The position numbers were made by a program, and so were the translations under genes. This document shows, in pieces, positions 1 to 64,000 of a stretch of 64,000 nucleotides of DNA. The notes beneath the pieces were generated by a model. The model did not search any database. It was given only the letters and a program-made list of their open reading frames with translations, and had not been told where the DNA came from. The stretch spans positions 1,984,001 through 2,048,000 of the forward strand of contig CBDDFZ010000001.1 of the NCBI GenBank assembly GCA_965227515.1, given 5' to 3'. How positions within the stretch are numbered: the first letter of the stretch is position 1; each line of letters begins with the position of its first letter. This DNA is from Alphaproteobacteria bacterium. GTDB taxonomy: Bacteria; Pseudomonadota; Alphaproteobacteria; CALKHQ01.

Positions 1-639
1 CCCGCGCCACGTGGGGCCGGGGCGGCGGTGCATGCCGGGCTGCTGTCGTTCGAGCTGTCGCTGGCCAAGCGCCGGATGATCGTGAACTGCGGCGCGCGCC
101 CGGCCGGTGTGGATGCCTGGCAGCAGGCGCAACGCTCGACGGCGGCGCACTCCACCCTGGTGCTGGAGGACAGCAACGCCATCCCCGCCGGCGGGCGCCA
201 TTTCGTGGTGACCAGCGACTTGGTGGAACAGAACGGCGCCTGGCTGCTGGAGGCCGAGCACGCCGGCTATCTCACCCGCTTCGGGCTGGCCCATCGCCGC
301 CGGCTCTATGTCGCAGAGGATGGCGCGGATATTCGTGGCGAGGACAGCCTGCTGGTCCGCCGCGACACCGCGCCCGTCTCCGGCAAGCGCTTCGCGGTGC
401 GGTTCCACCTGCACCCGTCGGTCAGCGTCTCGCTGACCGGCGACGGCGCCACCGCCCTGATCCGCTTGCCCGACCGCAGCGGCTGGAAGTTCCAGGCCGC
501 CGGCTGCCACATGCAGATCGAACCCTCGATCTATCTCGGCGATGGCGACGCGCCGATCCGCTCCGAGCAGATCGTGCTTTCCGGCGTCACCGCCGACAGC
601 GGCGCCCAGGTCAAATGGGCGCTGCGCAAGGTGGGGTAG
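1..639 (+). CDS. Heparinase II/III-like family protein, C-terminal part (5' truncated by window edge)
   Basis: Frame open from base 1; motifs HAGLLSFELS, IVNCG, RSTAAHSTL, HRRRL, RFHLHP are typical of heparinase II/III-like proteins. Confidence 0.8.
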   Translation, partial: PAPRGAGAAVHAGLLSFELSLAKRRMIVNCGARPAGVDAWQQAQRSTAAHSTLVLEDSNAIPAGGRHFVVTSDLVEQNGAWLLEAEHAGYLTRFGLAHRRRLYVAEDGADIRGEDSLLVRRDTAPVSGKRFAVRFHLHPSVSVSLTGDGATALIRLPDRSGWKFQAAGCHMQIEPSIYLGDGDAPIRSEQIVLSGVTADSGAQVKWALRKVG

Positions 640-742
640 GGCATTCGGCCTTTTCGTTCGTCGCGAACGTCATCCGCGTCCTGGCGGCTGCTTGTTTCAC
701 GCATCTTGCGTGCAGTGGTGCGATCTTCGACAAATACATTCC

Positions 743-917
743 GTCGCCCTCGCCCTCTGTGGCGAGGGCCCATTTGCGGGGCGGTCCGAGCTCGTGCCGA
801 AGGAAGCTGGCAAATCATCCCGTCGCAACCAGCCGACGGCCAACTCAGATGCGACTGCCCCTCAACGTATTGAATTGTTGGACAAAAATGGGTCCTCGCC
901 ACAAGGGCGAGGACGAC
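743..917. repeat. Palindromic intergenic repeat (GTCGCCCTCGCC...GGCGAGGACGAC family)
   Basis: Hairpin CCCTCGCCCTCTGTGGCGAGGG at the left and an inverted partner ATGGGTCCTCGCCACAAGGGCGAGGACGAC at the right; near copy at 45864. Confidence 0.7.
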
Positions 918-960
918 ACTGGGAGAATTTGTTGAAGTTCGTCGGCTCTAATGAAACGGC

Positions 961-1980
961 TTGGCGATGACACCCTGGTGGCCATACGTGCTGGTGCCGC
1001 TGGTCGGGTTCGCGACGTGGTTTGCGACCGGGCGGCTGGTCGACGTGCTGGTCCGGCGGCAGATCCTCGACCGGCCCAACGAACGCTCGTCCCACGAGCA
1101 GCCGACCCCGCGCGGCGGCGGTCTGGCGGTGGTCGCGGTTCTGCTGCCCGCGCTGACCCTGGTGTGGATCGCCCGCGCCCCCGATGCGCTGGTCAGCTAC
1201 GCGGTGCCTTTGGCGATGCTGGCGCTGGCGGCGGTCTCCTGGCTCGACGACTTGCGGAGCCTCGGCGCGCCGGTGCGCCTTGCCGTGCACCTGGGCGCGA
1301 GTGCGGCGGCCTGTTTCGCGCTCCCCACCGAGCTGGCGCTGTTCGACGGCCTGCTGCCGCTGTGGCTGGACCGTGTGGTGTGCGCGTTCGCGCTGACGTA
1401 TTTCATCAACATTTTCAACTTCATGGACGGCATCGACGGTATCAGCGGCGTCGAGACGATGGCGATCGGTGTCGGCGTGTTCGCGGTGACCTCGGTCCTG
1501 ATCTGGCCGGGCGCGCCGGAGGGGCTGCTCGTGGCCGCAGCCGCGCTCGGCTTCCTGGGCTGGAACTGGCACCCGGCGAAGGTCTTCCTGGGCGATGTCG
1601 GCAGTGTGCCGCTGGGCTTCGTCACCGGCTGGATGTTGCTGCAACTGGCGCTGGCCGGGTTGTGGCTGCCGGCGCTGCTGCTGCCCGGCTACTACCTGGT
1701 CGACGCCACCTCGACGCTGATCCGCCGGCTGTTGCGCGGCGAGCGCATCTGGCAGGCGCACCGCGAGCACACCTACCAGCACGCCGTGCGCCACGGCATG
1801 AGCCACGCGGCGGTCAGCATCTGGGTCGGGCTGACCGGCATCGACCTCGTGATCTGCGCGGTGCTGGCGGTGGCGTGGCACTGGGCCGCCGGCCTGTTCC
1901 CCGCGCTGGTCGTGCTGGCGCTTTCCATCGCGCGGTTAAGGCTGGCGGGTAGGTCCAACGGCAAGACCGATATCAGCTAA
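961..1980 (+). CDS. Polyprenyl-phosphate HexNAc-1-P transferase (MraY/WecA-like glycosyltransferase family 4)
   Basis: DRPNERSSH, PTPRGGG, WLDD, NFMDGIDG, FLGDVGS and HREH motifs; multiple TM segments. Confidence 0.9.
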   Translation: MAMTPWWPYVLVPLVGFATWFATGRLVDVLVRRQILDRPNERSSHEQPTPRGGGLAVVAVLLPALTLVWIARAPDALVSYAVPLAMLALAAVSWLDDLRSLGAPVRLAVHLGASAAACFALPTELALFDGLLPLWLDRVVCAFALTYFINIFNFMDGIDGISGVETMAIGVGVFAVTSVLIWPGAPEGLLVAAAALGFLGWNWHPAKVFLGDVGSVPLGFVTGWMLLQLALAGLWLPALLLPGYYLVDATSTLIRRLLRGERIWQAHREHTYQHAVRHGMSHAAVSIWVGLTGIDLVICAVLAVAWHWAAGLFPALVVLALSIARLRLAGRSNGKTDIS

Positions 1981-1990
1981 ATACCAAACG

Positions 1991-2082
1991 CGTCATGCTC
2001 GGGCTTGACCCGAGCATCCACGAAAATGGCCGCACAAGCGGCCAACAAGACGTGGATGCCCGCAACAAGTGCGGGCATGACG
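1991..2082. repeat. Palindromic intergenic repeat (CGTCATGCNCGG..ATCCACG / CGTGGAT..CATGACG)
   Basis: Two hairpin arms in inverted orientation between convergent genes; related copies at 23336, 29437, 30231 and 42423. Confidence 0.8.
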
Positions 2083-2988
2083 TCACAAAATCTGGGAAAA
2101 CGCCGCCTCGCGGTAGCCCTGCAGGTACAACAGCGCGGTCAGGTCGCCGTGGTTGATGCGGGTCGAGGCGGCGGCGGCGACCACTGGCTTGGCGTGCCAG
2201 GCCACCCCACGGCCGACCGCCATCAGCATCGCGAGGTCGTTGGCGCCGTCGCCGACCGCCAGCGTGTCGCCGAGGCCGACACCGTACTCGCCGGCGAAGC
2301 GGAGGGCGGCGGAGACCTTGCCATCACGGTTGAGCACCGGTTCGATCACCCGGCCGGTCAGCCTGCCGTCGGCCGTTTCGAACCGGTTGGCCTCGAACCC
2401 ATCGAAGCCGGTGCGGTCCGCCACCAACTCCGCGAAGTCGACGAACCCGCCGGAGACAAGCGCGGTGCGCGCGCCATGCGCCTTCATGGTCGCGACAAGG
2501 GTCGCGGCGCCGGGGTTCAGCGTCACGGTGGCCAGGGTCTCGGCAATGGCCGTCACCGGCAGGCCTTCCAGCAGGCGCACCCGTGCCCGCAGCGCCTGCT
2601 TGAAGTCGAGCTCGCCGGCCATCGCCCGCGCGGTGATCTTCGACACCGCGTCCTTCACGCCGGCATGGGCGGCCAGCTCGTCCAGCGTCTCGTGCGGGAT
2701 GATGGTGGAGTCCATGTCGGCGATCAGCAGGCGCTTGGCGCGGCCCAGCGTGCCGACGATGTTGACGTCGACGGGCCGGCCGGCCAGCGCGGTCGCGATC
2801 CTGTCGGCCAGGCCGGGGGCGGGGGCGTGCACCGGAATGTCGCAGGCGAGGCCCTCGGCCAGCCAGACTGGCGTTCTGGCCGCCGCGCCGCACAGGCGCG
2901 CCACCTCCGCCACGGCGCTCTCATCGAGCACCGGGCGCTCTGCGGGGTTGCCGATCAGCGAGACGGTGTGGGAGCGTGTGTCCGTCAT
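2083..2988 (-). CDS. serB: Phosphoserine phosphatase
   Basis: HAD motifs ADMDSTII, LVSGGF, AVGDGANDL; start taken at ATG 2988 (MTDTRSH). Confidence 0.93.
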   Translation of the reverse strand: MTDTRSHTVSLIGNPAERPVLDESAVAEVARLCGAAARTPVWLAEGLACDIPVHAPAPGLADRIATALAGRPVDVNIVGTLGRAKRLLIADMDSTIIPHETLDELAAHAGVKDAVSKITARAMAGELDFKQALRARVRLLEGLPVTAIAETLATVTLNPGAATLVATMKAHGARTALVSGGFVDFAELVADRTGFDGFEANRFETADGRLTGRVIEPVLNRDGKVSAALRFAGEYGVGLGDTLAVGDGANDLAMLMAVGRGVAWHAKPVVAAAASTRINHGDLTALLYLQGYREAAFSQIL

Positions 2989-4063
2989 GGAAGGCGATCT
3001 GTCCACCGATGAAGGGAGCACTGACCCGGATACAGCTCCGGGTGCGGGCCATCGCGCGGTGGTTATCGCCGGCCCGACCGCCAGCGGCAAGTCCGCTCTG
3101 GCCCTGGCGGTGGCCGAGGCCTTCGACGGTATCGTCGTCAATGCCGACAGCATGCAGGTCTATCGCGACCTGAAGGTGCTGACCGCCCGTCCGGGCAAGG
3201 ATGAGACCGGGCGCGTGCCGCACTGCCTGTATGGCGTCATCGACGGTGCCCAGCGCTGCTCGGTCGCCCGCTGGCTGCGGTTGGCGGTGCGCGAGGTGGA
3301 GAAGATCACCGACGATGGCAGGCTGCCGGTGTTCGCCGGCGGCACCGGGCTCTACATCGACGCGCTGATCAACGGCCTGAGCGCGATTCCCGACATCGAC
3401 CCCGAGATCCTCGACGCCGCCACCCGGTCCTACGACGCCCAGGGCGGGCCGGCATTCCATGCCGCCCTGATGGCGGACGACCCGGAAACGGCGGCGCGGC
3501 TGGAGCCGGGCGACCGGCAGCGCCTGCTCCGCGCGCGCAGCGTGCTCGACGGGACCGGGCGCGGGCTGTCCGACTGGCATGCCGAAGGACGGACGCCGCC
3601 GACCGGGCTCGATTTCCACGTCGTCCAACTGTCGCCGCCGCGCGACCAGCTCTATCGGCGCTGCGATGCGCGGGTCGAGGCCATGATCGACGCGGGCGCC
3701 CTGGACGAGGTCGCCAAGCTGTGTGCCCGCGGGCTCGATCCGGACCTGCCGGTGATGAAGGCGATCGGCGTGCCGGAGTTCGCCGCGTACCTGGCCGGCG
3801 CCACACCTTTGGAGGACGCGATTGCCGCAGTGCAGCAGGCCACACGGCGCTATGCCAAGCGTCAGATGACGTGGCTTCGCAATCAGATAATTTCAAACCA
3901 GGTCGTTGAAGTGTTATTTTCTGAAAGCCTGATCGATGAAATCTTTATAAAAATTCGCGCTTGGGGGTTGACGCCACGCGGCGATGGCGATATCGATCCG
4001 CTCGACGCACACTCCGGCTCTTCGCAATTGCACAATTCAACGCACAATTCGGGCCAGGATTAG
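2987..4063 (+). CDS. miaA: tRNA dimethylallyltransferase
   Basis: GPTASGKS, NADSMQVY, GGTGLY, TRRYAKRQMTW; start uncertain (ATG 2987 or a downstream GTG). Confidence 0.95.
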   Translation: MEGDLSTDEGSTDPDTAPGAGHRAVVIAGPTASGKSALALAVAEAFDGIVVNADSMQVYRDLKVLTARPGKDETGRVPHCLYGVIDGAQRCSVARWLRLAVREVEKITDDGRLPVFAGGTGLYIDALINGLSAIPDIDPEILDAATRSYDAQGGPAFHAALMADDPETAARLEPGDRQRLLRARSVLDGTGRGLSDWHAEGRTPPTGLDFHVVQLSPPRDQLYRRCDARVEAMIDAGALDEVAKLCARGLDPDLPVMKAIGVPEFAAYLAGATPLEDAIAAVQQATRRYAKRQMTWLRNQIISNQVVEVLFSESLIDEIFIKIRAWGLTPRGDGDIDPLDAHSGSSQLHNSTHNSGQD

Positions 4064-4131
4064 GGGGCACATCCTCGTGGCCTCGCGCGGCCTGAGCTGC
4101 AAGAACAGAACACCTGACGGGACGACCTGAG

Positions 4132-4578
4132 ATGAACATGACCTCGATTGGATTGGCCGCGGCCCTGGCCTGCGCCACCGCGCTCGCCGGCTGCCAGTCC
4201 ACCGACAGCACGACCACCGAGACTGCAGAGACCCAGGACGTCTCGCACAATGTCGGCGGCGTGGTCACGGCGACCGGCATGTTCTCGGGCCTGAGCGACC
4301 ATGTGGTCACCGGCACCGCCTCGGTATTCTGGGTGGACGAGCGCTGGGTGGTGAGCCTCGGCTCCGACTTCGAGCTCGACGGCGCGCCGGATCCGATCGT
4401 CGGCCTCGGCAACAACGGCTACATCCCGGAAGCCAAGCTCGGCCCGCTGACGGCGGAGAGCGGCGCGCAGACCTACACCCTGCCAGCCGAACTGGATATC
4501 GGCGACTACCTGCAGGTCTACATCTGGTGCGAGGAGTTCAACGTGCCGTTGGGTGTAGCCGAGCTGACCCTACTGTAG
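4132..4578 (+). CDS. DM13-domain lipoprotein
   Basis: Lipobox LAGC; DGAPDP, GAQTY and VYIWCEEFNVPLG match the DM13 pattern. Confidence 0.8.
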   Translation: MNMTSIGLAAALACATALAGCQSTDSTTTETAETQDVSHNVGGVVTATGMFSGLSDHVVTGTASVFWVDERWVVSLGSDFELDGAPDPIVGLGNNGYIPEAKLGPLTAESGAQTYTLPAELDIGDYLQVYIWCEEFNVPLGVAELTLL

Positions 4579-4640
4579 GGGTCGGCGCACCGGTGAGTTA
4601 GACGCCTGCCGCCGGCGCGGCAGTTTTCAACACGTTTTTC

Positions 4641-6476
4641 ATGAGCGGACCAATGACGACATCCACCGCGCAATCGGATGCGCAAACCGATACGAATGCC
4701 CCGAACGACGGTCAGGGCGACAACCGCATGACCGGTGCCGAGATGGTGCTGCGCGCGCTGGTGGACCAGGGCGTGGACACGGTATTCGGCTATCCGGGCG
4801 GCGCGGTGCTGCCGATCTATGACGCGCTGTTCAAGCAAAACTCGGTGCGCCACATCCTGGTCCGTCACGAACAGGCTGCCGTGCACGCGGCCGAGGGCTA
4901 TGCGCGCTCCACCGGCAAGGTCGGCGTCGTGCTGGTCACCTCCGGCCCCGGCGCCACCAACGCAGTCACCGGGCTGACCGACGCGCTGATGGACAGCGTG
5001 CCGATCGTCTGCCTGACCGGGCAGGTGCCGACCCACCTGATCGGCAACGACGCGTTCCAGGAGTGCGACACCACCGGCATCACCCGGCCGTGCACCAAGC
5101 ACAACTACCTGGTGAAGGACGTCGACCGGCTGTCGCATACCATCCACGAGGCGTTCTATGTCGCCTCCCACGGCCGGCCCGGCCCGGTGGTGGTCGACCT
5201 GCCGAAGGACGTGCAGTTCGCGTCGGGCACCTACAAGGGCCCGGAAGATGCCGCCCACCGCAGCTATCGCCCGCAGGTCGAGGGCGATGCCAGCGCGCTG
5301 GATGCCGCGTTCGAGCTGATCGCCAATGCCAAGCGGCCGATCTTCTACATCGGCGGCGGCACCGTGAACGCCGGCCTGGAAGCCTGCGCGACGGTGACCG
5401 AGCTGGTCCGCGCCACCGGCTATCCGGCGACGATGACGCTGATGGGGTTGGGCGCGTTCCCGGCCTCCGACAAGCTGTCGCTCGGCATGCTGGGCATGCA
5501 CGGCACCTACGAGGCCAATCTGGCCATGCACCATTGCGACGTGATGGTGGCGGTCGGCTCGCGCTTCGACGACCGGGTGACCGGCCGGCTGGACGCGTTC
5601 GCGCCGGGCTCGAAGAAGATCCACATCGACATCGACCCCTCGTCGATCAACAAGAACGTTGCCGTCGACGTGCCGGTGATCGGCGACGTCGGGGCGGTCG
5701 CCAAGGCGCTGCTGCAGCGCTGGAAGAAGCGCAAGCCGAAGGTCGACAAGGCGGCGCTGGCCGATTGGTGGGGCCGCATCGACCAGTGGCGCGCGGTGGA
5801 CTGCCTGCGCTTCGACCAGTCGGGCGACGTGATCAAGCCGCAATACGCCATCCAGCGCCTGTACGAGCTGACCAAGGACCGCGAGACCTTCATCACCACC
5901 GAGGTCGGCCAGCACCAGATGTGGGCGGCCCAGTTCTTCAAGTTCGAAAGCCCCTGCCACTGGATGACCTCGGGCGGACTCGGCACCATGGGTTATGGCC
6001 TGCCGGCGGCGATGGGCGTGCAATTGGCCCATCCGGACGCCTTGGTGGTCGATATCGCCGGCGAGGCGTCGATCCTGATGAATATCCAGGAGATGTCGAC
6101 GCTGGGCCAGTACAAGCTGCCGGTGAAGGTGTTCATCCTGAACAACGAGTACATGGGCATGGTGCGCCAGTGGCAGGAACTGCTGCACGGCGGCCGCTAC
6201 TCGGAAAGCTATTCGTCGTCGCTGCCGGACTTCGTGAAGCTGGCGGATGCGTTCGGCGGGGTCGGGCTGCGCGCGACCAAGGCCGACGAGGTCGACAGCG
6301 TGATCAAGGAGATGCTGGCCATCGACCGGCCGGTCATTGTCGACATGGTGGTCGACAAGGCGGAGAACTGCTTCCCGATGATCCCGTCCGGCGCGGCCCA
6401 CAACGAGATGCTGCTGGGCCCGAACGGCGATAAGGACGAGCAGACGGTATCCGAGGACGGCATGGTGCTCGTATAG
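4641..6476 (+). CDS. ilvI: Acetolactate synthase large subunit
   Basis: FGYPGGAVL, RHEQAA, TSGPGATN, GEAS..NN ThDP-binding motif; start may be slightly downstream. Confidence 0.96.
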   Translation: MSGPMTTSTAQSDAQTDTNAPNDGQGDNRMTGAEMVLRALVDQGVDTVFGYPGGAVLPIYDALFKQNSVRHILVRHEQAAVHAAEGYARSTGKVGVVLVTSGPGATNAVTGLTDALMDSVPIVCLTGQVPTHLIGNDAFQECDTTGITRPCTKHNYLVKDVDRLSHTIHEAFYVASHGRPGPVVVDLPKDVQFASGTYKGPEDAAHRSYRPQVEGDASALDAAFELIANAKRPIFYIGGGTVNAGLEACATVTELVRATGYPATMTLMGLGAFPASDKLSLGMLGMHGTYEANLAMHHCDVMVAVGSRFDDRVTGRLDAFAPGSKKIHIDIDPSSINKNVAVDVPVIGDVGAVAKALLQRWKKRKPKVDKAALADWWGRIDQWRAVDCLRFDQSGDVIKPQYAIQRLYELTKDRETFITTEVGQHQMWAAQFFKFESPCHWMTSGGLGTMGYGLPAAMGVQLAHPDALVVDIAGEASILMNIQEMSTLGQYKLPVKVFILNNEYMGMVRQWQELLHGGRYSESYSSSLPDFVKLADAFGGVGLRATKADEVDSVIKEMLAIDRPVIVDMVVDKAENCFPMIPSGAAHNEMLLGPNGDKDEQTVSEDGMVLV

Positions 6477-6554
6477 GCCCCGACCACGGGCCCCGAACCT
6501 TCTCGGGGCCCGCTCTGACCGTTCCTTGTCCCATCAGATCGAAGTGCGAATACC

Positions 6555-7079
6555 GTGACCGACGCAACCGACCCATCCATTGAAAGCCATACGTTCGCCG
6601 TCATCGTCGACAACGAGCCGGGCGTGCTCGCCCGTGTGATCGGCCTGTTCTCCGGCCGCGGCTACAACATCGACAGCCTGACCGTCGCCGCGGTGCAGGA
6701 GGACGACGCCGTATCGCGGATCACGCTGGTGACGTCGGGCACGCCGATGATCATCGAGCAGATCAAGGCCCAGCTCGCGCGCCTGGTGCCGGTCCGCGAG
6801 GTGCGCGACCTGACCGAGGAGGGGGAGTTCGTCGCCCACGAAGTGGCGCTGATCAAGGTGCGGGCGACGGGCGCGGAACGCCGCGAGAGCCTGCGCATCG
6901 CCGACATCTTCAAGGCAACCGTCTCCGACACCACGCTGGACTCGTTCGTGTTCTGCCTGACCGGCAATGCGGAGACCGTGGACAGCTTCATCGCGCTGAT
7001 GGACGCGCTGGGCGACATCGAGGTCGCGCGCTCCGGCGTGGTCGCCATCAGCCGCGGCAACGTCGTGGCCAAGCTCTAG
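6555..7079 (+). CDS. ilvH: Acetolactate synthase small regulatory subunit
   Basis: DNEPGVLARVIGLFSGRGYNIDSL ACT domain; follows the large subunit. Confidence 0.95.
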   Translation: MTDATDPSIESHTFAVIVDNEPGVLARVIGLFSGRGYNIDSLTVAAVQEDDAVSRITLVTSGTPMIIEQIKAQLARLVPVREVRDLTEEGEFVAHEVALIKVRATGAERRESLRIADIFKATVSDTTLDSFVFCLTGNAETVDSFIALMDALGDIEVARSGVVAISRGNVVAKL

Positions 7080-7141
7080 GCCACAGCCTGCCCATTCTCT
7101 GTCATTTCACGGAAACACTCGCCTCGCCGGCAACGAAATGA

Positions 7142-8254
<1,113 letters not shown>

Positions 8255-8353
8255 GCTTATTCGTTGCCGGCCGGTCGCCGTAGGCGCCGGCCGCACGTCC
8301 GGCGGGTGCAACGGGTTCGCGCTGTTGCGTTAGCCTGCGCCCGGTCCGGATGA

Positions 8354-9427
<1,074 letters not shown>

Positions 9428-9682
9428 GATGTGTTCGACTCAGTCGGCCGGCGCCGCGCTCAGCGTAAGCTGAGCCAGACCACGCCCACATTTCGGTCGC
9501 AAAAAACGGCCAAGTCGTTATTCTGTCGCCCAATTCAGGCGGCGTTTGGGGTGATGGGCCGGCACGGCGGGCATGCGGATATGCCTGCTGCCGGACAACG
9601 GCGCAGTGGCCTCATGTCCGTTGGCAAGACGTCCACGGATGCGATGACCACCTGCGCGTGACCGTCGGAGCAATCGAGCACG

Positions 9683-10690
9683 ATGGCAAAACTGCAGCGC
9701 ACGCTGACACTCGCCAAGGTCGCCTTGCCGGTCAAGGTCTGGCTGCAGCGCTTTGCCGTGGTCAGCTTCGTCACCCTGGCGCTGGGCGTGATGCTGCTGG
9801 GCAAGGTCAACACCTCCCTGGTTGAAAGCGCGCGGGTATCGGTGACCGATGCGTTCGCGCCGATCCTGGACGTGGCGGCGGAACCGGCCCAGGGCGTTGC
9901 CGACTTCATGGAGGGGCTGACCGAACTCGCGGTGCTGCGCGAGGAAAACCAGCGCCTGCGCGAGGAGAATCAGCGGCTGCTGGAGTGGGAGCGCACCGCC
10001 CGCGCGCTGGAGGCGCAGAACCAGGCGCTGCGGGAACTGACGAGCTTCCTGGATGTGCCCGCCGCGTCCCAGATCGCGGCGCGGATCATCACCGACGGCG
10101 GCGGGGTCTATGTCCGCAGCCTGCTGATCGCTGCCGGCACCGCGCAAGGCGTTGCCAAGGGCCAGGCGGTGGTGACCGGCGCGGGCCTGGTGGGGCGTAT
10201 CTCGGAGGTGGGCCAGCGCGCCGCCCGCGTTCTGCTGGTCACCGACCTGAACTCCCGCATCCCGGTGCGAATCGAGCGCACCCGCGACCGGGCCATCCTG
10301 GTCGGCGACAATACCGACCGGCCGCTGCTGCAGTACCTGCGCACCTCCGAGGAGGTGGCGCCGGGCGACCGCATCGTCACGTCGGGCGATGCCGGCGTGT
10401 TCCCGTCGGGCATCGCGGTCGGCGAAGTGGTGGCGGTGACCGACGGCATCATCCGGGTGCAGCCGTTCATCGACTGGGACCGGTTGGAGTACGTCCGCGT
10501 GCTCGACTACGCGCTGCCGGAAGTGCTGGAGCAGTTCCTCGCCGAGTCCGAGGCGCGGGAGGGTGGGGCGGCGGCGCCGCTCGGCCTGCCGATGCCGGAT
10601 GTGGAGGCCGAGGGACCGCCGAACGTGGCGCCGGACCCGCCCGCCGATGCGGGCGCGGACCCGGATGCCGAGGTGGAGAACGCGCAATGA
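9683..10690 (+). CDS. mreC: Rod shape-determining protein MreC
   Basis: N-terminal TM, coiled coil (LREENQRL), GLVGRI, VTSG..GVFPSG; position in the mre cluster. Confidence 0.95.
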   Translation: MAKLQRTLTLAKVALPVKVWLQRFAVVSFVTLALGVMLLGKVNTSLVESARVSVTDAFAPILDVAAEPAQGVADFMEGLTELAVLREENQRLREENQRLLEWERTARALEAQNQALRELTSFLDVPAASQIAARIITDGGGVYVRSLLIAAGTAQGVAKGQAVVTGAGLVGRISEVGQRAARVLLVTDLNSRIPVRIERTRDRAILVGDNTDRPLLQYLRTSEEVAPGDRIVTSGDAGVFPSGIAVGEVVAVTDGIIRVQPFIDWDRLEYVRVLDYALPEVLEQFLAESEAREGGAAAPLGLPMPDVEAEGPPNVAPDPPADAGADPDAEVENAQ

Positions 10691-10720
10691 GCGCGTGCCG
10701 CTAATGGTCCGGGGGCGATA

Positions 10721-11254
10721 ATGGCGCGGGGCCGGGGAGACATCGTTCAGCGCGGGCTGCACCGCTTCGACGAGGCGGTGCGCCAGACGATTCCGTTCGC
10801 CATCACCATGACGCTGTTGCTGGCGACGACATTGCCCTCGCCGGTGCCGTTCCTGGACGACATCGGCCCGGCCTGGGTGCTGATCGCGATCTTTCACTGG
10901 AGTGTGCGCCGGCCCGACCACATGCCGCTGACGGCCGTGTTTGTGCTCGGCATTCTGCAAGACCTGCTGCTCGGTTATCCGGTCGGTCCGAGTGCGCTGG
11001 TCTACGTGCTGATCCGCGCCAACGCGGCGCATCTGGCGGAATGGGCGGGCGGCCGGGGCATGGCCCGGATGTGGTGGATGTTCTGCGTCACCGCCGTGAT
11101 CGCCTGCACGGTGCATTGGCTGCTGGTGGTGATCCTGATGATGCAGTGGATTCCGCCGGTGCCGGCGCTGCTGCAATTGATGATGACGGTGGCGATCTAT
11201 CCAGTGGTCGGCTGGGTGCTGTCCCAGCTGCAGCGGGTCTTGACCCCGAACTAG
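10721..11254 (+). CDS. mreD: Rod shape-determining protein MreD
   Basis: Hydrophobic 177-aa protein with FVLGILQDLLLG between mreC and mrdA. Confidence 0.9.
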   Translation: MARGRGDIVQRGLHRFDEAVRQTIPFAITMTLLLATTLPSPVPFLDDIGPAWVLIAIFHWSVRRPDHMPLTAVFVLGILQDLLLGYPVGPSALVYVLIRANAAHLAEWAGGRGMARMWWMFCVTAVIACTVHWLLVVILMMQWIPPVPALLQLMMTVAIYPVVGWVLSQLQRVLTPN

Positions 11255-11299
11255 CGCGGGAAGAATGTGGTGGCCGACATGACGATGGGGCGGTGAGAC

Positions 11300-13180
11300 G
11301 TGCGTTTCCAACGCAAATCGCTGAATATGTTGAACATCAAGCTGCGAGCGGATCGCGACGAGACGCGGCACGGCAACTTCAAGCGGCGCACGGTGCTGAT
11401 CGCCGGCGGACAGGTTGCGATGTTCGGCGTGCTTGGCGCGCGCATGTACCAGCTCCAGATCGAGGATACCGACCGCTTCGTCACCCTAGCCGAGGACAAC
11501 CGCGTCAACATGCGGCTGATCCCGCCGCCGCGCGGCGACATTCTGGCCCGCCGCGGCGAACCCATCGCCACCAACGAGTTGAACTACCGGGTCCAGGTGG
11601 TGCCGGAGCAGGCCGGCGACGTGAAGGCGGTGCTGCGCACGCTGGCAGGCATCGTCGATGTGTCGATGGACCGGCAGGAACGCGTATTGGAGGAAGTGTC
11701 GCGCCAGCGCGGGTTCGTGCCGGTGACCGTGGTCGAGAACCTGACCTGGCAGCAGGTCGCGCGGATCGAGGTCAACGCGCCGGACCTGCCAGGTGTGTTC
11801 GTCGACCTGGGGTACCGCCGCATCTATCCGCAGGACACGTTTCTGGGCCACCTGACCGGATACGTGGCGCCGCCGCGGCCGGAGGACCTGAACGGCGACC
11901 CGCTGCTGGAGCTGCCTGACTTTCGCATGGGCCGCAACGGCCTGGAGCGGCACTACGATATGGAACTGCGCGGCACCGCCGGGGTGCGCCATGTCGAGGT
12001 CAATGCCGTCGGGCGGGTGATCCGTGAGCTGGCGCGCCAGGAGGGGGCGCCCGGCAAGACCGTTCAATTGACCGTGGATATCGGGCTGCAGCGCTATGTG
12101 ACCGAGCGCCTGGGCGAGGAAAGCGCGTCGGTCGTGGTGATGGACGTGCATTCCGGCGACGTTCTGGCGCTGGTCTCCAACCCCGGTTATGACCCGAACG
12201 CCTTCATTGGCGGCATTTCGGTGGACGACTGGACCGCGCTGATCGAGAACCCGCGCGCGCCGCTCAGCAACAAGGCGATCTCCGGCGTCTATTCGCCGGG
12301 CTCGACCTTCAAGATGGTGGTGGCCTTGGCCGGGCTGGAAACCGGCGTCATCGACGGCGGCACCGACATTTTCTGCCCCGGCCACTTCGACTATGGACCC
12401 AACCGGTTCCACTGCTGGAAGCGCGCCGGCCACGGCAAGATGAACATGATGCAGGCGATCCAGCAGTCCTGCGACGTCTATTTCTATGAGACCGCGCTGG
12501 AGATGGGCATCGACCGGCTGAACGAGATTGCCCGCCGTTACGGCTTTGGCGAGCCGCTTGGCATCGATCTGCCGGGCGAGCGCAGCGGGCTGATGCCGAC
12601 CAAGGCGTGGAAGGAAGAGCGGTTCAATCACTACTGGGTGCCGGGCGACACCATCAACGCCGGCATCGGCCAAGGCTATGTGAACTGCACGCCGCTGCAA
12701 CTGGCGGTGATGACCGCGCGCATCGTCAATGGCGGCTATGCCGTGGTGCCGCGCGTGGCGCACCCGGTTGACGGCGCCGCGATCGCCCGCGCACCGAAGA
12801 TCGACGTGCGCGAGGACTGGCTGCGCTGGATCAACGACGCGATGTCGATGGTCGTGAACAGCCGCGCCGGCACCGCCAACGACGCGCGCATCGAGGACGA
12901 GCGGATGGCGATGGGGGGCAAGACGGGCACCGTGCAGGTCCGCCGCATTACCCAGGCGGAACGGGCCGCCGGCATCATCCGCGACGAGGACCGGCCGTGG
13001 GAGCACCGCAACCACGCGCTGTTCGTCGGATACGCGCCAATACATAGCCCCCGGTTCGCGGTCTCGGTGGTGGTCGAGCACGGCGGTGGCGGCTCCACGA
13101 CGGCGGCGCCGATCGCGCGCGACGTGCTGATCGAGACTCAGAAGCGGCTGGGTCCGACCGAGTTGTCGCAAAACGGCTGA
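11300..13180 (+). CDS. mrdA: Penicillin-binding protein 2
   Basis: PPRGDI, STFK (SxxK), SCD and KTGT motifs. Confidence 0.96.
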   Translation: MRFQRKSLNMLNIKLRADRDETRHGNFKRRTVLIAGGQVAMFGVLGARMYQLQIEDTDRFVTLAEDNRVNMRLIPPPRGDILARRGEPIATNELNYRVQVVPEQAGDVKAVLRTLAGIVDVSMDRQERVLEEVSRQRGFVPVTVVENLTWQQVARIEVNAPDLPGVFVDLGYRRIYPQDTFLGHLTGYVAPPRPEDLNGDPLLELPDFRMGRNGLERHYDMELRGTAGVRHVEVNAVGRVIRELARQEGAPGKTVQLTVDIGLQRYVTERLGEESASVVVMDVHSGDVLALVSNPGYDPNAFIGGISVDDWTALIENPRAPLSNKAISGVYSPGSTFKMVVALAGLETGVIDGGTDIFCPGHFDYGPNRFHCWKRAGHGKMNMMQAIQQSCDVYFYETALEMGIDRLNEIARRYGFGEPLGIDLPGERSGLMPTKAWKEERFNHYWVPGDTINAGIGQGYVNCTPLQLAVMTARIVNGGYAVVPRVAHPVDGAAIARAPKIDVREDWLRWINDAMSMVVNSRAGTANDARIEDERMAMGGKTGTVQVRRITQAERAAGIIRDEDRPWEHRNHALFVGYAPIHSPRFAVSVVVEHGGGGSTTAAPIARDVLIETQKRLGPTELSQNG

Positions 13181-13198
13181 TCGGACGGACCTTTCCCC

Positions 13199-14356
13199 AT
13201 GGCATTGAATGTCCATAACGGCCCGGAACAGCACCTGACGCTGGCGCGGCGCGTGCTTGGCCTGCACTGGGTGCTGCTGTTGCTGGTGGTCGCGATTACC
13301 GGCGCCGGTCTGGCAATGCTCTATTCGGCCGCCAACGGCGACGTCGACCCCTGGGCATCGCGCCAGGCCATGCGGTTCGCGATGTGTGTGGTGCTGACGC
13401 TCGCCATCGCGCTGATCGACATCCGCATTCTGCTGCGCATGGCCTACCTCATCTATTTCCTGACCTTCATCCTGCTGGTGGCGGTGGAGGTGATGGGCTC
13501 CATCGGCATGGGGGCGCAGCGCTGGATCGATCTCCAGGTCATCCGCCTGCAGCCGTCGGAGCTGATGAAGATCGCGCTGGTTCTGGCGGTGGCGCGCTAT
13601 TTCCATGGCTGTTCCGACGAGGACATGGGCAAGGTCAGGAAGCTGATCCTGCCGGTGCTGATGGTGATGGCGCCGGTGGCGCTGGTGCTGAAGCAGCCGG
13701 ACCTGGGCACCGCGGCGATGTTGGGTGTCGGCGCGCTGGCGCTGTTCTTCGTTGCCGGCGTGCGCCTGTGGATGTTCGGCGTCATTCTGCTGGCGGCCGC
13801 GGCGGGCGGGCCGATCGCCTGGAACTTCCTGCACGACTACCAGCGCCAGCGCATCCTGACCTTCCTGGAGCCGGAGAGCGACCCGCTGGGCGCCGGCTAT
13901 CACATCCTGCAATCCCAGATCGCGCTGGGATCGGGCGGGCTGACGGGCCGCGGGTTCCTGCAGGGCTCGCAAAGCCACCTGAGCTTCCTGCCCGAGAAGC
14001 ACACCGACTTCATCTTCACCATGCTGGGCGAGGAGTTCGGGCTGGTCGGCGGCGTGGCGCTGCTGGGCCTGTTCCTGTTCGTCCTGTTGCTATGCGCCGG
14101 CGTGGCAATGCGCGCGCGCAACCAGTTCGGCCGCCTGATCGCCATCGGCGTCTCGATCGTGCTGTTCCTCTATGTGTTCATCAACATCGCGATGGTGATG
14201 GGCCTGGTGCCGGTTGTCGGCGTGCCGCTGCCGCTGATTTCCTATGGCGGGACCGCGATGCTGACGATCATGATCGGCATCGGCCTGGTGCTGAACGTTC
14301 ACGTCAACCGTCATGTCCGGCTCGGCCGCCGCGCGGCCTCCGGCGAGGAAGACTGA
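13199..14356 (+). CDS. rodA: Rod shape-determining SEDS protein RodA
   Basis: GAQRWI, QPSELMK, QPDLGT, PEKHTDFIF, LPLISYGG. Confidence 0.97.
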   Translation: MALNVHNGPEQHLTLARRVLGLHWVLLLLVVAITGAGLAMLYSAANGDVDPWASRQAMRFAMCVVLTLAIALIDIRILLRMAYLIYFLTFILLVAVEVMGSIGMGAQRWIDLQVIRLQPSELMKIALVLAVARYFHGCSDEDMGKVRKLILPVLMVMAPVALVLKQPDLGTAAMLGVGALALFFVAGVRLWMFGVILLAAAAGGPIAWNFLHDYQRQRILTFLEPESDPLGAGYHILQSQIALGSGGLTGRGFLQGSQSHLSFLPEKHTDFIFTMLGEEFGLVGGVALLGLFLFVLLLCAGVAMRARNQFGRLIAIGVSIVLFLYVFINIAMVMGLVPVVGVPLPLISYGGTAMLTIMIGIGLVLNVHVNRHVRLGRRAASGEED

Positions 14357-14360
14357 CCAT

Positions 14361-15983
14361 ATGCGAAACTTGCAGGCCTCTGCTGGTGTCCTGGCCGCTG
14401 CATCGCTCGCGCTAATGGTAGCCGGCGGCACGGCCGCTGCTCAGACCGAGGCGCCTGCGCAATGGTGCGCCGAAGAGGCCGAGGCCTGTGAAGCAATGGC
14501 TACGGCTGTCGCGTACGTCCAGACCATCGTGGAGCCAAAGGAGAAAGCACAGGGTTGGGCGGAGGTCGGGAGCGGATGGGTCTTGCTCGGTCATGCCGAC
14601 CTGGCGGAAGCGGCGTTCGTGCGGGCCCATGCCGCCGTGGACGAACTCCACGAGTACGCAGGCGACCAGTATGACGCGATCGCGGCAATCGTGGCCGCTC
14701 AGGGCGCGTACGGCGCTGACGAAGCGGCACGGCAATCGGTTGCGCGCGCGCTCGAACTGTTCGCGACATTCGAGTCCGAGAGCATCGTGAGCCGAGCGGC
14801 GACAAATCTGTTCAAGACCTTGGCCAATGCCGGGCTGTGGGAAGATGCGCTGGCTGTCGACGCATGGCATCAAGACGAAGATGACCATTTTTCCCGGTTG
14901 GCGGAACTTGCCAGCATCTATGCGGGCGCCGGCGAAGACGAGCGGGCCAACGAGGTGCTCGACCAAATACAAAGGGAGTCTGAAACCGAGATCACCGGCT
15001 CCAACTATTTTCGCGCCTTGGTTGATTTGGGCCGATGGGAGGAGGCCATGGCGCTCGCCCGTCGAGACTTCGACGCGAACGTCGTCGTTGGCATTGGTGA
15101 CCTGATGGCGATAGCTGGCGCGCAGGCAGACAGCGGCATGACCGAACAGCCGTTGGCACTGGTCGATGAGGCGCTCGCTCTGGTGGACCAGTTCGCCGCC
15201 CTCGCGCCCGCTGGCACGCCGAAGTCGACCATCGCCATCGCCGCGGTCCTGGCATTGTCCGAAATCGCGGCGACACAGGCGGTGATCGGCCAGGATGAGG
15301 GGGCAACTCAGTCGTTCGAGACCGCGCTGGACTTGTTGTCGACGTTGTCGGACGAAGAAATCGAGGAGTCCAGGTTCGGCAATCCATACAATTGGCTCAT
15401 ACGGAGCTTGGCCGGTGCCGGATATGTCTCCTGGGCGATCGACATTGCTGGCGCCGAATTAAGCGGTTACGACCAGTACTCGGCGTACCGCACGATTCCG
15501 AGCGCCGTGCCAGACGTTGCCTCCTGGTCCGCGGCCATGGATGCCGTCGCGGACATGGACGATGCCAGCGTTCGCGCGAAAATGCTCGCCACTGCGGCTG
15601 TCGAGTACGCTAAGGCAGGCCTGGACGATGACGCGGATAGCCTACTGTTGGAGGCGATCGAGGCCGCTGAGATCTTGGTTGCCGAGGGCGATATCAGCGA
15701 TGGTTCGATTGCCTACGACACCGTCGCGTTGGCCATGGTCGATATGGGCATGATCGACCGGGCCGCCATGTTGGCTGACCAGTCGCCGGGCGGTTTCACG
15801 GGGCCGATCTGGAAAGAGCTGATCATAGCCTGGACCGAGGCTGGCGAGATTGAGAAGGCGGAAGCGGCACTGGTCCATATTGCGCATCCCATCAGTGTGT
15901 CCGAAACGGCGGTCGTGTTGGCGCGGGCCTACATCGAGATGGCATTGACCGCCGCAGGCGTCGACCGGCTCGAGGTGGACTGA
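14361..15983 (+). CDS. Secreted acidic helical-repeat (TPR-like) protein, function unknown
   Basis: Signal peptide from ATG 14361 (..GTAAA-Q); repeated A..Q...G....A...F..A helices. Confidence 0.65.
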   Translation: MRNLQASAGVLAAASLALMVAGGTAAAQTEAPAQWCAEEAEACEAMATAVAYVQTIVEPKEKAQGWAEVGSGWVLLGHADLAEAAFVRAHAAVDELHEYAGDQYDAIAAIVAAQGAYGADEAARQSVARALELFATFESESIVSRAATNLFKTLANAGLWEDALAVDAWHQDEDDHFSRLAELASIYAGAGEDERANEVLDQIQRESETEITGSNYFRALVDLGRWEEAMALARRDFDANVVVGIGDLMAIAGAQADSGMTEQPLALVDEALALVDQFAALAPAGTPKSTIAIAAVLALSEIAATQAVIGQDEGATQSFETALDLLSTLSDEEIEESRFGNPYNWLIRSLAGAGYVSWAIDIAGAELSGYDQYSAYRTIPSAVPDVASWSAAMDAVADMDDASVRAKMLATAAVEYAKAGLDDDADSLLLEAIEAAEILVAEGDISDGSIAYDTVALAMVDMGMIDRAAMLADQSPGGFTGPIWKELIIAWTEAGEIEKAEAALVHIAHPISVSETAVVLARAYIEMALTAAGVDRLEVD

Positions 15984-15996
15984 CTGGCCTGGTGGA

Positions 15997-16467
15997 TTAG
16001 GACCGCCAAAACTCTCGGTGCGGCGCGATAAGCTCATCCTCGATCTCGGGGAAGGGGCCGTGCACCGCGATGTCCTTCTGCCCGTGGCCCAGCACGGTGC
16101 GGCAGGGCAGGTCCATGGTCGGGTTCGCGTCGTGGTTGCCGGTCAGGGCGAGCAGCTTGGCTTCCTCAAAGCCATAGACCAGGCGGCCGATATTCGCCCA
16201 ATAGAGCGTACCGGTGCACATGGCGCATGGCTCGCAGGTGGTGACCAGCGTGCAGGTCCACAGGTAGTCGGGCGCGTAGGCGGTTGCGGCGCGCCGGGCG
16301 AGTTCGGTCTCGGCATGACGCACGGTGTCGATGTTGGCCTGCCGCATCAGGATGGCGTCGTCGGGACCGGCCAGCACCGCGCCGAACGGATGATGGCCAT
16401 GCTCGGCCGCGCTACGGGCAACCGCATTGGCCGTGCGCAAGTGGGCGATCATCCGGTCGCGGGTCAT
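15997..16467 (-). CDS. Nucleoside/guanine deaminase family (zinc-dependent)
   Basis: HPFGAVL, HAE and EPCAMC motifs. Confidence 0.88.
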   Translation of the reverse strand: MTRDRMIAHLRTANAVARSAAEHGHHPFGAVLAGPDDAILMRQANIDTVRHAETELARRAATAYAPDYLWTCTLVTTCEPCAMCTGTLYWANIGRLVYGFEEAKLLALTGNHDANPTMDLPCRTVLGHGQKDIAVHGPFPEIEDELIAPHREFWRS

Positions 16468-16491
16468 GCCGGGTGCCTGATCGAAAAAGCT

Positions 16492-17676
16492 CTAGTACCG
16501 GCTGTCGCAGGTCAGCTCGAGTTCCCAATAGATCAACTGGGTCATCAACGGCACCCACCCGCCGCGATCGAAGGCCGTCATCATCGGCGCGGTCACCGCG
16601 AACGGATCCTCGGCGTAGGGACCCTCGGCGATATGGAACAGCATGTCGCCCATGTTGTCGAACGGCGGCCGTTCGCCGGCCAGATAGTCGAAGTCGAACA
16701 TATGCAATCGTTCGATGGCGACGACGATCAGTTGGTCGTCCTGCCCGAAGATCGGCTCGGCAGGCTCCAGCGTTTCGGCAAATGAGACGAAGTTGGGAAA
16801 CTGGTCCACACGCGCTTGCAGGAGCTGGCCGAGGAGGCGCTCCGACTCCGCAACCGCGTTCATCCAGTACGCGAACAGGCCGCCCAGCCCGCGCGCCTGC
16901 ATCTCCTGCCAAGTGTCGATTGCGCCTTCCACCCCCCTGATCTGCCGGGCGACCTCCTCCTTCGCCGCGTCCGAGAACAGGTAGTCCTCACCGGCAACCA
17001 GGGTCTCGGCGATGGGCCACAGGCACTCGTAGTGCAGGCCGATGCTGATCTCGGCAACGGCAGCCAGCAGGCCGACCATGCGGGCCACGTCCGGATCCGT
17101 GCGCACATAGGAGTGGACGACACCGTTCAGGTCCTGCACCGCCAGCGTCGCGTCGTCCAATGTCACGATCCGGATCTGCGCGGTGCCGACCGCCGTCCCC
17201 GTGGCTTGCTGGAAGGGGCTGTAGCGGATGACCTGGTCGGCGTCCTGCCCGGTGCGTAGCGCCAGGGCCGGCTCGTTCAGGGTCGGTGCAAACACGTCCG
17301 GCTCCCATGTCCAGACATCGGCGCCGGTGTCGAGCCGTCCGGTGACCGTGATGCGCCGCGTATTGACCAGGTCCAGCTTGCCGAAGTCGGTGACCTGCCG
17401 GTCCCAGTGGTAGTACTCGCTGACCAGGATGTTCAGCATCGATTCCGGCATGGGCAGCAAGTGCTGGTAACCGATCTCGAGTTCCTGCGCGCCCAGCATC
17501 GAACGGCTGACCTTCACGTACTCGATGATGGGAATGATGATGCCGTCGTCGACCAGCCGGAAATCGTCAGTCGACAGATAGAACGCGCCGGGCGAATCCG
17601 ACTGCGCATGGCCCGCGGTGGGCAGCGCAAGCGCAGCGGTTAGTGCAAGTGCGGTGAAGTGCAGTCGGCGCGGCAT
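16492..17676 (-). CDS. Secreted hypothetical protein
   Basis: Signal peptide (..PTAGHA-Q); host-like codon use; no family recognised. Confidence 0.65.
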   Translation of the reverse strand: MPRRLHFTALALTAALALPTAGHAQSDSPGAFYLSTDDFRLVDDGIIIPIIEYVKVSRSMLGAQELEIGYQHLLPMPESMLNILVSEYYHWDRQVTDFGKLDLVNTRRITVTGRLDTGADVWTWEPDVFAPTLNEPALALRTGQDADQVIRYSPFQQATGTAVGTAQIRIVTLDDATLAVQDLNGVVHSYVRTDPDVARMVGLLAAVAEISIGLHYECLWPIAETLVAGEDYLFSDAAKEEVARQIRGVEGAIDTWQEMQARGLGGLFAYWMNAVAESERLLGQLLQARVDQFPNFVSFAETLEPAEPIFGQDDQLIVVAIERLHMFDFDYLAGERPPFDNMGDMLFHIAEGPYAEDPFAVTAPMMTAFDRGGWVPLMTQLIYWELELTCDSRY

Positions 17677-17754
17677 GGCATGGGCTCGCAGAGTGTGCAG
17701 GGAGCCTCAGCCTATGCCGGTTCCAGTGCAGCGTCCATGCGCTGCATGGGTGGG

Positions 17755-18585
17755 TTACTTCAGGTTCGCTTGCATCCGGTCCAGGTCGTCGATCGCAGCC
17801 GCGCCGTAGCGTGCGACCAGGGCTGCCAGGCTATTGTCGTCGCGCCGGCGCTGGAACAAATCCTCGAACAGCAGCGCGAACACCGCGCTGAACGCGCGGG
17901 CATCCATCACGCAGGTTGCGTGGGAGAGATTGCCATGCGAATCCGGGCCGTCCGGCACCACCTGGTGGCGGTCGACCACGCCCAGGAACCAGTCGCGCCG
18001 CTTGGCGAAGTCGCGGAAGTAGGGCAGCACAGACATCAGCACGTCGTCGACGTGGGTGCGGGCATCCGCGTTGGCACGCATGCGCTCCCACAGTTCGGAC
18101 GCCGTGTTGTGGATTTGCAGCTCGACGATCAGGTCGACGCAGGCCTGCCGGGCGCGGGCCCAAAGGTCGCCCGGCACCATGGTTGCCATCGCAGACATGA
18201 AACCGCCGATCACCTGGCGGTTGACGCGGTATTGACCGTCGCTCATTTCCCCGCCGGCATGGCCGTACGGAGCCAGTATGTCTTCGAACCGCTCGATCAG
18301 CAGGCGCTGCAGCGGGGCAGTGCGCCTGTCCGGCATGTCCTCGCCGGGCCGGGTCCAGCCGGCCGCGCGCCACAGCTTCTCGTAGGTCTCGTCCAGCCCC
18401 ACCGGGTGGGCGTTGAACTTGGTCGCGAACGCCTTCAGCTGTGCCGGCGTGACCGGCTGCTCGCCAGCCATGCGCTCGACGAATGCGACGAATGCGTCAA
18501 TGGCATGGTGGCCAACCAGGTGGCACCATTCCGGGCCGGACTTCGGCCCATCCATCGTCATCACCGTGGAGTCAGCGGTCTGCAT
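17755..18585 (-). CDS. Hypothetical protein
   Basis: 276-aa ORF with GAGG RBS and natural composition; no family recognised. Confidence 0.65.
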   Translation of the reverse strand: MQTADSTVMTMDGPKSGPEWCHLVGHHAIDAFVAFVERMAGEQPVTPAQLKAFATKFNAHPVGLDETYEKLWRAAGWTRPGEDMPDRRTAPLQRLLIERFEDILAPYGHAGGEMSDGQYRVNRQVIGGFMSAMATMVPGDLWARARQACVDLIVELQIHNTASELWERMRANADARTHVDDVLMSVLPYFRDFAKRRDWFLGVVDRHQVVPDGPDSHGNLSHATCVMDARAFSAVFALLFEDLFQRRRDDNSLAALVARYGAAAIDDLDRMQANLK

Positions 18586-18726
18586 TGTTGCGCCTCATCC
18601 GATTGATTTGCATAACCGCAAATCTCCGCTATCTACTTGCGCCGGTGCGGGGCGGTCCGGGCTCGGTTCTCGTCAGCGCGCGGGCGCACCCTATCTGACG
18701 TGAAACGCGCTAAGTTTTCGTAAACC

Positions 18727-20415
18727 GTGACGGATGCGGATTCCGCCAGCCAGCCCATGACCGACCGCCTCAAGATCGCCATTGCCCAGTTGAACCCGGT
18801 CGTCGGCGATATCGACGGCAATGTCGCCAAGCTACTGGCGGCGCGCGATGCGGCGCCGGACGCGGACATCATATGTGCCGGCGAGCTGGTGCTCAGCGGC
18901 TATCCGCCCGAGGACCTGGTGCTGAAGCCGGTGTTCATGGAGCGCCTGGCCCAGGCCGTGGACAAGGTGGCGGCGGCCACCAAGGATGGCGGGCCGGCGG
19001 TGCTGGTGACCGTGCCGTGGCGGCATGACGCCCTGACCTACAACGCCGTGGTGGCGGTGGACGCGGGCGAGATCGTCGGCTGGCGCGCCAAGGTGCACCT
19101 GCCCAACACCCACGTGTTCGACGAGGTGCGCACGTTCGCCCATGGGCCGATGCCGGGGCCGCTCAGCCTGCGCGGCGTCCGGCTGGGGGTGCCGATCTGC
19201 GAGGACATCTGGCACGAGGACGTGGTGGAATGCCTGCAGGAGGCTGGGGCGGAACTGCTGATCGTGCCCAACGGCTCGCCGTGGGAGATCGACAAGCACG
19301 ACCTGCGCCTCAGCCTGACGGTCAGCCGGGTGACCGAGAGCGGCCTGCCGATGATCTACATCAACCAGGTTGGCGGCCAGGACGAGCTGGTGTTCGACGG
19401 CGCCTCGTTCGCGCTCAACGCCGACCGCTCGCTCGCCGTGCAATGCCCGTCGTGGCAGGAGGCGGTGATCACCACCGAATGGCGGCGTGGCGATGATGGG
19501 GGGTGGCACTGCGATCCGGGGCCGATGGTGCCGCCGGACGAGGGACTTGGGGCGATCTACCAGGCGATGACCATCGGCCTGCGCGACTATGTCGACAAGA
19601 ACCGCTTCCCCGGCGTGGTGCTGGGCCTGTCCGGCGGCATCGACAGCGCACTGTCGGCGGCGGTTGCGGTCGACGCGCTGGGGCCGGATCGGGTGCACAC
19701 CATCATGATGCCGTCGCCCTACACCAGCCAAGAAAGCCTGGACGACGCGGCCGGCGTCGCCGAATTCCTCGGCATCAGGCTCGACGAAATAAACATCGGC
19801 CCCGGCATGCAGGCGGTGGAGGGCATGGTCACGCCGCTGTTCAATGGCGCGGCGCCCGACACCACCGAAGAGAACATCCAGAGCCGGCTGCGCGGGCTGA
19901 CCCTGATGGCGATCTCCAACAAGCTCGGGCCGATGGTGCTCTCCACCGGCAACAAGTCGGAGATGGCGGTCGGCTACGCCACCCTCTATGGCGATATGTG
20001 CGGCGGCTACTCGGTGCTGAAGGACGTCTACAAGTCGACTGTGTTCGCGCTGTCGCGCTGGCGCAACCAGCACCATCCCGAGGGTGCGCGCGGGCCAGCC
20101 GGCCGGGTGATGCCGGAGCGGGTGATCGACAAGCCGCCTTCGGCCGAGCTGAAGCCGGACCAGACCGACCAGGACACGCTGCCGCCCTATGACGAGCTGG
20201 ACGACATTCTTGAGCGCCTGATCGAGCACGAGGAAGGCGTCGACGACATCTCCGGGCGCGGCCACGACCCGGCGGTCGTGCGGCGGGTGTGGCGGATGCT
20301 GGACCTGGCCGAGTACAAGCGCCGGCAGGCGCCGCCGGGGGTGAAGATCACGCCGCGCTCGTTCGGCAAGGAGCGCCGCTACCCGATCACCAATCGCTTC
20401 CGCAACCACATCTGA
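18727..20415 (+). CDS. nadE: Glutamine-dependent NAD+ synthetase
   Basis: Nitrilase domain (ELVLSGYPPEDL, ICEDIW) plus LSGGIDSA, NKSE, GYATLYGD, PSAEL. Confidence 0.96.
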   Translation: MTDADSASQPMTDRLKIAIAQLNPVVGDIDGNVAKLLAARDAAPDADIICAGELVLSGYPPEDLVLKPVFMERLAQAVDKVAAATKDGGPAVLVTVPWRHDALTYNAVVAVDAGEIVGWRAKVHLPNTHVFDEVRTFAHGPMPGPLSLRGVRLGVPICEDIWHEDVVECLQEAGAELLIVPNGSPWEIDKHDLRLSLTVSRVTESGLPMIYINQVGGQDELVFDGASFALNADRSLAVQCPSWQEAVITTEWRRGDDGGWHCDPGPMVPPDEGLGAIYQAMTIGLRDYVDKNRFPGVVLGLSGGIDSALSAAVAVDALGPDRVHTIMMPSPYTSQESLDDAAGVAEFLGIRLDEINIGPGMQAVEGMVTPLFNGAAPDTTEENIQSRLRGLTLMAISNKLGPMVLSTGNKSEMAVGYATLYGDMCGGYSVLKDVYKSTVFALSRWRNQHHPEGARGPAGRVMPERVIDKPPSAELKPDQTDQDTLPPYDELDDILERLIEHEEGVDDISGRGHDPAVVRRVWRMLDLAEYKRRQAPPGVKITPRSFGKERRYPITNRFRNHI

Positions 20416-20423
20416 GGCCGGCC

Positions 20424-20948
20424 TTGCCCGATCTCTCTACGGCGCATCGCATGGCGGCCTACATGGCGTGGGCCGACGACGTGATGCTGAACAACGCCGC
20501 CCAGTTGCCGGAAGCGGAGCTGATGGCGCCGCGCGACGCCCTGTTCGGCAGCATCGCCGGCACCTTCGACCACATCCTGGTGGTGGCGGAGATCTTCAGG
20601 GCGCACCTGGAGGGCACCGGCCACCCGCACCGCGCGCGCTACCGCAGCGAGACGCTGCCATTCGCGGAGGTTGCGCAGCGGCTGCGCCAGATGAACGAGC
20701 ATTACGTCGGCCTCGCGCGGGCCTGGACCCCGGCCGAGTTGGCGGAAACCATCGCGTTCGAGTTCATCGGCGGCGGGGCCGGCGCGATGACGCGGGAGGA
20801 CATTCTGCTCCACCTGGTCAACCACGCGACCTACCACCGCGGGTTCGTCAGCACACTGCTCTACCCGTTCAAGACCAAGGGCGCGCCGACCGACCTGACG
20901 GTGTTCCTGCGCGACATCTGGCCGAAAGTTAGCGCCGTATTCAGTTAA
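20424..20948 (+). CDS. DinB family protein
   Basis: Y.AWA, FGSI.GT..H, HLVNHATYHRG; TTG start at 20424 with GAGG upstream (or ATG 20451). Confidence 0.85.
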   Translation: MPDLSTAHRMAAYMAWADDVMLNNAAQLPEAELMAPRDALFGSIAGTFDHILVVAEIFRAHLEGTGHPHRARYRSETLPFAEVAQRLRQMNEHYVGLARAWTPAELAETIAFEFIGGGAGAMTREDILLHLVNHATYHRGFVSTLLYPFKTKGAPTDLTVFLRDIWPKVSAVFS

Positions 20949-22473
20949 ACAGCCGGCCGCAGCTCGCCGCGAACTGCTCGTAGGCAGGCACGGCACCCCC
21001 CATGTCGCTGACCAGCTTGGCGAAGTCCGGATTGGCGGCGAGCAAGGGACCGGCAACGTGCAGCAACGCGCTGACCTGGCGCTCGGTCAGGGTCCAACTG
21101 GTCGGAATGGTGCGGAAGGCATCGCGGCAGGCCCGATCGCCGATCAGTTCGAAGTCCACTACCAGGGCGAACCGGTCGACATCGGGCGCCACGCCCTCGG
21201 CCACCTGCAGCAGCCGCTCCTCGTCCTCCTTGATCACGGTGCGGCCGTACTGCGCCAGTTCCGCGCGGTAGTTCTCCGCCCCGCGCTCGATCAGGCTCTT
21301 CAGCCGTTGGATCAGTCCGAACGAGGCGGCGTTGATCGGGTTGGAGATGGTCGCCGACAGCATAGTGAACAGGCCCGGCGCCTCGCCGCTGTCGTGGATG
21401 TCGAAGTCGTTGCCAACGCGGGCACTGATCACCAGCACCACCACCCGCTTCACGTTGCCCGACACGATATCGAGCAGGAAGTAGGGCGGCACCTCCTGGG
21501 TCGAGATCAGGCGCAGGGGCTCGGTCAGGCCCAGATTGTCGACCGTGCCGCCGTCCAGCAGGTGGATCCAGGCCTTGCGGGCGTCGTCCGAAGCGGCGAC
21601 GCAGGGGCCGCTATCGGGACACTCCATGTTCAAATAGCTGAGCGCGACATGGGCGCGTTGCAGCCGTTCGATGTCGCGATGGCGGTCGAACGCCAGCCCG
21701 TCGCGCACCCACGTAGTGCCGGGGGGCAGCGCCAGCCCGGCGTCGCCATCCGGGCCGGCCTGGGCGGGGCAGGGGGATTGGTTCTGCAGTGCCAGCGGCG
21801 CGAACGCGATCGGCACCGCGGCGGAGGCGGCCACCGCATCCGCCACCGGGAACGCGGTCAGGTCGGCGCACAACAGGTCGAACCAGGGCTGGGTGAACGC
21901 GAACGCGGTGCCCTCGCCCATGTCGGCGGCATTGACGATCAGATAGGGGCGGCGGCCCATCAGGTCGGCATAGGTGGCGTCGCCGAACAGCGTGTCCTCG
22001 AAATACTCGATCACCGGGTCGAGCCGGGTGTAGCCGGGGCCGGCGAGCTGGGCGAGCGTGATGGGGTTGGCCGCAGCTCCCATCAGGGCGGCGTTGCCGG
22101 ACTGGCGCAGGAACTCCCGCTCCAGGGTGTCGAAGCCGTCGCGGCCGGCCAGCGCGAACCAGGCCGAGGTGACGCTGCCGCCGGAGACCGACGAGATGAC
22201 GTCGACCTCATCGAGCATGGTGCGGCCGGGCCCGATGGGAATGGCGTCCAGCGCGCGCAGCGTGCCCAGCGTCAGGGCGGCTGCCCGCTGCCCGCCGCCG
22301 GACGCGGTGACGATGAACAGGGTCTCGCGATCGGAGTTGACGTCGCCGGGCCAGATGTACTGGTCGGCGCGCTCGGGCGTCAGCGCCTCGGTGCGCGGCG
22401 GCGTCTCGCAGCCGGCGAGCAGTGCGACGGGCGCGGTCAGCAGCGCGCACGCCGCCATCTTCCACTTCGCCAT
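20941..22473 (-). CDS. Patatin-like phospholipase lipoprotein
   Basis: Lipobox LAGC, SGGGQRAA, SVSGGS, DGG; start at ATG 22473 after GGAGGG. Confidence 0.85.
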   Translation of the reverse strand: MAKWKMAACALLTAPVALLAGCETPPRTEALTPERADQYIWPGDVNSDRETLFIVTASGGGQRAAALTLGTLRALDAIPIGPGRTMLDEVDVISSVSGGSVTSAWFALAGRDGFDTLEREFLRQSGNAALMGAAANPITLAQLAGPGYTRLDPVIEYFEDTLFGDATYADLMGRRPYLIVNAADMGEGTAFAFTQPWFDLLCADLTAFPVADAVAASAAVPIAFAPLALQNQSPCPAQAGPDGDAGLALPPGTTWVRDGLAFDRHRDIERLQRAHVALSYLNMECPDSGPCVAASDDARKAWIHLLDGGTVDNLGLTEPLRLISTQEVPPYFLLDIVSGNVKRVVVLVISARVGNDFDIHDSGEAPGLFTMLSATISNPINAASFGLIQRLKSLIERGAENYRAELAQYGRTVIKEDEERLLQVAEGVAPDVDRFALVVDFELIGDRACRDAFRTIPTSWTLTERQVSALLHVAGPLLAANPDFAKLVSDMGGAVPAYEQFAASCGRLFN

Positions 22474-22555
22474 GCCATGCCCCTCCGTGCGTTGTGCCGC
22501 GCCGGGGATGGTGCGGGTTTTAATGAAGGGACGCAAGCGAGATGCATTGTGATGG

Positions 22556-22584
22556 TTGACATAATTGTCCCAATATCGTACAAA
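22556..22584 (+). promoter_or_regulatory. Putative sigma70 promoter of hicAB
   Basis: TTGACA-17 nt-TACAAA in an AT-rich island upstream of hicA. Confidence 0.55.
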
Positions 22585-22632
22585 AAGAGACCTGTTGGAG
22601 GCGAAAATAACCCTGGGACGTGTTCGTCTTTG

Positions 22633-22842
22633 ATGAGGGGGGATCGCCTCCACAAGAATGCGAAGGAATTCGAGCGTTGGTTGCGCAAGCAAGGGATCGA
22701 GATCGACCGAACCCGCGGAAAGGGTGGCCACGTGAAACTGACCAATCCGGCCAACGGCAAGGTCAGCACCATGACCAGCGGCAAACGCGATCTGCCCAAG
22801 GGGCTGGTCGAGGGCATCAAGAAGCAGCTTGGACTGAAGTGA
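22633..22842 (+). CDS. hicA: HicA family toxin (mRNA interferase)
   Basis: EFERWLRKQG..RGKGGHVKL..IKKQLGL pattern; immediately upstream of HicB; start uncertain. Confidence 0.85.
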   Translation: MRGDRLHKNAKEFERWLRKQGIEIDRTRGKGGHVKLTNPANGKVSTMTSGKRDLPKGLVEGIKKQLGLK

Positions 22843-22864
22843 CGGCGCATCTGGACAGGACCGG

Positions 22865-23323
22865 TTGATGTACGCCTTTCCGATGACATTTACCGACGCA
22901 AGCCAATGGGACCCGGATGAGTCCGGTGTCGTCGTCGCTTGTGCCGATCTGCCAGAACTGCAAACGGCGGGCGACGACATGAGCGACGCGTTGTCGATGG
23001 CGCGCGATGCGCTCGCCCTGGTGCTGCAGATCTATGTCGAGGACAAGCGCCCGGTGCCGGCGCCATCCGCCCCGCGCAAGGGCGAAGTGGTGGTGGAGCC
23101 GGACCTCGTCACCGCGTTGCGGACGAAGCTCTATGAGGCGTTGCGCGACCGTGGGGTGACTCAGGTTGCGCTGGCCGAGCGGATGGGCACCAACCGGCGG
23201 ATGGTCGCGCGGTTGTTGGACTGGAAGCACAACGCCAACCCGGCGACGCTGGCCGATGCCCTGCGCGCCCTGGACTACAGACTCGATATCCGTGCCGTCG
23301 ATACGGCACCCCGGGCGGCCTAG
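22865..23323 (+). CDS. hicB: HicB family antitoxin with C-terminal HTH
   Basis: DLPELQTAGD..DALSMARDAL RNase H-like part plus TQVALAERMG HTH. Confidence 0.88.
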   Translation: MMYAFPMTFTDASQWDPDESGVVVACADLPELQTAGDDMSDALSMARDALALVLQIYVEDKRPVPAPSAPRKGEVVVEPDLVTALRTKLYEALRDRGVTQVALAERMGTNRRMVARLLDWKHNANPATLADALRALDYRLDIRAVDTAPRAA

Positions 23324-23335
23324 CTGACCAGAAGA

Positions 23336-23392
23336 CGTGGATGCCTCCTCGGAACAAGTCCGAGGACAGGCTCCACAAGTCCGCGCATGACG
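23336..23392. repeat. Palindromic repeat half (CGTGGATG...CATGACG) with nested hairpin
   Basis: Same ends as the 1991/42423 family; internal CCTCGGAACAAGTCCGAGG hairpin. Confidence 0.7.
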
Positions 23393-23522
23393 GAGTGAGG
23401 TAGAAAGCGTAGATGGGCTAACGGCCCTTGTTTGGTGGCGTGCATGAGTGGTCGTCCCTCAAGATGTCGGTGTCATACACGGAGTCGGGTTTGCCGCTCC
23501 AAGACATCGAGGAGAGACGACC

Positions 23523-24566
23523 ATGAACTACTATGCCGGGATTGACGTTTCTTTGGAATGGTCATCGGTGTGCGTTGTTGACGGCGCGGGCGGGATTGTC
23601 TGCGAGGCTCGTATTGCGAGCACGCCGGCGGGTTTGTTGTTGTGGTTTGGGTCTTTGGGGATTTCGGTTGAGCGGATTGGTCTTGAGGCGGGGCCGTTGT
23701 CGCAATGGCTTGTGCGGGGATGTAGCGAGGGCGGTCTTTCGGTTGAGTTGCTGGAGACGCGTCATGTTGCGCGAGCGCTTTCGACGATGCCGGTGAAGTC
23801 GGACCGCTCGGACGCACGCGGGATTGCTCAGCTGATGCGTGTGGGCTGGTTTCGTCCGGTTCACTGCAAGTCTTTGGCGGCCCAGGAGATGCGGGCCCTT
23901 TTGAAGGGTCGCGACCAGCTCCGCGCGAAGCTGCACGATCTTGAGATGCACCTTCGTGGTCAGCTGCGGAACTTCGGGCTGAAGGTAGGGCACACCACCA
24001 GGCGCAGCTTTTCGACACGTATTTCGGAGCTTGTGGCGGGGCATCCGGTACTGGAGGCGGTGGCGGGGGCGCTGCTGTCGGCACGCGATGGCCTGTTGCT
24101 ATCGTTCACGGCGCTGGACCGGCAGGTCCGGGCGGCGGCGCAGGCCGACGATCGCGCTCGCCTGCTGATGACGGTGCCGGGCGTGGGGAGCATTGTCGGA
24201 CTGACCTACTTGTCGGGAGTGGACGACCCCGGGCGGTTTGCCTCGTCGCGCCTGGTGGGTGCGCACTTCGGCCTGACGCCGACCAAGCGCCAGTCGGGCG
24301 AGAGCGAGGTGATGGGGCGGATATCGAAGGTAGGGGACGCCGATGTGCGCTCGGCCCTCTATGAGGCGGCACACGTGGTTCTGACCCGGCCGATCGAGGG
24401 CGGCTGGCTGAAGAGCTGGGCGATGAAGCTGGCCAGGCGTGCGGGCATGAGGAAGGCGAAGGTCGCGCTGGCGCGCCGGCTCGCCGTGATCATGCACCGG
24501 ATGTGGGTTGACGGCACACCGTTCAACCATGCCGGACCGGTGCGCCCGGCGATGGCGACAGCATGA
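23523..24566 (+). CDS. IS110-family DEDD recombinase/transposase
   Basis: GIDVS, LEAG, KSDRSDA (DEDD), VPGVG, QSG (catalytic Ser), ISKVGD, ALARRL; RBS GAGGAG before ATG 23523. Confidence 0.96.
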   Translation: MNYYAGIDVSLEWSSVCVVDGAGGIVCEARIASTPAGLLLWFGSLGISVERIGLEAGPLSQWLVRGCSEGGLSVELLETRHVARALSTMPVKSDRSDARGIAQLMRVGWFRPVHCKSLAAQEMRALLKGRDQLRAKLHDLEMHLRGQLRNFGLKVGHTTRRSFSTRISELVAGHPVLEAVAGALLSARDGLLLSFTALDRQVRAAAQADDRARLLMTVPGVGSIVGLTYLSGVDDPGRFASSRLVGAHFGLTPTKRQSGESEVMGRISKVGDADVRSALYEAAHVVLTRPIEGGWLKSWAMKLARRAGMRKAKVALARRLAVIMHRMWVDGTPFNHAGPVRPAMATA

Positions 24567-24599
24567 TGGCCGCGGCATAAGGAGAACCGACACACGAGC

Positions 24600-24800
24600 T
24601 TCGACGGGCACCGACACCGGCCCGTCGAGCGCCGTCCCGCGCCGGGACGATGGATCAGGTCAGGCCGCCATCCGGGATGTCGCCTCGCATGAGAGCACGC
24701 TTCCGTAGATTGGACCGACCGATCCTCGCATATCCATCTTGGCGGCGGCCCTGCGCCGACCCCGTACAGAAGCATGACCCAGGCGCCGGGACGACGAAAA
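24600..24800 (+). ncRNA. Putative bridge/seek RNA of the IS1111-type element (copy 1)
   Basis: Non-coding right end with nested stems and four segments matching target and donor junction; boundaries approximate. Confidence 0.75.
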
Positions 24801-24830
24801 AGGGATTGACCAACAATGGCCCGTTACAGA

Positions 24831-24918
24831 AGCCCGGGTGGAGCGGAGCGCAACCCGGGGCCTTCATTGCCGTGATAAGATTTGTCCCCGGGTTTCACTG
24901 CGTTTCACCCGGGCTACG
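24831..24918. repeat. GTAG-type REP doublet (REPIN), left arm interrupted by the IS110 element
   Basis: (CGT)AG CCCGGGTGGAGCGGAGCGCAACCCGGGG ... CCCCGGGTTTCACTGCGTTTCACCCGGGCTACG. Confidence 0.85.
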
Positions 24919-24995
24919 GTTCCACGCACTTCAATTGTCAGCCTCGACATTGCCCAATGGGCGCGCGTCGAGCGTGACAGCCATTGAGGGAATGG

Positions 24996-25040
24996 AAAGG
25001 AAAGAAGGCGGCGGGCCGGTTGCGGAGCAGCCCGCCGCCT
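24996..25040 (-). terminator. Rho-independent terminator of the met operon
   Basis: 11-bp stem AGGCGGCGGGC/GCCCGCCGCCT followed on the minus strand by TCTTTCCTTT, just after the metE stop. Confidence 0.7.
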
Positions 25041-25051
25041 ACCGCCGGGCA

Positions 25052-27346
25052 TCACTCCGCGGCGGCTTGGGGGCGCGCCAACTGAGAGCGGAGGTCGCGC
25101 GCGGCGGTAACCATGTTGGCGAGGGCAGACTCGACCTCCGGCCAGTCACGGGTCTTCAGCCCGCAGTCCGGATTGACCCACACCTGCTCCGGCGCCAGCA
25201 CCTTCAGCGCCTTTTCCAGCAGGTCGCGCATCACCGATGTGTCCGGCACCCGCGGCGAGTGGATGTCATAGACGCCGGGGCCGATCTCCGCCGGGTAGCG
25301 ATAGGCGGTGAACGCGTCCAAGAGCTCCATGTCGGAGCGCGATGTCTCTACCGAGATCACGTCGGCGTCCAAAGCGCCGATGGACTCGATGATGTCGTTG
25401 AACTCCGAGTAGCACATGTGGGTGTGGATCTGGGTGTCGTCGCGCACGCCGCTGGCCGACAGCCGGAACGCCTCGACCGCCCACTTGAGATAGGCCGGCC
25501 AGTCGGCCTGGCGCAGGGGCAGGCCCTCGCGCAGGGCGGGCTCATCGATCTGCACCGCGCGGATGCCGGCGGTCTCCAGGTCGACCACCTCGTCGCGGAT
25601 GGCGAGCGCGATCTGCTTGGTGGTTTCCGAGCGCGGCTGGTCGTCACGCACGAACGACCACTGCAGGATGGTCACCGGGCCGGTGAGCATGCCCTTCATC
25701 GGCTTGTCGGTCTGCGACTGGGCGTAGCGCGACCATTCCACCGTCATCGGGTTCGGGCGCGACACGTCGCCGAAGATGATCGGCGGCTTCACGCAGCGCG
25801 AGCCGTAGGACTGGACCCAGCCATTGGCGGTGAAGGCGAAACCGTCGAGCTGCTCGCCGAAATACTCCACCATGTCGTTGCGCTCGAACTCGCCGTGCAC
25901 CAGCACGTCGAGGCCGATCGCCTCCTGGCGGCGGATGCAGTCGTCGGTCTTCTCCTGCAGGAACTTGGTGTAGGCCGCGTCGTCCAGGTCGCCGCGGCGG
26001 TTGGCAGCGCGGGCCTGGCGCACGTCCTTGGTCTGCGGGAACGAGCCGATGGTGGTGGTGGGCAGCGGCGGCAGGTCGAGCGCCGCGCGCTGCGCCTCCC
26101 GGCGCGCCGGATAGGGGCTCTGCCGGGTCAGCCAGGCGTCGTTCACGCTGGCGGACCGCGCCTTCACCTCGTCGTTGTGGATCCGCTTCGAGGTCTTGCG
26201 GCTGGCCACGGCGGCATCGCTGTCGACGAAGGAGTCGGCGGTGGAGGGCAGGGTGCCGTTGGCCGCCTGCGCGATGGCCACGACTTCGTCCACCTTCTGC
26301 ACCGCGAAGGCGAGCCAGCTCTTCAACTCGTCGTCCAGCTTGGTCTCGCGGTTCAGGTCGACCGGACTGTGCAGCAGGGAGCACGAGGAGGCGACGATCA
26401 CCCGCTCGTCGCCGAGCTTCGCGGCGGTATCGCGCACGGTCTGCAGGGCGGCCGTCAGGTCGGTGCGCCAGATGTTGCGGCCGTCAACGAGGCCCAGCGA
26501 GGCGACCTTGTCGCTGCCGAGGGCATCGAGACCGGCGGCCAGCTCCTCGCCGCCACGGGTCAGGTCGAAGTGCAGGCCGGCCACCGGCAGGCCCGCGGCG
26601 CGCTTCAGGTTCGGGCCGTACGGGCCGAAATAGCTGGTCAGCAGGATCTTCAGGTCGGGCGCTGCCGCGGCCAGCGACCCGTAGGCGGTCTCCAGCGCGT
26701 CGAGCTGCGCATCATCGAGGTCGAGTGCCAGCACGGGCTCGTCGATCTGCACCCACCCCACGCCGGCGCCGGAGAGCTCGGACAGCACCTGCGCGTAGAC
26801 AGCAACCAGGTCGTCAATGCGTTGCAGCGGGTCGAACCCCTCCTCCTTCGACTTGGCGAGCACCAGGAACGAGAGCGGACCCACCAGCACGGGCCGGGTC
26901 TCGACGCCCAGCGCCTTCGCCTCGTTCCAGGCGTCGAGCGGGCGGTTGGCGGTCAGCCGGAAGCTGGTGTCGGCAGTCAGCTCGGGCACCATGTAGTGGT
27001 AGTTGGTGTCCAGCCACTTGGTCATTTCCAGCGCCGGTGCGGCGTCGCTGCCGCGTGCCATCGCGAAATAGGTGTCGAGCGCCGTCGCCTCGTCCCCGAA
27101 GCGCGGCGGGATCGCACCCACCATCACGGCGGTGTCCAGCACGTGGTCGTAGAACGAGAAATCGTTGCTGGCGATGTGGTCGACGCCGGCATCGGCCTGG
27201 CGCCGCCAGTTGGCGGCGCGCAGCTCGCGCGCGGTCGCCTCGAGCGCGTCGGCGGCGATCTCGCCGCGCCAGAACTGCTCCAGCGCCTTCTTTAGTTCGC
27301 GGCGCGCGCCGATGCGCGGAAAGCCGAGGATGGCAGATTGCACCAT
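25052..27346 (-). CDS. metE: Cobalamin-independent methionine synthase
   Basis: GFPRIG..RELK, MTKWLDTNYHY, TTTIGSFPQT, HTHMCYSE, NPDCGLKTR. Confidence 0.98.
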   Translation of the reverse strand: MVQSAILGFPRIGARRELKKALEQFWRGEIAADALEATARELRAANWRRQADAGVDHIASNDFSFYDHVLDTAVMVGAIPPRFGDEATALDTYFAMARGSDAAPALEMTKWLDTNYHYMVPELTADTSFRLTANRPLDAWNEAKALGVETRPVLVGPLSFLVLAKSKEEGFDPLQRIDDLVAVYAQVLSELSGAGVGWVQIDEPVLALDLDDAQLDALETAYGSLAAAAPDLKILLTSYFGPYGPNLKRAAGLPVAGLHFDLTRGGEELAAGLDALGSDKVASLGLVDGRNIWRTDLTAALQTVRDTAAKLGDERVIVASSCSLLHSPVDLNRETKLDDELKSWLAFAVQKVDEVVAIAQAANGTLPSTADSFVDSDAAVASRKTSKRIHNDEVKARSASVNDAWLTRQSPYPARREAQRAALDLPPLPTTTIGSFPQTKDVRQARAANRRGDLDDAAYTKFLQEKTDDCIRRQEAIGLDVLVHGEFERNDMVEYFGEQLDGFAFTANGWVQSYGSRCVKPPIIFGDVSRPNPMTVEWSRYAQSQTDKPMKGMLTGPVTILQWSFVRDDQPRSETTKQIALAIRDEVVDLETAGIRAVQIDEPALREGLPLRQADWPAYLKWAVEAFRLSASGVRDDTQIHTHMCYSEFNDIIESIGALDADVISVETSRSDMELLDAFTAYRYPAEIGPGVYDIHSPRVPDTSVMRDLLEKALKVLAPEQVWVNPDCGLKTRDWPEVESALANMVTAARDLRSQLARPQAAAE

Positions 27347-27368
27347 GTGGAAATCTCCGTGGATTTGA

Positions 27369-28295
27369 TCAGTTGGCGAGCGCGCGGTCCGGGCGCACGC
27401 CGAGCCGCAGGCACAGCGCGCGCGTCAGGTCGGCGCGGTTGAGGGTGTAGAAATGAAAGGCGTTCACGCCTTCGGCCTGCAGCAGGCGGCATTGCTCCGA
27501 GGCGACGGTGGCGGCAACGAGTTGGCGCGCCTCCGCGTCCTGGTCCAGGTCGTCGAACAGCTCGGCGATCCAGTCCGGCACCGCAGCACCGCACGCCTTC
27601 GCGAACTCGGCCGCGCGCCCGAAGTTGGTGATCGGCAGAATGCCGGGCACGATGGGCGCAGTGATGCCGGCCGCCGCCGCGCGGTCGCGGAACCGCAGGA
27701 ACGCGTCGACATCGAAGAAGAACTGGGTGATGGCGCGGCTGGCGCCCGCATCCAGCTTGCGCTTCAGATTGTCCAGGTCATCGCCGGCCGAGCGTGCCTG
27801 CGGGTGCACCTCCGGGTAGGCGGCGACGGAAATCTCGAAGTCGGCAATGCGGCGCAAGCCGGCGACCAGGTCGCTGGCATAGGCATAGCCGCCCGGGTGC
27901 GGCACGTAGCCGGAACCGACCCCCTCGGGCGGGTCGCCGCGCAGGGCGACGATGTGGCGGATGCCGGCGTCCCAGTAGCCGCGCGCGATCTCGTCGATCT
28001 CGGCGCGGTCGGCGCCGACGCAGGTCAGGTGGGCGGCGGCGCTCAGCGGGGTTTCCGCATTGATGCGCTTCACCGCCTTCACGGTGCGGGCGCGGGTGCT
28101 GCCGCCGGCCCCGAACGTGACCGAGACGAAGCGCGGGTTGAACGGGATCAGCTGCTGCACCGCCTGCCACCAGCCTTCCTCCAGCTTGGCGGTCTTCGGC
28201 GGGAAGAACTCGAAGCTCACTTCCGGCGCCGGCAGGCCGGTGAAGGGCAGGGTGGCGGAGCGGGTCAGGTGCTCGGGCGCGTGCATGGCGGTCAT
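27369..28295 (-). CDS. metF: 5,10-methylenetetrahydrofolate reductase
   Basis: SFEFFPPK, SVTFGAGG, HLTC, ALRGDPP, ITQFFFD, HFYTLN. Confidence 0.97.
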   Translation of the reverse strand: MTAMHAPEHLTRSATLPFTGLPAPEVSFEFFPPKTAKLEEGWWQAVQQLIPFNPRFVSVTFGAGGSTRARTVKAVKRINAETPLSAAAHLTCVGADRAEIDEIARGYWDAGIRHIVALRGDPPEGVGSGYVPHPGGYAYASDLVAGLRRIADFEISVAAYPEVHPQARSAGDDLDNLKRKLDAGASRAITQFFFDVDAFLRFRDRAAAAGITAPIVPGILPITNFGRAAEFAKACGAAVPDWIAELFDDLDQDAEARQLVAATVASEQCRLLQAEGVNAFHFYTLNRADLTRALCLRLGVRPDRALAN

Positions 28296-28298
28296 GAC

Positions 28299-29273
28299 TC
28301 AGGCCTCGTCGGCGGGTTGCCAGGTTGCGGTATCGGTGGCGGCGCCGTCGCCGCGGCGGGTCAGGCGCCAGACCATGACGGTCAGCGGGTCGCCCTCCAG
28401 CCGGCGAACGGTGTCGATGGCGAGCCCGGCGCGCGCGGCCCAGCCGGCCAGCTCGGCGCTGTCGATGCCGAGCCGGATGTGGGCGTGGTCGATGCGCAGG
28501 CTCTCAAGGTCGTGGCGGTCCAGGTCGACGACGATCAGCGATCCGCCGGGGCGCAGCACCCGCGCCGCCTCGGCCAACACGTCGGCGGGCAGTTCGGCGT
28601 AGTGCAGCACCTGGTGGATGATCGCGACGTCGAACGACGCGGCCTGCAACGGCAACTGGTACATGTCGGCCTGGCGGACGCGGCAGTGGCGCAGCCCGTC
28701 GCGCTCCAGATTGGCGCGGGCGACGGCCAGCATCTCGCGCGACATGTCGACGCCAAGCGCGTTCTCGGTGCGCTCGGCGAACAGCTCGAGCATGCGGCCG
28801 GTGCCGGTGCCGATGTCCAGCAGCGCATCGCAGCGCGCCGGCACCAGGTCCAGCAACGTCGCCTCGACGTCTTTTTCCGGCACGTGGAGCGCGCGGATTT
28901 CGTGCCAGCGTCCGGCGGTCTCGCGGAAATAGGCGGCGGCGGTCTCGGCGCGGTGTCGGCGCACCGTCTCCAGCCGCTCCAGGTCGAGCGCGATCACCGG
29001 ATCGTCGCCGTCCACCGCGTCGATCAGGGTGCGCGCGACGTCGGCGACCTCGGAGTCGGCAGCAAGCCGGAAATAGGACCAGGTGCCCTCGCGCGAGCGT
29101 TCCAGCAGCCCGGCCTCCGACAGCAGCTTCAGGTGGCGGCTGACCCGCGGCTGGCTCTGGCCCAGGATCTGCGTCAGCTCCGACACCGAAAGCTCGGCAT
29201 GCCCGCACAGCACCAGCAGGCGCAATCGCGTCGGCTCGGCGGCGGCCTTCAGGGCATTGAGCAGTGTTTCCAT
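28299..29273 (-). CDS. sahR: ArsR-HTH plus SAM-binding methyltransferase-domain regulator (SahR/SamR-type)
   Basis: QSQPRVSRHLKLL HTH plus LDIGTGTG and ARVLRPGG; first gene of the metF-metE operon. Confidence 0.85.
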   Translation of the reverse strand: METLLNALKAAAEPTRLRLLVLCGHAELSVSELTQILGQSQPRVSRHLKLLSEAGLLERSREGTWSYFRLAADSEVADVARTLIDAVDGDDPVIALDLERLETVRRHRAETAAAYFRETAGRWHEIRALHVPEKDVEATLLDLVPARCDALLDIGTGTGRMLELFAERTENALGVDMSREMLAVARANLERDGLRHCRVRQADMYQLPLQAASFDVAIIHQVLHYAELPADVLAEAARVLRPGGSLIVVDLDRHDLESLRIDHAHIRLGIDSAELAGWAARAGLAIDTVRRLEGDPLTVMVWRLTRRGDGAATDTATWQPADEA

Positions 29274-29311
29274 GGCGCGCGGGCCCGTTCATCGCTGCGG
29301 GGAACGATGAC

Positions 29312-29340
29312 TACATAAAGATATCCTTATATTTCGTCAA
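29312..29340 (-). promoter_or_regulatory. Promoter with overlapping palindromic operator (putative SahR site)
   Basis: Minus strand TTGACG-17-TATGTA; imperfect palindrome ACATAAAGATATCCTTATAT at 29313-29332. Confidence 0.7.
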
Positions 29341-29436
29341 AGACAAAAGTGGGACGCGTGGGAAGTTTCCCCGGAGGGTGGGGTGGCATGGTGGATATTC
29401 TGGATGGAGTCCGGCAGCCAAGCGGCCAAAAAAAGA

Positions 29437-29468
29437 CGTGGATGGCCGGGTCAAGCCCGGCCATGACG
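29437..29468. repeat. Palindromic repeat half (CGTGGATGGCCGGGTCAAGCCCGGCCATGACG)
   Basis: Hairpin of the same family as 1991-2082. Confidence 0.8.
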
Positions 29469-29498
29469 TGAGGAGATGTGCGAGTGGCCTCGGCCGGC

Positions 29499-30020
29499 CT
29501 ACCCGTTCGACGGTGGCGGCGCCTGGGCCGCATTGCGGGCCAGGAAGCGTTCGACCAGCGCCATCAGCAGGGCCGACAGCACGAACGTCATGTGGATGAT
29601 CACCAGCCACAGCAGCTTGTCGTTGGCGGTTTCGTTCACGTTCATGAAGGCCTTCAGCAAGTGCACCGAGGATATGGCCACGATGGACGAGGCGACCTTG
29701 AGCTTAAGCGTGCCGGAATCGAGCTTGCCGACCCAGGACAGCCGCTCCTCGCCATCCTCCAGTTCGATGCGCGAGACGAAGTTCTCGTAGCCGGAGATGA
29801 TCACCATCACCACCAGGCTGCCGACCAGCGCCAGGTCGATCAGCGACAGCGCCGCCAGGATCGCGTTCTTCTCGCTCAGCTCCAGCAGGGTCGGGATCAG
29901 GTGGACCAGATCGGCGACGAACACCACCGTCAGCACGATCAGCAGGATGGCCAGCCCCAGGTACATCGGCACCAGCAGCCAGCGGCTGTGGTAGAGGATG
30001 CGCTCGATCGTCCGTTCCAA
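29499..30020 (-). CDS. UPF0114/YqhA (TIGR00645-like) membrane protein
   Basis: SRWLLVPMYLGL, LIDL.L...L..MV..SGYENFVS, LKLKV..SIVAISS.HLL. Confidence 0.88.
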   Translation of the reverse strand: MERTIERILYHSRWLLVPMYLGLAILLIVLTVVFVADLVHLIPTLLELSEKNAILAALSLIDLALVGSLVVMVIISGYENFVSRIELEDGEERLSWVGKLDSGTLKLKVASSIVAISSVHLLKAFMNVNETANDKLLWLVIIHMTFVLSALLMALVERFLARNAAQAPPPSNG

Positions 30021-30180
30021 GGCGGGTCGACCTCTCGATTTTCGCTTGCGAGTCGGGCGGGCGGTTCAAGCCCCCATAGCCGATTTCGCGGCGCCGGGCA
30101 AAAGCCCGCGTGCCTGATGTCGCGGCGCCGGCGGATACGCGACGGGCGGCAAGCCGGCAGCGGAGGCCACCATCCCCTCT

Positions 30181-30264
30181 CGTCATTGCGAGGAGTGCTC
30201 ATACGAAGGGCGCGACGCACCATTCCAAGCCGTCATGCCCGCACAGATCAGGTCCGCGCATGAC
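30181..30264. repeat. Composite palindromic repeats (CGTCATTGCGAGGAG.. plus CGTCATGCCCG..CATGACG)
   Basis: CGTCATTGCGAGGAG also at 58299; second unit is an internally shortened member of the 1991 family. Confidence 0.65.
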
Positions 30265-30312
30265 GTCATATGTTTTGGCGTTGAGTAATTGCGGGCTGTG
30301 CCAGTGTGGGCC

Positions 30313-31722
30313 CTAACCGCCCCAGAGTGCGGTTCCGGGATGGAACTGCGACCAGGCGAACCAGAACGCCTGGTGGCTGGCGATGTCGGAGCCGTCCGCA
30401 TCCACCGCCCTGATCCCGCCGGCATCGAGCACCAGGCGGACGTTCTCGAACGCGACCGCGTTGCCGTTGCTCAGCGCGACGAAGGCGGTGCTGCGCGGGA
30501 ACGCCACCGGGGTGCCGGACGCCGTGATGACGCCGATAATGTCCTCGTGCACTGGCAGGCGCGGGTCGACATCGCCGACCGGGAAGATCGGGCCATCGGC
30601 GTCGCGGTTGTTGCGGAAGTCGAAGTCGCGGCCCAGCGCCAGCGCCTCGACCAGCACGGTGGTCTCCGGGTAGGCCTCCTTCCAGCGGCCCCATTCAGTG
30701 GTGATGACGGTGACCGGCTCCAGCTGCAGGCCGATCTCCGCCAGCGGCCCGGTCACCGCGCGGCCCAGGAACGTGTCGAACACCGAATAGGTGGTGATGT
30801 CGTACATCACCTTGTTGGAGCGGATGAGCAGGCCCGACGTGCGCAGCACCGGCCGCGCAACGCCTGCGGGCATGCGGTCGGTGAAATAAGCCTGCGCCGC
30901 ACCGCACAAGGTGCAGTACGGAATGCCCAGGTCGCGCCCGCCCAGCGTGTCGTTGACCATCTCGCGCACTTCCATGATGCGGCGCGGATAGGCCCGGTAC
31001 TCGCCGTTCACCTCGATGCCGAAGACGATGGCGTCGTCGGCGAGCCAGGTGGCGTCCGCCGCGCTGGACACCTCCGGGTTGTCGGCCGCTGGGATACAGT
31101 TGCACGGCTCATCCGTGGTGTCGTAAGGGCGGTCGTCGATCAGCACGCCGCCCCAGGACACCAGCCGCCAGTCGATGTCGCCCTCGACGAAGATCCGGTC
31201 CCAGCCCGGCACGATGGTGGTGAAGATGGTGCGTTTGATACGCAGGTAGTCGGGCGGTGCCGGGATGTCCCAGGCGATCAGGTGGTCGGTGAGCGTGCCC
31301 CACGGGTTCTCGTTCGACAGGTCCTTGCCCAGCAGGTCGGACGCGGCGGCGACCAGCCGCTCATTCAGGGGGCGCCCGGAGGTGAAGCGCATCAGATCGC
31401 TGATGATCCAGGCCAGGCGCGGGTCGCGGGACGCCCCGACGACCTCGAGGGCCGCAACCTGTTCCGGGCCCCAGTTGCCCTGCACCATGCTGTCGATGAA
31501 GGCCGTCTTGACGGCAGCCTCAACCTCGGCCGGCAGCGGGCCGTCCGGTATGGCGGGCGGGTGCCCGTATGTCTCGATCACGTAGGCGGGCAGCGTGTCC
31601 TGAGCACGCAGGGCGGCGGACCAGAACAGGCTTAGCAACAGCAGCGGCACGCCCAAGAACATGCGGATTTGAAGCCCGAGCATCGCTGTCATGTCCCCCA
31701 CCTTGTCCGTGCCGATTGCCAA
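30313..31722 (-). CDS. DUF3179-domain protein (probably exported)
   Basis: WGGV..D..IPA, GE.RAYP..I...REMVND, YCTLCG, SGLL..SNKVMYD, FWFAW; true start may be 31692-31662. Confidence 0.8.
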   Translation of the reverse strand: MAIGTDKVGDMTAMLGLQIRMFLGVPLLLLSLFWSAALRAQDTLPAYVIETYGHPPAIPDGPLPAEVEAAVKTAFIDSMVQGNWGPEQVAALEVVGASRDPRLAWIISDLMRFTSGRPLNERLVAAASDLLGKDLSNENPWGTLTDHLIAWDIPAPPDYLRIKRTIFTTIVPGWDRIFVEGDIDWRLVSWGGVLIDDRPYDTTDEPCNCIPAADNPEVSSAADATWLADDAIVFGIEVNGEYRAYPRRIMEVREMVNDTLGGRDLGIPYCTLCGAAQAYFTDRMPAGVARPVLRTSGLLIRSNKVMYDITTYSVFDTFLGRAVTGPLAEIGLQLEPVTVITTEWGRWKEAYPETTVLVEALALGRDFDFRNNRDADGPIFPVGDVDPRLPVHEDIIGVITASGTPVAFPRSTAFVALSNGNAVAFENVRLVLDAGGIRAVDADGSDIASHQAFWFAWSQFHPGTALWGG

Positions 31723-32125
31723 GCTGCTCCCAACACACTCGGCCTTGATGCTCCCCGCGGCCAGTCACGATTGCTCAGCAAGCGGTGAGAGTGGCATCAG
31801 CAGGAACGCGGCGCTCGCAAGGCATGGTTGCGTGTTCCTATCTTGTCATTACCTGTTACGATGTGCGTTCTAATAGTCGGCGAGCGATATTGGCCCTTAG
31901 CCAAGCTGGTCTCTGTTGAGGCCGAGACCGGTATGTACAAGGTCATCGACTTCCTCCTCGCACAGGTGATGTGTGCGGGGCGAAAGAGTTGGAGGGAGAG
32001 GCGAGTTGCACACTTCTCAATATGCTTGCTGTGCATGCCAAATCGTGAGTGCCATAACCAAAGTACAACAGTTCGCCAAATGGCCTTTGGTGGTGTTTAC
32101 AAACCCACGAAGACTTCTTGACAAT

Positions 32126-32953
32126 ATGATCAGACCGACCAGTTTGCTGTTGGTTCCATCACTATTAAATTCTGCCGTTCTTGAGCCTGCTCAAGCAGAT
32201 GATTTTACTACACGAGGCACCAATTTTTTTGTATCTTTATATCATGAACAACGAAATTGGATTCGTTTAGAAACATTGGCTAAATTTATCTACTTTATTG
32301 GTTTTCCAAATGACGAAGATAGTCTTGATGAAGGAGGCATTAATCATGATGCAAATTCAGTTTTTTATCGTACGTGGACTGATGATAGAATAGGTGTCGC
32401 GATACATTCTGAGACGCCTGATAATACGGAATTCGTAGCGATACAACTATTAAAGAGCTTGAGTGTTGGCCAGATTCCACTGATTGAACCATCTGATCCG
32501 ATTGATTTTCTTGTTATTGCTTTGGATGTTATGCCTGCAACGCCCGATCAAAATTCCAGCTACGCAAGAATAGCAGAACAATTTTTCGGCCAAGAAATCA
32601 ACCAAATTATTAAGCCACCTCTTGATCCAATCTGTAATTCAGCAGTTTTGATCTCTCCAAATGACAATCATATATTTCGTGCCATGTTTTTTTATGCCAA
32701 AAATGAGACACATGACCACATTCTGAGCTGTCTATATGCAAACGCAGTTACACTGTTCGGTATGAATTCAAGTAATATTGCAGGTTTTGTCTTTGATGCG
32801 CAAATCACCCGAATATTTTCTGCATATCTTCGGCTGGCAATGATGTACATATACCAAGCAGAAAGTGAGCAGACAGGCAGGGAATATACATACAATCGGA
32901 TCTTCCGCGATCTCCAGCAACTTTTTCTCGAAGGGGAGATGAGCAGTGAGTAA
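32126..32953 (+). CDS. AT-rich orphan exported protein (weak DUF2927-like resemblance)
   Basis: Long ORF in clearly AT-rich DNA; signal-peptide-like MIRPTSLLLVPSLL..AQA-D; start uncertain. Confidence 0.6.
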   Translation: MIRPTSLLLVPSLLNSAVLEPAQADDFTTRGTNFFVSLYHEQRNWIRLETLAKFIYFIGFPNDEDSLDEGGINHDANSVFYRTWTDDRIGVAIHSETPDNTEFVAIQLLKSLSVGQIPLIEPSDPIDFLVIALDVMPATPDQNSSYARIAEQFFGQEINQIIKPPLDPICNSAVLISPNDNHIFRAMFFYAKNETHDHILSCLYANAVTLFGMNSSNIAGFVFDAQITRIFSAYLRLAMMYIYQAESEQTGREYTYNRIFRDLQQLFLEGEMSSE

Positions 32954-32973
32954 TGGGTTGCGGTGGGGTTACA

Positions 32974-33777
32974 GTGACAGTTTACTAAATACCAGCGGTG
33001 TGCCAAGTTCGGCGTATGGCACGCATCGCACGACTGGTCGTTCCCGGCCTGCCCCACCACGTCACGCAGCGCGGCAATCGCGGCGAGCAGACGTTCTTCT
33101 CGGACGATGACTACACCCTCTACAAGACCCTGCTGGCGGAGGCCGCCAGGAACGCTGGCGCGGAGGTCTGGGCCTATTGCCTGATGCCCAATCACGCGCA
33201 CGTCGTCGTCGTGCCGCAGGACGAGGACGGGTTGCGCAAGACCTTCGCCGACGCCCACCGCCGCTACACCAGGCACATCAATGCCCGACTGGGGGTGACC
33301 GGCCATATGTGGCAGGGCCGCTTCGGCTCGATCGCCATGGACGATGGGTATCTGGCCCATGCCGTGCGCTACATTTCGCTGGCCCCGGTACGCGAGAAAC
33401 TGGTCAAGCGCGCGGACAAATGGCGCTGGTCGAGCGTTGCCGCGCATCTGGCGGGCCGCGACGACGACCTTGTCACCGTCGCCCCGGTTCTGGAGCGGGT
33501 CGGCGACTTCGCGCATTTCCTCGATCAGAAGACAAATGATGCGGAGGCGGACGCATTCGCGGCCCTCAGGAAGTCGGAAACGTCCGGCCGCCCGCTGGGC
33601 GATGCCGACTTCATCGCCGGCCTGGAGCGGCGGACCGGCCGTACCTTGCAGGCTCAAAAGCGCGGCCCCAAGCCGAAGCGGCGCAACTGAATATTTCGGT
33701 GACAGTTTACTAAATACGATTGGGTCAGCGTGCGATCGGTACGGTGGTGCTGGTATTTAGTAAACTGTCACAGAAAT
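32974..33777 (+). mobile_element. RAYT/Y1 transposase module bounded by GTGACAGTTTACTAAATAC repeats
   Basis: 23-bp perfect inverted repeat 32974-32996 / 33749-33771; third 19-bp direct copy at 33699-33717 forms a 3' hairpin doublet. Confidence 0.8.
33016..33690 (+). CDS. REP-associated tyrosine (Y1 HUH) transposase-like protein
   Basis: MAR.AR..VPG.PHHVTQRGN, YCLMPNHAH (HUH), WQGRF, RYI..P, WRWSS, KRGPK tail. Confidence 0.9.
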   Translation: MARIARLVVPGLPHHVTQRGNRGEQTFFSDDDYTLYKTLLAEAARNAGAEVWAYCLMPNHAHVVVVPQDEDGLRKTFADAHRRYTRHINARLGVTGHMWQGRFGSIAMDDGYLAHAVRYISLAPVREKLVKRADKWRWSSVAAHLAGRDDDLVTVAPVLERVGDFAHFLDQKTNDAEADAFAALRKSETSGRPLGDADFIAGLERRTGRTLQAQKRGPKPKRRN

Positions 33778-33787
33778 GCCACCGAAA

Positions 33788-34663
33788 TTAGGGCCACTTC
33801 ACCTCGGGCGGCAGCGACATCAGGATCGCCTCGGTGTTGCCGCCGGTCATCAGGCCGAACTTGGTGCCGCGGTCGTGGATCAGGTTGAACTCGGCATAGC
33901 GGCCGCGCTTTACCAGCAGCGCCTCGCGCTGTTCGGGCGTCCAGGTCTCGTGCAAGTGGCGGCGCGCGACGCGGGGATAGACGTCCAGGAACGCCTCGCC
34001 GACCGCGCGGGTAAACGCGAAGTCGGCGTCCCAGTCGCCTGACGCCAGATTGTCGTAGAAGATGCCGCCGACGCCGCGCGGCTCGTCCCGGTGCGGCAGG
34101 AAGAAATAGCGGTCGCACCACGCCTTGTATTCGTCGTAGTAGCCGGGGTCGGCGCTGTCGCACGCCTGCTTCATCGCGGCATGGAAGGTGGCGGTGTCAT
34201 CGTCGTCGGGGAAGGTCGGCGTCAGGTCCGCACCACCGCCGAACCAGGCGGTCGAGGTGACGATGTGGCGGGTGTTCATGTGCACCGCCGGCACCAGTGG
34301 CGAGCACATATGGGCGACCAGCGAGATGCCGCTGGCCCAGAACTTGCCATCGCCGGCCGCCCCGGTGATCTGGCTGCGGAACTGCTCGGAGAAGGTGCCG
34401 TGGACGGTGGAGACGTTGACGCCAACCTTCTCGAACACCCGCCCGCGCATGATCGACATCACGCCGCCGCCGCCGTCCGGCACCGTGTCGTCCGGGCGCT
34501 GCCAAGCCTTGCGCTCGAAGCGGCCGGCGGGCTTGTCGCTTTCCGTGAGCTCGTCCTCCAGCGCCTCGAACGCGGCGCAGATGCGGTCGCGCAGGCTCTC
34601 GAACCATTTGCGCGCGGTTTCCTTGCGGGTCTCGGTCACGTCGTTCGCTTCGGTATCGGTCAT
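33788..34663 (-). CDS. hemF: Oxygen-dependent coproporphyrinogen III oxidase
   Basis: [44 protein letters not shown]. Confidence 0.97.
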
Positions 34664-35136
34664 GCGTCCTCGCCATCCATGCGCGGGAACCCGGCTGTCT
34701 GGCGCAGCGCCTCGCCAAGCACGATGGCGGCGGCCGTCACCACGTTCAGCGAGCGGCCGGCGATCGGCACCTTCACCGCGAGGTCGGCGGCGTCGTGCAC
34801 CGCGTCCGGCACGCCGGCGGATTCCCGTCCCAGCAGCAACGTATCGCGCCCGTCATAGCCAACGTCGAGGTGACCGGTTGTCGCTTTGGTGGTGAGCAGG
34901 ACCAGCCGCCGCCCGTCGGCCCGCGCCTTGGCCAGGAAGGAGTCCCACGAGGTGTGGCGCGCCACCTGGGCAAGTTCGCGATAGTCCAGGCCCGCGCGCC
35001 GCAGCCGCCGGTCGTCCCACACGAAACCGCAGGGATCGATGATGTCGACCGGCAGCGCCAGATTGGCCGCCAGCCGCAGGATGGCGCCTGCGTTCTGCGG
35101 AATGTCGGGCTCGAAAAGGGCAAGGCGCAGCGACAT
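34660..35136 (-). CDS. trmL: tRNA (cytidine/uridine-34 2'-O)-methyltransferase
   Basis: [31 protein letters not shown] motifs; overlaps the hemF start. Confidence 0.92.
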
Positions 35137-35148
35137 GCGCCTCGCATA

Positions 35149-36615
35149 TTATGCGAACGGATCGGCGTCCAGCACGGTCGCCACGTACATGGCGCTGTCG
35201 AGCCCGTACGCGATGGCTTCCGCATTCGCGTCCTGCAGCACCACGGGCAGAAGCTCGCCGGTGTCCAGCCGCAGCAGGATCTTGCCGTCTGCCTTGAACG
35301 CGATCAGGCTCTCGCTGTGGACGGCGCCGCCCTCGCCAAAGTAGGTGTCGAGCAGGATGATGTCGCCGTCGAAATCGCGGATGTAGTCGATCGCGCTGTC
35401 GTTGGAGATGTGGAACCGGTCGACGCCGAGCCCGCCCCAAACCTGGTCGGTGCCCGCGCTGAGGAAGACGTCGTCGTCGCCCGCGCCGGCCAGCACCATG
35501 TCGTTGCCGCCGCCGCCGTTCAGGTGGTCGGCCGCGCCGTAGACCGCATAGGCCTGGTTCCATTCCTTGTCGTCGCCGAAGATCAGATCGGCGCCGTCGC
35601 CGCCCTCGATGCTGTCCTCGCCCAGGCCGCCAACCAGCTCGTCGGCATCGCTGGAGCCATACAGCCGGTCGTTGTCCGCACCGCCGTTGAGCTTGTCGCC
35701 GCCGCCGTCGGCATAGAGCCGGTCGTCGCCGTCGCCGCCACTCAGTACGTCGGCGTAGGTGTCCCCGTCGTCATGGCGAGTCATACCGGCGACCAGATCG
35801 TCATTGCCGGCGCGGCCGATGATGCTATCGGCACCGACTTGCCCGAACAGGAAGTCCACGCCCTGACCACCGTCGATGAAGTCGTCGCCGTCATGGCCGA
35901 ACACATGGTCGTCGCCATAGCCGCCGAGCAGCACATCGCCGAAATCGCTGCCTTCCACGATGTCGCTGTCGCCGCCGCCGTCCAGATAACAGGCCGCATC
36001 CGAGCGGCCTTGCAGGTGGTCGTTGCCCATGTCGCCGTACATGGTGTTGGACCCATGATAGTCGCTGAGGAAGTCGTCGCCCCAGCCGCCGCGCATGATG
36101 TCGTCGCCCTCGGCGCCGAACACCCGGTCGTTGCCGTCGCCGCCCAGCAGCTCGTCGTTGCCGTGGCCGCCGTTCAGGGCGTCGTCGCCGTCGCCGCCCT
36201 CCAGGTGGTCGTCGCCGTCGTTGCCGTTCAGCGTGTCATCGTCGTCGCCGCCATAGATGAAGTCGTTGCCGTTGCCGCCGATCAGCACGTCGTTGCCGGC
36301 GCGGCCCAGCAGGATGTCGTTGCCGTCGCCGCCTTCCACCCGGTCGCTTCCGGCTCCGCCGTCGACGATGTCGTTGCCGCCGCCGCCGTAGAGCCGGTCG
36401 ACGCCACCGCCGCCGGTGATCAGGTCATTGCCGTCATGGCCGTGGATCTCGTCCCAATAGTCGGTGCCTTCCAGCACGTCGCTGTCATCGGTGCCGACGA
36501 TGGTGTTGGCCAACGCATGCCAGACGGTTTCGCTGTCGAAGGCCGGTTCGAAGATCGTGCCGGTGTCGATGTTCTGGTCCAGGCCGAGGCCGCCAGGAAG
36601 GGTGTCGAGGGGCAT
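35149..36615 (-). CDS. RTX (hemolysin-type Ca-binding) repeat protein
   Basis: Many GGxGxDxLx nonapeptides; RBS AGGAGG. Confidence 0.9.
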   Translation of the reverse strand: MPLDTLPGGLGLDQNIDTGTIFEPAFDSETVWHALANTIVGTDDSDVLEGTDYWDEIHGHDGNDLITGGGGVDRLYGGGGNDIVDGGAGSDRVEGGDGNDILLGRAGNDVLIGGNGNDFIYGGDDDDTLNGNDGDDHLEGGDGDDALNGGHGNDELLGGDGNDRVFGAEGDDIMRGGWGDDFLSDYHGSNTMYGDMGNDHLQGRSDAACYLDGGGDSDIVEGSDFGDVLLGGYGDDHVFGHDGDDFIDGGQGVDFLFGQVGADSIIGRAGNDDLVAGMTRHDDGDTYADVLSGGDGDDRLYADGGGDKLNGGADNDRLYGSSDADELVGGLGEDSIEGGDGADLIFGDDKEWNQAYAVYGAADHLNGGGGNDMVLAGAGDDDVFLSAGTDQVWGGLGVDRFHISNDSAIDYIRDFDGDIILLDTYFGEGGAVHSESLIAFKADGKILLRLDTGELLPVVLQDANAEAIAYGLDSAMYVATVLDADPFA

Positions 36616-36846
36616 GGAGTGCCTCCTGAATTTGAGAAGTTATGGGGCTGTAAGGGGTGCTTCCGGCGCGTCAGGCCATCGTCGGGCTGGCGTCCGGGTC
36701 GAACCCGCCCTCGACCGGGGGCGTCATGTCTATGCCAAGGTCAATGCCGCTCGCCGCATGCAACATCGTGCCACTCCCACCTTGTGATGTAGATCACAGG
36801 GTGGGTCGACATGGGGCGGCGCCAGGTTCAATCTGCGCGGCGAATC

Positions 36847-38808
36847 ATGGCCGATGGATCGAGCAACACTGAGCACCAGCGCACCGGCCTAGCCGGGCGG
36901 CTGCCGCTGGGCGTGTTCCTGGCGATTGCGCTGGCGCTGGCGATCGTGGTGTCCACCGGGGCCAGCCTCTACTACATCGTCGCCACCGCCACCGAGGGCA
37001 CCGGCGACCTGATCGCGCGCACCGGCCAGCTGGTGCTGGCGGAGAAGACCGCGCGGGTGCGCGGCGTGCTCGAACGCGTCGAGGCGGTGGCCGCCGCCGG
37101 TGCCGAGATGATCGGCGACACGCGGCCGAATGAGATCGACGACGCGGTGTTCGACGCGCTGCTGGGCACGCCTGATATCGCCATGGCGGCGATCATCTCG
37201 CCGGATGGTCGACGGCTGTTTGCGGCCACGCGTCAGGGCCGCTCCGAGCACAATGTGGACCTGGGGCCGGCCCTGCCGTCTGACGGATGGTACGGCCCGA
37301 CGACCCCGCCCGACGTGGCACTGGACGCGCCCATCTTCAGCTACATGATGACGCTGGACGGTGGCGGCCGGCTGGCGCTGGGCCTCGACACCCGCGCGCT
37401 GGCCGACGAACTGCGCGGCTCGCCGGTGAACCTGCTGTCGACTGCCTTCGTGCTCTATGGCCAGGACTATGTAGTGGCGGTGTCCACCGACCCGCCCGCG
37501 CCGGCATACGAGTTGCGCCCCTTGGCGGAAAGCGGCGACCCGGTGATCCCCGGCGTGTTCGCGCCGTCGCCGGAGCGCCGGCCGATCCCATCGCCGGTCA
37601 ATGCCTATCTGGAGATCGGGCAGGGCATGCCCGGCATGTTCGCCGTGTTCACTGGCACCCTCGGCGATGCGGGCCTCAGCCTGCCGCCACCTGAGGGTGC
37701 ACCGGGTCAGGGGCCGCCGCCTCCAGGGCAGGGACCACCAGGGCAGGGGCCGCCACCTCTAGGGCAGGGACCGCCCGCTCCGGGGCAGGGCCCGCCTCCG
37801 CAGGGACAACCGGGACAAGGCCAACCGGGGCAGGGCCCGCCGCCTGCCGGCAACCAGGGTGCGGGCGGCGGTACGCAGCCGCAGGACATCACCGTCGGCA
37901 TCTACTTCGAGGCGAGCGTGCTCGGCGCACCGATGGACGACGTGGTCACCGCGTTGCTCATATCGGGCGGCGTGCTGGTCGTCGTGGTGCTGGGCGCGTT
38001 CTGGCTCGGACGGCGCATCGGACGGCCGATCCGCGACCTGGCGAGTGCCGCCGACAGCATCCGCACGCTCTCGGTCGAACGGACCGATGCCCTGCCGCGT
38101 TCCGTCTTCCGCGAAGTGGACACCGCCAACCAGGCGTTCAACGCGGCGGTCAGCGGGCTCAGCGCGTTCGCGCGTTATGTGCCGCGCGATCTTGTGCTGC
38201 GGCTGCTGCGGCTCGGCGTGTCCAGCGCCACCCGCTCGGAAATGCGCGAGGTCTCGGTACTGTTCACCGACATCGCCGGCTACTCGACCGCGGCCGAGGG
38301 CATGACGGCGGAACAGACGGCGGCCTTCCTGAACACACACTTCGAGCTGTTGAACCGTTGTACGGCGGACGAGGGCGGCACGGTCGACAAGTTCATCGGC
38401 GACAGCCTGATGGCGTTCTGGGGTGCGCCGGAGGACCAACCCGACCACGCGGTGCGCGCGGCCCGCGCCGCCATCGCCATGGCGCGCGCGTTCCGCGAGG
38501 ACGCGGACATGCAGGCGTCGGGCGTGCGCCTGCGCATCGGCCTTCACACCGGCGAGGTGCTGGTCGGCAACATCGGGGCCGCCACCCGCACCAGCTACAC
38601 CGTGATCGGCGACCCGGTGAACGTGGCGGCCAGGCTGGAGCAACTCGGCAAGCAGGTCGACGATGCGGCCGACGTCATCATCCTTATCAGCCAAGAAACA
38701 AATGCGTTGTTGCCGGAAGAACTGCGCGGCAGCCACGTGGGCCAATACACGCTGAAAGGCCGCGCCGCGCCGACCGAGGTCTACCGCCTGGACGCCCGCA
38801 AACCCTGA
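36847..38808 (+). CDS. Membrane class III adenylate/guanylate cyclase with HAMP domain
   Basis: Two TM segments, HAMP, LFTDIAGYS, VDKFIGDSLMA, RIGLHTG, IGDPVNVAARLE, LKGR. Confidence 0.92.
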   Translation: MADGSSNTEHQRTGLAGRLPLGVFLAIALALAIVVSTGASLYYIVATATEGTGDLIARTGQLVLAEKTARVRGVLERVEAVAAAGAEMIGDTRPNEIDDAVFDALLGTPDIAMAAIISPDGRRLFAATRQGRSEHNVDLGPALPSDGWYGPTTPPDVALDAPIFSYMMTLDGGGRLALGLDTRALADELRGSPVNLLSTAFVLYGQDYVVAVSTDPPAPAYELRPLAESGDPVIPGVFAPSPERRPIPSPVNAYLEIGQGMPGMFAVFTGTLGDAGLSLPPPEGAPGQGPPPPGQGPPGQGPPPLGQGPPAPGQGPPPQGQPGQGQPGQGPPPAGNQGAGGGTQPQDITVGIYFEASVLGAPMDDVVTALLISGGVLVVVVLGAFWLGRRIGRPIRDLASAADSIRTLSVERTDALPRSVFREVDTANQAFNAAVSGLSAFARYVPRDLVLRLLRLGVSSATRSEMREVSVLFTDIAGYSTAAEGMTAEQTAAFLNTHFELLNRCTADEGGTVDKFIGDSLMAFWGAPEDQPDHAVRAARAAIAMARAFREDADMQASGVRLRIGLHTGEVLVGNIGAATRTSYTVIGDPVNVAARLEQLGKQVDDAADVIILISQETNALLPEELRGSHVGQYTLKGRAAPTEVYRLDARKP

Positions 38809-38914
38809 TTTGTGACAATCGGGTGACGCAGGCCGCGATTGACGGGCCGGTGCGCGGGCCGTCAAACTGCCGGTCAAGGCCCGATCAAGGGCGATCAGAA
38901 CAAGGGAGCGAAAC

Positions 38915-40201
38915 ATGGCTCATCGAGCTTTCACCATGCTGGGCGCGGCGGCGCTGGCGATGGCGGTTGCCACGCCGGCTCTGGCGCAGACCGAGCTGCG
39001 CATCACCTGGTACAACGACGGCAACGAGGGCGAGGTCCTGCGTGACCTGCTCGACCGGTTCGAGGCCGAGAACAGCGACATCACGGTGGCGCTGGACGTG
39101 GTGCCTTACCAGGCGATCCTAGAGAGCCTGCCGGTGCAGCTGGCGGCCGGCGAGGGCCCCGATCTGGCCCGCGTGACCGACCTTGGCGGCCTGTCCCAGC
39201 ACTACATGGACATGACCCCCTACCTCAGCGATGCGGCCTATTGGGAAGAGAACTTCGGCCCGTTCCTGAAGTGGCTGCGCGCGCCGGGCGACGAGACCAG
39301 CATCAACGGGTTCATGACCCAGCTCACCATTACCGGCCCCTACGTCAACAAGACTCTGTTCGAGCTGGCCGAGGTCGACCTGCCCGGTGACGGCGCGACC
39401 TGGGAGGATTGGGCCGCCGCCGCCAACGCGGTCGCCGACGCGTTGGACATTCGCATTCCGCTGGCGATGGACCGTTCCGGCCACCGCTTCGCCGGTCCGG
39501 CGATTTCCATGGGCGCGCAGTACTTCGACGCTGACGGCAACCCCGCCGTGATCGACGATGGGCTGAAGGCGATGGCGCAGCACATCTACGACTGGCACCA
39601 GAACGGCACCATGACAAAGGATCTGTGGGGTTCGGTCTCCGGCACCACCTATGTCGGCGCCAACGAGGAGTTCGCGAACGCCGAGGTCGTGATGTACATG
39701 TCCGGCTCGTGGCAGATCTCGCAGTTCGCCGACACCATCGGCGATGCGTTCGACTGGTGGGCGATCCCCAACCCGTGTGGGCCGGCGGCGTGCACCGGCA
39801 TGCCCGGCGGCGCGGCACTGGTCGCCATGGCCGGCACCGAGCATCCGGAAGAGGTCGGCCGGCTGATGGACTATCTGTCCAGCGCCGAGGTGCTGAACGA
39901 GTTCTATGGCCGCACCCTGTTCATTCCCGGCCACATCGGGCTCGCCAACTCCGGCGTCGACTTCCAGACCGACAATGCGCTGGCCAAGCATGCGCTGGAG
40001 GTGTTCGCCGGCCAGGTGCCGCTGCTGTCGCCGGTCGCTTTCGACCTCCAGGGCTACGTCTACAACCGCATCATCTTCAACGCGGTGATCAGCCGGCTCG
40101 GCCAGGCGATCGTCGACGAGATGACGCTGGACGAGGCCTATGACCGCATCGCCCAGGACGTCGCCGACCAGATCGCGGAACGCGAACGCGACGACGGGTA
40201 G
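38915..40201 (+). CDS. Carbohydrate ABC transporter substrate-binding protein
   Basis: Signal peptide; family-1 SBP features (GEGPDL, YVNKTLFE, SGSW). Confidence 0.9.
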   Translation: MAHRAFTMLGAAALAMAVATPALAQTELRITWYNDGNEGEVLRDLLDRFEAENSDITVALDVVPYQAILESLPVQLAAGEGPDLARVTDLGGLSQHYMDMTPYLSDAAYWEENFGPFLKWLRAPGDETSINGFMTQLTITGPYVNKTLFELAEVDLPGDGATWEDWAAAANAVADALDIRIPLAMDRSGHRFAGPAISMGAQYFDADGNPAVIDDGLKAMAQHIYDWHQNGTMTKDLWGSVSGTTYVGANEEFANAEVVMYMSGSWQISQFADTIGDAFDWWAIPNPCGPAACTGMPGGAALVAMAGTEHPEEVGRLMDYLSSAEVLNEFYGRTLFIPGHIGLANSGVDFQTDNALAKHALEVFAGQVPLLSPVAFDLQGYVYNRIIFNAVISRLGQAIVDEMTLDEAYDRIAQDVADQIAERERDDG

Positions 40202-40213
40202 GCATCCGGATTG

Positions 40214-40297
40214 CGTAGCCCGGATGGAACGTCAGCGTAATCCGGGGACGGTCATTCGGCTGTTGCCCCGGATTGCGCTTCGCTTCATCCGGGCTAC
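40214..40297. repeat. GTAG-type REP doublet (REPIN)
   Basis: CGTAGCCCGGATGGAACGTCAGCGTAATCCGGGG ... CCCCGGATTGCGCTTCGCTTCATCCGGGCTAC between the SBP and permease genes. Confidence 0.88.
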
Positions 40298-40309
40298 TCG
40301 GCTGCCGCG

Positions 40310-41344
40310 ATGACCGACACCGATCATAAGCCGCGCACCGGCCCCTCCGTCATGGAGGGGCTGGGCGTCGTTCTGGGCGCCCCCTGGACGCTGTTGATGC
40401 GGGCCATGGAATGGCCGATGGCCGGCATCCAGAAGCTGATCGGCGTCAAGGGGATGCCGTACATCTTCCTCATCCCCAACCTGCTGTTCTTCGGCACCTT
40501 CGTGTTCGTGCCGCTGATCATCAATTTCGGCTATTCGCTGACCGGCGGCGACAACCTGTTCCTGGCCGACCGCACCTATGTCGGCGGCGAGCAATACGGC
40601 CGGCTGTTCAACTGTGACAACTACTTCGACGTCTCGACCTGCGAGCAGGACTATTTCTGGCGCGGCATCTACAACACCATCGTGTTCGTGGTGTTCCAGG
40701 TCGGCTTCCTGGTCGGCTTCTCGCTGATCACCGCGGTGGTGCTGAACAAGGCGATCCCCTGGCGGGGATTCTTCCGCGCGGTCTACTTCTACCCCGTGCT
40801 GCTGTCGCCGGTGGTGGTGGCGCTGATCTGGAAGTGGATCCTGCGCCCGTCCGGCGTGCTGAACGCCGTGGTGGTGGAGCCGGGCGCCGACCCGGTGCCG
40901 TTCCTCAACGACGCCACCTGGGCGATGTTCTGGTCGATCTTCGTGTCGATCTGGGCCCACATGGGCTTCTACACGCTGATCCTGCTCGCCGGGCTGCAGG
41001 CGATTCCGAAGGACCTCTACGAGGCGGCCGAGATGGACGGCACGTCGAAAATGCGCACCTTCTGGCGCATCACCCTGCCGTTGCTGTGGCCCAATATGAT
41101 CGTCGTCATCGTGCTGGCGCTGATCAAGTCGGTGCAGACCTTTGACGAGATTTTCGTGCTGACCGGCGGCGGGCCGGGCACCGCCACCCAGTTCATCGTG
41201 CAGTACATCTACGACCGCGGCTTCGCGACCAACGAGCACAATTTCGGCCTCGCCTCGGCGGCGTCGGTGGTGCTGGGTGTCGTCCTCTTGATCCTGACCC
41301 TGGCGCAGCTCTGGTTCGCGCGCCGGCGCGAGCGCAGGGGCTGA
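40310..41344 (+). CDS. Carbohydrate ABC transporter permease
   Basis: LAGLQAIP..LYEAAEMDG EAA loop; TGGGP. Confidence 0.93.
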   Translation: MTDTDHKPRTGPSVMEGLGVVLGAPWTLLMRAMEWPMAGIQKLIGVKGMPYIFLIPNLLFFGTFVFVPLIINFGYSLTGGDNLFLADRTYVGGEQYGRLFNCDNYFDVSTCEQDYFWRGIYNTIVFVVFQVGFLVGFSLITAVVLNKAIPWRGFFRAVYFYPVLLSPVVVALIWKWILRPSGVLNAVVVEPGADPVPFLNDATWAMFWSIFVSIWAHMGFYTLILLAGLQAIPKDLYEAAEMDGTSKMRTFWRITLPLLWPNMIVVIVLALIKSVQTFDEIFVLTGGGPGTATQFIVQYIYDRGFATNEHNFGLASAASVVLGVVLLILTLAQLWFARRRERRG

Positions 41345-41348
41345 CGCG

Positions 41349-42401
41349 ATGGGCACGGTTGCCAAGTTCCTGACCCGCACGCGCTATCCGCACCGCATGC
41401 ATTGGACCGACTATGCCGCCTGGGCCTATCTGGCGCTGGGCGTGTTCCTGATGTTCGGGCCGGTGCTGTGGCTGGTGATGTCGTCGTTCAAGACCCAGGC
41501 GGGCTTGCAGGAATACCCGCCGACCTTGCTGCCGCTGTCGCAGATCGAGGTGGAGGTCGAGGGATATGACGACCCGCTGCCGGTCTACAGCGCCACCATG
41601 CCTGACGGGACGGTGCGGCAGCTCGCCGAAATCCGTCGCCTGGGCCCGATCTCGCAACTCATCGACCCGGCGAACCCGGACGAGATCATCCAGGTCAGGA
41701 TCGACGAGCGCGAGCCGGTGCGCGAGCTGGGCCTTGCCGTCGACAACTACATCAAGCCCTTGGACCAGTTCAATTTCTGGACCTATTTGTGGAATTCGGT
41801 GGTCGTCACCGCGGTCGCCACGTTCGTCACCCTGGTCATCAACTCGATGGCGGCCTACGCGCTCTCGATCTACGAGTTCAAGGGGCGCGATTTCACCATC
41901 GTGCTGGTGATCGGCACGCTGATGATCCCGATTACGGTGATCCTGGTGCCGGTCTACCTGGTGGTGACCGAACTCGGCATGGTGAACACCTTATGGGGGG
42001 TCATATTGCCCGGGGCGGCGACGCCCACGGGCGTGTTCCTGTTGCGACAGTACATGCTGACCATCCCGCGCGAGCTGATCGAGAGCGCGCGCATGGACAA
42101 GGCGTCGGAGTGGCGCATCTATTGGCGCATCGTCATTCCGCTGTCGCTGCCGGCGTTGGCGGTGCTGGCAATCTTCTCGGTGATGTGGCGGTGGAACGAG
42201 TTCCTGTGGCCGCTGATCGTGCTCAACGATTCCGACAACTACACGCTGCAGGTCGGCCTCAATGCCTTCCAGGGCGAGCTGCAGGTGCAGTGGCACTACG
42301 TGCTGGCGATGACCGTGGTGACGCTGCTGCCGGTGACCCTGGTGTTCGCGTTCCTGCAACGCTTTATCACCACCGGCATCGCCAACACGGGGATGAAGTG
42401 A
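41349..42401 (+). CDS. Carbohydrate ABC transporter permease
   Basis: IPRELIESARMD EAA loop; WNEFLWPL. Confidence 0.93.
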   Translation: MGTVAKFLTRTRYPHRMHWTDYAAWAYLALGVFLMFGPVLWLVMSSFKTQAGLQEYPPTLLPLSQIEVEVEGYDDPLPVYSATMPDGTVRQLAEIRRLGPISQLIDPANPDEIIQVRIDEREPVRELGLAVDNYIKPLDQFNFWTYLWNSVVVTAVATFVTLVINSMAAYALSIYEFKGRDFTIVLVIGTLMIPITVILVPVYLVVTELGMVNTLWGVILPGAATPTGVFLLRQYMLTIPRELIESARMDKASEWRIYWRIVIPLSLPALAVLAIFSVMWRWNEFLWPLIVLNDSDNYTLQVGLNAFQGELQVQWHYVLAMTVVTLLPVTLVFAFLQRFITTGIANTGMK

Positions 42402-42422
42402 CCGTGCTTGTCTTCAAGCAAG

Positions 42423-42510
42423 GTCATGCGCGGACTTGTTCCGCGTATCCACGCCTTGGGCGAGGTGTGGCCAACAAGACGTGGATGGTCGGGACAAGCC
42501 CGACCATGAC
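42423..42510. repeat. Palindromic intergenic repeat (GTCATGCGCGG..ATCCACG / CGTGGAT..CATGAC)
   Basis: Full two-arm member of the 1991-2082 family inside the ABC operon. Confidence 0.8.
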
Positions 42511-42542
42511 GATTGTGAGTTGCGATGGGGGCGGCGCGCACG

Positions 42543-43556
42543 GTGACTAGACCCCTGATCTTCATGGACCCCGATCCGCGCACGCCTGAGATGGTGCTGA
42601 CCGACGACACCCGCGCCGCGCTGGAGGCGATGGGCGACTTGGTGGTCCATTTCGGCGGCCGCGCGCCCGACGACCTGGTCGAGCGGCACCTGGCCGACAT
42701 GGCTGTTTTGGTCGGGCAGACCGCGATGCCGGCCGAGCGGCTGGACCGCGCGCCGAACCTGCGCGCCATCATCAATGTGAAGGGCAATTGGGAGCCCAAT
42801 ATCGACTACGCCACAGCCCATGCGCGCGGCATCCACGTGCTGTCTGCTGCGCCCGCGATGGCGCCCGCGGTGGCGGAGGCGGCACTCGGCTTTGCCATCG
42901 CGCTGGGCCGCGGCATCGTGCACGCCGACCGCGCGTTCCGCGAGGGGCGGGAGGCCTATGGCATCGCCGGCAACCGCGACGCGGTGAGCCTCTATGGCGC
43001 GCCGGTCGGGCTGATCGGCTACGGCAATCTGGGCCGTGCGCTGGCGCCGTTGCTGCGCCCATTCGGCGGCCGCCTGATGGTCCACGACCCCTGGCTGTCG
43101 GATGGCTATCTGCGTGCCGAGGGGCTGGAGCCGATGGCCCTGGACGAGCTGCTGCGCGCCTCCCGGTTCCTGTTCGTCCTGGCCGGCGTCACCACAGAGA
43201 ACGAGGGGTTCCTGGACCGCGCCAAGCTGGAATTGTTGCCGGACGATGCCTGCGTTGTGCTCGCCAGCCGGGCCGAAGTGGTCGACTTCGACGACCTGGT
43301 CGCGCTGGCCGATGCCGGGCGGCTGCGCGTCGCGTTCGACGTGTTTCCGCAGGAGCCGGCGCCGGCGGACGCGGCCGTGCGCAATGTCGGTGGCAAGACC
43401 ATCCTGTCCGCCCACCGTGCCGGCGGCATCGCCGCATCCTATGCGCGCATCCGCGAGATGATGGTCGACGACATCGGCCAGATCCTGGCCGGCCTGGCCC
43501 CGCAGCGCCTGCAACCCGCGGTGCCGGCCCAGGCCGCGATCATGCGGAGCAGGTGA
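42543..43556 (+). CDS. D-isomer-specific 2-hydroxyacid dehydrogenase family protein
   Basis: GLIGYGNLG, HDPW, SRA, DVFPQEP, HRAG; GTG start 42543 (or ATG 42525). Confidence 0.88.
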   Translation: MTRPLIFMDPDPRTPEMVLTDDTRAALEAMGDLVVHFGGRAPDDLVERHLADMAVLVGQTAMPAERLDRAPNLRAIINVKGNWEPNIDYATAHARGIHVLSAAPAMAPAVAEAALGFAIALGRGIVHADRAFREGREAYGIAGNRDAVSLYGAPVGLIGYGNLGRALAPLLRPFGGRLMVHDPWLSDGYLRAEGLEPMALDELLRASRFLFVLAGVTTENEGFLDRAKLELLPDDACVVLASRAEVVDFDDLVALADAGRLRVAFDVFPQEPAPADAAVRNVGGKTILSAHRAGGIAASYARIREMMVDDIGQILAGLAPQRLQPAVPAQAAIMRSR

Positions 43557-43566
43557 AGAGGGACGC

Positions 43567-44682
43567 ATGTCAAATCTCAGCCTGATCAACATCAACAAGT
43601 CGTTCGGCACCACCCAGGTGATCCACGATGTGTCGCTGGAGATCGCGCACGGCGAGTTCGTGGTGCTGGTCGGCCCGTCCGGGTGCGGCAAGTCCACGCT
43701 GCTGCGCATCACCGCCGGCCTGGAGCAGGCCACCTCCGGCGACATCATGATCGACGGCGAGCGGGTGAACGGGGTGCCGGCGTCCGACCGTGGGCTGGCG
43801 ATGGTGTTCCAGTCCTACGCGCTCTATCCGCATATGTCGGTCTACAAGAACATCTCGTTCGGGCTTGAGAACGCGCGCATGCCGCGCGACGAGATCGACG
43901 CCCGCGTGCGCCAGGCCGCCGAGATGCTGCGCATGACCGACTATCTGGACCGCAAGCCGAAGGCGCTCAGCGGCGGCCAGCGCCAGCGCGTCGCCATCGG
44001 CCGCGCCATCGTGCGCAACCCGAAGATTTTCCTGTTCGACGAGCCGCTGTCCAACCTGGATGCCGAACTGCGCGTCACCATGCGCAAGGAGCTGGCGGCG
44101 CTGCACAATTCCATCGGCGACACGATGATCTACGTGACCCACGACCAGGTCGAGGCGATGACACTGGCCGACCGCATCGTGGTGCTGCGCGACGGACGGA
44201 TCGAGCAGGTGGGCTCGCCGCTGGAACTCTACAACCGGCCGCAGAACCAGTTCGTTGCCGGGTTCATTGGCTCGCCGAAGATGAACTTCCTGCCGGCGCG
44301 GGTGGCCAGTGCCGATGCCACCGGCGCGCAGCTGGAGATCGACGGCGGCGGCACGCTCAGCCTGCCTTATGCGGTGGGCCACGCGACGCCCGGCGACCGG
44401 GTTACTGTCGGCGTGCGGCCGGAGCATTTCGAGGTCCACTACGAGCCGTCGCAAGAGCGGCCCACCGATATCAGCGTCAACATCGACCTCGATGAGCAGC
44501 TCGGCGGCGAGACCTATTTCTACTGCACGTCGGAGACCGGCACGCCGCTGACCATCCACCAGCCGGGCCAGCAGGCGCCCCACGCCGGCCAGCAACTGCA
44601 CGTCGCGATCCCGCCCGCCGCCGCCCACATCTTCGATGCCGGCGGCCGGATCCTCGCCAGCGGCGGGGATGCAGGGGGCTAG
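43567..44682 (+). CDS. Carbohydrate ABC transporter ATP-binding protein (MalK/UgpC-like)
   Basis: GPSGCGKS, LSGGQRQR, FLFDEPLSNLD, VTHDQ. Confidence 0.96.
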   Translation: MSNLSLININKSFGTTQVIHDVSLEIAHGEFVVLVGPSGCGKSTLLRITAGLEQATSGDIMIDGERVNGVPASDRGLAMVFQSYALYPHMSVYKNISFGLENARMPRDEIDARVRQAAEMLRMTDYLDRKPKALSGGQRQRVAIGRAIVRNPKIFLFDEPLSNLDAELRVTMRKELAALHNSIGDTMIYVTHDQVEAMTLADRIVVLRDGRIEQVGSPLELYNRPQNQFVAGFIGSPKMNFLPARVASADATGAQLEIDGGGTLSLPYAVGHATPGDRVTVGVRPEHFEVHYEPSQERPTDISVNIDLDEQLGGETYFYCTSETGTPLTIHQPGQQAPHAGQQLHVAIPPAAAHIFDAGGRILASGGDAGG

Positions 44683-44736
44683 CACGGCCAATTGTTGCCC
44701 GCTGTCACCGGTTCCGGAAGCTAGAAGCCGAAGCTA

Positions 44737-45784
44737 GAGCGGGGTCTTTTTTGGAAGAATCGAAAGGGGATTCCCGACTCGGGTGGCAATCTGATTCAAC
44801 GTGTTGGTCTTGAGAGGAGGCTGGCGCGATGGGTCGACCCTATTCGAATGATCTTCGTGAGCGTGCTGTTGCCCGGGTGATGGCCGGTGAGACGGTTCGC
44901 TCTGTGGCATCCGCGTTCGATGTGAGCGTGTCTGCGGTTGTGAAGTGGTCGCAGCGATATCGGCGCACCGGGAGCGTTGCGCCGGGCAAGGTCGGTGGCC
45001 ACAAGCGGATCATATTGGCGCCGCATCGCGACTTCGTGCAGGCTCGTTTGGCTGCCGAGCCGCACCTTCCCTTGCGCTCCTTGCAGCGCGAGTTGGCCGA
45101 TCGCGGCATCCGGGTGAGCTACGGCGCGATCTGGCGCTTTGTGCATGCCGAGGGATTGAGCTTCAAAAAAAACCGCGTTCGCCAGCGAGCAGGATCGTCC
45201 CGACGTGGCGCGGCGCCGCGCGCGCTGGAAGCGTCATCAGGCGAAACTTGATCCCGCCCGCCTGGTCTTCATTGACGAGACCTGGGCCAAGACCAACATG
45301 GCGCCGTTGCGGGGCTGGAGCCGGCGCGGCCGGCGCCTCGTCGGCAAGGCACCGCACGGCCGCTGGCGCACCCTGACCTTCCTCGCTGCTCTGCGCTGCG
45401 ACCAGCTCACCGCACCGTGCGTCTTCGACGGCCCGATTAACGGTCAGGCCTTCCTCGCCTATGTCGAGCAAATCCTGGTGCCGACGCTCAAACCCGGCGA
45501 CATCGTCATCATGGACAACCTGGGCAGCCACAAGGGCAAGGCCGTACGGGCCGCCCTGCGCCAAGCCGGCGCAAGGCTGCTCTTCCTGCCGCCCTACAGC
45601 CCCGACCTCAATCCCATCGAGCAGGTGTTCGCCAAGCTCAAGCACCTGCTCAGGCGCGCCGCAGAGCGCACCATCGACGACACATGGCGGCGTATCGGAA
45701 AACTACTCGACGCGTTCCAGCCACACGAATGCAACAACTACATCGTCAATGCAGGATACGCTTCCGCATAAAACGATCCCGCTC
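44737..45784 (+). mobile_element. IS630-family element
   Basis: CTAG at both ends (TA duplication); IRs GAGCGGGGTC / GATCCCGCTC; split transposase. Confidence 0.92.
44829..45771 (+). CDS. IS630 transposase in two frames joined at an A8 run (45165-45172)
   Basis: OrfA HTH (YSNDLRER..GLSFKK); OrfB DDE (FIDETW, MDNL, YSPDLNPIE); OrfB is in the +1 frame. Confidence 0.88.
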
Positions 45785-45792
45785 TAGGAGAG

Positions 45793-45826
45793 AAGGCCGT
45801 CCCGTTCGCGGGGCGGCCTTTTCTTT
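45793..45826 (+). terminator. Rho-independent terminator
   Basis: AAGGCCGTCCC-loop-GGGGCGGCCTT followed by TTCTTT. Confidence 0.8.
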
Positions 45827-45863
45827 GTGATGGGAGGGCGTTCGCACCAACACAAGAGCTATT

Positions 45864-46040
45864 GTCGCCCTCGCCCTTGTGGCGAGGGCCCATGGATATG
45901 CGGGATCAAGACGAGCCTGGTATGGCCGAATCCTTGCGGTGCAATGCGTATCGTAGTAATGCCACCAAAATCGTGCCTAGCCTTTAATGCGTTGAAATAT
46001 TGGACATAAATGGATCCTCGGGACAGGCCCGAGGATGACG
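45864..46040. repeat. Palindromic intergenic repeat
   Basis: GTCGCCCTCGCCCTTGTGGCGAGGGCCCAT ... ATGGATCCTCGGGACAGGCCCGAGGATGACG; same family as 743-917. Confidence 0.7.
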
Positions 46041-46070
46041 ATCGCGTTTAGTGAGGGCCCGCGCGCCAAC

Positions 46071-47624
46071 CTAATCCTCCGCGTCGACGATCTCAGCGCC
46101 ATTGACGCCCGCGGTCTTGGCAAGCTGCTTCAGCCGCGCCTGCACCGCGTCGCTGTCCGGCACGCTGTCCTGGTTCAGCACCTCCAGCCGCACCGCGTCT
46201 GCATCGATGCGCAGGCGCGCGTGGGTCAGGATCTCCGGCACGCTGGCGGAGAAGCGATGGCCCAGCAGCAGGGCGCGGCCCAGGATTTCCGCGCGCCTGA
46301 GCTCGCTCGGCCGCAGCAGATCGCCGATGGCGGCCTTCACCGTATCGTCCACCTTGCCGCCGTAGCGGGCCAGGATCGTCACGGCCAGGAACGCGCGTTC
46401 CGGGTGAGTGATGCCGACGAACGGGAATTGCAGCAGCCGGGTGAAGCTGTCGCCGGCGCGCACCTTGGCGTGGTCGCGCCATGACATGTCGGTCAGCGCG
46501 CAGGCCGCCAGCCTGAGCCGCCGGTCGGTCTGCGATTCGCCGGTGAACAAATCGTCGGTCCAGTCGGCCAGCGCCTGGCTGAACTCGGGCACCCGCGCGA
46601 TCGGCAGGCCGATGGCCTGTGCCCCCTCCAGCAGCGGATCGCGATACTGCTCCTCTTCGTCGAGCTGGCAGTAGAGCCAGCCCTCGCGCAGCCCGTAGGC
46701 GGAGAACACCGCCCGGTCGGGCTTCAGGTTCTTCAGAACGCGCGACATCACCAGGGCGGCGGCGGGCAGGGTGTCGATGCGCCGGCTCGGCACGTCGGGC
46801 AGGGCCGCGACCTCGTCGGGCGACATGCGCGCGATTTTCTTGGCCAGCCCGCGGATTTCCTCGGCCGGCAGCTCATAGCCATGGACGACGCTGATCGGCC
46901 ATGCGGTCTTGGCGATGTGCACCCGGGCCAGCGCCCGCCAGCCGCCGCCGATGGCGTGCAGCACTGGCTCGGTCAGCAACGGCGGCAGGCTCTCCTGCAA
47001 GATGGCGTCGATCTGCTTCTTGGCGGCGTCGACCCCATCTTCCATCATCTTCAGCACCGGCAGCGCGCCGAGCGGCATGCTAACGGTGCGCTCGCCGACA
47101 TGGTCGCCCACCACCTCCGCCACTTCCAGGCTGCCGCCGCCGATGTCGCCGACCAGCCCCTTCGGCTGGAAGAAGCCGGAGATGACGCCGTAGGAGGTGT
47201 AGTACGCCTCCTCGTCGCCGGTCAGCACACGCGCCTTCAATCCGGTCGTTTTCTTGATCGCCGCGACCAGCGCCTTGCCGTTGCCGGCCCGGCGGGTCGC
47301 CTCGGTCGCGATCACGTCGATGCGTTGCACATCCATCGCCGTGGCGATGGCGTGAAAGCGCTCGATGGCGTGCAGCGCGCTGGCGATCGCGTCGTCGGTG
47401 AAATCGCCGTTCTTGTCCATGCCGGCGCCGAGCGCGCACAGCGCCTTTTCATTGAAGCGCGGGAACGGCGACCGGCTCAGGTCGTCGTAGACCACCAACC
47501 GAATCGAGTTGGAGCCGATGTCGATGACGCCATAGTGCTGCTGCTGGCGGCCGAGCACGCGGTCGGTATCGATCTCGATGGTGCGCGGCGCGGTCTCGCG
47601 CTGCGATGACAGGCCGATGGCCAT
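46071..47624 (-). CDS. ppx: Exopolyphosphatase / Ppx-GppA family
   Basis: IDIGSNSIRL, ATEA.R.A.N, DIGGGSLE, YGLREG. Confidence 0.92.
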   Translation of the reverse strand: MAIGLSSQRETAPRTIEIDTDRVLGRQQQHYGVIDIGSNSIRLVVYDDLSRSPFPRFNEKALCALGAGMDKNGDFTDDAIASALHAIERFHAIATAMDVQRIDVIATEATRRAGNGKALVAAIKKTTGLKARVLTGDEEAYYTSYGVISGFFQPKGLVGDIGGGSLEVAEVVGDHVGERTVSMPLGALPVLKMMEDGVDAAKKQIDAILQESLPPLLTEPVLHAIGGGWRALARVHIAKTAWPISVVHGYELPAEEIRGLAKKIARMSPDEVAALPDVPSRRIDTLPAAALVMSRVLKNLKPDRAVFSAYGLREGWLYCQLDEEEQYRDPLLEGAQAIGLPIARVPEFSQALADWTDDLFTGESQTDRRLRLAACALTDMSWRDHAKVRAGDSFTRLLQFPFVGITHPERAFLAVTILARYGGKVDDTVKAAIGDLLRPSELRRAEILGRALLLGHRFSASVPEILTHARLRIDADAVRLEVLNQDSVPDSDAVQARLKQLAKTAGVNGAEIVDAED

Positions 47625-47673
47625 TTCCCTCTCGCTCGGGTCCCCCGTTCCGCCGCCATGTTACAGGACCCGG

Positions 47674-47720
47674 ACCCTGGATCATAACACCCTGGGTCAT
47701 AACACCCTGGGTCCTAACAC
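47674..47720. repeat. 15-bp tandem repeat x3 (ACCCTGGRTCMTAAC)
   Basis: Units at 47674, 47689 and 47704 differ by single bases. Confidence 0.9.
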
Positions 47721-47768
47721 GCTTGACCCCTACGACCGGCGGAGATCGCGCGCGCCAGAAACTTCGCA

Positions 47769-47801
47769 TTGACATATTATGCGAATGAGAAGCATTCTCA
47801 T
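47769..47801 (+). promoter_or_regulatory. Promoter with Fur-like operator
   Basis: TTGACA at 47769, CATTCT 18 nt later; palindrome ATGAGAA-GCA-TTCTCAT within GCGAATGAGAAGCATTCTCA. Confidence 0.65.
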
Positions 47802-47841
47802 ATCAGAACTTGACCTCGAACCGAATGAGGGTGGGATCGGC

Positions 47842-48444
47842 ATGCTGAGAACGGCAGACCTTTCGGCGGCGCAGCAACTGGTCGTTTGGAGCGCGCGAAC
47901 CTGGGTGACAGGCTTCCGCAACCGGCGCCCGGCGCTGGACGCTCTGGAGCGGGCGTACGCGATGGCCGGCGCGGCGGCGGCCGCGTTCGAGGTCGACGAA
48001 GTGTTCAGCCTGTTGAGCCACGGCGCGCGCCAGACCCTTTGCTTCGGCGCCGGCCACTGCCCGGCGGTGCATCCCGTGGAGGCGGTGCTGGTGAATTGCC
48101 TCGCCGCCTTTCAACAGGGCCGGGATGAGGCCGCCGCCGTGCTGATGAAGCACCTGATGTGGCAGCCGGAGGCGTTCATGGCGAGCGCGCCGGCGCGGCG
48201 CTGGGCACAAGCCATCGATGCCGCGGGCTGGTCGCTGACTTCGGTCGCGCCCGCTACGGCCGCATCGACAAGCCCGGCGGCCAATGACAACCATGGCGAT
48301 GACACACTTGGCAGTGCGGACATGGGCGACGGTGTCCTCGCATTCATGGCGCCCAACCGCGACGGCCTGCCGTTGGCGCTGAACGAGGCACTACTGCGCC
48401 GTGCGCAGCAGGCACCGATGCATCCTCCCATACAACCGCATTGA
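47842..48444 (+). CDS. Hypothetical protein
   Basis: ATG 47842 after GAGGG; Cys-containing helical protein; no family recognised. Confidence 0.65.
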   Translation: MLRTADLSAAQQLVVWSARTWVTGFRNRRPALDALERAYAMAGAAAAAFEVDEVFSLLSHGARQTLCFGAGHCPAVHPVEAVLVNCLAAFQQGRDEAAAVLMKHLMWQPEAFMASAPARRWAQAIDAAGWSLTSVAPATAASTSPAANDNHGDDTLGSADMGDGVLAFMAPNRDGLPLALNEALLRRAQQAPMHPPIQPH

Positions 48445-48628
48445 ACCGTTCCGCCGCCGGCGTCGACCACCCTGCTGAGAGCACTTTTCGTTTGAACTGC
48501 GCCAGCCCGCACCCCACCCGGCCACCCAACGCAAGTATCGTGTCTGGGTGGCCGGGTGGGGGTGCGGGCCGGTACCGACTCAGCGCAAGCGAAAAGCGAT
48601 CTAGTTGGGGAACGACAGGGAGGCGGCC

Positions 48629-49918
48629 ATGCCCATTCTTTTGGCGGATTTGCAATCGACACTTGGCAAGTCCCGGCTAGGGGAGGGCGCGGCCGAGGCC
48701 GCCTCAAGCCTGTCGGCGTTCGCACCGGCGGAGACGACCGGTTGGACAGAGGCCACCGGCGAGGCACCGGACAAGACCGCGGACGAACCGGCGGCCGACG
48801 AGCAGGCGGACTTCGGCGGTGGCGATACCAAGACCACGGTCAGCGGTGGGCTTGCCGGCCACGCGCCGGCGCCCGAAGGCCTGAAGGCATCCACGGACAT
48901 CGACAGCCATGAGGCCGGGTCGTTCGGCGCATTCGGGGGTGTGATGCCGCTCAGCGGCTCCATCGTCGGCAGCGATGGCGACGACATCATCCATGGCACG
49001 GCCCACGACGACATCATTCTGGACCACGGGTCCGGCAGTGCCTGGGTCTTCGACAATGACGAGATGTTCGGGCATGGCGGCAACGACATCCTGATCGCCA
49101 GTCTGGGCGATGACACCCTGCACGGGGGCGACGGCACGGACTCGCTCTATGGCGGGGATGGCGCCGATACGCTGAACGGCGACGATGGCTTCGACTTTCT
49201 GTATGGCGGCGCCGGCGGCGACACGCTGAATGCGGGCGCCGGAACCGGGGCTGTGATGTATGGCGAGGACGGCGACGACATCATCAATGGCGGCGCCGGC
49301 AACGACTGGGTGCGCGGCGGCAACCACGACGACACGATCACTGGCGGTGGCGGCAGGGACCGATTGTGGGGCGACGGGTACGAGAGCGCGTTCCAGGCGC
49401 AAGGCAACGACACCATTCTGGGCGGCGATGGCGACGACGACATCTATGGCATGGGCGGCGACGACTTCCTGGACGGCGGTGACGGCAATGACGTGATCTG
49501 CGGCGAGGAAGGCAACGACACCATGCTCGGCGGGCAGGGCAACGATATCCTGTTCGACGGCCGTATCGATCCGGTGGTGGGCTACAAGGCCCGGTCGGGC
49601 TACGCCTTCATGGACGGTGGCGACGGCATCGACCAGCTTATCGGCGCGACCGGTGCCAACATCATGACCGGTGGCGCCGGCGCCGACATCTTCGCGGCCG
49701 CGCTGCCGGACCCGAGCGGCCAGGGCTGGAATGTCCACGACGACCTGGTCTTCAACACCGTCACCGACTACAGCGCGGCGCAGGGCGACCAGGTCGTGGG
49801 GAACGCCACGGTGCAGGTGGGCGCCAACGTCCACGTCACCGATGGTGACGGAACCCTGCTGTTCGTGCTGATCGGGGTGGATCTGACCACCGAGACCGTC
49901 GATCTGATCCCGATGTAG
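48629..49918 (+). CDS. RTX repeat protein (paralog 1)
   Basis: GGxGxD nonapeptides; RBS GGAGG; C-terminus shared with the next two genes. Confidence 0.9.
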   Translation: MPILLADLQSTLGKSRLGEGAAEAASSLSAFAPAETTGWTEATGEAPDKTADEPAADEQADFGGGDTKTTVSGGLAGHAPAPEGLKASTDIDSHEAGSFGAFGGVMPLSGSIVGSDGDDIIHGTAHDDIILDHGSGSAWVFDNDEMFGHGGNDILIASLGDDTLHGGDGTDSLYGGDGADTLNGDDGFDFLYGGAGGDTLNAGAGTGAVMYGEDGDDIINGGAGNDWVRGGNHDDTITGGGGRDRLWGDGYESAFQAQGNDTILGGDGDDDIYGMGGDDFLDGGDGNDVICGEEGNDTMLGGQGNDILFDGRIDPVVGYKARSGYAFMDGGDGIDQLIGATGANIMTGGAGADIFAAALPDPSGQGWNVHDDLVFNTVTDYSAAQGDQVVGNATVQVGANVHVTDGDGTLLFVLIGVDLTTETVDLIPM

Positions 49919-50014
49919 CGGCGCCAACGGGCTGCCGCGCACGCAGACCGATTGAACCGAACCGCCGCCGGTGGCGACCAACCTGCATAGTCAGGGAGCG
50001 ACACGGAGGCGGCC

Positions 50015-51307
50015 ATGCCTGTCCAATTGCCTGTTCTGCAGTCGACGCTGGGCAAAGCCCGTTTGAACGACAATCCAACACAGAACTTTCGCAGGCTGAC
50101 GGCGCTGTCGCCGCAAGAGGCGGCCGGGTCGAAGGAGCCGGTCGAAGCCGAGCCGACCAAGACCGTCGTGGCGCCGGACAGTTCGGAAAAGCCGACCTTC
50201 GGCGAGGCCACCGTCAAGACATCCAGCATCGGGCTGGTGGCCGGATTTGTTCCGGCGCCCGGCGGCTATGGGCCGATTTCGCCGGTAAGTGGCTATCAGG
50301 CCGAGGCGATCGACCCCTGCGACAACGTGCTGATGCCGCTCAGCGGCACCTTCGTCGGCACCCATGGCGACGACGTCCTGCATGGGACAGACTGTGACGA
50401 CATCATTGTGGACCATGAGGTCGGCGACGCCTGGGTCTACGACGATGACGAGATGTTCGGGCACGGCGGCGACGACACCATGAGCGCCGGGTTGGGCGAC
50501 GACATCCTGCACGGCGGCGATGGCGGCGACAGCCTCTATGGCGGGTTCGGCGACGACACGCTGAACGGCGACGATGGCGCGGACCACCTGTTCGGCGGTG
50601 GCGGCAACGACACGCTGATCGCAGGTGCTGGACAGACATCGGTCATGCGCGGCGAGGACGGCAATGACACCATCATCGGCGGCGACGGATATGACTGGGT
50701 GCGCGGCGGCTCCCACGACGACTACATCGAAGGCGGTGCCGGCAACGACTTCCTGTGGGGCGACGATGTGGACAGCCTGGCCGCCAGCCCCGGCAACGAC
50801 ACCATTCTGGGCGGCGAAGGCGACGACACGCTTGAGGGCATGGGCGGCAATGACCACCTGGACGGCGGCGTCGGCAACGACGAACTCTCCGCCGGATCGG
50901 GCGACGACTTCCTGATGGGTGGCGACGGCGACGACGTGCTGGTCGATGGGCGGCTCGATACGGTCTTTGGTTTCGTTGCGCTGTCGGGCAACGACGTCAT
51001 GGACGGCGGCGCCGGCGACGACGTGCTGGTCGGCATGACCGGTGCCAACATCATGACCGGTGGCGCGGGCGCCGACATCTTCATTGCCGTGATGACCGCC
51101 GGCCCGTCCGGCGACCCGGAACCCCACGACGAATTCGTTCTCAACACGGTCACCGACTACGACGAGGCCCAAGGCGACCGGATACAGGGCAACAACGCCT
51201 TTCAGGTCGGCGACAACGTGCACGTGACGGACGGCGACAACAATCTGCTGTTCATCGTGCTCGACTACGACCTGACATTCCAAAGCATCGATCTGATGCC
51301 GATCTAG
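50015..51307 (+). CDS. RTX repeat protein (paralog 2)
   Basis: Colinear with paralog 1 (LQSTLGK.RL, MPLSG, DEMFGHGG, GANIMTGGAGADIF). Confidence 0.9.
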   Translation: MPVQLPVLQSTLGKARLNDNPTQNFRRLTALSPQEAAGSKEPVEAEPTKTVVAPDSSEKPTFGEATVKTSSIGLVAGFVPAPGGYGPISPVSGYQAEAIDPCDNVLMPLSGTFVGTHGDDVLHGTDCDDIIVDHEVGDAWVYDDDEMFGHGGDDTMSAGLGDDILHGGDGGDSLYGGFGDDTLNGDDGADHLFGGGGNDTLIAGAGQTSVMRGEDGNDTIIGGDGYDWVRGGSHDDYIEGGAGNDFLWGDDVDSLAASPGNDTILGGEGDDTLEGMGGNDHLDGGVGNDELSAGSGDDFLMGGDGDDVLVDGRLDTVFGFVALSGNDVMDGGAGDDVLVGMTGANIMTGGAGADIFIAVMTAGPSGDPEPHDEFVLNTVTDYDEAQGDRIQGNNAFQVGDNVHVTDGDNNLLFIVLDYDLTFQSIDLMPI

Positions 51308-51355
51308 CAGCGCACCTACCGTCCATTTGGCCGACCGCCTCAGCCGGAGCCGATC

Positions 51356-52579
51356 ATGCTGACAACAGACCCGTTTGCTTTTCCCGGCATCGTGACCGAC
51401 CTGGACGGGCGTTCGTCGGCCGAGCTGCAAGACCACGATGTTGCGGTCGGGCAAGCGCGCGGCCCGCGCGACACGGCAACGCCGGGCGTCCCCGATGCCG
51501 GCATCGAATTGGGCCTTTCCCCGCTCCATCCGCCGGCGGGCGGTGATCGCAATGGCGGCGTGCAGACCACCGACGGCACCTTCGGCTCTCTTGGCATCGG
51601 GCCGTCCGATCCTCCCGGGCCGATGGCGAGCATCATCGTCGGCGGCACCGGCGACGACTACATCAACGGCAACCCGTGGAACGACATCATCTACGACCAC
51701 GCGCCCGGCCAGGCCTGGATTTACGACAGCGATGTCATCTTCGGCCATGGCGGCGACGACCTGATCATCGCCGGCCTTGGTGACGACGTGCTGGACGGTG
51801 GCGACGGGGCCGACAGCCTGTTTGGCGGCTTCGGCGACGACATCCTGCGGGGCGGCGCGGGCGCGGATTTCCTGAACGGCGGTGGCGGCAACGACGTCAT
51901 CGAGGGCGGCAACGGCAACTCGGTCCTGTTGGGCGAGGACGGTAACGACAGGCTGACCGGCGGCGACGATGTCGACTGGATCTACGGCGGGTCGCACAAC
52001 GATGTCATCGACGCCGGCGCGGGCGACGACATGATCTTTGCCGACGAGACCAACCCGAAGGCCGGGGGCGTCGACGGCGACGATATCGTGATGGCCGGTG
52101 CCGGTTCCGACACGGTGGACGGCGGCGGCGGCCATGACAGCATCGACGGCGGTGCGGACAATGACCAGTTGTACGGCGGTTGGGGCGACGACCTGGTGCA
52201 GGGCGGCGCCGGCAACGACCTGCTGTTCGACAACCATCTGTTCGGCAGCGGCGACGATGGCGACGATGTGATGGACGGCGGCACCGGCGATGACGTGCTG
52301 GTCGGCAGCGGCGGTAACAACATCATGACCGGCGGCGCGGGCGCGGATGTGTTCCTGGCCAGCATCGGCGCCTATTACGGCGGCGCGTACGATGTACCGC
52401 CGGGCTATGGCGTCAACACGATCACCGATTTCAGTGCCGCCCAGGGCGACCAGGTGCAGGGCAGCTCAGCCATCCAGGTCGGCAACACCGTGCATGTCAG
52501 CGACAGCGGCGGCACGCTGCTGTTCGTGCTGCTCGACGTCGACCTGACCACCGAGGCGGTCAACCTGTTGCCGGTGTAG
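51356..52579 (+). CDS. RTX repeat protein (paralog 3)
   Basis: Nonapeptides plus NTITDF.AAQGD.V.G..QVG..VHV.D..LLFVL..DLTTE tail. Confidence 0.9.
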   Translation: MLTTDPFAFPGIVTDLDGRSSAELQDHDVAVGQARGPRDTATPGVPDAGIELGLSPLHPPAGGDRNGGVQTTDGTFGSLGIGPSDPPGPMASIIVGGTGDDYINGNPWNDIIYDHAPGQAWIYDSDVIFGHGGDDLIIAGLGDDVLDGGDGADSLFGGFGDDILRGGAGADFLNGGGGNDVIEGGNGNSVLLGEDGNDRLTGGDDVDWIYGGSHNDVIDAGAGDDMIFADETNPKAGGVDGDDIVMAGAGSDTVDGGGGHDSIDGGADNDQLYGGWGDDLVQGGAGNDLLFDNHLFGSGDDGDDVMDGGTGDDVLVGSGGNNIMTGGAGADVFLASIGAYYGGAYDVPPGYGVNTITDFSAAQGDQVQGSSAIQVGNTVHVSDSGGTLLFVLLDVDLTTEAVNLLPV

Positions 52580-52600
52580 CGCCGGGCGGTCGTGCCCAGG

Positions 52601-53248
52601 CTACTTCTTCTGCGGCCCCGTCAGCGCGGCGGTCAGCCCCAGCCCGATGAACATGGTGCCGGTGATGTAGCGGCCGAAACGCATGCCCGGGCGGCGGCGC
52701 TTCAGCCAGTTGCCGGCGGTGCCGGCCGCCAGGGCATAGATGCCGTCGGTGATCAGCCCGATCGCGATGAAGATCAGGCCGAGGAAGGCGATCTGCATCG
52801 CCACGTGGCCGCGTTCCGGCTCCACGAACTGCGGCAGGAACGCCAGGAAGAACAGCGCGGTCTTCGGGTTCAAGAGGTTGACGATGAAACCGTCGCGGAA
52901 CAGCCGGCGATAGCGCCGTGGCGGCACCGCCTGGGGGTCCGCCTCGTCGGGCTTGCCGAAGATCTTCTGCAGGCCGAGCCAGATCAGGTAGGCGGCACCC
53001 GCGTACTTCACCACCTCGAACGCCAGCGCGGAGGATGCAAGCAGGGCGGACAGGCCCAAGGCCGCGGCGACCACATGCACCAGGGTGGCGGTGTGGATAC
53101 CGAGGTCGGAGACCAGGCCGGCGCGGCGGCCCTGGGCCACCGACTGGGCGATGATGAACAGCACCGCCGGCCCGGGGATCAGCAGCAGTAACAGCGCGGC
53201 GACCGCGAACAGGCCCAGATTGGTGGCGCCGGGAATGACGATATCCAT
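52601..53248 (-). CDS. LysE/RhtB family translocator
   Basis: PGPAVL, GRRAG, KYAGAAYL.WLG, NLLNPKT..FFLAFLPQF. Confidence 0.92.
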   Translation of the reverse strand: MDIVIPGATNLGLFAVAALLLLLIPGPAVLFIIAQSVAQGRRAGLVSDLGIHTATLVHVVAAALGLSALLASSALAFEVVKYAGAAYLIWLGLQKIFGKPDEADPQAVPPRRYRRLFRDGFIVNLLNPKTALFFLAFLPQFVEPERGHVAMQIAFLGLIFIAIGLITDGIYALAAGTAGNWLKRRRPGMRFGRYITGTMFIGLGLTAALTGPQKK

Positions 53249-53273
53249 CGGGAATGGTCCTTGTTAGGTGTGC

Positions 53274-53906
53274 TTAGGCGGGAGCCTTCATCAATTCGCG
53301 CGGCGGCTGCCAGCCGGGCAGGGCCTGCAGCCGGTCCATCCAGCGGCGCATGTTGGGATGCGTCGTGGCGAAGTCGTAGCCATGCTCCTCGGGCGGATAG
53401 AACACGTAACCGGCCATCGAGAAGTCGGCGATGGTCGGCGCGCCGCCGGCGATGAAGTCGCTGTCGGCCAGATGGCGCTCGACAATGGCGAAGGCCCCGT
53501 CGGCCCGGCCCTTCAGGAATGCCATCACCGCGGGCTCACCCGGCTCCGGCGCAATCGAGAACAGGAAGCGGTAGGTCGCGAAATAGCTGGTGAACTTGTG
53601 GTTGTCGAACAGCAGCCAGCGCAGCACTTCATAGCGCTGGTCGTCGCCCTTCGGCGCAAACTTGCCGGTGGTTTCGGCAAGGTAGGTCAGGATCGCGCCG
53701 GACTGGGTCAGCCGTTTGCCGGCAGTTTCCAGCACCGGCACCTCGCCCAGTTCGTTCAGGCTGTCGCGCCAGCCCTGCTCGCGGGTGACGCCGTTGAAAT
53801 AGTCGACGAAGACCTTCTCCCATTCCAGGCCGGCGCACTCCAGGTAGAGGGCCACCTTGTACGTGTTGCCTGATTCGGGAAAGCAGTGGAGCCTGTAGTC
53901 GGCCAT
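53274..53906 (-). CDS. Glutathione S-transferase family protein
   Basis: SGNTYKV, N..GEVPVL, QSGAIL.YLA, TIADFS; start ATG 53906. Confidence 0.92.
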   Translation of the reverse strand: MADYRLHCFPESGNTYKVALYLECAGLEWEKVFVDYFNGVTREQGWRDSLNELGEVPVLETAGKRLTQSGAILTYLAETTGKFAPKGDDQRYEVLRWLLFDNHKFTSYFATYRFLFSIAPEPGEPAVMAFLKGRADGAFAIVERHLADSDFIAGGAPTIADFSMAGYVFYPPEEHGYDFATTHPNMRRWMDRLQALPGWQPPRELMKAPA

Positions 53907-54013
53907 GGCAGGAGTTCCGCGTGTTGGTGACGCAGGTGGGTGGCGCATTTGGTTGACGTCCGGGTTTTGCGCCGCCGGCAGCCTACGCCAGCGCGGGACC
54001 GTCGGAAAGCGCG

Positions 54014-55258
54014 CTATTGCCGGGCCGAGCCAGCCGCAATCTCGATTGCCGCGTCAAGTTGCGGGTCGTGGCCGGCGGCGAACGCCGGGTCGAACGGCAC
54101 GGCGATGTCCGGCGCCACGCCGACGCCCTCCAGCCTGACGCCATCGACCGCCACATCGGCGGTGGCGACATAGAGCAAGCTGCCGTCGCGCAGCACGTTC
54201 AGGCGTCCGCCGAGTACGGCGCCGGCGGTCGTCTCCCCGACGATCGGGCCGATGTCGAGCGCACGGAAGCCGTACGCGATCACTTCCTTGCCGGAGCGCG
54301 AGCCTTCGTCGACCAGCAGGACAACGGGCTTGGTCCATGCCGACGCAAAGCTGCGCCCATATCCACCGGCCCGGCCCATGGTCATCTCGATTCCGCGCGG
54401 CGCGAACAGGTTGAGGTAGCTGGGCTCGGCCCCGCCCCAGCCGCCGCGCAGATCCATCACCAGGGCGTCGGCGTCGCCGAGCGGGCCTTGCAGCAGGGCA
54501 TCGCTCAGAATGGCCTGGTAGTCTTCGCCGGCATAGCACCAGACCCGCACGTAGCCGACCGAGACGTCGCCATGCTCGATGATCGCGATGCTGTGGCGCA
54601 TCGCGCGCAGGAACATTGTCGTCGCGTCCAGCAGTGCGGGCTCGACCTCCAGCGTAACCGTCTCGCCGGGGCGGCGCTCCAGTTCGATGTCGATGGTCGT
54701 GCCGGCGCGGCCCGCGAACGAGGCGACCGGATGGTACGGCGCGCCATTGACGGCGACGATGCGGTCGCCCACCAGAATGCCCGCGCGCGCCGCCGGATGC
54801 CCCTCCAGGACACCGGTGACGAACGTCCCTTCCGGGCGCGCCTCGGCGAAGATGCCGATGCCGGTATAGACCGGCGCGCCGTCGACGAGGTGATCCGCCA
54901 GCAGGTGTTCCAGGCTGCTGTCCACGGTCATGAAGATGCCGACGAGTTGATACCAGGCGGTGCTGTCGCGGGTGACGTGCCGGGTGTGCGATGCCTCCAG
55001 CCGCGCCAGCATCGCGTTGACCTCGGCCGAGAACGCGGCCTCGTCCATATCGGGCGTGATGCGCGCGCGGTGCTCCGCCGCCACCGCCGGCCAGTCCAGG
55101 CCATGCATGTCCGGGTCGTAGAACTGCGACGCGGTCGCGCTGACGATCTGGTCGAAGATATCCAGCCTGTCCTGCGCGGCGGCGGGTTGGGCAGCGGCAC
55201 ACACCCACAACGCCGCAAACAGGATTGCGTTGCGCCAGGCAAGGCTGCGCAGGGTCAT
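54014..55258 (-). CDS. S41 family (tail-specific/tricorn-like) PDZ peptidase
   Basis: Signal peptide, PDZ (GIGI, GD.IVAVNG), DLRGGWGG, SRSGKE, VGETTAG, EGVGVAPD. Confidence 0.88.
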   Translation of the reverse strand: MTLRSLAWRNAILFAALWVCAAAQPAAAQDRLDIFDQIVSATASQFYDPDMHGLDWPAVAAEHRARITPDMDEAAFSAEVNAMLARLEASHTRHVTRDSTAWYQLVGIFMTVDSSLEHLLADHLVDGAPVYTGIGIFAEARPEGTFVTGVLEGHPAARAGILVGDRIVAVNGAPYHPVASFAGRAGTTIDIELERRPGETVTLEVEPALLDATTMFLRAMRHSIAIIEHGDVSVGYVRVWCYAGEDYQAILSDALLQGPLGDADALVMDLRGGWGGAEPSYLNLFAPRGIEMTMGRAGGYGRSFASAWTKPVVLLVDEGSRSGKEVIAYGFRALDIGPIVGETTAGAVLGGRLNVLRDGSLLYVATADVAVDGVRLEGVGVAPDIAVPFDPAFAAGHDPQLDAAIEIAAGSARQ

Positions 55259-55440
55259 CGGCATCTCCGGGCGCTTAGTTCGGTCGCGCGACAAGATAGG
55301 CGTTCCTGGCGAGGTGTGCGCATCACTGAATCGCGCATCAACTTGACCGCGTCGACAATCGACACAGGTTCCTTCAGGTTGCGCTCACCTTGCCGGTGCC
55401 GTCTCCTGCGCGCCGGCCTTCTCCAGCCAGGACTTTATCG

Positions 55441-56139
55441 ATGCTCGACGCGTTTCCCATCACCAGGCGGTGGCCAGCCGCAGACCCCTCCATCATCCAG
55501 CTCTACTCGTTTCCGACGCCGAACGGGGTCAAGGTCTCCGCGATGCTGGAGGAAACCGGCGTCCCGTACGAGGCCCATCTGGTCAACTTCCGCGACGGTG
55601 AGCAGAAGACGCCGGAGTTCCTGTCGCTGAACCCGAACGGCAAGATCCCGGCCATCGTTGACCCGGATGGGCCGGGCGGCAAGCCGCTGGGCCTGTTCGA
55701 GAGCGGGGCGATCCTGCTCTATCTCGCGGAGAAGACCGGCAAGCTGCTGCCCGCCGACGAGGGCTTGCAGCACGCGGCGCGGCAATGGGTGATGTGGCAG
55801 ATGGGCGGCCCCGGCCCGATGTTCGGCCAGTTCGGCTTCTTTTTCAAATTCGACGGCGCCCAGATCGACGACAAGCGCCCGCTGGAGCGCTATGCCAACG
55901 AGACCAAGCGCCTGCTGGGCGTGCTGGACGAGCGCCTGGACGGCCGCGACTACATGGTGGGCGACGACTACTCGATCGCCGACGTCGCGATCTGGCCGTG
56001 GGTGCGCACGCTGGGTGGTTTCTACGAGGCCGGCGACCATTTGGAGCTGGACCAGTTCGCCAACGTCAACCGCTGGCTGGAGGCGTGCCAGACCCGCCCG
56101 GCCAGCCAGGCGGCGATCAACATCCCGCCACGGCCGTAG
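55441..56139 (+). CDS. GST-like glutathione-dependent disulfide oxidoreductase (YfcG/YghU-like)
   Basis: TPNG, NPNGKIPAI, FESGAIL, WQM.G.GPM.GQ, YSIAD. Confidence 0.9.
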   Translation: MLDAFPITRRWPAADPSIIQLYSFPTPNGVKVSAMLEETGVPYEAHLVNFRDGEQKTPEFLSLNPNGKIPAIVDPDGPGGKPLGLFESGAILLYLAEKTGKLLPADEGLQHAARQWVMWQMGGPGPMFGQFGFFFKFDGAQIDDKRPLERYANETKRLLGVLDERLDGRDYMVGDDYSIADVAIWPWVRTLGGFYEAGDHLELDQFANVNRWLEACQTRPASQAAINIPPRP

Positions 56140-56158
56140 GTCAGGCCAAACTCAGTCG

Positions 56159-56361
56159 TCGTCCTCGCCGCCAATCAACGTTTTGGGGTGGCGAGGCGAC
56201 CCAATCGGTCCCTGCCAAAACACCTTTGTCATCCTTGACCGGCGTGCTCGGAACTTGTTCCGCACGCCGCGTCGAGGATCCATGGATGGTTTCGCGCAAG
56301 AGGTGAGATAGATCCTCGGCGCGCGGGCCATCACGTCGTTCGGCCCTCGGCCAAGGATGGC
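56159..56361. repeat. Composite palindromic intergenic repeat
   Basis: GTCATCCTTGACCGGCGTGCTCGGAACTTGTTCCGCACGCCGCGTCGAGGATCCAT is an inverted near-copy of 63770-63826. Confidence 0.75.
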
Positions 56362-56424
56362 AAATGAGGTGACGGGCGGTGCCCAAACCCGCGAATTCAG
56401 TGGTTGCCCTCCGCCAGGTACTAC

Positions 56425-58092
56425 TCACCCGTGGCTGGGGTCCTCAAAAAGGCCGACGCGGACCGAATAGTCGGTGGCGACCTGGTAGTCGGGATCGTCG
56501 TCCGACTCGTCGAACAGCAGCCCGGTGCGCGACAGCAGGCGGTAGCAGTCGTGGGAGAGGTGGCGCAGCCGGATCGACTTGCCGGCCTCGTTGTAGGCCG
56601 CCGACAGCCCCTCGATGGCCGATAGCGCGGACTGGTCGGCCACCCGGCTGTCGGCGAAGTCGACGATCACCTTGTCCGGGTCGCCCTTGGGATCGAACAG
56701 CTCGGTGAAGCCCGCCGCGGAGCCGAAGAACAGCGGACCCTGGACGCGGTAGACCTTGCTGCCGTCCGCGGCGATCTCCGTCCGCACCGAGATGTGCTTG
56801 GCGCTCTCCCACGCGAAGCGCAGCGCCGAGGCGATGACGCCCACCACCACCGCGACCGCCAGGTCCTGCCAGACCGTGACGAAGGTGACCAGCAGCATGA
56901 CATAGGTCGCATGCACCGGCACCACCCGCATGATCTTGAACGTGTTCCAGGCGAAGGTGCCGATGACCACCATGAACATGACGCCGACCAGGGCGGCCAG
57001 CGGGATCTGCTCGATCAAGGGGGCCGCGAACAGGATGAAACTCAGCAGGAACAGGGCGGCCACGATGCCGGAGAGCCGCCGCCGGCCGCCGGACTTCACG
57101 TTGATCATCGACTGGCCGATCATGGCGCAGCCGCCCATGCCGCCGAAAAACCCGGTCACCGTGTTGGCCGCTCCCTGGGCGATGCATTCCTTGCTGGCGC
57201 CGCCACGGCTGCCGACCATGCGGTTGACCAGGTTCACGGTCAGCAGGCTCTCGATCAGGCCGATGGCGGCCAGGATCACCGCATAGGGCAGTATGATCCA
57301 CAGGGTTTCCAGGGTGAAAGACACCGCTGGCAGGTGGAACGAGGGCAGGCTGCCCTCGATGGACGCCATGTCGCCGACCCGCGGCACGTCGATATCGAAC
57401 AGGATGACCACCAGGGCGACGATGCCGATGCCGGCCAGTGGCGCCGGCACCGCCTTGGTCAGCTTCGGCAGCAGCCAGATGATCAGCATGGTCAGCGCCA
57501 CCAGCCCCAGCATCATGGCCAGCGGCCAGCCGGTCAGCCACGCGCCGCCGCCCATGCCGTGGCTGCCGGCCTCCGCGCTGCCGGGCACCTTGAACTGGGT
57601 GAGCTGGGCCAGGAAGATAACGATGGCGAGCCCGTTGACGAAGCCGAGCATGACCGCGTGCGGGACCAGGCGGATGAACTTGCCCAGTTTAAACACGCCG
57701 GCCAGCAACTGCAGGATGCCCATCAGCACCACGGTGGCGAACAGGTATTCGACCCCGTGCTGGGCGACCAGGGCGACCATCACCACGGCCAGCGCGCCGG
57801 TGGCGCCGGAGATCATGCCGGGCCGTCCGCCCAGCACCGCGGTGATCAGCCCGACCATGAACGCGGCATAGAGGCCGACCAGCGGGTGCACGCCGGCGAC
57901 GAAGGCGAACGCCACCGCCTCCGGCACCAGGGCCAGCGCCACGGTCAGGCCCGCGAGCAGCTCGACCCGAACCTCCGACGGGCTGATCCTGAACCCGGCC
58001 CCGGGTGAGATCACCGAACGCTTGATCGCGCCGGCCGCCGTGCCGGGCGTTCCTTCCGCCAGATTCTTCATGAAGTCGGAATAGAACGCCAT
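56425..58092 (-). CDS. SulP (SLC26) family anion transporter with STAS domain
   Basis: GLTVALALVPE, GGRPGMISGATG, IESLLT, GGCAMIGQS, GPLFFGS. Confidence 0.95.
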   Translation of the reverse strand: MAFYSDFMKNLAEGTPGTAAGAIKRSVISPGAGFRISPSEVRVELLAGLTVALALVPEAVAFAFVAGVHPLVGLYAAFMVGLITAVLGGRPGMISGATGALAVVMVALVAQHGVEYLFATVVLMGILQLLAGVFKLGKFIRLVPHAVMLGFVNGLAIVIFLAQLTQFKVPGSAEAGSHGMGGGAWLTGWPLAMMLGLVALTMLIIWLLPKLTKAVPAPLAGIGIVALVVILFDIDVPRVGDMASIEGSLPSFHLPAVSFTLETLWIILPYAVILAAIGLIESLLTVNLVNRMVGSRGGASKECIAQGAANTVTGFFGGMGGCAMIGQSMINVKSGGRRRLSGIVAALFLLSFILFAAPLIEQIPLAALVGVMFMVVIGTFAWNTFKIMRVVPVHATYVMLLVTFVTVWQDLAVAVVVGVIASALRFAWESAKHISVRTEIAADGSKVYRVQGPLFFGSAAGFTELFDPKGDPDKVIVDFADSRVADQSALSAIEGLSAAYNEAGKSIRLRHLSHDCYRLLSRTGLLFDESDDDPDYQVATDYSVRVGLFEDPSHG

Positions 58093-58130
58093 GGGCTGCC
58101 GTCACCTGAGCTGTTGCGAATGTCGAGAAT

Positions 58131-58203
58131 GCATGCGCGCCCGCAGCGGCAGCCCCCGAAGCGCAAGTCTGGGGGAGGCCGGTCGCGAACGCGGGCGCAA
58201 TGC
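58131..58203 (-). ncRNA. Structured 5' leader of sulP (candidate sul1-type cis-regulatory RNA)
   Basis: Long interrupted hairpin GCGCCCGC..CCGGCC.CCCCC..GGGGGCTGCCG..GCGGGCGC ending 38 nt before the start codon. Confidence 0.45.
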
Positions 58204-58215
58204 TGTCAGAAGTTA

Positions 58216-58252
58216 TGTTGCAGTGCAACAATCACGTTCTGCGGTGCAAAAT
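58216..58252. promoter_or_regulatory. Palindromic operator candidates TGTTGCA-G-TGCAACA and TGCGGTGCA (PhaR-like)
   Basis: Perfect 7-1-7 palindrome at 58216-58230 plus a second TGC-N3-GCA, upstream of sulP. Confidence 0.5.
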
Positions 58253-58351
58253 CCAGCCTGAATGTCACGGTGCGGCGATGTGCGCGGGAAATCCTTCCGT
58301 CATTGCGAGGAGCGCCCATCGGGCGCGACGCGGCAATCCAGGTCCGTAGTC

Positions 58352-58443
58352 CGTAGCCCGGGTGGAACGCAGTGCAACCCGGGGGCGGTAGATGCACTGG
58401 CCGCTGGCCTTCCCGGGTTCCGCTCCGCTCCACCCGGGCTACG
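58352..58443. repeat. GTAG-type REP doublet (REPIN)
   Basis: CGTAGCCCGGGTGGAACGCAGTGCAACCCGGG ... CCCGGGTTCCGCTCCGCTCCACCCGGGCTACG. Confidence 0.88.
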
Positions 58444-58448
58444 CTCCC

Positions 58449-58727
58449 TCACCGCGCCGGTGCGTCGCGGCGCGGCGCGGAGATGTCGGTCTTCGCCGTC
58501 GCGACCTGGGTGCGCTCGTCGTGGTCTTGCGGCATCAGGCGGCGGCGCTGGTCGGTATCAGTCGCCTGCGTGGCGGTGTTGGCAATCGCGTGCTGGCCGG
58601 TGGTCAGCAGGGCATCGTCTGCGGAGGGCGTTGCGTCGGCCGGGGCGGCGAGGGCGATCAGCGTGGCGCACGCCAGCACGGCCGCGACGAGAATGCTGCG
58701 GCTGGTGTGTCGGATCGTGTTGGCCAT
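58449..58727 (-). CDS. Small secreted hypothetical protein
   Basis: AGGAGG RBS before ATG 58727; signal peptide ..LAAPADA. Confidence 0.65.
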   Translation of the reverse strand: MANTIRHTSRSILVAAVLACATLIALAAPADATPSADDALLTTGQHAIANTATQATDTDQRRRLMPQDHDERTQVATAKTDISAPRRDAPAR

Positions 58728-58833
58728 GATCGCCTCCTGGAACTCTGGGCCGCCGTGTTTGGCTGCCCGATGTCCAAGAAGTACCTGCCGACCGTCCGCC
58801 ACCCCATGGGGTCAACCCCCCATTTGTGCGGCC

Positions 58834-59019
58834 CTACTTCTGCTCGAGAAACAGTTCGATGTGACCGCAGGCCGTGCAGGCCCGCGCGGCGACCTGGCGG
58901 CCGCGGCGGAAGCTGCCCTCGCTCGGCAGCTTGAACCGCAGCGGCGCGTTCCAAACGACGTGGCCGTCCTCGAACCCGCTGCCGCCACACTTCAGGCACG
59001 TGTCGTCGGATGTTGTCAT
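58834..59019 (-). CDS. Small zinc-ribbon protein
   Basis: CLKCG ... CTACGHIELF; GGGGAG RBS before ATG 59019. Confidence 0.75.
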   Translation of the reverse strand: MTTSDDTCLKCGGSGFEDGHVVWNAPLRFKLPSEGSFRRGRQVAARACTACGHIELFLEQK

Positions 59020-59096
59020 GAGCGTACTCCCCGCGAACTGCGTTGAGGGGGAGGGTAGCACCGTCGCAATCACGCTGCGATCAGCGCGACAGGGTT

Positions 59097-59179
59097 GTAG
59101 CCCGGGTGGAACGAAGTGCAACCCGGGGACATACCTTCACCTCCAAGTTCCCCGGATTGCGCTCCGCACCATCCGGGCT
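59097..59179. repeat. GTAG-type REP doublet, right arm interrupted by IS110 copy 2
   Basis: GTAGCCCGGGTGGAACGAAGTGCAACCCGGGG ... CCCCGGATTGCGCTCCGCACCATCCGGGCT; the missing ACG resumes at 60600. Confidence 0.85.
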
Positions 59180-59209
59180 TCTGTAACGGGCCATTGTTGG
59201 TCAATCCCT

Positions 59210-59410
59210 TTTTCGTCGTCCCGGCGCCTGGGTCATGCTTCTGTACGGGGTCGGCGCAGGGCCGCCGCCAAGATGGATATGCGAGGATCGGTCGGTCCAA
59301 TCTACGGAAGCGTGCTCTCATGCGAGGCGACATCCCGGATGGCGGCCTGACCTGATCCATCGTCCCGGCGCGGGACGGCGCTCGACGGGCCGGTGTCGGT
59401 GCCCGTCGAA
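59210..59410 (-). ncRNA. Putative bridge/seek RNA (copy 2)
   Basis: Same sequence as 24600-24800 on the minus strand. Confidence 0.75.
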
Positions 59411-59443
59411 GCTCGTGTGTCGGTTCTCCTTATGCCGCGGCCA

Positions 59444-60487
59444 TCATGCTGTCGCCATCGCCGGGCGCACCGGTCCGGCATGGTTGAACGGTGTGCCGTC
59501 AACCCACATCCGGTGCATGATGACGGCGAGCCGGCGCGCCAGCGCGACCTTCGCCTTCCTCATGCCCGCACGCCTGGCCAGCTTCATCGCCCAGCTCTTC
59601 AGCCAGCCGCCCTCGATCGGCCGGGTCAGAACCACGTGCGCCGCCTCATAGAGGGCCGAGCGCACATCGGCGTCCCCTACCTTCGATATCCGCCCCATCA
59701 CCTCGCTCTCGCCCGACTGGCGCTTGGTCGGCGTCAGGCCGAAGTGCGCACCCACCAGGCGCGACGAGGCAAACCGCCCGGGGTCGTCCACTCCCGACAA
59801 GTAGGTCAGTCCGACAATGCTCCCCACGCCCGGCACCGTCATCAGCAGGCGAGCGCGATCGTCGGCCTGCGCCGCCGCCCGGACCTGCCGGTCCAGCGCC
59901 GTGAACGATAGCAACAGGCCATCGCGTGCCGACAGCAGCGCCCCCGCCACCGCCTCCAGTACCGGATGCCCCGCCACAAGCTCCGAAATACGTGTCGAAA
60001 AGCTGCGCCTGGTGGTGTGCCCTACCTTCAGCCCGAAGTTCCGCAGCTGACCACGAAGGTGCATCTCAAGATCGTGCAGCTTCGCGCGGAGCTGGTCGCG
60101 ACCCTTCAAAAGGGCCCGCATCTCCTGGGCCGCCAAAGACTTGCAGTGAACCGGACGAAACCAGCCCACACGCATCAGCTGAGCAATCCCGCGTGCGTCC
60201 GAGCGGTCCGACTTCACCGGCATCGTCGAAAGCGCTCGCGCAACATGACGCGTCTCCAGCAACTCAACCGAAAGACCGCCCTCGCTACATCCCCGCACAA
60301 GCCATTGCGACAACGGCCCCGCCTCAAGACCAATCCGCTCAACCGAAATCCCCAAAGACCCAAACCACAACAACAAACCCGCCGGCGTGCTCGCAATACG
60401 AGCCTCGCAGACAATCCCGCCCGCGCCGTCAACAACGCACACCGATGACCATTCCAAAGAAACGTCAATCCCGGCATAGTAGTTCAT
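59444..60487 (-). CDS. IS110-family DEDD recombinase/transposase
   Basis: Protein identical to 23523-24566. Confidence 0.96.
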   Translation of the reverse strand: MNYYAGIDVSLEWSSVCVVDGAGGIVCEARIASTPAGLLLWFGSLGISVERIGLEAGPLSQWLVRGCSEGGLSVELLETRHVARALSTMPVKSDRSDARGIAQLMRVGWFRPVHCKSLAAQEMRALLKGRDQLRAKLHDLEMHLRGQLRNFGLKVGHTTRRSFSTRISELVAGHPVLEAVAGALLSARDGLLLSFTALDRQVRAAAQADDRARLLMTVPGVGSIVGLTYLSGVDDPGRFASSRLVGAHFGLTPTKRQSGESEVMGRISKVGDADVRSALYEAAHVVLTRPIEGGWLKSWAMKLARRAGMRKAKVALARRLAVIMHRMWVDGTPFNHAGPVRPAMATA

Positions 60488-60597
60488 GGTCGTCTCTCCT
60501 CGATGTCTTGGAGCGGCAAACCCGACTCCGTGTATGACACCGACATCTTGAGGGACGACCACTCATGCACGCCACCAAACAAGGGCCGTTAGCCCAT

Positions 60598-60861
60598 CTA
60601 CGCTTGCTCATTCTGCTCCCGAACGAACCGGACAAGCTCGTTCATACGTTCATACGACTGAAACGCGACAATGGCGCGCTCGAACAAGACCCTGGTCACG
60701 AGCGGACCGAACAGAAGTGCCGTCCACCAAGCCCAATGATCGAGCGAGATCAGGACATAGGTGCCGTAGAGACACCCGCCAATGCCTGCCCAGAACAAGA
60801 CCTGAAGGACATAGGGCGAAATCATCTTTCTGAATGTCAGGATGTCGAGCGCGCTTCTCAT
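60598..60861 (-). CDS. Small membrane protein (DUF4282-like)
   Basis: TF.KMISP..LQ.LFW.G and P...RV.FE..IV.F pattern; GGGAGG RBS; stop TAG is the REP GTAG. Confidence 0.75.
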   Translation of the reverse strand: MRSALDILTFRKMISPYVLQVLFWAGIGGCLYGTYVLISLDHWAWWTALLFGPLVTRVLFERAIVAFQSYERMNELVRFVREQNEQA

Positions 60862-61000
60862 TTGAACCGTGCCTCCCTTGCTATGCCGGTGGTCCGGTCA
60901 TAACGGGCGCCGGTTCGGCGCGCCGGTCGGCGACGGCAAAGCAGCGACTCCCGAATGGCTTGGGGCCTCAAGGTCCGCACGTCGCCCAACGGCAAGCGAC

Positions 61001-61086
61001 CGTAGCCTGGGTGGAACGAAGTGCGACCGGGAATACCTCTCAGCATGCAACAGCCCCGGATTGCGCCCCGCGCCATCCGGGCTACG
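61001..61086. repeat. GTAG-type REP doublet (REPIN)
   Basis: CGTAGCCTGGGTGGAACGAAGTGCGACCGGG ... CCCCGGATTGCGCCCCGCGCCATCCGGGCTACG. Confidence 0.85.
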
Positions 61087-61172
61087 CGTGCTAATTACAT
61101 CCTTGAAGCAAAGGTGGTACTCTGCCAATGATGGCGGACCTGAAACTTGAAGTGGCATAAGAGTTATTAGGT

Positions 61173-62030
61173 ATGAAAAGAGAGGTACTAGCAAGCATTA
61201 GGCGGATGCCTGTGGCCCTCTTGTTGCCGTGCCTGGTTTTTAGTGCCGCATACGCCGATGAGTGTTTGAACCATATACCTCCCGAGTCTCATAACGACGT
61301 GATGCAAATTGCATACGAGGCCACCGTGGGTGGCCCAGCTCGGTCTGGCTGGGCGACGCAGGAATTCCCACGATTTGAGAGGAGCACTACGGTAACTGCC
61401 ATATTCTCCATAGATGGGCACGTTGTGGCGCCTGAGACCCATATTGCCTTTGAGCCTATTGGTCGTTACATTCATATACTAAGTGACATTGGAATAATAG
61501 AACATATTATGCTGTTCAGGCCTTCGGATGTTTTGAATGACATACAGTCAGTAGTCCGGCGAATTCACCAGGACTCGCCAAACTTAACGATATTCGTGAT
61601 TGAGTACATCGCTGATTGGTATAATGACGTACCGCCACGAAATGTACTGGGCGGCCCACTCGAGTGGGCGACAAAAAGGGGGTATATCGGACCGTATTTT
61701 CAGTATAGGTACAGTATGCCTGAGGCAGATATTTTGCTTGATCGCGAAAATTATATCAGGCTGGTTGTCGTGCAGCGTTCTATTAGAGACATACTTCGTG
61801 ACAACCGGCATAACTCAGAGGCTATACCGAATATGTTCAAGGAGTTTGGTTCGATTCTGTTGGGCATACCTCCCCATGCGGCTGAGCCATATATCTCCGA
61901 TCCTGATGACGTCTACTATGAATTGGTCAATTCGGCGGCGTGTGTGCTCCACCATGTGAACCCCAGCCGCGAAGCCAGTCGTGAGGATATCCTTCTAGAT
62001 ATCGCCGAATTCCTCGGGGCTCAGCGATAG
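61173..62030 (+). CDS. AT-rich orphan exported protein
   Basis: 285-aa ORF in low-GC DNA; signal peptide ..FSAAYA-D; stop TAG runs into CCCGGATG. Confidence 0.65.
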   Translation: MKREVLASIRRMPVALLLPCLVFSAAYADECLNHIPPESHNDVMQIAYEATVGGPARSGWATQEFPRFERSTTVTAIFSIDGHVVAPETHIAFEPIGRYIHILSDIGIIEHIMLFRPSDVLNDIQSVVRRIHQDSPNLTIFVIEYIADWYNDVPPRNVLGGPLEWATKRGYIGPYFQYRYSMPEADILLDRENYIRLVVVQRSIRDILRDNRHNSEAIPNMFKEFGSILLGIPPHAAEPYISDPDDVYYELVNSAACVLHHVNPSREASREDILLDIAEFLGAQR

Positions 62031-62055
62031 CCCGGATGTCACGGCGGCCCGGCTT

Positions 62056-62141
62056 GTAGCCCGGGCGGAACGAAGTGGAACACGGGGATGCCATTGAACA
62101 TGCGACGGCCCCGGATTGCGCTATGCTCGTTCCGAGCTGCG
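62056..62141. repeat. Degenerate GTAG-type REP doublet
   Basis: GTAGCCCGGGCGGAACGAAGTGGAACACGGGG ... CCCCGGATTGCGCTATGCTCGTTCCGAGCTGCG. Confidence 0.75.
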
Positions 62142-62171
62142 CTTGCTGCAGTTCCGTGCAATGTGATGACG

Positions 62172-62468
62172 TCAGCTCAGGTGCAGACCGAAATCCATCA
62201 TCAAGTGGAGAACGCGAACCACGCGAATACCGGATGAGATGGATTCATAGAAAATGGCGTGACGACCGGCATTGAAACGGTAGTAAGAGACGCCGGTACT
62301 GGTCCGAAACTCCCGGCCAATCTCGGGGGACGCCGCTGCGGCCCGAATGGCCGATAAGATCGTTTCTCTGTAAAGCTCGGCGCGAGCATTTCCGAAGTTT
62401 CGTACGCTGTAGCGAAATATCTTTATCAGGTCTCGGTCTGCCTCGGCAGACAGGATGTACTCAGCCAT
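62172..62468 (-). CDS. parE: RelE/ParE family toxin
   Basis: Y.LS.EA..DL..I..Y...FG...A..Y, P.IG, H.IFY, I..VRVLH..MD. Confidence 0.88.
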   Translation of the reverse strand: MAEYILSAEADRDLIKIFRYSVRNFGNARAELYRETILSAIRAAAASPEIGREFRTSTGVSYYRFNAGRHAIFYESISSGIRVVRVLHLMMDFGLHLS

Positions 62469-62625
62469 CCCTCTCCAGTTTCAAGGCGTCGTCGAAAACT
62501 TCCTCGACGGTCCGCTTACTGTTGCCGCTCCTTCGTCCAGCCTCGAGGGCCGCATCCAGGGATTCTCGATCCCGGATCGGGTCAGGCCACACATGCTCGG
62601 GTGGCGATTTGCGTGTGTCGTCCAT
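62461..62625 (-). CDS. Short ParD-like antitoxin candidate
   Basis: 54 aa with L.AAL..G..SG.S....EEVF, overlapping the parE start. Confidence 0.6.
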   Translation of the reverse strand: MDDTRKSPPEHVWPDPIRDRESLDAALEAGRRSGNSKRTVEEVFDDALKLERDG

Positions 62626-62688
62626 CCAGAGAAGATAGCACTGATCGGCGGACACAGGAACTGCGGCGCTCAAATCTGCCCGCACACA

Positions 62689-63588
62689 TCAACTCACCAG
62701 CCCCAGCCCCACCTTCTCGGCCGTTTCCATGCAGTATGAATACGCCATCCGGCCGTAGACGTCGGGCAGGGCGACCTTGGGGTCTTGCTCGGCCTCGACC
62801 ATGATCCAGCCGTCGTAGTTCTGCTCGGCCAGTTCGCGGAAAAAAGGCGCGTAGTCGATGGAGCCGTCGCCGGGCACGGTGAACACGCCGTCCAGCACCC
62901 CTGCGAAGAAGCTGCCGTCATTGGCCTTCAGGTCGGCCAGCACCGGCTCGCGGATGTCCTTGACGTGGACGTGGTTCAGCCGCTTGCCCCAGCGCTTGAG
63001 GGTGGCCAGCCAGTCGCCGCCGGCGAACTTCATGTGGCCGGTGTCGATCAGCAGGTGCACCGCCTCGCCGGTGTTGTTCATCAGCTTGTCGACCTCGTCC
63101 TCGGTCTCGACATAGGTGCCCATGTGGTGGTGGAACGCCATCGGCACGCCTTCGCCGGCCATGTACTCGGCGAGCTGGGTCAGCTTGGCGCCATAGGGCT
63201 TCCAGTCCTCGTCGGAGAACTTCGGCCGCTGGCTGACCGGGGTGTCGAACTGGCCCTGCACCGAGCCCGCCGTCTCCGCCACCACCATGTTCGGCGCGCC
63301 CAGCGCCTTGAACAGGTCCATCTGCGGGCGCTGCGCCTCGATCTCCTCCTCCACCGAGCGGCGGGAAAGCTCGGCGCCGTACCAGCCGGAGATCAACTTG
63401 AGGTCGTACTTGTCCAGCAGCGGGCCCAGCTCGTCGGCGGTGGTGGGCATGCGCGCGCACAACTCCACCCCGACATAGCCGCAGTCGTGCACCTCCGACA
63501 GGCACTGGTCGACGGAGATGTGGGCGCTGATCTCCGGCTTGTCGCCGTTCATCCAGCCGATCGGCGCCATGCCAAGACGTGCGGTCAT
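62689..63588 (-). CDS. iolE: Myo-inosose-2 dehydratase
   Basis: APIGW.N.D, SGWY, HHHMGT.VE, DTGH, HVHVKD, FTVPGDG, VEAEQDP. Confidence 0.95.
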   Translation of the reverse strand: MTARLGMAPIGWMNGDKPEISAHISVDQCLSEVHDCGYVGVELCARMPTTADELGPLLDKYDLKLISGWYGAELSRRSVEEEIEAQRPQMDLFKALGAPNMVVAETAGSVQGQFDTPVSQRPKFSDEDWKPYGAKLTQLAEYMAGEGVPMAFHHHMGTYVETEDEVDKLMNNTGEAVHLLIDTGHMKFAGGDWLATLKRWGKRLNHVHVKDIREPVLADLKANDGSFFAGVLDGVFTVPGDGSIDYAPFFRELAEQNYDGWIMVEAEQDPKVALPDVYGRMAYSYCMETAEKVGLGLVS

Positions 63589-63652
63589 TCCAGTGGTCCT
63601 TTCAGTTCACGCGGGCGGGTTAGGCCGCTTCCGCGCGTATCAAATACTGTAC

Positions 63653-63826
63653 TGTCATCCTTGGCCGGAGCCCACCGCGCTTGCCCTCCAGCAAGCGCGG
63701 GGCGGAGTGCCGAGGATCCATCCATGGGCAGGGGTGAGATACTGCCGGCATTTCGCGCATTGGGGCGCAATGGACCCTCGACGCGGCGCGCGGAACACGT
63801 TCCGTGCGCGCCGGTCAAGGGTGACA
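63653..63826. repeat. Palindromic intergenic repeat
   Basis: TGTCATCCTTGGCCG..GGATCCAT / ATGGACC..CGGTCAAGGGTGACA; related to 56228. Confidence 0.75.
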
Positions 63827-63839
63827 ACGGGAATTGGGC

Positions 63840-64000
63840 TCAAACACCAACACGCTGTTTCGAGGCGCGGTCGGCGGTGTGCTCCTTGGTGGCGGCGTTC
63901 ACGCTGTCGCGCTGGCTCACCTCCGGCACGCCGACATCCCACCAGCCGAAGCCCGGCGTCCACTCGTTGTGGCTCACCTTGATCGAGATCACCGTGGTGC
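63840..64000 (-). CDS. iolD: IolD (THcHDO hydrolase), C-terminal fragment
   Basis: Manual translation TTVISIKVSHNEWTPGFGWWDVGVPEVSQRDSV..RVGV*; WWDV.VPEVS is the IolD tail; upstream of iolE. Confidence 0.85.
   Translation of the reverse strand, partial: TTVISIKVSHNEWTPGFGWWDVGVPEVSQRDSVNAATKEHTADRASKQRVGV

Follow-up and report, generated by a model that had tools for sequence, protein, structure and literature searches.

What directs an insertion sequence (IS) to one exact base of a REP hairpin, and does the DNA just outside that hairpin have a say in the choice? The question is raised by the window analysed here, a stretch of 64,000 nucleotides of an Alphaproteobacteria bacterium (contig CBDDFZ010000001.1, positions 1,984,001 to 2,048,000), where two copies of the same element interrupt REPs at the same place and both occupied sites carry an AAG upstream. 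A sequence-only reading of the window had related the element to the REP-targeting IS110 family through IS621, and had proposed that the shared AAG might be an extra determinant of specificity, read by a complementary ACGCTT within the RNA of the element. We followed these proposals through all the copies in the genome and through relatives from other genomes and metagenomes.

The element and its copies

The element is 1418 bp long. The genome as a whole contained 20 full copies, with 89.7 to 100% identity to copy 1, besides an internally deleted one (C1:998357-999179). Those of the window, and their main parts, are the following:

23413–24830, plus strand: IS copy 1, of IS1111 type, 1418 bp
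59180–60597, minus strand: IS copy 2, 99.86% identical to copy 1
23523–24566, plus strand: DEDD transposase gene, 347 aa, with PF01548, PF02371 and the GLTPTKRQSG motif in its translation
23419–23436, plus strand: left subterminal inverted repeat, 18 nt, 78% complementary to 24809–24826
24809–24826, plus strand: right subterminal inverted repeat, pairing with 23419–23436

The transposase matched both DEDD_Tnp_IS110 (PF01548, E 9.5e-13) and Transposase_20 (PF02371, E 2.3e-20), and its C-terminal domain presented the GL-P----S(T)G motif of the IS1111 group in the form GLTPTKRQSG. The inverted repeats leave terminal extensions of 6 nt at the left and 4 nt at the right (AG excluded), and the ends themselves, ATGGGC at the left and TTACAGA at the right, were the same in all 20 full copies. 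Downstream of the gene lies a non-coding stretch of 264 nt (24567–24830), whereas the 5' side has only 110 nt. According to the published description of the IS1111 group (PMC11187229), its marks are this same motif, subterminal inverted repeats and a non-coding region 3' of the gene. The DEDD transposase, the subterminal repeats and the 3' non-coding region therefore place the element in the IS1111 group of the IS110 family. In this respect, the first assignment stood in part: the element is an IS110 member with an AG core, site-specific for REPs, but it is not IS621-like, since its RNA lies 3' of the gene, as in IS1111. Proteins found outside its own genome were at most about 72% identical to the transposase, and a megablast search of the IS against PLSDB returned no match.

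The insertion site in REP hairpins

The sequences that surround both copies in the window were as follows:

23408–23412, plus strand: left half of the target, CGTAG, in which GTAG is the REP tag and AG (23411–23412) the core; GTAG in 20/20 copies, C at -5 in 15/20
23405–23410, plus strand: AAGCGT left of copy 1; AAGC at -8 to -5 in 4/20 copies
24831–24832, plus strand: AG core at the right junction, 20/20 copies
24833–24860, plus strand: occupied REP hairpin arm, CCCGGGTGG...CCCGGGG
24886–24917, minus strand: inverted partner REP arm of the doublet, empty, with its own GTAG at 24914–24917
60598–60608, minus strand: left flank of copy 2, AGCAAGCGTAG
59150–59179, minus strand: AG core and REP arm CCCGGATGG... 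right of copy 2

Copy 1 is thus laid out as AAGCGT-AG (23405–23412), the IS (23413–24830), AG (24831–24832) and CCCGGGTGG (24833–24841), and copy 2, read on the minus strand, is flanked by AGCAAGCGTAG at the left and AG-CCCGGATGG at the right. The arrangement AAGCGT-AG-IS-AG that had been read for both copies was confirmed at the window coordinates. The accompanying claims, that both copies split a REP at the same base around a 2-bp AG core and that both lie in the same orientation to it, held for the entire genome: all 20 full copies and the deleted one were found in the context ...GTAG, IS, AG-CCYGGRTG..., at one base and in one orientation relative to the REP. The check that the sequence-only reading had proposed, on copies outside REPs or at other positions, revealed none among these 21 insertions. 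Over the 20 full copies the invariant flanks were GTAG at the left and AGCC.GG.TG at the right; the IS thus enters a GTAG-type REP hairpin after its tag and before the 5' arm of its stem. The junction repeat is exactly 2 bp, because TAG at the left and AAG at the right differ at the third base and only AG is common to both sides.

A genome-wide census detected 112 empty GTAG-CCYGGRTG hairpins, each with a single AG, by a strict pattern (CCYGGRTG plus a hairpin test) that leaves diverged REPs uncounted; the same hairpin test was passed at 19 of the 20 occupied sites. Nine REP arms, two occupied and seven empty, fell within the window. These sequences showed the traits of REPs, namely a GTAG tag beside a GC-rich palindrome, many copies (112 empty and 20 occupied) and, in the window, doublets. 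The C at -5 was found in 71% of the empty sites and 75% of the occupied ones, and is therefore a feature of the REP that reveals no preference of the IS.

Removal of the IS and one AG had been predicted to give back a normal REP, and this agrees with the single AG of the 112 empty hairpins. We infer this restoration from paralogous empty REPs, because no orthologous empty allele of the copy 1 locus was seen: contigs from four other sequencing runs, compared with positions 22900–25400, showed neither a joint across the IS nor a circle junction. They collapse at 23408/23409 and at 24837–24863, and therefore the copies in those organisms have (C)GTAG and AGCCCGG at their junctions as well. The exact left junction, searched for in metagenomes, gave 0 matches.

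Two matches to PF01797 (Y1/RAYT transposase) were also present in the genome, one of them in the window at 32989–33690. A simple pattern scan of positions 32300–34300, on both strands, found no GTAG-type REP start (GTAG followed by SSYG).

A predicted RNA in the 3' non-coding region

The non-coding stretch 3' of the transposase gene contains a candidate seek/bridge RNA, with the following parts, of which the four matches to target and donor were recognised by eye:

24641–24784, plus strand: predicted seek/bridge RNA core, with a basal stem of 24641–24645 and 24780–24784 (RNAalifold, 43 sequences)
24668–24676, plus strand: guide T of the target loop, CCAUCCGGG, able to pair with the REP arm CCCGGATGG on its top strand; seven copies have A in place of G24674
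24679–24698, plus strand: inner hairpin of the target loop, GU(C)GC ... GCAC; closing pair C-G here, G-C or A-U in relatives
24697–24702, plus strand: ACGCUU, assigned by homology; the hairpin stem ends with its A and C, a conserved linker follows as GC, and UU opens the guide window
24704–24708, plus strand: guide B of the target loop, CGUAG, the same sequence as the left flank with its core, then AUUGG, which resembles the left IS end ATGGG
24733–24739, plus strand: donor guide UCCAUCU, which can pair with AG+ATGGG, the core and the left end (one G-U pair), read from the sequence
24763–24772, plus strand: donor guide CGUACAGAAG, the same sequence as the right end and core but with one T fewer than the right end

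The relatives gathered for this analysis comprised 29 genome loci and 109 metagenome stretches with an exact 18-mer around the B guide, 80 of which made loci. As this 18-mer includes ACGCUU, covariation at ACGCUU is invisible in the metagenome relatives. The RNAalifold consensus, computed on 43 of the gathered sequences, had 35 pairs, 9 of them with compensatory changes, arranged as a stem at the base, an outer stem that opens into the target loop, a hairpin between the target guides and another between the donor guides, so that a guide pair flanks a hairpin in both the target and the donor loop. The guide CCAUCCGGG is the reverse complement of CCCGGATGG, and the RNA presents its top-strand match 5' of its bottom-strand match. 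Matches to the donor ends were also found in the relatives, as CCCCAUC against ATGGGG and as CCCGUACAGAAG against CCCGTTACAGA, and GGGATTGAC (TTGACC at 24806–24811) was kept in the right end of the IS in 43 of 43 aligned relatives, the only sign that bears on a possible junction promoter of a circular intermediate.

Several results counted against the model: minimum-energy folds of single sequences were no better than those of shuffled ones (z -1.6 and -0.8), none of the listed sequencing runs that contain the element was recorded as RNA, no Rfam family matched the RNA, permissive thresholds giving just a spurious miRNA match on the REP doublet, and the contigs mentioned above revealed no orthologous empty allele and no circle junction. 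A search for the non-coding region in 60 relatives found it in none. Also against the model, at the left target, the window UUC that lies 5' of CGUAG, which would extend the guide beyond -5, showed no match to the flanks and no enrichment in the genome; the left pairing is therefore evident over 5 nt only.

Covariation of guide and target

The copies of the genome differ at one base of guide T, and the difference was followed by their targets. All seven copies with the G24674A guide, CCAUCCAGG, were in CCTGG arms, whereas the 13 copies with the guide CCAUCCGGG occupied 11 CCCGG and 2 CCTGG targets (Fisher p=0.0005 for the association across the 20 copies); within this one genome, G-to-A at a single guide position is thus mirrored by C-to-T in the REP arm. 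Occupancy pointed in the same direction, with 9 occupied and 18 empty sites among the CCCGGA arms, which match the guide perfectly, and 2 occupied and 59 empty among the CCCGGG arms, which pair with one G-U wobble (p=0.0003), so that one wobble accompanies a roughly tenfold lower occupancy. Counted against the guide model were four near-identical copies (three at 100%, one at 99.93%), which lie in wobble targets and not in perfect ones.

The association extended beyond this genome. In 41 relatives, the guide formed on average 8.0 of 9 Watson-Crick pairs with the right flank of its own element, compared with 6.86 +/- 0.14 when partners were shuffled, and none of 5000 shuffled pairings reached the observed fit. 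The guide classes and their flanks were the following:

Guide CCAUCCGGG: right flank CCCGGATG
Guide CCAUGCGGG: right flank CCCGCATG
Guide CCACCCGGG: right flank CCCGGGTG
Guide AAUCCGCC: right flank GGCGGATT
Guide UGCCCACC: right flank GGTGGGCA

On the left side, GTAG ended 45 of the 47 unique left flanks of metagenome relatives with the same B guide. The B guide is constant together with GTAG, and its covariation, judged by eye, is limited to loci L024, L033–L038 and similar relatives.

The covariation between guide and target provides strong comparative evidence for an RNA-guided choice of site. Nature offers in this locus a clean case of target choice directed by RNA in an element of the IS1111 type, and data of this kind are useful for the reprogramming of seek/bridge RNAs.

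Proposed mechanism of insertion

Very probably, then, this IS1111-group element uses RNA-guided DEDD recombination to enter GTAG-tagged REP hairpins at their 5' foot, its point of entry being the AG of GT-AG-CC. The site, the anatomy of the element, the conserved RNA fold and the covariation of guide and target were demonstrated in the preceding sections, while the expression of the RNA, a circular intermediate and the chemistry are what we infer for the process itself. The 3' non-coding region would encode a two-loop seek/bridge RNA of about 145 nt. In its target loop, CCAUCCGGG would pair, directly right of the core, with the 5' stem arm of the REP on its top strand, and CGUAG with the bottom strand of the left flank and core. 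In its donor loop, UCCAUCU and CGUACAGAAG would recognise the left and right ends of the IS, joined at the AG core in the circular intermediate. Strand exchange at AG would then leave an AG at both junctions.

The sequence upstream of the left target

The AAG upstream of both window copies was absent at -8 to -6 from all seven empty REP arms of the window, as the sequence-only reading had noted, and the ACGCTT at 24697–24702 was confirmed as well. Across the genome, AAGC at -8 to -5 was found at 4 of 20 occupied sites and 1 of 112 empty ones (p=0.0018). When the two window copies were held out, the counts were 2/18 and 1/112 (p=0.05), and pooling these held-out data with the relatives, across genomes and unstratified, gave 7/67 occupied against 1/134 empty (p=0.002). 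Within the genome, the held-out test stratified by guide-match class gave p=0.175. No single flank position survived correction for multiple testing (family-wise p about 0.28). The idea of AAG as an extra determinant thus stands as an enrichment but not as a requirement: 16 of the 20 occupied sites are without AAGC, and the upstream AAG or AGCAAGC is therefore not required for insertion.

The enrichment could be traced to a single 11-mer, AGCAAGCGTAG, which was shared by three of the four AAGC sites (3 of the 20 occupied sites overall). The genome contained four occurrences of it, each immediately beside a REP, three of these REPs occupied and one empty, and in unrelated metagenome contigs it formed the left flank of 5 among 45 independent insertions; further upstream, the sequences of these sites were unrelated to each other. 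In pooled tests, which mix genomes and are unstratified, AGCAAGC accompanied 8 of 69 occupied sites but just 1 of the 134 empty ones (p=0.0009, about tenfold). Among the 45 metagenome flanks, five matched the motif at 7/7 positions, none at six and the rest at five or fewer, and the other 40 had at -8 to -6 only 12% A, 10% A and 15% G, with a consensus near YCTC. The enrichment of AAG(C) is therefore all-or-none and not graded complementarity. The recurrence of AGCAAGC beside some occupied sites is the only part of these results that goes beyond known biology.

The interpretation that we tentatively prefer, at somewhat less than even probability, is that some rare REP units are themselves extended 5' by AGCAAGC, either as a subfamily or as a set of little-decayed copies, and that its excess at occupied sites comes from hitch-hiking on good guide matches or from small numbers, without any contact of the RNA at -11 to -5. 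Apart from its all-or-none distribution, the motif was present beside empty REPs, one in this genome and three in genome G402 (loci L172, L176 and L178). In addition, 11 of the 112 empty REPs here matched at least five of its seven positions, against 3.4 expected (p=0.0006), an excess that resembles a decaying consensus AGCAAKC and suggests that the REP unit has a 5' extension in decay. The loss of significance on stratification by guide match agrees with hitch-hiking, as does the preferred CCCGGATGG arm at three of the four AGCAAGC sites of this genome. The roughly tenfold pooled enrichment at occupied sites argues the other way, and so do the empty REPs of the same metagenome contigs, none of which (0/22) had the motif. 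Furthermore, a class-wide scan with AGCAAGCGTAGCCYG found it in 2 of 400 other genomes, equal to the reversed control, so that it is no widespread REP flank.

Another, somewhat unlikely possibility is that the extra specificity, if any, is structural, with the recombinase sensing the stem-loop of the REP, as reported for ISPpu10, and the upstream motif irrelevant. By analogy, a target stem-loop raises ISPpu10 integration according to the preprint on that element (10.64898/2026.03.19.712850), and the 19 of 20 occupied sites that passed the hairpin test here would be compatible with such sensing. However, several metagenome insertions had the 5' arm without the 3' arm (e.g., L062, L071, L082, L093), and the ISPpu10 stem-loop lies on the side of the left target, whereas here it is on the right.

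The pooled counts also admit a bolder interpretation, that AGCAAGC 5' of GTAG marks a class of REPs occupied about ten times more often by this IS clade, both here and in unrelated soil metagenome contigs, the motif being read by the complex, through ACGCUU or the recombinase, as a third, optional contact outside the two canonical guides. We consider this doubtful. If the AGCAAGCGTAG flank were functional, sequence outside the guide footprint would bias the choice of site.

The specific form in which ACGCUU (24697–24702) pairs with the displaced top strand AAGCGT (-8 to -3), as an optional third guide contact favouring such sites, is still harder to sustain and we regard it as improbable. The segment is a perfect 6-nt complement of AAGCGT, the AAGC enrichment at occupied sites, held-out pool included, is what such a contact would produce, and IS621 has a reported extra pairing with the flank (PMC11208160, legend of Extended Data Fig. 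7). All motif-bearing relatives have the same ACGCUU, though they were selected by that sequence. Nevertheless, ACGCUU is by homology mostly conserved scaffold and no free guide: its A and C end the stem of the inner hairpin, a covarying stem in which the pair next to them reads C-G here but G-C or A-U in relatives, its GC forms a conserved linker, and its UU opens the guide window. CACGC was kept in relatives with other left guides, the preference was not graded in the other 40 metagenome flanks, and the AGC at -11 to -9 is left unaccounted for. A related IS in genome G061, with the same RNA segment, had the motif at 0 of 4 sites. Moreover, just one RNA base would separate the two proposed duplexes, which would sit on opposite DNA strands.

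That the AAG common to the two window copies is pure coincidence fits the 16 copies without it, the lack of any single significant position and the held-out within-genome tests (p=0.05 to 0.18), but it is very unlikely and is disfavoured by the same 11-mer at three sites here and at five independent metagenome sites with unrelated upstream sequence, which chance does not give.

Four further candidates were rejected. Carriage of the motif along with the IS was ruled out, as the three AGCAAGC copies belong to different sequence lineages with unrelated upstream sequence and the motif also exists without the IS; an origin as the 3' end of an upstream gene was ruled out too, no consistent open frame ending at its TAG. 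Pairing with the donor-loop segment AGCAAGUG of most relatives was dropped, since the RNA here reads AGCAUGAC and the segment varies freely among relatives. A graded complementarity signal was ruled out by the bimodal matches, at 7/7 or at five or fewer.

Taken together, the motif most likely belongs to the REP. A true preference of the IS for motif-bearing REPs may exist, and of the mechanisms that could underlie it direct pairing with ACGCUU is the least probable.

Comparison with known systems

The principles involved are known ones. REPs were described as targets of the IS110 family in 2006 (Tobes & Pareja, PMC1525189), GTAG-tagged REPs in 2013 (PMC3733652), and the seekRNA and bridge RNA in 2024 (PMC11187229, PMC11208160), while a 2026 preprint reported that a stem-loop at the REP target adds specificity to ISPpu10 beyond base pairing (10.64898/2026.03.19.712850). 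The locus thus adds no new principle as regards REP targeting, the RNA mechanism or the existence of an extra determinant encoded in the target.

The closest likeness is to the IS1111 elements with seekRNAs, ISEc11, ISPa11 and ISKpn4 (Siddiquee et al. 2024, PMC11187229). According to that description, they share with the present element a DEDD transposase of about 340–350 aa, subterminal inverted repeats with short extensions, a 3' non-coding region and no duplication beyond the core, and the matches of the RNA here follow the order published for IS1111 seekRNAs, top strand first (5') and bottom strand second. ISPa11 has a REP-type target logo in the same source. In contrast to the elements described there, the target here is an alphaproteobacterial GTAG REP of the CCCGGATGG type, and the RNA is a predicted one.

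IS621 (Durrant et al. 2024, PMC11208160; Hiraizumi et al. 2024, PMC11208158) is similar in its two-loop RNA for target and donor, its 2-nt core and its REP target. However, its RNA is encoded in the left end, 5' of the gene, and it has a CT core and guides in reversed order. The donor guides of the present RNA flank a hairpin in a multi-branch fold, as noted for IS1111 orthologues in PMC11208160.

The REPs themselves resemble the GTAG-tagged REPs of Di Nocera et al. (2013, PMC3733652), with GTAG followed by a GC-rich hairpin, many copies and inverted doublets; a conserved AGCAAGC extension 5' of GTAG was not found in the parts of that description available to us. Similarly, a linear motif upstream of the left target was not found as a determinant in the portions of the IS110 and REP literature that our searches, which were not aimed at it, brought up.

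Finally, ISPpu10 and ISPpu9 of Pseudomonas putida are also IS110-family elements that insert into REPs (10.64898/2026.03.19.712850; PMC12288879), and the preprint on ISPpu10 asks the same question as this work, that of a layer of specificity beyond base pairing. There, the extra determinant is a stem-loop of the target, tested at the bench, at a CT core, whereas the candidate here, put forward from sequence comparison, would be a linear 7-mer upstream of the target.

IS copies of the genome and their targets

Four near-identical copies of the 1418-bp IS were found in the genome under study (C1:392232, 1952917, 2007413, and 3233663; three of them at 100% and one at 99.93%), and these are presumably its youngest. 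All four are inserted in wobble targets (CCCGGG or CCTGGG); slightly diverged copies occupy the perfect CCCGGATGG targets. Two further copies were noted:

G000:C1:998357-999179, internally deleted IS copy, lacking about positions 710-1298
G000:C1:694776-696202, minus strand, most diverged IS copy (89.7%)

The deleted copy lies at a normal REP site, between TTTCGTAG and AG-CCTGGGTGG. To the right of the most diverged copy, a truncated REP start (CCTGGATGGAAC) is followed by CCCGTAG and then by a full REP, so that the target half-site appears in tandem.

Inverted repeats and Y1_Tnp matches

Just 5' of the transposase start codon, a stretch is flanked by the arms of a 12-nt inverted repeat (window 23449-23460 with 23512-23523, 92% complementary). 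As the same GGTCGTCCCTC...GAGGGACGACC pair was also found in relatives, the two arms may form a hairpin with a role in translational control. At the REP doublet (window 24830-24916), a family of miRNA precursors was matched in Rfam below threshold, at 26.8 bits vs a gathering score of 99; this match was rejected as an artefact of the doublet's long hairpin.

Two profile matches to Y1_Tnp (PF01797) were found in the genome:

window 32989-33690, plus strand, open frame of 234 codons
G000:C1:1603908-1604246, second match

The former may encode a REP-associated tyrosine transposase. When both strands around it (32300-34300) were scanned with a simple pattern, no GTAG-type REP start (GTAG + SSYG) was found.

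Junctions and modules in relatives

Unusual arrangements were seen in metagenome relatives. At locus L131 (53-170), a 59-nt unit, composed of AGCAAGCGTAG and nucleotides 1-48 of the IS left end, is duplicated in tandem, with AG at both junctions of the duplication. The right junction of L072 and L120 reads ...TTACAGA-AGAAG-CCCGGATG, three bases longer than usual. Contigs L058 (1701-1900) and L063 (1701-1886) each carry the predicted guide-RNA module twice, ~170-180 nt apart; because the second module replaces the normal right end, their sequences suggest tandem RNA modules.

Finally, at L170, in another genome (G402), the 11-mer AGCAAGCGTAG immediately precedes GTCCGTAG-GGCGGAT. REPs of this type are the targets of L024, the related IS that G402 itself carries; therefore, the 11-mer accompanies a different REP family too.

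What the first reader, a model, noticed from the sequence alone, without database searches (positions are those of the whole stretch)
24567..24830. Bridge/seek RNA with four readable guide segments: an RNA-guided recombinase aimed at the host REP family
Seen: the 264-nt non-coding right end of the IS110 element has an outer stem (CGTCCCGCGCC 24633 / GGCGCCGGGACG ending 24793) enclosing two stem-loops. Loop 1 (GGATC.GGTC 24652 / GACC.GATCC 24725) holds CCATCCGGG (24668-24676), the reverse complement of the target right arm CCCGGATGG, and CGTAG (24704-24708), the target left arm plus AG core. Loop 2 holds CCATCTT (24734-24740), the reverse complement of AAGATGG, and TACAGAAG (24765-24772). Together these cover the predicted circle junction TACAGA-AG-ATGG, whose joined form exists only after excision. 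Established: IS110/IS1111 DEDD recombinases use such RNAs (bridge RNA, seekRNA). Inference: this is a naturally programmed member with an AG core, right guide before left guide and the RNA downstream of the ORF, and is a candidate reprogrammable recombinase.
Basis: partly seen in the sequence, partly recalled or inferred. Interest (0 to 1): 0.92.

Follow-up and report, generated by a model that had tools for sequence, protein, structure and literature searches.

The report
IS1111-type insertion sequence guide RNA
The non-coding right end of this insertion sequence almost certainly encodes the guide RNA that steers its recombinase into a repeated host sequence, which is a good new example of a mechanism described in 2024 and not a new kind of system.

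Summary
All six sequence segments sit at the stated coordinates. The four guide-like matches are far beyond chance: at least 3 of the 4 never occurred in 100,000 dinucleotide shuffles.

The element is a 1,420-bp IS1111-group member of the IS110 family (window 23413-24832). It has 20 full copies with intact transposase genes in this genome, and every copy is inserted at GTAG|CCYGGRTG of a REP family.

Three lines of evidence support an RNA guide:
- A covariance model built only from 18 relatives in other genomes hits 24628-24801 (+) at 101 bits, E 1.5e-21.
- The stems show compensatory changes: 19 of 30 pairs, and 90% of cells paired against 36-51% in slid controls.
- Guide segments covary with flanking DNA across relatives (0 of 20,000 permutations for both target guides). 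Inside this genome a G-to-A change in the guide tracks C-to-T in the target (11:2 against 0:7, p = 4.6e-4).

Position downstream of the gene, guide order and REP targeting all match published IS1111 seekRNA/bridge RNA features. Expression could not be tested.

Verdict: a new member of a known kind, of moderate to low interest.

The parts
23413..24832 (+). Complete IS1111-group insertion sequence, 1,420 bp counting one copy of the AG core
   Evidence: Ends are identical in 20 of 20 genomic copies. Contigs of public runs break at 23408-23434 and 24833-24834, and interior depth is about 12-17 times the flank depth.
23408..23412 (+). Left target arm plus AG core (CGTAG) of the interrupted REP
   Evidence: GTAG precedes the element in 20 of 20 copies and CGTAG in 15 of 20. 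Unoccupied REPs read GTAGCCYGGRTG at 114 sites.
23413..23427 (+). Left end: 6-nt terminal extension ATGGGC, then the subterminal inverted repeat TAACGGCCC
   Evidence: Read. Its partner GGCCCGTTA lies at 24818-24826 (8 of 9 complementary). The same layout, with TAATCGGCC / GGCCGATTA, is seen in relatives.
23523..24566 (+). tnp, a 347-aa DEDD transposase with the GL-P----SG motif (GLTPTKRQSG)
   Evidence: Pfam PF01548 and PF02371. NCBIfam NF033542 at 237 bits. Intact in 20 of 20 copies.
24601..24628 (+). Hairpin between the tnp stop codon and the RNA domain (8-bp stem CGACGGGC / GCCCGTCG); role unknown
   Evidence: Read, and paired in the MFE fold. A hairpin lies at the same place in close relatives.
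24628..24801 (+). Bridge/seek RNA domain
   Evidence: Covariance model R1, built from 18 relatives without this genome's sequences, scores 101.2 bits, E 1.5e-21, full length, + strand only.
24634..24646 (+). P1 outer stem, 5' strand (pairs with 24779-24792)
   Evidence: Helices 1 and 2: 7 of 8 pairs of helix 1 show changes on both sides. Mapped to the window.
24652..24667 (+). P2 stem, 5' strand (pairs with 24711-24725); it closes the target-binding loop
   Evidence: Helix 3: 13 pairs, 7 with changes on both sides, 90.4% of cells paired.
24668..24676 (+). Right target guide CCAUCCGGG, complementary to the top strand of the right arm CCCGG(A/G)TGG
   Evidence: The guide is G in subfamily A and A in subfamily B plus c20. 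This tracks C against T in the target (11:2 against 0:7, p = 4.6e-4). Across relatives, self matches average 6.8 nt and non-self 2.8 nt, with 0 of 20,000 permutations reaching the observed sum.
24703..24708 (+). Left target guide plus core, CCGUAG, identical to the top strand of the left arm
   Evidence: Across relatives, self matches average 4.8 nt and non-self 2.8 nt, 0 of 20,000 permutations. AG is invariant in alignment A1.
24711..24725 (+). P2 stem, 3' strand
   Evidence: helix 3.
24734..24740 (+). Right donor guide CCAUCUU, complementary to A-AG-ATGG of the predicted circle junction
   Evidence: Read. Covariation is weak (818 of 20,000 permutations). Two related elements change together (GGCAU with left end ATGCC).
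24742..24763 (+). P3 hairpin between the two donor guides
   Evidence: Helix 4: 7 pairs, 5 with changes on both sides, 93.8% of cells paired.
24765..24772 (+). Left donor guide UACAGAAG, identical to the IS right end plus core
   Evidence: ACAGAAG, AGAGAAG and AGCGAAG in the RNA each go with the same variant at the right end in 22 of 22 elements.
24779..24792 (+). P1 outer stem, 3' strand
   Evidence: helices 1 and 2.
24806..24811 (+). TTGACC, a candidate -35 box of a promoter completed only in the excised circle (17-nt spacer, then GAAG plus AT from the left end)
   Evidence: Read. TTGAC stands at the same distance from the end in relatives. No sigma-70-like promoter was found in the integrated element. 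This is an inference.
24818..24832 (+). Right subterminal inverted repeat GGCCCGTTA, then the terminal extension CAGAAG ending in the AG core
24833..24860 (+). Right arm and body of the interrupted REP (CCCGGGTGG...ACCCGGGG)
   Evidence: REP census; many 30-nt matches.
59178..60597 (-). Second copy of the same IS in the window, with its RNA domain at 59209-59382 (-)

Best explanation
Window 23413-24832 is an active-looking IS1111-group insertion sequence of the IS110 family. Its 266-nt right non-coding end encodes, on the same strand as tnp, a bridge/seek RNA of about 160-175 nt (24628-24801).

Architecture. An outer stem P1 encloses three things. The first is a stem P2 whose large loop carries the right target guide CCAUCCGGG, which pairs with the top strand of CCCGG(A/G)TGG. 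After a small hairpin, the same loop carries the left target guide CCGUAG, which has the same sequence as the top strand and so pairs with the bottom strand of the left arm plus the AG core. The second and third are a single-stranded right donor guide and left donor guide on either side of hairpin P3. The donor guides match the junction TACAGA-AG-ATGG that forms when the element is excised as a circle.

Proposed mechanism. The DEDD/serine recombinase bound to this RNA brings the circle junction and a host REP together. It exchanges strands at the shared AG dinucleotide, inserting the element between GTAG and CCYGG.

What is shown here: the anatomy, the conserved structure, guide/target and guide/end covariation, and the REP specificity.

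What is inferred from the family: transcription, binding to the transposase, the circle intermediate, and the use of the donor guides.
For: Protein family:
- Pfam PF01548 and PF02371.
- NCBIfam 'IS110 family RNA-guided transposase', 237 bits against a cut-off of 140.
- The C-terminal domain resembles the ISCro4 and IS621 transposases in the PDB (E 1e-11 and 7e-11).

Copies:
- 20 full copies, all flanked GTAG|...|CCYGGRTG, all with open tnp.

Structure:
- RNAalifold on 16 sequences gives 30 pairs in 4 helices.
- 89.9% of cells are paired, against 36-51% when partners are slid by 1-3 columns.
- 19 pairs have changes on both sides, against 6-8 in slid controls and a shuffled mean of 13.0 that never reached 19 (0 of 500).
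- G-U pairs are frequent (for example 14 of 16 and 11 of 16 sequences at two pairs). This fits the + strand only.

Independent model:
- Model R1, built without this genome's sequences, hits 24628-24801 at 101 bits, E 1.5e-21.
- It also hits all 20 copies and one deleted copy in the genome, and nothing else.

Covariation across relatives, using 14 representatives:
- RTG against own right flank 6.8 nt, against other flanks 2.8 nt, 0 of 20,000 permutations.
- LTG 4.8 against 2.8 nt, 0 of 20,000 permutations.
- LDG against own right end 7.3 against 5.8 nt, 0 of 20,000 permutations.
- Four named plasmid elements (Acidiphilium, Methylocystis, Sinorhizobium, Microvirga) also show RTG matches of 9, 7, 9 and 7 nt, counting the core G.

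Within this genome:
- Guide CCAUCCGGG (13 copies) sits at CCC sites in 11 and at CCT sites in 2.
- Guide CCAUCCAGG (7 copies) sits at CCT sites in 7 of 7. Fisher p = 4.6e-4.
- Subfamily A occupies 9 of 27 CCCGGA sites against 2 of 62 CCCGGG sites (p = 2.6e-4).

Literature:
- The non-coding region lies downstream in IS1111 elements, the top-strand match lies 5' of the bottom-strand match, the RNA co-purifies with the transposase, and ISPa11 targets REP (PMC11187229, sections read).
- IS1111 bridge RNAs lie in the right end, with donor nucleotides in a multiloop (PMC11208160, passages).
Against: - No RNA data are available: no run on record as RNA holds the element.
- Rfam 15 has no match in the non-coding end.
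- The single-sequence fold is not unusually stable: z = -1.5, and 17 of 200 shuffles fold as well.
- In that fold the target guides are partly paired. Mean P(unpaired) is 0.33 for RTG and 0.41 for LTG, against 0.33 for the whole RNA.
- Of 22 elements, 3 do not fit simply. In L033 both target guides mismatch its flanks. In L040 the RTG mismatches. In L061 the 7-nt match is displaced by one base from the core.
- RDG covariation is weak (818 of 20,000 permutations).
- LDG covariation rests on only three sequence states, so on few events.
- For ISEc11, a short 82-nt seekRNA was sufficient for movement. The donor-matching part may therefore be dispensable in this group.
- At this copy the left guide matches only 5 nt, including the core.
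Confidence: 0.9

Rival explanations
1. Only the P2 module (about 24650-24727) is a functional guide RNA, that is, a short seekRNA carrying the two target guides. In this reading the donor-matching segments CCAUCUU and UACAGAAG are not used as RNA guides. The element ends would be recognised by the protein through the subterminal inverted repeats.
For: In ISEc11 the 82-nt peak seekRNA alone supported movement at 42%, more than the 154-nt form. RDG covariation here is weak (818 of 20,000). The left end ATGG(G) is nearly invariant in the clade, so little can be tested.
Against: The LDG changes together with the right end in all 22 elements (ACAGAAG, AGAGAAG, AGCGAAG). RDG GGCAU goes with the left end ATGCC in L049 and L063. 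P1 and P3, which frame the donor segments, show compensatory changes. Durrant et al. report donor-binding nucleotides in a multiloop in many IS1111 orthologues.
Confidence: 0.2
2. The conserved right end acts as DNA, not RNA. It would be either a folded single strand or a set of protein-binding sites that select the target by DNA-DNA pairing, as in IS200/IS605 elements.
For: No transcript was observed. G-T pairs are also possible in single-stranded DNA, so the strand bias does not exclude it.
Against: [quoted passage not shown] The transposase belongs to the same family. The architecture is the same as published.
Confidence: 0.03
3. The matches are chance, or relics of duplicated ends and flanks, and have no function.
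For: The motifs were defined after inspection. The shortest one (CGTAG) occurs in 8% of shuffles.
Against: At least 3 of the 4 motifs occurred in 0 of 100,000 shuffles. Guide/flank covariation holds across unrelated genomes. A compensatory single-base change is seen within this genome. An independent model hits at E 1.5e-21.
Confidence: 0.01

Closest known systems
ISPa11 (IS1111 group, Pseudomonas aeruginosa) and its seekRNA
   Same: DEDD transposase, RNA in the non-coding region downstream of tnp, insertion at a fixed position in a host REP, and a top-strand match 5' of the bottom-strand match (PMC11187229, sections read).
   Different: The host class, the REP sequence and the guides are different. 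I held no ISPa11 sequence, so identity was not measured. The RNA of ISPa11 was shown experimentally; this one was not.
ISEc11 / ISXne4 seekRNAs (IS1111 group)
   Same: Long (154 nt) and short (82 nt) forms are comparable in size to the P1-closed domain here (24634-24792, 159 nt) and the P2 module (24652-24725, 74 nt). Natural redirection by guide replacement is documented for them.
   Different: Here the natural redirection is a single guide base within one genome, matched to two REP variants, not a wholesale replacement between species. The size correspondence is my inference.
IS621 bridge RNA (IS110 group), with solved structures 8wt6 and others
   Same: Four guide segments (LTG, RTG, LDG, RDG), a dinucleotide core, REP targeting, and a composite RuvC-Tnp recombinase. 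The PDB match to the Tnp domain is E 7e-11.
   Different: In IS621 the RNA lies in the left end upstream of the gene, the guide order is reversed, the core is CT, the donor guides lie in a simple internal loop, and the subterminal repeats are only 2-3 bp.
ISPpu9 / ISPpu10 of Pseudomonas putida
   Same: IS110-family elements inserted into REP sequences. ISPpu9 has a small RNA gene (Ssr9) downstream of the transposase gene (search listing and start of the abstract of PMC12288879). ISPpu10 is among the six elements with predicted bridge RNAs.
   Different: Not compared at the sequence level here. ISPpu9 also has orphan ssr9 copies. In this genome model R1 found no orphan copy: 20 full elements plus one deleted element.

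Membership tests
IS110 family (DEDD transposases) | Transposase with an N-terminal DEDD/RuvC-like domain and the C-terminal Transposase_20 domain | tested here: met
   PF01548 at E 9.5e-13 and PF02371 at E 2.3e-20. NF033542 at 237 bits against a cut-off of 140.
IS1111 group | Subterminal inverted repeats of 7-17 bp set in from both ends (definition) | tested here: met
   TAACGGCCC at 23419-23427 and GGCCCGTTA at 24818-24826, 8 of 9 complementary, each 6 nt from its end. The equivalent repeat is 11 of 12 in the L038 group.
IS1111 group | The longer non-coding region lies downstream of tnp | tested here: met
   110 nt upstream (23413-23522) against 266 nt downstream (24567-24832).
IS1111 group | Transposase of 330-350 aa with the GL-P----S(T)G motif | tested here: met
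   347 aa, with GLTPTKRQSG in the translation.
IS1111 seekRNA / bridge RNA | Segments matching both strands of the target, with the top-strand-complementary one 5' of the bottom-strand one | tested here: met
   RTG at 24668-24676 precedes LTG at 24703-24708. Both covary with the flanks.
IS1111 seekRNA / bridge RNA | Conserved secondary structure that holds the guides in loops | tested here: met
   the guides are unpaired in the consensus. Single-sequence thermodynamics pairs them partly.
IS1111 seekRNA / bridge RNA | Donor-binding nucleotides matching the joined element ends | tested here: inconclusive
   Both segments are present. The LDG covaries in 22 of 22 elements but over only three states. 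The RDG is weak.
IS1111 seekRNA / bridge RNA | The RNA is transcribed and bound by the transposase | not testable with these tools
   No run on record as RNA is listed.
IS1111 seekRNA / bridge RNA | Changing the guides changes the target | tested here: met
   Met only as a natural experiment: a G/A guide variant tracks a C/T target variant (p = 4.6e-4), and different guides go with different flanks in relatives. No bench test was possible.
Rfam families | A match above a family's gathering score | tested here: not met
   No match in 24567-24832 even at E up to 10. The only hits are spurious miRNA-model matches to the REP hairpin at 24830-24916.

The most novel reading that the evidence does not exclude
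Two sublineages of one RNA-guided IS live together in a single genome, and they have divided the host REP family between them through one guide nucleotide.

- Guide G goes with CCC sites and guide A with CCT sites.
- The site census also gives a natural in vivo read-out of mismatch tolerance. The perfect rU:dA site is occupied in 9 of 27 cases, and the rU.dG wobble site in 2 of 62.
- An rG.dT wobble at guide position 7 (target position 3) is tolerated in 2 of 13 copies of subfamily A.

In addition, relatives suggest that the system is modular in nature in ways that, as far as I read, have not been characterised. One element (L047) carries a second target-binding module that matches its actual site. 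One (L054) carries about 1.1 kb of cargo. One (L033) sits at a site that matches another element's guides.
Probability: 0.5. Interest if true: 0.45.

Novelty: new member of a known kind. Interest (0 to 1): 0.3.

Why it matters
It adds a well-resolved natural example to the RNA-guided IS110/IS1111 recombinases, which are being developed as programmable tools for inserting DNA.

The example offers several things:
- 20 intact copies.
- A defined 14-nt target and an AG core.
- A readable four-guide RNA.
- Two co-resident guide variants with matched targets.
- A census of 114 empty sites that shows how strongly one wobble pair lowers use of a site.

This could help to set specificity rules for IS1111-type systems, which are less studied than IS621. 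It also explains how REP sequences in this genome are being colonised. It does not reveal a new mechanism.

Tried and rejected
- Rfam scan of 23300-25000 at E up to 10. There was no RNA family in the non-coding end. The miRNA-model hits at 24830-24916 are the REP palindrome and were set aside.
- Single-sequence folding. It was not informative alone (z = -1.5), and the MFE fold buries part of the target guides. I relied on the comparative structure instead.
- Promoter scan of the integrated element. It found no sigma-70-like site. The three terminator-like sites are the subterminal repeats.
- Expression. No RNA holder is listed, so nothing can be said about transcription.
- Laying contigs of four DNA runs. 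This showed only that contigs break at the element's ends and that the interior is multi-copy. No contig joins across the element and no circle junction was seen. The best holder may be the source sample, so this is not independent evidence.
- A search of the genome for the predicted circle or tandem junction found 0 sites.
- Handshake-like extensions. These are LTG followed by AU, matching the IS left end, and LDG followed by a base matching the first flank base. My script for this was faulty for part of the rows. A hand count gave 7 of 12 target groups, which is not convincing, so I make no claim beyond a note.
- L042, L044 and several partial loci (L037, L045, L050-L052, L055-L059) were left out of the guide tables and alignments. 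Their downstream regions did not align or were cut by contig ends. L044 showed an RTG match with one wobble, but its other guides could not be placed.
- I did not try to name the organism or to establish whether this IS has an ISfinder entry.
- Supplementary files of the two 2024 papers were not seen. They may list this element or close relatives. These files are the ISfinder-wide tables in PMC11187229 and Supplementary Table 5 of PMC11208160.

Full report
**What is at the site.** The sequence at 24567-24832 is the non-coding stretch between the stop codon of a 347-aa ORF (23523-24566) and the end of a repeated element. The ORF carries Pfam DEDD_Tnp_IS110 and Transposase_20. It matches NCBIfam NF033542, 'IS110 family RNA-guided transposase', at 237 bits against a cut-off of 140. 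Its C-terminal domain resembles the ISCro4 and IS621 transposases among solved structures (E 1e-11 and 7e-11).

**Element, copies and target.**
- The window's genome (5.52 Mb, two contigs) holds 20 full copies and one internally deleted copy.
- All 20 begin ATGGGCTAACGG and end GTTACAGAAG. All are preceded by GTAG (CGTAG in 15) and followed by CCYGGRTG.
- The element is therefore 23413-24832, 1,420 bp.
- AG ends both the left flank and the element, so AG is the shared core at which crossover can occur. No longer overlap exists.
- The flanks belong to a REP family whose unoccupied form reads (C)GTAGCCYGGRTGRARCG...AAYCCGGG. There are 114 unoccupied GTAGCCYGGRTG sites: 60 CCCGGG, 33 CCTGGG, 18 CCCGGA and 3 CCTGGA.
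- All 20 tnp genes are open. Two copies have an in-frame 6-nt deletion.
- Thirteen copies are at least 99% identical. The element was not found in 20 related genomes searched, apart from two weak fragment hits. This suggests a recent, lineage-restricted expansion.
- A second copy lies in the window at 59178-60597 on the minus strand.

**Chance.** I ran 100,000 dinucleotide-preserving shuffles of 24567-24815. The four motifs occurred in 1.3%, 8.2%, 0.74% and 0.08% of shuffles. Two or more occurred together in 0.19%, and three or more never. The motifs were chosen after inspection, so the comparative tests below carry more weight.

**Comparative structure.**
- A scan of genome contigs with the transposase gave 29 loci at 43-69% identity, mostly alphaproteobacterial. 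The plasmid collection gave 245 records at 60-90% DNA identity. I fetched four of these.
- The region downstream of tnp aligns across these elements, with conserved blocks separated by variable blocks.
- RNAalifold on 16 sequences predicts four helices:
  - an outer stem P1;
  - a stem P2 closing a large loop;
  - a two-pair extension of P1;
  - a hairpin P3.
- Counting pairs on that structure gives 89.9% of cells paired, against 36-51% when partners are slid by 1-3 columns. Nineteen of 30 pairs have changes on both sides, against 6-8 in slid controls. The covariation score is 0.451 against 0.08-0.13, and 0 of 500 shuffles reached the observed value on four of five measures.
- Frequent G-U pairs fit only the tnp strand.
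- A covariance model built from 18 relatives, without any sequence of this genome, hits 24628-24801 (+) at 101.2 bits, E 1.5e-21. It also hits the second window copy, all 20 genomic copies and the deleted copy, with no other match.

**Where the guides sit.** In the consensus, the right target guide (24668-24676) and the left target guide plus core (24703-24708) lie unpaired in the loop closed by P2, separated by a small variable hairpin. The right donor guide (24734-24740) and the left donor guide (24765-24772) are single-stranded on either side of P3, in the multiloop closed by P1. This agrees with the remark of Durrant et al. that many IS1111 orthologues have donor-binding nucleotides in a multiloop (passages read).

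**Guide/target covariation across relatives.** I tabulated flanks, ends and the four RNA windows for 22 elements.
- The right target guide is complementary to the element's own right flank, starting at the first flank base, over 6-10 nt in 17 of 22. The figure is 19 of 22 if the rU.dG wobble in the two local subfamilies is allowed.
- With 14 representatives, the self mean is 6.8 nt and the non-self mean 2.8 nt. No permutation of 20,000 reached the observed sum.
- The left guide gives 4.8 against 2.8 nt, again 0 of 20,000.
- The left donor guide reads ACAGAAG, AGAGAAG or AGCGAAG exactly as the element's right end does, in 22 of 22. Only three states exist.
- The right donor guide is weakly informative (818 of 20,000), because the left end ATGG(G) hardly varies. 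The pair L049/L063 has GGCAU with left end ATGCC.

**Results against a simple picture.**
- L033 matches neither flank with its own guides. Its site AACTAG|AGCGGTTT matches the guides of the Methylocystis element L061.
- L040 has a matching left guide (8 nt) but a mismatching right guide.
- L061's 7-nt match is displaced by one base from the core.

**Covariation inside this genome.** The 20 copies form two groups. Subfamily A has 13 copies. The second group has 7 copies: subfamily B with six copies at 95-97% identity, plus c20 at 89%. Within the four guide segments the two groups differ at one base of the right target guide, CCAUCCGGG against CCAUCCAGG.
- Subfamily A lies at CCC sites in 11 copies and at CCT sites in 2. 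The other group lies at CCT sites in 7 of 7 (Fisher p = 4.6e-4).
- Against the unoccupied background of 78 CCC to 36 CCT, the bias of the second group gives p = 5.1e-4.
- At the guide's U, subfamily A prefers the Watson-Crick partner. Nine of its 11 CCC sites are CCCGGA, while unoccupied CCC sites are 18 CCCGGA to 60 CCCGGG (p = 2.6e-4). This means 9 of 27 A-sites are occupied against 2 of 62 G-sites.
- The second group shows no such enrichment (1 of 7 against 3 of 36, p = 0.52), and few such sites exist.
- These insertions may not all be independent events.

**Comparison with what is known.** I read sections of Siddiquee et al. 2024 (PMC11187229). They report the following:
- IS1111 members have subterminal inverted repeats, transposases of 330-350 aa with GL-P----S(T)G, and the long non-coding region downstream.
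- An RNA from that region co-purifies with the transposase as a long form (154 nt) and a short form (82 nt).
- That RNA holds a top-strand match 5' of a bottom-strand match.
- ISPa11 targets a REP.
- Guide replacement redirects the element, both naturally and experimentally.

I read passages of Durrant et al. 2024 (PMC11208160). They report predicted bridge RNAs in 93% of IS1111 elements, located in the right end.

The present element meets each sequence-level criterion:
- Subterminal repeat: 8 of 9 complementary, set 6 nt in from each end.
- Non-coding regions: 110 nt against 266 nt.
- Transposase: 347 aa, with GLTPTKRQSG.
- Guide order: as published.

It is therefore a member of the IS1111 group with a typical bridge/seek RNA. 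The P1-closed domain (159 nt) and the P2 module (74 nt) are close in size to the published long and short forms. This correspondence is my inference.

**Promoter.** No sigma-70-like promoter is found in the integrated element, as reported for ISEc11. TTGACC at 24806-24811 lies 17 nt before GAAG at the right end. Joined to the AT of the left end, this gives GAAGAT as a possible -10. TTGAC stands at the same distance in relatives. I infer a junction promoter that would drive tnp and the downstream RNA from the excised circle. This was not tested.

**Limits.** No RNA run was available, so transcription, processing and binding are inferred from the family. Whether the donor guides are used is open, since the short ISEc11 RNA sufficed in the published assay.

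**Verdict.** The features presented as distinctive are the published norm for IS1111 elements, so this is a new member of a known kind. The single-base guide split between two co-resident sublineages, and the site census, are the most useful additions.

Noticed in passing
L047:2562-3075: A relative in a Hyphomicrobium MAG has a complete RNA module followed by a second module that looks like a target-binding loop (about 2770-2840). The right guide of the second module is complementary to the actual right flank (G|GGACGGAA). The guide of the first module matches the target used by its sister element L054.
   Followed up: partly
L054:1428-3888: A relative in Rhodopseudomonas pseudopalustris DSM 123 carries about 1.1 kb of extra DNA between the RNA region and the right end. 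Its right guide still matches the flank (G|GGATCGA), so it may be a natural cargo-carrying IS1111-type element.
   Followed up: partly
L033:1382-2801 and L061: L033 sits at AACTAG|AGCGGTTT. This site matches both target guides of the Methylocystis plasmid element L061 and not its own guides. Either another element's RNA guided the insertion in trans, or the guides were replaced later.
   Followed up: partly
L031:2766-3800: The right end of this relative is split by another insertion sequence that encodes a zinc-ribbon-type transposase. The true right end and the matching flank CCTGATCT lie about 1 kb downstream.
   Followed up: partly
window 24601-24628: A hairpin with an 8-9-bp stem lies between the tnp stop codon and the RNA domain. 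A hairpin is present at the same place in close relatives. Its role is unknown; it may be a processing site, a terminator-like element or part of a longer RNA.
   Followed up: no
window 24633-24649: The 5' strand of P1 (CGUCCCG) can instead pair with the adjacent invariant CGGGACG to form a local hairpin. This competes with the outer stem and could be an alternative conformation of long and short RNA forms.
   Followed up: no
window 24830-24916: The REP downstream of the element forms an inverted pair with a second REP. This gave spurious matches to two miRNA models in Rfam. The partner REP carries an intact target (CCGTAGCCCGGGTG on the minus strand).
   Followed up: yes
G000:C1:998352-999209 (outside the window): One copy of the element has an internal deletion that removes most of tnp and part of the RNA region. 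Model R1 still scores it at 46 bits.
   Followed up: no
window 24709-24710 and relatives L047, L054: The left target guide is followed by AU, which matches the first bases of the IS left end (ATGG). In L047 and L054 it is followed by CU and the left end begins CTGG. This could be a handshake-like position, but it rests on a single evolutionary event.
   Followed up: partly
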